Source: Geodia barretti (Eukaryota). From it: a stretch of DNA of 15,632 nucleotides. Shown in pieces: positions 1-15,632 of the stretch. The stretch covers positions 64,001 through 79,632 of the forward strand of contig CASHTH010000349.1 in assembly GCA_030341885.1 (NCBI GenBank), written 5' to 3'. The notes beneath the pieces were generated by a model, which saw only the letters and a program-made list of their open reading frames with translations, ran no database searches and was not told where the DNA came from. A program made the position numbers and the translations under genes. The first letter of the stretch is position 1; each line of letters begins with the position of its first letter.

Positions 1-272
1 TAACCACATTACTGGATCTATTTATCGCAGCAACTGACTTGGCAATTAGCTACATTAAACTGCATTTGGGGGCAACTTCTTTGCCATTTTCCGCATAATT
101 GTTGGCAGTCTGTAGCAAACTGCTAAATTTTTATGCAAAAACTTATTGTTGCCAAAATTAATAGGCAATCCAATCCCTACGTACTTTGTACCTATTTGTT
201 GAGTCATTTCTCGCATGGTTGGCTGGTGTAGCGTAGTGTTATTCTCCCTACATACAGAGAGAGTAATTGGAG

Positions 273-3200
273 ATGAAGAGTGTCCTCTCCTCCTGCAAAC
301 TGGAGCAACACAACTCCTTCTCAGACAAAGACAGCTACCCCCAACACACACCCTCACTTCCACCTCCCCCGATCTCTCCCCCACCGAATTCACCCACTCC
401 CCACTCTCCTCCACCTCCTCACCAAGCCACACACCCTCGGCTCTATCCGTCCAACGCAGCTGGCTCTCGATGCACCACGACCTCATCTCCTCCCTCTCGC
501 AGTTCACCTCTGCACTCCAGCGACACGGAACGAGACCGGAGACGGGAACGGGTCTCGGACCAGGATTCTGGAACAGAGTCTGGTCCAGCAGAACCAGGTG
601 GTGGACATGCTGCAGAAGATGGTAGTGTCGCTGGAGAACGAAAACGAGAGGGTGCGAGGGAACACTGTCAGACTGGAGCGCAGAGTCCAGGCCCTCAAGA
701 TGTGGAAAATGAGAGCTCGTCTCGCCGAAGAACGATTAAAAGAAATGGCAGAAAGTTCGGGTATTCTGGGCTCTAGTAAAGATGGGATTGTTTCTTTTTC
801 TGCCCTCGCTAGTTTTGAAAAGTTGCTGGTCGAGAAAGACGAGAAGATTGCATCGCTACAGTCGAGGGTGGAGGGAGAAGAGGAGGAGAAGGAAGGGAGC
901 GAGACCATGTCTGTGAATCTCCGATCAAAGCTGGCAGCAGAGAGAGTGAGAGTATTGGAGCTGGAGGAAGAGCTGCTGTCCTCCCGCGAAGAGTCCAGGA
1001 AAGCTCTCAGGGAGTTGCGTGACGCCCAGTCTGACATGGTGAGGAGGGAGTCGGAGGTCCACTACCTGCGGCACGAGGTGGAGACTGTGAGGAGAGTGGG
1101 CACCCAGCAACGAGAGGTGGTCATGGGTCTGAGGGCCGCACTCTTCGATAGAGATGCTCAGATCGCTTCCCTCACACGAGAGAGAACCACTGCAGAGAGG
1201 GGGAGACGAACGCCTGCCCCTGTTCGTCAACGCCAGTCCATATTTGATCTTCTTCTGGGTAGAGAGGTGTTCAATATTGAGCTGGCTCGTCGATCAGAGG
1301 CCGAAAACCTCGGTTTTGGCGTCAGTCGTTTCGAAATGCCGATATCGTCTCGGAGTAGCAGCCTCATCGTGACGGGAGTCAAGGAAGGGAGCCAGGCACA
1401 GGGTCTTCTGTTGCCCGGGAGACGAGATCCTGGAGGTGAATGGGTTCAACTGCCGCAGTGTGGCGTCCAGAGGAAAGCGGTGGAGATATTGGAGGCAGCT
1501 AAAGGTAGTCTGAAGATTGTGGCGGCCAGAGAGAATGGCCCGGCAGACATTGTCGGGAGACTTCGCAGCACTCCAGTCATCCCTGACAGGTCCCACTCTA
1601 CTCTGTGGACCACTGCAAATGACGCCTCGTTTTCTCCTATCAGTCCCCACCTCCCCTCCAATGACGTCGCTCTGTCCTCGTCGCCACGTCACTACAAACT
1701 GACACTCTCCTCCCCCGCCTCCTCCCCTCCCCACACACTCCCACTGGCTTCACAGATAAGACCACAGCCCATCGGTCAGGGAAAACTTATCGAGCCCGTC
1801 TCCCCAGAACACCTCGAGAACCCCACTTCCAACACCGGCAGAGCAGCTAGTAGCAAGAGTAATTCGGTGGACGAGGGGTTAAGACTGAGACAAGAAGAGC
1901 TGGAGGAGGAAGTAGACGCAGCTCACGGGGAAATTGATAATCTGAAAACAGAGAACCAGCTTAGTGCGGCTCAGAACTCTGACCTCCAGCAGAAGCTGAA
2001 AACCAGCGAGAGAGAAATGGCCGACCTCCGGAGAGAGGTTGAAGAGGTGCAGGAACTTCTGACGGGACTGAGGGAGAAGTTGGAGAGAGAGAAAGAGAGA
2101 GTCGGTCGTCTGGAACACCACAACGGTTCTCTACAGGAGAAATTCTCAGAGGCAAATGCAGAGAGGGATTATGAAAAGCAGAGAGTGTCACACGCACAGG
2201 AAGAGATTGTGATACTGAAACTGGAGTTTGAGAGGGAAAAGAGCGAACTTGCGACAGAATTGTCGACAGTTCGGTCGCGAAACGAGCTGTTGGAGGACGA
2301 GGTAAAGTCCCAGTTGGCTAAGGCAGAGGCGGCCCAGAGCCACGCAAGCCAGCGAGAGGCACTGAGAGAAACGGAACAAAAGGAGGGAGAGAAGTTAGTG
2401 CAACAGCTTACGAATGAACTGCAGGAACTTCGAGAGAGCTCAGCGAAAGAAGTGTCCTCCCTACAACTAGAGGTTGATCAACTCCGGGGCCAGCTAAGCA
2501 CCATGATACCTCAGGTTGAAGCCGCGGGGAAGAAGGAGACGGAAATGAAACACGAGCTGCGTCACCTAAGACAGGTCGCCAGCGAGAGCAACAAACAACT
2601 GACGGAGTTGGACAAGGCCCACCGGAGTCTCAAGGAGAAAATGGCGGGCATAAGAGAGCAAGCCGAGTCTAAAACCCTCGAGTGTGAGTCACTTACTCTG
2701 GGGTTAAAGAGAGCAGAGGGGAAGCTGCAGGCAAACAAGAACGTCTCCTGTCGCCAGCAGGAAGAGATCGATAACCTCCGTCGCAAAAACAACACACTAC
2801 TCGTCGAGCGAGTCAAGGCGGACGAGGGACGTAGCAAGACCGAACTAGCCCTCAATAACTGTCGCACAGAGCTGGCCTCACTGAGGGACCAGCTGGAAAA
2901 GCAGTCGGAGGAGAAGGACCTGTTTTCAGAGCTGGAGACCCTAGTGGCTGAGAACACTGCCCTCCAACAGCAGTGGGATAGTTCTCAGGGGCAGGCAGAG
3001 ACAGAGAGACTGTGCCAACAGCTGGAGGGTGTGCAGGAACAGCTAGATGAAGCCAGGGACTCTCTGCAGACAACTAGTGGGGAGAGAGATGAACTCAAAA
3101 CTGAATTGTCTCTCCAGCAGTCCAAGGTGGAGGAATTGAAGAAGAGTTTAGCTGCGAGTGAAGCAGCTCTGGGAGTGGCCGAGGGAGGGAAGAAGAAGAG

Positions 3201-5124
3201 CGAAGATCTCGTGTCCTCAATGACGTTTGTACACGAGCAGGACGCGGGAAAGACCAGAGAGCTGGAGGAGACAGTCGCGACAGCTCAGAGAGGGCTGGGG
3301 GAGATACGACTCGAGGCCACTAGAGTTCAGGAGGAAATGGGGCGTGAACTGCAGCAGCTGGGTGCCGAGTGTGCTGGACTGAGGCAGCGAGTGAGGGGGC
3401 TTTCTGACCAGCTGGACAGTGAGAGAGAAGGTCGTGCTGGCGACGTGAAGAGTCTGAGAGAATCTCTCCAGACCAGCGAGCGGAGTGTGTGTCACCTGCA
3501 GTCAGAGCTTCAGGCGAGGGAGTCCGCCAACAGCATCAACCAGGCAACCATTGCCCAGCTCCAGACAACCTGCGAGCAGACGGAGCAAGAGAAGGCAAAA
3601 CTGGAGGGAAGCTTGGAGGAAGTCCTGCAACAGAACCGCCAACTCACCGAGGAGGTGGAGAAGCTTCGGACATCTGTTCGGCAGCTGGAAACAGACAACG
3701 CAGCTCTGGCGGGAGAGAAACAGAGTCTTGTCGAGAGATGTGCCGAAGTAAAATCAAGCCTTGCACAGAGCAGTGGTAAGATTGAATCACTCACTGTAAG
3801 ATTAGAGACGGCACTCACAGAGCTCGGCCAGACCCAGGAGAGGCTTGAGAACAAACACAGAGAGGGTCAAGAGGCAAAGAAAAGTCTAAATGAGCTAGTG
3901 AACAAGTACCGGGAGAACGAGAAGAGGTGTGAAGGTGCAGAGTCCAGAGTGCAGGAGGTCACGCTGACCCTCCACACGAGAGAAGAGGAGGTGTCGAGAC
4001 TCAAAACTCAGCTGGAGGTGTCAGAGAGTGCGCAGACCCAGTTACAGAGGTCGGTAGTCTTGCTGCAGTCAACGACCGCCTCCCAGGAGAAGAAGATAAA
4101 AGTCCTGGAGAGAGAGAGAACTAATCTGGCGTCAGCCGTGGAGCAGCTGATGGCTTCGCAGGCAATGCTGAAAGAAGTTGTGTACTCGTTGGAGAGCGAA
4201 AAGGCTCAGAATGAGGGAGCAAAGAACAGAGAGATTGAGTCCCTAACGCATCAACTGGAGGAGAAGGTGGAGGCAGAGAGAGAGCATTTGGGGAAGATTC
4301 AGCAGTTGGAGAGAAAGTGGAGGGAGTCGCAGAGAACGACAGAGGAACTGCTGGCTGCGCAGGAGGCTCTGCGGGTGTCTCTGACGTCTCTGGGAGACGA
4401 GAGGGAGGGAGAGGTGGCGCGACTGAGGGGGCAGCTGGTGTCCCTGGAGAGCAGTCTTGTGGCCGCACAACATGAGGCCTCGGAGGCCAACACAGCGGAG
4501 GAGACTCTGAGGGAAGAGTTCTCGAAGACTCTCGAGGAATCGGAGCTGGGGTCAGCAAAGTGCTCACAACTTCAGGAAGAGTTGGAGGGTCTGCGGGAAG
4601 AAATGGCGGAGCGACGAGAAACAATAGCGAGACTTGCCGAACTATACGAGAAGGTAGGAGTGCTTGAGAAAAGCCAGAAGGAGAGAAGCGATAAGATTGT
4701 GGCAGCAGAGAGCCAACTGGAAGCCACGTCCAGAGAGTTGCAAGTGGTGAAGACAGAGAACGCGGCTCTGTTGGAGAGAGTTGGGGAAGTGGCTTCAGTC
4801 AGTCTGTCTCTGGCAGAAACCACGGCTCAGCTGGAGAAGGTGAGGGGGGAACTGGCGACAGAGGTCAAGTCACGGCGGGAGGCGATGGAGGAGAAGGAAC
4901 AGCTGCTGGGGGTCCTGAGGAGACTGGAGGTGGAGAAACATACTGTGAGCGTGGCACCGGCCCCCGAGGCCAGCTCAGAGTGGCAGGAGGCCGACCGGGA
5001 GAAGCTGCTCTCTCTGACCAGAGAGAAGGAGGAGGAGGCGGCCAGACTGAGGGAATATGTGTCCAAACTGCTCTCGGCTGTGGTTGAGAAAGCTCCGTTT
5101 CTTCTGGAGAAACTGTCAGATTGA
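273..5124 (+). CDS. Large coiled-coil protein with N-terminal PDZ domain and C-terminal Rab11-FIP-like Rab-binding helix (uncharacterised; one uninterrupted coding exon in window)
   Basis: ORF 280-5124 runs 1,614 codons without a stop; the track 'M' at 280 is GTG. Composition is heptad-rich K/E/L/Q/R across ~1,200 residues, like a myosin tail or golgin. A PDZ signature lies at ~1261-1536: ENLGFGVS..SLIVTGVKEGSQAQGLLLPG[DEILEVNGFNCRSVASRGK]AVEILEAAKGSLKIVAAR; the bracketed part reads only in the +1 frame. The C-terminus LREYVSKLLSAVVEKAPFLLEKL (5041-5121) fits the RBD-FIP consensus (..YIDNLLVRVMEETPNIL..). Stop is TGA at 5122-5124. The first in-frame ATG is at 607. ATGs at 273 (+2 frame, S/P-rich MKSVLSS..) and 215 (+3 frame) lie upstream, so the true start is unresolved; it could be an indel or an upstream exon using an acceptor near 502. 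Confidence 0.7.
1261..1536 (+). other. PDZ domain-coding segment; residues 1418-1477 are out of frame relative to the long ORF (compensating +1/-1 indels at GGG 1417-1419 and AAA 1474-1476)
   Basis: In the main frame this stretch translates GRRDPGGEWVQLPQCGVQRK. Shifting +1 gives the canonical PDZ core GDEILEVNGFNCRSVASRGK. The flanks GLGF-like ENLGFGVS / SLIVTGVKEGSQAQGLLLPG and AVEILEAAKGSLKIVAAREN are in the main frame. Confidence 0.6.
5041..5121 (+). other. C-terminal Rab11-FIP-type Rab-binding (RBD-FIP-like) amphipathic helix
   Basis: ARLREYVSKLLSAVVEKAPFLLEKLSD* conserves the Y-[IV]-x-x-LL-x-x-V-[MV]-E-x-x-P-x-[IL]-L spacing of the class I/II Rab11-FIP C-termini (e.g. ELEDYIDNLLVRVMEETPNILR). 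Confidence 0.5.
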
Positions 5125-5276
5125 GGCTCACAATTATATACCACAATCATCATGTGTAACAGCACCACTCTGTTCTAGTGCTATTGCGATGTCCAGTTTC
5201 TTTTTCACAAAGTTTTATCACAATAATCAGAGAAAAAACAATTTTGCTAGTGTATCTAGTGTTCTGGTTGCTATGG

Positions 5277-6557
5277 TCACTGGTCCACTGATATGGCTGT
5301 GGCATCAGGCAGATAGCCTTCCCAAACCCGAATCAGCTGCCAGTCAGAGAGGAAGAGAGGAGAGAGAGAGAGAGAAGGGAGAAGAAGGAAGAAGTGAGAT
5401 CACATCATCATGAGAAGTGCAATTATTAGAGGGGCAAAAAGACGTGACTGTATAAATGATTCTCACTGACCTCTTGTTGCATACTCATAAGTGACTCCAG
5501 ATAGCGGATGATCTTTTCCTTGAACTCTGCAGCTCTCTCACTCTGTCACACATAGACAAGTGAATTAATCATCTCCATAACAACCTGGAGCTTACCTCGA
5601 ACCTCGTGACCTCCGTCTTGAGCGTCTTCGATGCGTCTTCAAATGCCTTTTGACTCTCCTCCACCTTCTTCTCCCACTGCAGGGGTCAGAGCTCAGTGGT
5701 ATCCCAGCAACCAGACCACACCCACCTCCTCTATCTCTGTCTTGACGGCCTGCAGTTTCTCCATCTTCCCAGAGGCAGTCAGTTTCTGCTCCTGTTCTCT
5801 CTTCTTGCTGAGAGTTTGTTGGCAGGTCTGCCACACGTGGTACGCCCTGACTCTCATGTCAAAAGCAGCCTGTACACAAGTGACAGCATCAAACGGGTTA
5901 AAAAAGAGAACATAAAAGAAAGGGTGGGCAATTGAAATAATGGAGCTAGTTTTCATTCATTGGCTCACTCTGATGGCTCCCAGGAGTGAGATGTAGTCTT
6001 TCACAGTCTCCCCAAACGTGAACAAGTCTTGTTTTATCTGCAGCAAGACAAACTCCTTCTGAACAGACATCTTGGCAGGACATCGAAAGTCAAATCCCTC
6101 TTTTATTCAGGTACATGAGGTTCAGTGTGTCCAGTGTTACGTAATGTTACGTAATGTTGGGTCACCTGTTCACTGTGAAGGCTCTCGACTTTCTCCTGCA
6201 CCTCAGAGAGACGAGAGAGAGCTCGAGACACTGTGTTATTCTCCTCAACGTTTCCTAAATGACGTAGCAGAGAATGAGATACAATCTACACTGCTGTAAT
6301 TGACAGGGGCCTTACCCAGAGTTGCAACACTCTTGACGAAGTTACCTGTCGTCGTGCAGAGCTCTGTTCAGAGTGAGAGAGGAAAAGAGAGAAATGAAGG
6401 AGGAGGAAGGGAGGGTAAATAGACAAGAGCAGGAGCTGGATTATAGCGTCATACTGACCTTTGCGACTGTAGATCATGCCCTCTATTGCCTGGTGGAGTT
6501 TCTTCAGATGAGCGTCTAGAGCCTCGTAGTTCTGCTGATGTTCGTCAAACCACTGCC

Positions 6558-6589
<32 letters not shown>

Positions 6590-8156
6590 CAACCAGAGTT
6601 AGACCCGGTGTATAGAGGAACATACGCTGTCTGTTTCACTCTTCTTGCTGGCAATCTTGGAGATTGACTGTCCGACGTTCTTCACCAACCTCATGAACCC
6701 AGCTCCACTTAGGGCCGTTGTCTCTGTGGCTTTAGGCAGCTGAGGGAAAACAGAGAGACCGTACCTCCACACATCTCGTCAGAGGTTAGCTCCGCCCACC
6801 TCTGCTGGGTTCTCGAGGAAGTCGATGAAGTCAGCGTCTTTTCTGAGGACCGGGTGTTTGGCTACTCTGTTGAGGTAGCGCTGGAGAGCCGCCTGCCGTC
6901 TCTCCAGAAACATCGCATTGCCCTCTTCACTCTTTGAGAACTTGACTGTCGTCATCCCTGGGTGGCAGGAATCACGTCAAATGCAAAAAATTCTCCACCT
7001 CAATGGAGAAAACGCTGTGTGGGTTTAAAGCTGTCAGTGAATTTTTTCTCTTAAAGATTTTGTAAACAGGCTTTCTACAATTTGCTAATTTTAAACCAAA
7101 TAGTTATAATGCTTATATTTCATTAAAAGTTTGCATGCGGCACAGTGCGAAGGGGTAATGTGATATAATATTGTGAAACAATAGCCAAACTCTCTCTCTC
7201 CCCGGATCAGTTGGCTAACCTCTAACACTCTTCTCTGGAGCTGGAGGCACGATGCGACCTTTTGGGAGGTGGGTCTCAGCCATCTTGTTGTGCAGTCGGA
7301 GGAAATCGCTGAACCTCCGGCGAACGCTGGCCTCGGGTGACTTGAATGCTGGCACGGTTGTCTTGGTAGTGATGCAGTAGACAATGTAGGCCCCCATTCC
7401 GTCTCCCACCTTCTCGGGGTCAGAGACCGTGATCTCCAGTTCATACTGCTGTAAATCCTCTGCCTCTTCTTCCTGAACATTGAGTGTGAAACATTCACCG
7501 GTTGTGCTACAGCGTATGTGCAGTGCTACACATCCATTGACAGTCTGCACAATGTACGCCAGACTCTGTGATGTGGTGGTACAGGCACTGTAGAGGATTT
7601 CCTTGCACCCGAAACACCGACACACAACACTAGAGTGGATGCTGGTGTGTAATTCTACAGGTCTCAGTACACAAGGCCTTACTAGACAATCAAACAACAC
7701 AGATCAGTCCATTATGGTACCAAAACACACCCTCACCCTTCCTTAATGGGTTTCTGAATGCACACTTATACATGTGTATATTTCTTCCAATGTGGAGCCA
7801 AGCTACAGTTTCTGGTACCTGGGAGCTCACGTGAGGCGGAGGAGGCGGCTCGTCGTCCTCAAAGAGGTCCAGAGTCTTCTGCGGAGGTGTCTGGGTGACC
7901 GGCTTTGCCACAGGGGCGGGCGGCTCATCCTCCTCTACCGCATGCGCTTCCAGAGTGGGAGGCGGAGCGGCGGAGACGGGTGCTGGTTCCTGCGGTTCAG
8001 GTTCGGGCTCCACCGTAGGGGGCTCGTCTTCTTCCTTGTCCTGCACCTCCTCCTCTTCCTTTCCTCTGGCTCTGCTGTCATGGTGGCCGCGGGTTCCTCG
8101 ACCTTCTCCCTTGCTTCCTCGTCCTGGAAGTCCATCGGTGGAGGCTCGTCCGCCAT
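5277..8156 (-). CDS. snx2: Sorting nexin, SNX1/SNX2 family (PX + BAR, retromer SNX-BAR); 12 coding exons
   Basis: Exons on the minus strand, 5'->3': 7819-8156, 7220-7472, 6800-6957, 6626-6739, 6459-6552, 6316-6363, 6166-6254, 5969-6037, 5726-5869, 5596-5676, 5471-5542, 5277-5336 (stop TGA at 5277-5279). All junctions are GT-AG and phases are consistent. The PX domain is ELEITVSDPEKVGDGMGAYIVY..VRRRFSDFLRLHNKMAETHLPKGRIVPPAPEKS. BAR/C-terminal matches include LSGAGFMRLVKN, WFDEHQQNYEALDAHLKKLH, AAFDMRVRAYHVWQTCQQTLSKKREQEQKL, WEKKVEESQKAFEDASKTLKTEVTRFE, and LIRVWEGYLPDATAIS* against SNX1/2 ...YWEAFLPEAKAI[SA]*. The N-terminus MADEPPPMDFQDEE and DLFEDDEPPPPP resembles SNX2. Exon 1 needs a 1-nt correction at the T run 8060-8062 to join the ATG frame (8156) to the conserved frame. 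The exon 2 acceptor (7472) and its weak donor GTTAGC (7219-7218) are placed by homology; paralogue assignment is tentative. Confidence 0.85.
5346..5397. repeat. GA-rich purine tract (CT-rich polypyrimidine tract on minus strand) feeding the acceptor of the last snx exon (5337-5338)
   Basis: agagaggaagagaggagagagagagagagaagggagaagaaggaagaag. Confidence 0.8.
6135..6158. repeat. Tandem 10-bp repeat TGTTACGTAA x2.4 giving two perfect TTACGTAA palindromes (6137-6144, 6147-6154) in snx intron 7, 8-30 nt from the exon 7 donor
   Basis: tgttacgtaatgttacgtaatgtt. TTACGTAA is the palindromic PAR-bZIP / D-box-type site. Confidence 0.8.
6562..6587. repeat. (AG)13 microsatellite; on the minus strand a (CT)13 polypyrimidine tract immediately 5' of the snx exon 5 acceptor (6553-6554)
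   Basis: agagagagagagagagagagagagag. Confidence 0.95.
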
Positions 8157-8259
8157 GCTACACGGTCACTGAACCCTTGAGTGTCTACAGCTTCTCGATT
8201 TCCAATCTGCTCACTCGGTACGCAGGGGAGAGCTCGAGTTAGCTATCTCAGCTCAGCTT

Positions 8260-8365
8260 TCTTTCGCCGCAGCCGATCACGTGCTACGTGGGTCCCGGGG
8301 GGCGGGGCTGCGCGGCGCCCGTTTAAATAGCCACGCCCCTTTGAGGAACGCGCGTGCGCAAACAC
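8260..8365 (-). promoter_or_regulatory. CpG-rich putative core promoter / 5' flank of the snx gene (overlaps the 3' end of cope)
   Basis: Dense CpG: cgccgcagccgatcacgtgctacgtgggtcccggggggcggggctgcgcggcgcccgtttaaatagccacgcccc...cgcgcgtgcgc. GC box GGGGCGGGG at ~8299-8307. E-box CACGTG at 8278-8283. TATTTAAA (minus orientation) at 8322-8329. Located 100-200 bp upstream of the snx ATG at 8156. Confidence 0.45.
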
Positions 8366-8431
8366 GGTGAAACTTCTATAATTATATACACGTACACGGA
8401 GGGAAAGTAATACAAAGAACGAGTCATGATT

Positions 8432-9858
8432 CTAGCTGGCGGCAGCGCATAGCTGGTCAAACAGCGCCTCCTGTGAAGGAAAGAGACAGAGTATTAGACA
8501 AGTAGAGAAGATCATTATTCCCACCTTCTCCAAGTATTCCTTCACAAACAGGTGTTCAGGGTGACCGTCTTTGAGCTGGGAGAGATACCTGTACGCCACC
8601 TGCACACACATCATTAATTTGATGGTGATTGAATCAGGTTCAACAGTAAATGCAAGTCAAGTGCACAAACAATTCAATGAAGCCCAGGGCAACAGCAGTG
8701 CCGGCAGGTGGAGCTGTGTGACATACCTCATGAGGCTTGTGAAGGTACTGAGATACTGCCACTAGGTTCACCAGTGTCTCTGGATTGTTGTTATCCTATA
8801 TATATATAAGAGCCAAAGTGAGAGTTCTTAACAAGGAACCGACTCTCTTTCTCACCTTGGAGAGGGCCTCAAGCAGAAGAGACTCGGCATCTTCGTACTT
8901 GGCCTGGTGGATGTAGGAGACAGCCTGGCCATTCAGGAGCAGAGGAGTGGGTGTGGTCTTGTCAGCCATCTCCTGGAATATGTAGTAGGAGTCCTGGTAT
9001 TTCTCCCCTCCGACCCCCAGCCCCACCCAGGCCTGGGAGAGCTGGGTGAGAGTGGAATCGTCGTCTTTCTCTTGCATCCCACGAACCTCCTTCCTACACA
9101 CAGACAGTGGAACAATTAACATTTGTAAAATGCAACCAGATCTAAGATAGAGCATAAAAATTTTTTGCTTCCATTCAAAATGTGCATGATTTAATGCAGT
9201 ACACACTTGGCAAGGTCGACTCTGTGCATAGCCAGATAGAGCTGGACTCTCATGGCTGCCCTGAGGGAAAGAGAGACAGAGAGAGAGAGTTGAAAAAGAG
9301 AGAGGAGAGATGTCACACCCACCCCTCCAGAGATTCGGCCTGGTTGAGGCAGCGGAGGGCGGAGTCAAACTTCTGTTCGTAGTAGAAGATGGAGGCTGCC
9401 ATCAGGAGGAAGGTGTCGTTGTCTGCGTCCACTCCGGCATTGATCTTAGTCTCCAGCTCCTTCAGCAGAGCCTCTCTGAACACCAATGGAAGCATAGATA
9501 TTACGGAAGATCCTACAATCATATTCTCACCGTTTCCCTCGGCTGTGGAGATACTGGGCCAGCAGCTTCACTGCCTGCAGCTCAGAGGCAGACGACGACT
9601 TGACTTCGTCAATGACGACGGCGTACTTCCTCTGAGCGATGTATGCTCTGTACATCAGGACGTCGCGTTCCACCCCCAGGGCAGCCGTGGGGGGCTTTAT
9701 TTAGAGAAACACACGTGAAGTCTTTAGTTTTGAGCGGCGGGACGTGTGGTTTAGAGACCTACCCTTATCTTCTGCGCCTCCGTGATGCAGTGCTGGTAGT
9801 TGCCTAGGTAGAATGCCGTACGCACCTCAAACAAAACGTCAACGTCAGAACTCGCCAT
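8432..9858 (-). CDS. cope: Coatomer subunit epsilon (COPE); 8 coding exons
   Basis: Exons on the minus strand: 9763-9858, 9531-9694, 9323-9475, 9207-9260, 8856-9093, 8727-8795, 8525-8599, 8432-8470 (stop TAG at 8432-8434), totalling 888 nt = 295 aa. Matches to human COPE include [151 protein letters not shown] and [19 protein letters not shown]. Confidence 0.9.
9264..9310. repeat. GA-rich purine tract (minus-strand polypyrimidine tract) upstream of cope exon 4 acceptor (9261-9262)
   Basis: agggaaagagagacagagagagagagttgaaaaagagagaggagaga. Confidence 0.75.
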
Positions 9859-9980
9859 TTTCTTTGTTCAAAATTCCACTCCGTGACAATTCGTTAGTTT
9901 AGAACATTACAAACAGCAGCGACTCCTTGCTTGCAGGTTAGGCTGAGCTCTCCTAACCTTCGTGTTGTGGTCTGGGTAAG
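9859..9980. promoter_or_regulatory. Head-to-head intergenic region between cope (ATG 9858, -) and slc22a18 (ATG 9981, +): putative bidirectional promoter / overlapping 5'UTRs
   Basis: Only 122 bp separate the two divergent start codons. The region is not CpG-rich, so the true TSSs may lie inside the neighbouring gene bodies. Confidence 0.4.
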
Positions 9981-11959
9981 ATGCAACGCTCGGCCAACAG
10001 CCTGGGGAGGGAGGAGAGAGATGAGGCAACTAGAAAAAGCTCTGATCTTCGCCGGCGCATGTCTATAGTCATGTACACAGTCATTTTCCTCTACGCTGCC
10101 GCATTCTGGATCCAGACTGGAGTGTTACCAGTGAGTACAAACAACAGACCCCACACCTTCCCTCCACCGCCTCAGTCCCCTGCAGTTCCTCTCCAAGAAG
10201 CTGGGGGACAGACCCTGTAATCTTTGGCTATATGGAGACAGTGTTTGCAGTTGCTATGCTCCTCGGAGGACCTCTGTTTGGTCGCTTTGGAGACATCTTT
10301 GGAGCCAGAGCTGCTCTGCTGCTGGCCTTCCTGTCCTGCCTCTTCACCTACCTCATCCTCTCCTTTGCCACAGGACTCCCGGCTCTGTTCTTCTCACGCA
10401 TCTTTGCCTTCATGATGCACGCAATGCATGGTACAGCCCTCCCACTTTCCCACATTGACACTATTGCACAATTAGTTTTCACTCTGAAATTGGATGAACA
10501 ATCTGGACAGGGGCCCAGATGGTAATGACTGATGTATCTGGAGCTAAAGACAGGGCCGACGCTCTTGGTAAACTGGGTGTGGCTTATGGAGTCGGAATGG
10601 TGGTCGGACCACCAGTTGGAGGTCTGTGATAATCACTAGGGGCTCCCCCTGATGTAATCCTCAACTGCTCAGGGTATGTGACTGTATACTTCAGTGAGCA
10701 ATCGGCGGCAGGTGTTGCAGCTGCTCTGTGTGTGGTTTCCATGGCAATAGTTGTCATGTTTGTACCTCAGTCAACCAAGGACCCATCTCACCTCTCCTCC
10801 AGCAGAGATCCCTACAGTGAGACTGAATTGAGAATATTGCAGCTGTCTGTGAAGTTTTAGTGGGGTTTTAGCAAAAGATTTACCTGTCAGTTCACATTTG
10901 TGTGTTAAAATGGTGTAGCAGCCAGTGATCTGTATGTATGTGTGCTGTAGACTCTGGAGGAGTGGTGAATGTGAAAGCCATTCTGTCCCTCCTCTCCATA
11001 CCTGCCGTGGCCTACGTCATTGGCCTCAAAACGGTGATGGGTGTTCCTGCCGGAGTCTTTCAGGCCATGTTCACCGTCGTTAATATAGAGAGATTGGAGT
11101 TAACGCCAGAAACCAACGGACAGCTTCTGAGCTATATTGGATTTGTTACCATGGTATGTAGTCTCAAGTTGAGTGCAAACACTCTGGCAAACCTTCAATG
11201 ATAATGTATGTGATTGTCCATGGAAATAGACTTGAGAGTTGTCTCACGAAATAATTCTGAAGTACCTTCATTTCCTCAGATAATGCAGGGGTTTGTTGTG
11301 GGGTATATTGGAAGAAGAGTTAGCGACAAAACTACTCTCATTGGTTCAGTTGTAATTGTGGCTCTCTCTTACCTCGTTCTGGTGAGTGGGTGTGGCTTCC
11401 GGGAAAGGGGTTGAGCTTGGTGTGAGTGTCCCCGTTCTGTTCCAGATGGTGACGTCGACACTCTTTCAGCTGTGTCTCATTCTCATTCCAATGATAATGG
11501 GAGGGGCTCTCCTCAATACACTCACCAGCAGTGTTATCACAAAGGTGATCAACTTGATTATGATGTTTCTTACTTTTCATGTTTCGAGCGATCCCTATAA
11601 TTATCCCCCCTTCATTGACTATAGTACAGACTAATTGAGAGAGTGACTAGAAACCTATTTTTTGGGGGAGATTTATGCAGTACTAATATTATAGCAGTAG
11701 CCACATTGCATGGTGGAGATGTGTGAATGTTGTTTCCACTGATTCACACACCTCACAGGTGGTCCCCGATACTGCAACAGGGACCAGCCTCGGTCTGAGC
11801 ATGGCCACACATTCCCTCATACGAACTGTGTCTCCTACTCTTGGAGGCTACATCTACCAGTGGCTGGGCTACCCCGGCTTCGGAGCTCTCGGATTCACTA
11901 CTGGCTCTCTCATGGCAGCTGTACTTATGCTCAGAGGGGGAATCCCCGGAATTAATTAG
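9981..11959 (+). CDS. slc22a18: SLC22A18-like major-facilitator (MFS) transporter; 8 coding exons
   Basis: Exons: 9981(alt. ATG 10059)-10130, 10186-10430, 10511-10621, 10673-10816, 10951-11153, 11280-11381, 11446-11544, 11759-11959 (stop TAG at 11957-11959). Matches to human SLC22A18 include FLSKKLG, IFGYMETVFAVAMLLGGPLFGRFGDIFGARAAL, AQMVMTDVSGAKDRADALGKLGVAYGVGMVVGPPVGG, VNVKAILSLLSIPAV..LSYIGFVTM, IMQGFVVGYIG, and VVPDTATGTSLGLSMATHSLIRTVSPTLGGYIYQWLGYPGFG. Exon 2 carries an apparent +1 insertion in the G5 run 10203-10207 (see findings). Intron 1 is only 55 nt. Confidence 0.8.
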
Positions 11960-12404
11960 CAATTTTCATCAACATCACAATGTATAATGAAGTGCAAACC
12001 CTCGGCACACTCCATAGAAATGTGGAACCCATATATACACAAGTGTGGCACCACCACAATTGATGGTCTTGACCATGCATCAAAAAGAACAGCATGTTAT
12101 GCACCATTTCCATGGATTATTATCAATAGAAATGGGCAGCCCTACAATATCTGTTTGAGGCCCAAAAAATATATAAGGTTGAAAAATTGCCAACCTTTCA
12201 TCTCTCTATTTTCGTATTACCGGTGGCTTGTTTAGTGCAAAAAAAAATTTGCATGCGCGCCGAGGGTTAATAAAAAAATCTGCCACTTTGCTCTTTTCCT
12301 ACACCCACAATCATGTAATTTCACATTTTTATGATGACTTCCTTGTTATAAGAGAATCCACACCTATAAATTAAGCCACTAGGCTCCAGTGTACCAATAA
12401 AAAG

Positions 12405-14312
<1,908 letters not shown>

Positions 14313-14421
14313 TCTAGCCCGAACCTTCTCTATTTAGTGCCCAGTAAAGATCACGTGCGCTGCTTTTGCGCGTGCAAAAAGCCCATTCTTCTCTGGTCTG
14401 GTGCGATGAGAAGAAGCGAAG
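14313..14421. promoter_or_regulatory. Bidirectional promoter region between galt (ATG 14312, -) and the rprd1-like gene (ATG 14422, +)
   Basis: 109 bp separate the divergent ATGs. It contains E-box GATCACGTGC (14349-14358) and the CG-rich stretch gcgctgcttttgcgcgtgc. Confidence 0.5.
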
Positions 14422-15632
14422 ATGTCGTCTTTCTCTGTGGCCACTCTGCAGGAAAAGATGAGTCGACTGTCCGCCTCTCAGGAGAGCATCGAGACACTCT
14501 CGCTGTGGATTATCCACCACAAAGCCTTCGCCAAGACGTCTGTCGCAGTCTGGGCTACAAGTTTCACCAGTGGTGAGTTCTCTCACACGAAAACCCACGT
14601 AGAACGTGCCTCTGAACGCGACAAATGCTCAGCTTTGGTAGCTTCGGTAGCTTCGCTAGAACGTTTTGGCACCTGTTTCTAATTATTTCCCACCTCGATC
14701 GAGCATTGAGGGCTGCCTTCGTATTGTTCTGTGTAAAGACCTTTGGAGCCCTGCCTGCTCAGCTGCCCTGCCTGCTCAATGGCAGCACACACCTTCTTGA
14801 TAACAGTGTCATGGGTCCCGCCCTGAGCAACTCTGCTGCCTTGTGTGTTACCATGTTCTGCAGCTGATGCTGACCATCGGTTGGTGCTGCTGTACCTGGC
14901 AAACGACATCCTCCAAAACAGCCGCAGGAAGAGTGCCGACATGTTTGGGGAGTTGTTCCGTGATCCTCTGCGGCAAGTCGTGCCCCACATCTGGTGAGTC
15001 ATTGATTCACAAGACCACCAGTGTACAGAGAAACCCCTGCACAAGGGGTCCACTGAAATACCCTTCATTCTGAGGTGTTCCTTTTTCAGAACCAAGTGTC
15101 TTTTATAGAGAGGTGTCCTTATTGGATGTTTTACTGAAGTCCACCCACTGTGTGTGTGTGTGTGTGTGTGTGTGTGATCAGTGGGCAGAAGATCCAGAGC
15201 TCAGTGGAGAGGATGCTCAGAATATGGCGGGAGAGAAAGGTCTACGACAAGGCCTTTGTGAAACACTTGGACCAGCTACTGTGTGGTAGCCAGTCGGAAG
15301 AAGAAGAAGGTATCTCTCTCTTTTCCAACCTGGTTTGAGAGATGATGCTTTATTCTTGTTCCTCAGAAGTTGCTGAGACAGCAGTGAGCGTGACCACGCC
15401 TCCTCCAGAGCCAATGCCTGATTTCAAGGTTTGATGGTCGTATTAGTTAACAACTCTTCTATTGTCACTACATTCTCCCCACCCATTGTACTGTGTCACT
15501 GTAGCTGTCTCTGTTGGAGGATGCAGTGCGGGAGCTGAGTAAGTTCCAGGGAGAAATGAGAGTCAAAGAATCCAGTGTTGACAGTCTGCCAATGGATGTG
15601 TGGGATTCCTCCAGTCTCAGTCTTCTCAAAGG
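14422..15632 (+). CDS. rprd1b: CID-domain protein of the RPRD1 (regulation of nuclear pre-mRNA domain-containing 1, CREPT/p15RS) family; 5' part, continues beyond window
   Basis: Exons: 14422-14572, 14864-14993, 15182-15309, 15367-15428, 15505-15632+ (open at window end). Matches to RPRD1 include MSSFSVATLQEKMSRLSASQESIETLSLWIIHH (RPRD1B: MSSFSESALEKKLSELSNSQQSVQTLSLWIIHH), LLYLANDILQNSRRK (..FLYLANDVIQNSKRK) and SVERMLRIWRERKVY. Donors are GTGAGT and GTATCT. Paralogue (1a/1b) assignment is tentative. Confidence 0.75.
15149..15176. repeat. (TG)14 microsatellite abutting the 3' splice site of rprd1-like exon 3
   Basis: ctgtgtgtgtgtgtgtgtgtgtgtgtgtgATCAG|TGGGCAG; the acceptor AG is at 15180-15181, 4 nt after the repeat. 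Confidence 0.95.

Follow-up and report, generated by a model that had tools for sequence, protein, structure and literature searches.

The window, a stretch of 15,632 nucleotides from Geodia barretti, carries near its left edge a plus-strand reading frame that is free of stops from 280 to 5124 (1,614 codons, with TGA at 5122-5124), a run whose chance among random codons is about 2e-34. The earlier note had presented this frame as a giant 4.8-kb single-exon gene in a locus of otherwise split genes. The long ORF proved real and the neighbouring genes are indeed all divided into small exons, with the target exon intron-free for 4.87 kb, but in our analysis 258-5124 is not a gene of one exon: it is the giant exon that closes a gene conserved among metazoans. 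The features are as follows.

1-257, plus strand: 3' part of the gene's last intron, with a polypyrimidine tract and the acceptor AG at 256-257
258-5124, plus strand: giant final coding exon of 4,867 nt, phase 1, its 3' end being the TGA
258-335, plus strand: last strands of the second RA domain (ERVIGDEECPLLLQTGATQLLLRQ) in frame 2, aligning to the RA2 ends of the homologues P0025 and P0041
between 530 and 531, plus strand: window-private 1-nt deletion, shifting frame 2 to frame 1 (C, C, C and T in the other four contigs)
562-1191, plus strand: N-terminal coiled coil of about 210 residues (ORF aa 95-304), heptad contrast 0.55-0.56, no prolines
1261-1533, plus strand: PDZ domain (ORF aa 328-418), broken in the window by two compensating indels, found by Pfam after frame correction
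1414, plus strand: window-private 1-nt (+1) insertion, CCCGG against CCCG or CCGG in the other contigs
between 1467 and 1468, plus strand: window-private 1-nt (-1) deletion restoring frame 1 (C or A in the other contigs)
1534-1869, plus strand: S/P-rich, poorly conserved linker (13 prolines in ORF aa 401-500)
1870-4947, plus strand: heptad-repeat rod of 1,026 residues (ORF aa 531-1556), from heptad statistics
4948-4989, plus strand: short proline-containing break between rod and RBD, with the family-conserved block ...LRRLEVEKHT just upstream
4990-5115, plus strand: Rab11-FIP-type RBD (ADREKLLSLTREKEEEAARLREYVSKLLSAVVEKAPFLLEKL), from Pfam RBD-FIP and the family profile against the PDB

The start that had been proposed, the ATG at 273, belongs to frame 0; the long ORF occupies frame 1, and genuine coding sequence enters from upstream in frame 2. 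Another assembly of the same locus, L001, supplied the missing part of the gene: three upstream coding exons with consensus GT-AG borders lie just outside the window, encode tandem RA domains and were joined to the window through L001. The last intron is 266 nt long in L001, and the donor of the upstream exon (GGAG/GTGATC at L001 6077/6078) lies 10 nt before the window start, which corresponds to L001 6087. It is because the window edge cuts the gene that its terminal exon looked like an intronless gene. In intact alleles the exon forms 1,622 codons in a single frame, and the L001 allele can be read from the split codon through to the stop with no break. In addition, homologues begin with ...TERVIGDEECPLLLQ at the position equivalent to the beginning of the giant exon. 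The full product has about 1,770 residues, arranged as RA, RA, S/P linker, coiled coil of about 210 residues, PDZ, S/P linker, rod of about 1,026 residues, break and RBD.

The family is widespread in animals. Approximately 35-40 clusters at 50% identity matched the family profile from end to end, one sponge cluster among them, and the full-length alignment spans Dysidea avara to teleosts with mostly high occupancy along the rod. A sponge genome contains an uninterrupted 1,850-codon ORF of the family, and the sponge proteins XP_065912781 and XP_065912780 show the same domains. In the distant homologue L004, RA exons stand ahead of the giant ORF in the same arrangement. Transcript-like evidence comes only from a homologue of about 34% identity (P0025), for which mRNA-like contigs from three sequencing runs contain a single ORF with RA, PDZ and RBD-FIP. 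The gene order Asparaginase_2, DUF2039, target gene, SNX, COPE was kept between two fishes.

Contrary to the view that an N-terminal PDZ domain is the only globular module, two RA domains are also encoded, and the end of the second RA domain, an S/P-rich linker and the coiled coil of about 210 residues all precede the PDZ. Pfam RA (PF00788) was found above its cut-off, with 65.8 bits in two stretches of a sequence made up of the spliced L001 N-terminus and the exon from 258; within the window only the last 26 residues or so of RA2 are present. The structure model of the RA-RA region was of low confidence (pLDDT 67.5). Its only PDB sequence match, which was also its top fold match, was the HRAS-bound RA1 domain of afadin, both being non-significant (phmmer E 0.77; fold E 0.057). 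After the linker, the N-terminal coiled coil retains the consensus motifs ILEQxL, ISFxAIxxFEK, AERVRVxELEEEL and ESEIQxLRHE from sponge to fish in the family alignment.

The earlier note had expected Pfam matches to both PF00595 and PF09457. The RBD-FIP match appeared on the raw ORF, but the raw window translation gave no PDZ match in Pfam; PF00595 reached 27.2 bits (cut-off 23.2) only when the indels at 1414 and 1467 were undone. A PDZ domain is thus recognized on the frame-corrected or intact-allele sequence only. On that sequence the evidence is consistent: the family profile matched PDZ structures in the PDB with an E value of 1.4e-15, the AlphaFold2 model had a pLDDT of 87.5 and a TM-score of 0.77 to PDZ1 of MPDZ, and the carboxylate-binding loop (x-Phi-G-Phi) reads LGFG. 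The nearest PDZ domains were those of MPDZ, PATJ and neurabin, not that of afadin. Between them the two indels replace the family-invariant DEILEVNGFNCRSVAS by RRDPGGEWVQLPQCGV, and the deletion after 530 uncouples the RA exons from the rest, a literal reading from the RA exons stopping at 623-625. Read literally, the window does not code for the intact protein.

At each of the three indel sites, four independent contigs of this locus, which come from four samples, keep the reading frame. Each indel lies at most 3 nt from a segregating column or directly on one; such columns number 51 among 4,869, which gives the coincidence a chance of about 1e-5; at position 1414 the window holds both alleles side by side (CCCGG). 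The other 3.66 kb of the exon contain no indel and no stop. Polymorphism was enriched for synonymous changes (12 synonymous against 10 non-synonymous), and on these counts it shows purifying selection at the locus. Since the indels are private to the window and sit on polymorphic sites, the three disruptions are probably consensus errors of a collapsed diploid assembly at heterozygous SNPs, and as such they would leave the species with an intact protein. In practice, the case is a warning, both for the terminal exon that passed as an intronless gene and for the frameshifts hiding its PDZ domain, which are probably assembly errors at heterozygous SNPs.

Behind the PDZ, the order of an S/P-rich linker and then a heptad rod, as originally described, was borne out. 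The linker is the least conserved region of the family alignment. The rod contains one proline in its 1,026 residues and showed a hydrophobic periodicity of 3.51 residues at about 50 times the median power, with a heptad contrast of 0.61 against 0.38 +/- 0.017 in shuffled sequences (z about 14). Weak Pfam matches in the rod were to coiled-coil families only, and column occupancy in the family alignment was 0.89-1.0 over most of its length. The rod is compatible with dimerisation, judging from its heptads, and would extend about 150 nm if it forms one continuous coiled coil.

The C-terminal helix matches the RBD of Rab11-FIPs, as the note had suggested. Pfam RBD-FIP (PF09457) reached 28.4 bits, above its cut-off of 23.3, at ORF aa 1573-1610 of 1,614, and homologues scored 27.9-38.5 bits; the protein ends two residues past ...APFLLEKL. 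Searched with the family profile against the whole PDB, the tail found FIP3 best (E 5.8e-7), followed by the Rab11-binding helices of FIP2 and FIP1; the single-sequence tail reached only E 0.004 with FIP3. The RBD is the most conserved segment of the family from sponge to fish, with an invariant Tyr, Val or Ile at the equivalent of FIP3 I738, and an invariant A-P-x-[VIL]-L-E end. The I738E substitution in FIP3 abolishes Rab11 binding (PMC9282008), and the RBD helices of Rab11-FIPs dimerise in parallel and take up two Rab11-GTP, giving a 2:2 complex (PMC9808001). The Asp of the FIP motif YID/YMD is replaced in the family by Ser, Gly, Ala, Asn or Gln. Because this Asp is not kept, the Rab specificity of the tail may differ from that of FIPs. 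The combination of PDZ, long coiled coil and RBD-FIP does occur in one polypeptide, the PDZ with the frame correction given above. No named orthologue of the RA-RA-PDZ-rod-RBD family, and no paper on it, was found in the literature searched, in line with the view that no such family had been described.

Several other readings of the locus were weighed. That 4.87 kb run without an intron amid finely split neighbours is what an intronless, lineage-specific retrogene would look like, with the N-terminal PDZ as its sole globular domain and a start at ATG 273. We consider this origin scarcely credible, given that this ATG is out of frame, that the exon has an acceptor at 256-257 and is spliced to three upstream RA exons, and that giant exon and RA exons are common to distant animals including a sponge. 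The same layout in some 35-40 clusters, together with the synteny in fishes, excludes both a retrogene origin and a lineage-specific one, be it by expansion or otherwise. A second reading takes the sequence at face value. All three indels are present in it, and the two in the PDZ compensate each other within 53 nt, which three random errors would, by our estimate, produce with a chance of only about 3%, so that the window copy might be a real disrupted allele or young pseudogene in which the deletion at 530 truncates the RA product and the changes at 1414 and 1467 destroy the PDZ while the downstream frame stays open. The intact state of the locus in the contigs of four other samples makes this quite improbable, as do the placement of the indels on or beside SNP sites, the CCCGG at 1414, a pattern that marks a heterozygous site called wrongly, the undamaged remaining 3.66 kb, and the purifying selection that the polymorphism shows.

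A third reading accepts the architecture as described and questions the partner: the FIP-like helix may not bind Rab11 and may instead serve another small GTPase (another Rab, or an Arf) or be no more than a dimerisation or structural cap, and as a tether or scaffold the protein would then belong to another pathway. In place of the YID/YMD motif with its Asp, the family has YVS, YVG or YIS, the Pfam score of the window protein is just 5 bits over the cut-off, and a FIP-RBD annotation is also found on ELKS/ERC1, a known Rab6 partner. Nevertheless, across the entire PDB significance was reached only by Rab11-binding helices of FIP3, those of FIP2 and FIP1 also coming near the top; neither the hydrophobic face nor the A-P-x-L-E end varies between sponge and fish; and homologues score higher for RBD-FIP, at 35.9-38.5 bits. 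Taken together, we regard a role away from Rab11 as somewhat unlikely. The reading we favor, to which we assign a probability of roughly 0.6, is that this giant exon is the last of a conserved metazoan gene whose RA-RA-coiled coil-PDZ-rod-RBD product is intact in the species and acts as a tether between Ras/Rap, PDZ ligands and Rab11.

By analogy with known systems, the most likely function is that of a dimeric rod by which Rab11-type endosomes are connected to Ras/Rap and to PDZ ligands. Two chains of the rod would pair in parallel, as in Rab11-FIPs, and the RBDs brought together at their C-termini would attach to Rab11-family GTPases of recycling endosomes. About 150 nm from the RBDs, a membrane protein would be gripped by its C-terminal tail in the PDZ, with the tandem RA domains engaging an active GTPase of the Ras/Rap type. 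The protein would thereby be a signal-gated tether or cargo adaptor between a Ras/Rap-marked membrane and Rab11 carriers. Rab11 recycling endosomes acquire their functions through adaptors, chief among them the Rab11-FIPs, of which to our knowledge only two classes are recognised, bearing either C2 or EF-hand domains. It is conceivable, though we hold it as a tentative and rather doubtful proposal, that the family represents a third, so far undescribed class of Rab11-FIP-type effector, dating back to the base of animals, in which a dimeric rod of about 150 nm couples active Ras/Rap, bound by the tandem RA domains, and PDZ-ligand membrane proteins to Rab11 recycling carriers, and which may be missing from mammals. 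Such an absence would explain its escape from study. A conserved protein of the layout described, with the RBD at one end of a very long rod and the PDZ and two RA domains at the other, would in any case tie endosomal recycling directly, through its structure, to signalling by Ras/Rap and to the selection of cargo by PDZ, and would provide the recycling-endosome compartment with an unusually long candidate tether.

The architecture shares parts with several known systems. GOPC/PIST, which sorts PDZ-ligand cargo, likewise combines coiled coils with one PDZ. The RASSF7-10 proteins have coiled coils after the RA domain. That RA domain lies at the N-terminus (PMC4695899), and the target RA region gave a weak match to RASSF8-10_RA, below the cut-off. 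Both GOPC and RASSF7-10 differ in having neither a FIP-type RBD nor a rod of this length; moreover, GOPC lacks RA domains and the RASSFs lack a PDZ. ELKS/ERC1-2 (CAST) proteins are, like the target, coiled-coil scaffolds of about 1,000 residues tied to Rab-dependent traffic, but they lack RA and PDZ domains, ELKS being a PDZ ligand and not a PDZ carrier, and the Pfam CAST/ELKS family was absent among target matches with E values up to 1. UniProt places the FIP-RBD annotation of ERC1 near its C-terminus, which would conflict with the earlier statement that ELKS lacks such a C-terminus.

Afadin/Canoe resembles the target in carrying tandem N-terminal RA domains and one PDZ in a single polypeptide. 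Between RA and PDZ, however, afadin has FHA and DIL, neither of which was matched by Pfam in the window protein, P0025 or P0041, whereas the target has a coiled coil there; afadin also lacks the 1,000-residue rod and the FIP-type RBD. In contrast to Rab11-FIPs, the target has neither the EF-hands of class II nor the C2 of class I (no Pfam match to either in the window protein or full-length homologues) and carries two RA domains and a PDZ instead. FIP3 showed no similarity to the target beyond the tail, where the alignment covers SRDELMEAIQKQEEINFRLQDYIDRIIVAIMETNPSILE. Compared with FIP3/FIP4, the target rod is much longer (1,026 residues) and YID becomes YV[S/G] or YIS. In overall layout these class II proteins (arfophilins) nonetheless share with the target a long coiled coil, a short non-helical break and an RBD of about 40 residues at the extreme C-terminus.

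The plus strand of the window carries a single open frame at 280-5124 (1,614 codons, TGA stop at 5122-5124), and the probability of such a stop-free frame by chance is approximately 2e-34. The long ORF reported in the earlier note is real, as are its rod and its C-terminal Rab11-FIP-type Rab-binding domain (RBD). The start codon proposed there, ATG 273, is wrong, as it lies in frame 0 and not in frame 1, that of the long ORF. Homologue-like sequence upstream of ~530 (...TERVIGDEECPLLLQTGATQLLLR...MHHDLISSLSQFTSALQRHG) was found in frame 2, and the next in-frame ATG of the window, read literally, is at 607.

Nor does the gene consist of a single exon, as had been claimed. Contig L001, which comes from another assembly of the same locus, reaches 6 kb upstream of the window, and the N-termini of homologues were mapped there by tblastn to three further exons, whose borders are consensus splice sites:

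L001 5103-5280, exon 1: ATG at 5103; donor GAG/GTGAGC at 5280
L001 5748-5888, exon 2: acceptor CAG/ at 5747; donor GAG/GTAATC at 5888
L001 5941-6077, exon 3: acceptor CAG/ at 5940; donor GGAG/GTGATC at 6077

The donor of the third exon is placed 10 nt ahead of the window start, window 1-257 is the remaining intron with its acceptor AG at 256-257, and the terminal exon, the only one that the window holds, begins at 258 in phase 1. The spliced N-terminus matched the Pfam Ras-association (RA) domain in two stretches (65.8 bits), which means that the three upstream exons encode predicted tandem RA domains. At the other end of the gene, neither AATAAA nor ATTAAA was present within 1.4 kb 3' of the stop, and the only signal-like hexamer found was a TATAAA at 5451. 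The convergent sorting-nexin (SNX) gene has its last, Vps5-type exon at ~5704-5967, which leaves under 600 nt between the 3' ends of both genes; a window-private deletion of 10-11 nt lies near 5224, in the 3' region of the giant-exon gene.

The full product comprises ~1,770 residues, and our analysis shows the following domain architecture (plus strand of the window):

Before the window, in the upstream exons: RA1 and the larger part of RA2
258-335: end of RA2
~336-561: S/P-rich linker
562-1191: coiled coil of ~210 residues, containing motifs that are kept from sponge to fish
1261-1533: PDZ
1534-1869: S/P-rich linker
1870-4947: heptad rod of 1,026 residues
4948-4989: proline-containing break
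4990-5115: RBD

The PDZ domain is therefore not the N-terminal and only globular module that it had been taken for, since RA1, RA2 and the ~210-residue coiled coil precede it. Its family profile matched solved PDZ domains with E-values as low as 1.4e-15, and its AlphaFold2 model (pLDDT 87.5) reached a TM-score of 0.77 to MPDZ PDZ1. It displays an LGFG loop, its beta2-beta3 loop bears an invariant P-[IV]-S-S motif, and a Gln conserved in the family takes the place of the His of class I PDZ domains. The rod includes one proline and shows a 3.51-residue periodicity with a power ~50x the median; its heptad contrast was 0.61 vs 0.38 +/- 0.017 in shuffles, and its length would be ~150 nm if it forms a continuous coiled coil. 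The RA-RA model, built from two sequences, had a low pLDDT of 67.5 and no significant match in the PDB, where afadin RA1, the only match, was non-significant and serves as a hint only.

In the raw window translation, Pfam detected RBD-FIP (28.4 bits, cut-off 23.3, aa 1573-1610) and, beyond it, sub-threshold coiled-coil families only, with no PDZ. Within the expected PDZ, frame 2 gives PGDEILEVNGFNCRSVAS, a canonical PDZ core, and the ORF frame gives PGRRDPGGEWVQLPQCGV; after this segment was restored, Pfam PDZ scored 27.2 bits (cut-off 23.2), and the restored sequence is exactly present in a 99%-identical protein cluster from other assemblies (P0001 and P0044-P0047). The PDZ of the earlier note is thus real, but it is hidden in the raw translation by probable assembly errors. 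Alignment of the window exon with contigs from four ENA analyses (L001, L002, L008 and L009) revealed three window-private 1-nt indels, of which two are deletions (after 530 and after 1467) and one is an insertion (at 1414), and 4/4 contigs were in frame at all three sites; the L001 exon runs uninterrupted for 1,622 codons. Of the 4,869 exon columns, 51 vary across the four contigs. The deletions at 530 and 1467 fall exactly on polymorphic columns (C/C/C/T and C/A/A/C, respectively), and the insertion falls at a CC[C/G]G polymorphism at 1414-1417, of which the window has both alleles adjacent (CCCGG). Because this coincidence at three sites has a chance of ~1e-5, the three indels are probably consensus errors at heterozygous SNPs in a collapsed diploid assembly, and not biology. 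At face value, the product of the window would be an RA fragment, with a stop at 623-625. The window copy could be a real null allele or pseudogene; we consider this quite unlikely, given the intact frames of all other contigs of the locus that were compared. Furthermore, the changes between L001 and L002 (12 synonymous, 10 non-synonymous) indicate purifying selection.

Window-private 1-nt indels were also found in non-coding sequence, at 7729, 8336, 8368, 8807, 9154 and 10208. The one at 9154 coincides with a site differing between L001 (T) and L002 (G), which fits a source assembly that mis-calls heterozygous SNPs as indels. In addition, the first coding exon of SNX (7690-8046, minus strand), which is acidic, proline-rich and N-terminal, has window-private 9-nt and 6-nt indels near 7777 and 7999 relative to L001/L002; both lengths are multiples of three, so these look like real in-frame length polymorphism.

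Homologues of 1,450-2,050 residues have the same domain order. One of them, P0025, is encoded by one ORF with RA, PDZ and RBD-FIP on contigs that resemble mRNAs (6.2-6.9 kb; three sequencing runs), and a distant homologue on the JGI contig L004 has a 1,792-codon ORF with RA exons directly ahead. The sponge Dysidea avara has two RefSeq proteins (XP_065912781 and XP_065912780) with RA, RA, PDZ and RBD-FIP, and in its genome an uninterrupted 1,850-codon ORF covers most of the protein. When 1.84 billion cluster representatives were scanned exhaustively by HMMER with a profile of the N-terminal coiled coil and PDZ (CC-PDZ), ~35-40 clusters matched the full profile, the other matches being ordinary multi-PDZ proteins. 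A second fish contig, whose protein is 56% identical, retains the gene order Asparaginase_2, DUF2039, giant-exon gene, SNX and coatomer epsilon (COPE). This common layout marks both giant exon and architecture as ancestral. The retrogene origin or lineage-specific expansion suggested earlier is ruled out, as distant homologues share giant exon and RA exons and the second fish shares the gene order. Family members placed so far belong to a sponge and to teleost-like genomes.

Word-indexed protein searches returned two fragments only for the RA-containing N-terminus of P0025 and no match for the CC-PDZ family alignment. Among the clusters of 20 family members, only those of the sponge carried names, namely 'early endosome antigen 1-like' and 'putative leucine-rich repeat-containing protein DDB_G0290503', both of them RefSeq auto-names that are uninformative. 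The N-termini of P0006, P0016 and P0024, prokaryote-style ORF calls, were trimmed before alignment; they read through the last intron, where for example a (GT)n microsatellite becomes VCVCVCV..., and are not real protein. As the earlier note had stated, the neighbouring genes (window 5700-15632) are all finely split into small exons:

~5700-8050, minus strand: SNX, PX + Vps5
~8800-9600, minus strand: coatomer epsilon
~10200-12000, plus strand: MFS transporter
~13550-14310, minus strand: galactose-1-phosphate uridylyltransferase
From ~14420, plus strand: CID-domain gene

Conservation within the family is highest over the last ~45 residues (fish, ADREKLLSLTREKEEEAARLREYVSKLLSAVVEKAPFLLEKL; sponge, SSKEELIRLLKDKEEEAFRLKDYISKLLASVVERAPFVLEQMK). 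Across all PDB sequences, the tail profile matched FIP3 best, at its Rab11-binding helix (E 5.8e-7 to 2e-4), followed by FIP2 (E 0.011-0.025) and FIP1 (E 0.045), and a few unrelated CRISPR-associated and septin chains had similarly weak E-values of at least 0.01; the window protein as a single query matched FIP3 at E 0.004. The RBDs of FIPs pair as a parallel coiled coil with two Rab11-GTP bound (PMC9808001), and Rab11 binding is abolished by FIP3 I738E, the Ile of the Y-I-D motif, or by a mutated YMD of FIP4 (PMC9282008). At the equivalent of Y-I-D in the family, Tyr is invariant, Ile is either retained or exchanged for Val, and Asp is replaced by Ser, Gly, Ala, Asn or Gln. The predicted fold and hydrophobic face of the tail are FIP-like and its Rab specificity may differ from that of the FIPs; the main rival explanation is that the FIP-like helix serves another GTPase. 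Just upstream of the RBD, the block E[RK][ED]xLLxxLR[RK]LEVEKHT (~4850-4947, ORF aa ~1525-1556) is kept from sponge to fish, is followed by QQPTPK in invertebrate members and has no match to a known family. The Arf-binding region of FIP3 occupies the corresponding position (PMC9282008), and the block could be a second binding site.

In the most probable model, two parallel chains would form the rod, and their paired C-terminal RBDs would dock on Rab11-family GTPases at recycling endosomes. The PDZ, ~150 nm away at the other end, would bind a membrane protein by its C-terminal tail, and an active Ras/Rap GTPase would be sensed by the tandem RA domains, so that the protein would act as a tether or cargo adaptor under signal control.

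The unusual FIP-type effector architecture of the earlier interpretation exists, but the gene that encodes it is ancient, has several exons, adds two RA domains and is not a retrogene. Among Pfam hits of the giant-exon protein with E up to 1, the ELKS/CAST family did not appear, and membership of afadin, ELKS, golgin or GOPC was rejected on domain content. In the literature searched, no paper described RA or PDZ combined with a FIP-RBD. Tandem RA and PDZ are common to afadin and the giant-exon protein, whereas FHA and DIL were not found in the latter. In putative function the protein is most like a Rab11-FIP, its tail being nearest to class II FIP3/FIP4, although the N-terminal features that define the Rab11-FIP classes, C2 domain and EF-hand, are absent.

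Follow-up and report, generated by a model that had tools for sequence, protein, structure and literature searches.

The question raised by this locus of the sponge Geodia barretti is whether a conserved protein domain has been disabled by real mutations, or whether the deposited sequence misrepresents an intact gene. As written, the window (the whole stretch of 15,632 nt which was analysed) contains an open reading frame (ORF) of 1,614 codons on the forward strand (280–5124), which reads ...GLLLPGRRDPGGEWVQLPQCGVQRKAVEILE... where its +1 frame reads ...PGDEILEVNGFNCRSVASRGK...; the +1 frame around 1420–1468 is a canonical PDZ core (PGDEILEVNGFNCRS...). The original prediction saw here a genuine PDZ domain disrupted by a pair of 1-nt indels of opposite sign, with errors of assembly or sequencing on the one hand and a recent inactivating lesion on the other as the alternatives. 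This much has held, since the core in the +1 frame passes the Pfam threshold after repair, aligns in register –1 and agrees with the orthologues. Three breaks were found (–1 at about 532, +1 at 1414–1420 and –1 at 1457–1468), which we infer to be, with high probability, residual indel errors of the draft assembly; the pattern of frame breaks is best classed as not being a real biological feature.

The PDZ region is part of a large terminal coding exon, the features of which are collected in Table 1. An acceptor-like sequence (...CCCTACATACAG) ends at position 257, and similarity to two related loci, L001 and L002, starts exactly after its AG; a polypyrimidine tract and an AG are present at the exon start in both of these as well. 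Judged from these similarities, the exon starts at about 258, and the upstream exons, including those for most of the RA domain, lie outside the window; in the orthologue P0004, part of the RA domain is encoded upstream. The protein of the exon is 72% identical over 1,537 amino acids to P0003, the protein of the closest relative, whose gene is a single uninterrupted ORF of 1,635 codons on an ENA contig (L002/L003). The PDZ fold probably extends over about 1264–1533. At the C-terminus, the Rab11-binding domain (RBD-FIP, PF09457) was matched at ORF residues 1573–1610 with 28.4 bits (gathering score 23.3); orthologues gave 26–33 bits for this domain, and the best matches of the C-terminus among solved structures were RBD chains of Rab11-FIP3 (E about 2e-3). 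The orthologue family has the architecture RA domain, coiled coil, PDZ domain, coiled coil of about 1,100 amino acids and RBD-FIP. This family, which is widely conserved, could be delineated here and is apparently unnamed.

Table 1. Location of the gene features and frame breaks in the G. barretti window.
Feature	Position	Strand	Basis
Large terminal coding exon of the RA/coiled-coil/PDZ/long coiled-coil/RBD-FIP protein gene	258..5124	+	start of similarity, acceptor
Spurious 5' part of the 1,614-codon ORF (frame 1; the real frame is frame 2)	280..531	+	alignments with P0003 and L001
One base missing, uncompensated	530..534	+	nucleotide alignment, wobble phase, frame-2 translation
PDZ domain, extent of Pfam match PF00595	1297..1521	+	profile match after repair, orthologue alignment
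Extra base (+1), best fit A1420	1414..1420	+	nucleotide alignment, position scan
Out-of-register segment, as written RRDPGGEWVQLPQCG(V)	1420..1468	+	register, third positions, wobble-phase jumps
Missing base (–1)	1457..1468	+	8 nt from AGT to CAG AGG AAA, compared with 9 in L001 and L002
C-terminal Rab11-binding domain (RBD-FIP), PF09457	4996..5109	+	Pfam and PDB matches

Relatives were obtained by exhaustive HMMER search, with the PDZ domain and linker of the orthologue P0002 as seed; the family thus obtained consists of single-PDZ proteins with lengths of about 1,450–1,950 amino acids. In all 24 orthologues examined, a single frame encodes PGDE[IL]LE[VI]N..C[RQ] with a nearly invariant Q..A behind it, and likewise the carboxylate-binding loop LGF/LGL together with GDE[IL]LE[VI]N (24 of 24). 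The as-written window is the sole outlier for the PDZ core in this set, none of the orthologues sharing its scrambled residues. The junction in the N-terminal part, too, is read in one frame among the 24, including P0003 and P0151; the latter, which reads like P0003, is encoded on another contig, either of the same taxon or of a sister taxon. The locus in the window is syntenic with the single-ORF gene of the closest relative and represents the ancestral copy; a retro-copy or a duplicate pseudogene was ruled out on this ground.

The as-written reading destroys the Pfam match of the PDZ domain: 141 amino acids around it matched no Pfam family, even at E ≤ 1. The PF00595 profile (gathering score 23.2) was matched with 27.6 bits after the repair which follows from the original prediction and with 24.4 bits after an orthologue-guided repair. 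The gene is thus a member of the PDZ and RBD-FIP family in its repaired form only; as written it fails the PDZ profile. At the nucleotide level, the flanks of the PDZ domain align with L001 in register 0 (64–65% identity), and 1417–1476 aligns only in register –1 (65% vs. 33%), a result which is far beyond chance. The 38-nt block between the two PDZ indels is 95% identical to L002. The shifted stretch differs from it at 3 positions, all of which are synonymous third-position changes if read in the canonical frame, but fall on first positions of the as-written codons. In the shifted frame the segment yields DEILEVNGFNCRS, identical to P0003, followed by 2–3 loop residues, compared with about 1 of 15 residues matching in the as-written frame.

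For each of the two PDZ indels every possible position was scanned. The window has CCC GGG A GAC GAG where L002 has CCC GGG GAC GAG and L001 has GCT GGG GAT GAG; it then continues GAC GAG ATC CTG GAG GTG AAT GGG TTC AAC TGC CGC AGT, compared with GAC GAG ATT CTG GAG GTC AAT GGG TTC AAC TGC CGC AGC in L002. The deposited sequence at the site of the extra base is CCCGGGAGAC. Removal of A1420 gave the best fit (40 of 45 matches to L002), and deletion of any base of 1414–1420 results in the same protein, LLLPGDEILEVNG. The GGG run at 1417–1419, where the frame had been thought to shift, lies inside this interval, and the best-fitting base is its right-hand neighbour. For the missing base, placement within 1457–1468 gave 36–37 of 48 matches to L002, and placement at the AAA run 1474–1476, where the original prediction had the frame rejoined, gave 32–33 of 48, i.e., 4–5 nt matches fewer. 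The frame is instead restored before the Gln codon 1468–1470, 6–19 nt upstream of the AAA run. The latter is disfavoured because QRKAVE, identical to P0003, is situated in the frame of the long ORF already, and a repair there would lose the Gln which is nearly invariant among the orthologues. The exact position of the missing base inside 1457–1468 (deposited as GTGTGGCGTCC, cited also as AGTGTGGCGTCCAG) is ambiguous, the CC run 1467–1468 being one candidate. The two indels are consequently 37–54 nt apart and not 57, and 13–16 residues are scrambled rather than 20. That both should be situated in homopolymers is no more than a possibility: the best fit, A1420, lies between GGG and GAC, and the CCC and GGG runs (1414–1419) and the CC run are equally or nearly equally parsimonious sites.

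A third break, which had been overlooked, is found near 532, where the window reads GGA ACG -AG ACC and L002 reads GGA ACA GAG ACG; a sequence one base longer would be GGAACGGAGACC or similar. In frame 2, identity to P0003 is 72% at window positions 242–553 and identity to L001 is 62% at 257–532, and the residues which precede the coiled coil in both L001 and P0003 follow the pattern ERV[IV]G[DE]EECPL.LQTG...SALQ.HGT. Due to this 1-nt deletion, codons 280–531 of the 1,614-codon ORF are a wrong-frame translation. The long frame, which the pair of indels was supposed to have kept open, is thus partly spurious, and translation which enters from the upstream exons would, in the as-written sequence, terminate at TAG 623–625. 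The notion that the PDZ domain was lost with the rest of the protein preserved is untenable as a functional state, given that this break is uncompensated. With three 1-nt repairs, 1,622 codons without a stop are obtained. Other gap pairs of a length not divisible by three in the global nucleotide alignment, near 864–868, 1090–1103, 1225–1229, 2878–2887, 3771–3781 and 4970–4975, were considered as further compensated frameshifts and dismissed as alignment noise, the protein alignment being collinear at each of them. A candidate extra base at 10207, on the border of an MFS exon the left side of which is without coding periodicity, was left out of the count.

Which frame has been under selection can be judged from the substitutions. 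Mismatches between the window and L003 in ungapped blocks are strongly 3-periodic. Counted along L003, the phase stays the same in all five blocks; counted along the window, the wobble phase jumps at 531, 1419 and 1458 only. This wobble-phase test took the place of a symmetric, HSP-based comparison of the window with L003 for frame breaks, in which the known breaks went undetected. When lineage-specific changes were polarised with L001 as outgroup, those of G. barretti numbered 113/89/264 at first, second and third codon positions, and of the codon changes 129 were synonymous and 47 non-synonymous; the sister lineage had 119/75/218 and a ratio of synonymous to non-synonymous changes of 111:49. 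In the 5' part of the window, which holds the breaks, the ratio was 38:11. The frame breaks are present relative to every relative, and the canonical frame is the selected one; purifying selection on it is undiminished in the G. barretti lineage, essentially up to the present. No relaxed constraint is apparent, and the lesions are either unreal or extremely recent.

Low-coverage PacBio CLR consensus leaves 1-nt indels, some of which are missed by one pass of Pilon. A consensus or polishing error probably caused the 1-nt indels in this way, and the true gene would then most likely encode an intact protein with RA, coiled-coil, PDZ, long coiled-coil and Rab11-binding domains, in which the PDZ core would read ...GLLLPGDEILEVNGFNCRS(2–3 aa)QRKAVEILEAAKGSLKIVAARE. 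The break at 532 bears on this: it would sever the conserved upstream part with the RA domain from the rest and is uncompensated, and therefore the as-written sequence implies a null gene; this conflicts with the selection signal and thus counts for an artefact. Several observations count in the other direction. Polishing with about 340x Illumina reads would be expected to remove most simple indels, the break sites include no long homopolymer, and over about 8.6 kb of syntenic flank, several exons included, the wobble-phase test detected nothing comparable. Three breaks within 935 nt, with the pair of opposite sign within about 50 nt, argue besides against uniformly random errors; due to this clustering a local cause must be assumed, such as a haplotype mosaic, a local misalignment or a dip in coverage. 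If a diploid genome was collapsed in assembly, nearby allelic variants could lead to local misalignment and hence to paired or clustered indels. Apparent frameshifts in collapsed PacBio assemblies have been traced to nearby allelic variants and misaligned reads (PMC8445201).

Two of these observations speak also for indels which are real and very recent, in which case the gene would just have lost its function, or a null or hypomorphic allele would have been the one assembled. The deposited sequence survived the Illumina polishing, the neighbouring syntenic exons are free of other frame breaks, the substitution analysis is blind to events younger than a few dozen substitutions, and animal genes are known to contain compensatory frameshift pairs (PMC8935012). 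The PDZ core would then have been scrambled by the compensated +1/–1 pair and the N-terminal part cut off by the –1 near 532. This reading is unlikely, however: three independent 1-nt indels would have to be accepted in a gene whose repaired frame has acquired no stop, which exhibits no excess of non-synonymous change, which is conserved in 24 orthologues and of which this locus is the syntenic, ancestral copy. An intermediate with a single indel would truncate the protein at a frame-2 stop near 1510; true compensated pairs avoid conserved regions (PMC8935012), whereas this one strikes the most conserved motif of the PDZ domain; and loss of the PDZ domain only is not compatible with the uncompensated break at 532. 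That G. barretti, or one haplotype of it, should very recently have disabled a metazoan-conserved RA/PDZ/coiled-coil/Rab11-binding protein is, as a specific claim, slightly less probable still. Correct DNA with a protein restored by programmed +1 and then –1 ribosomal frameshifting, or by insertional and deletional RNA editing, is extremely improbable. Nothing specific speaks for it beyond the canonical peptide being perfectly kept in the shifted frame; it presupposes recoding at three sites (532, about 1420 and about 1460), which none of the 24 orthologues requires, inspection of 1457–1468 revealed no slippery heptamer of the type X XXY YYZ, and no Rfam family was matched anywhere in the window. 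Recoding of this kind is, to our knowledge, not known from sponge nuclear genes. Equally improbable is a merely coincidental likeness to a PDZ domain in the +1 frame, or an ancient degeneration of the domain. The PDZ domain of this family is admittedly divergent, several intact orthologues reaching just 19–25 bits against the gathering score of 23.2; the scrambled residues, however, are absent from the orthologues, the register shift is seen directly in the nucleotides, and the wobble phase tracks the canonical frame, so that this reading is already refuted by comparison. Recoding and coincidence jointly carry scarcely any of the probability.

Residual assembly error, the preferred explanation, is in accordance with what is known of the source. 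The G. barretti assembly was produced from PacBio RSII/Sequel CLR reads of 19x mean and 14x median coverage with Flye 2.4.2 (--meta), followed by one round of Pilon with the Illumina reads; its BUSCO value is 71.5%, and its size of 144.7 Mb, compared with an estimated 127 Mb, possibly reflects uncollapsed heterozygous regions (PMC10542158). Sequence from another source was sought in several ways. The databases contain a single near-identical protein, P0001 (NCBI, hypothetical protein GBAR_LOCUS2443, partial [Geodia barretti]), the sequence of which is found letter for letter within the as-written ORF, scrambled residues included; it is therefore the gene model of the same assembly and provides no independent evidence. 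A search with an alignment of the repaired and the as-written readings returned P0001 only, and neither P0001 nor the as-written ORF starting at ATG 607 had a record on exact-protein look-up. Two metagenome scans with 32–35-mers adjoining the indels yielded 0 matches. When the PDZ region alone was searched against a word index of proteins, no match was obtained, not even P0001; this index evidently misses close relatives, as P0003, at 72% identity, was found by exhaustive HMMER search only.

Residual indels of long-read assemblies resemble the present case in that 1-nt indels break the ORFs of conserved genes whose orthologues are intact, and in the combination of PacBio CLR reads of low coverage with limited polishing by short reads. 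Clustered or paired indels have been ascribed to misaligned reads near allelic variants (PMC8445201; PMC12007338). The window differs in that its sites are not long homopolymers and the remainder looks clean, and its case is deduced from the assembly and from relatives rather than seen in reads. The compensated frameshift pairs described as pCFMs (PMC8935012) are similar in consisting of two opposite 1-nt indels, a few dozen nt apart, which replace a short stretch of peptide. True pCFMs have a preference for genes and regions of weak conservation (PMC8935012), whereas the pair in the window replaces the family-invariant GDE[IL]LEVNG core of the PDZ domain; the abandoned frame is without divergence after the event, a third, uncompensated frameshift is present, and the pair is shared by no relative among the 24 orthologues, so that the likeness is formal only.

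For the public gene model this means that GBAR_LOCUS2443 is truncated, has a garbled PDZ domain and is without the conserved N-terminal part, due to probable assembly indels. Users of the G. barretti draft should expect artefactual frameshifts even after Pilon polishing; silent compensated pairs of indels leave ORFs open and so escape quality checks which are based on ORFs. Should the lesions be real after all, a conserved scaffold protein of the trafficking type would have been lost very recently in a sponge. This would be an instance of early gene death, or of the loss of a domain by compensated frameshift in a highly conserved fold, in which the pair rewrites the PDZ core and 1,200 downstream codons stay open.

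The two domains of the repaired protein can be compared with known ones. After repair, the PDZ domain agrees with PF00595 in its GLGF-type loop (ENLGFGV), its GDEILEVNG strand pair and the segment of its alpha-B helix (QRKAVEILE), in contrast to the as-written window, which is without any match to the model. The C-terminus resembles class II Rab11-FIP proteins (Rab11-FIP3/4) in that an RBD-FIP is situated at the end of a coiled coil, and binding of Rab11 may be predicted from this similarity; unlike class II, the family of the window is without EF-hands and possesses an RA domain, a PDZ domain and a coiled coil of about 1,100 amino acids.

The gene at window 258-5124 (+) belongs to a conserved protein family, the members of which share the same architecture, consisting, from the N- to the C-terminus, of an RA domain, a coiled coil, a single PDZ domain, a coiled coil of about 1,100 amino acids and a Rab11-binding RBD-FIP domain; the proteins are about 1,450-1,950 amino acids long. 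Twenty-four members were examined, some of them encoded on contigs as long as 9 Mb. The generic "chromosome segregation ATPase" was the only name provided by the source for any of them, and no counterpart of the family was found among characterised named families.

The public gene model GBAR_LOCUS2443 (P0001), which was derived from the same G. barretti assembly, begins at an internal ATG at 607 and ends after ...DEGRSKTE, at about nt 2844. Since the open reading frame extends beyond this end up to 5124, with orthologues being collinear all the way, the model is lacking both ends of the protein: a conserved part at the N-terminus and, at the C-terminus, 760 residues that include the RBD-FIP domain.

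A frame break of its own was present in L001, the Logan contig (ERR13605529) which carries the more distant orthologue, at about 3730-3760, with an in-frame TAG at 3733-3735. The net length difference of L001 amounted to 8 nt and fell into a stretch of divergent sequence; both the window and the contig of the closest relative (L002) are continuous there. The 487 codons downstream of the break continue in a different frame.

Downstream of the gene, window 5125-13757 was closely collinear with positions 14909-24908 of the relative's contig L003, and the non-coding DNA could be aligned as well. The neighbouring genes include those for a PX-domain protein, coatomer epsilon and an MFS transporter (see table), each of which is composed of several exons. 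Nucleotide alignment to L003 showed one extra base in the window at 10207, on the left-hand boundary of the MFS transporter exon. This base is probably intronic rather than a fourth coding frame break, since coding periodicity was absent from the flank to its left.

Farther downstream, the start of a 155-aa open reading frame (MSSFSVATLQEKMSRLSASQESIETLSLWIIHHK...) resembles by eye the CID/RPR domain of RPRD1-type proteins; a Pfam match at E ≤ 0.01 was not obtained for this frame. Simple repeats are included in the table.

Coordinates of the gene model, neighbouring coding features and simple repeats in the window
Feature	Position	Strand	Basis or remark
Gene model GBAR_LOCUS2443 (P0001)	607-2844		labelled "partial"
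Imperfect AG-rich array	5346-5399		just 3' of the gene's stop codon
Simple repeat (AG)15	6558-6587		
PX-domain ORF	7215-7700	minus	PF00787, 31.8 bits
Coatomer epsilon	8796-9368	minus	PF04733, 113 bits
MFS transporter exon	10148-10441	plus	PF07690, 33.8 bits
155-aa ORF	14109-14576	plus	CID/RPR-like start, judged by eye
Simple repeat (TG)14	15149-15176
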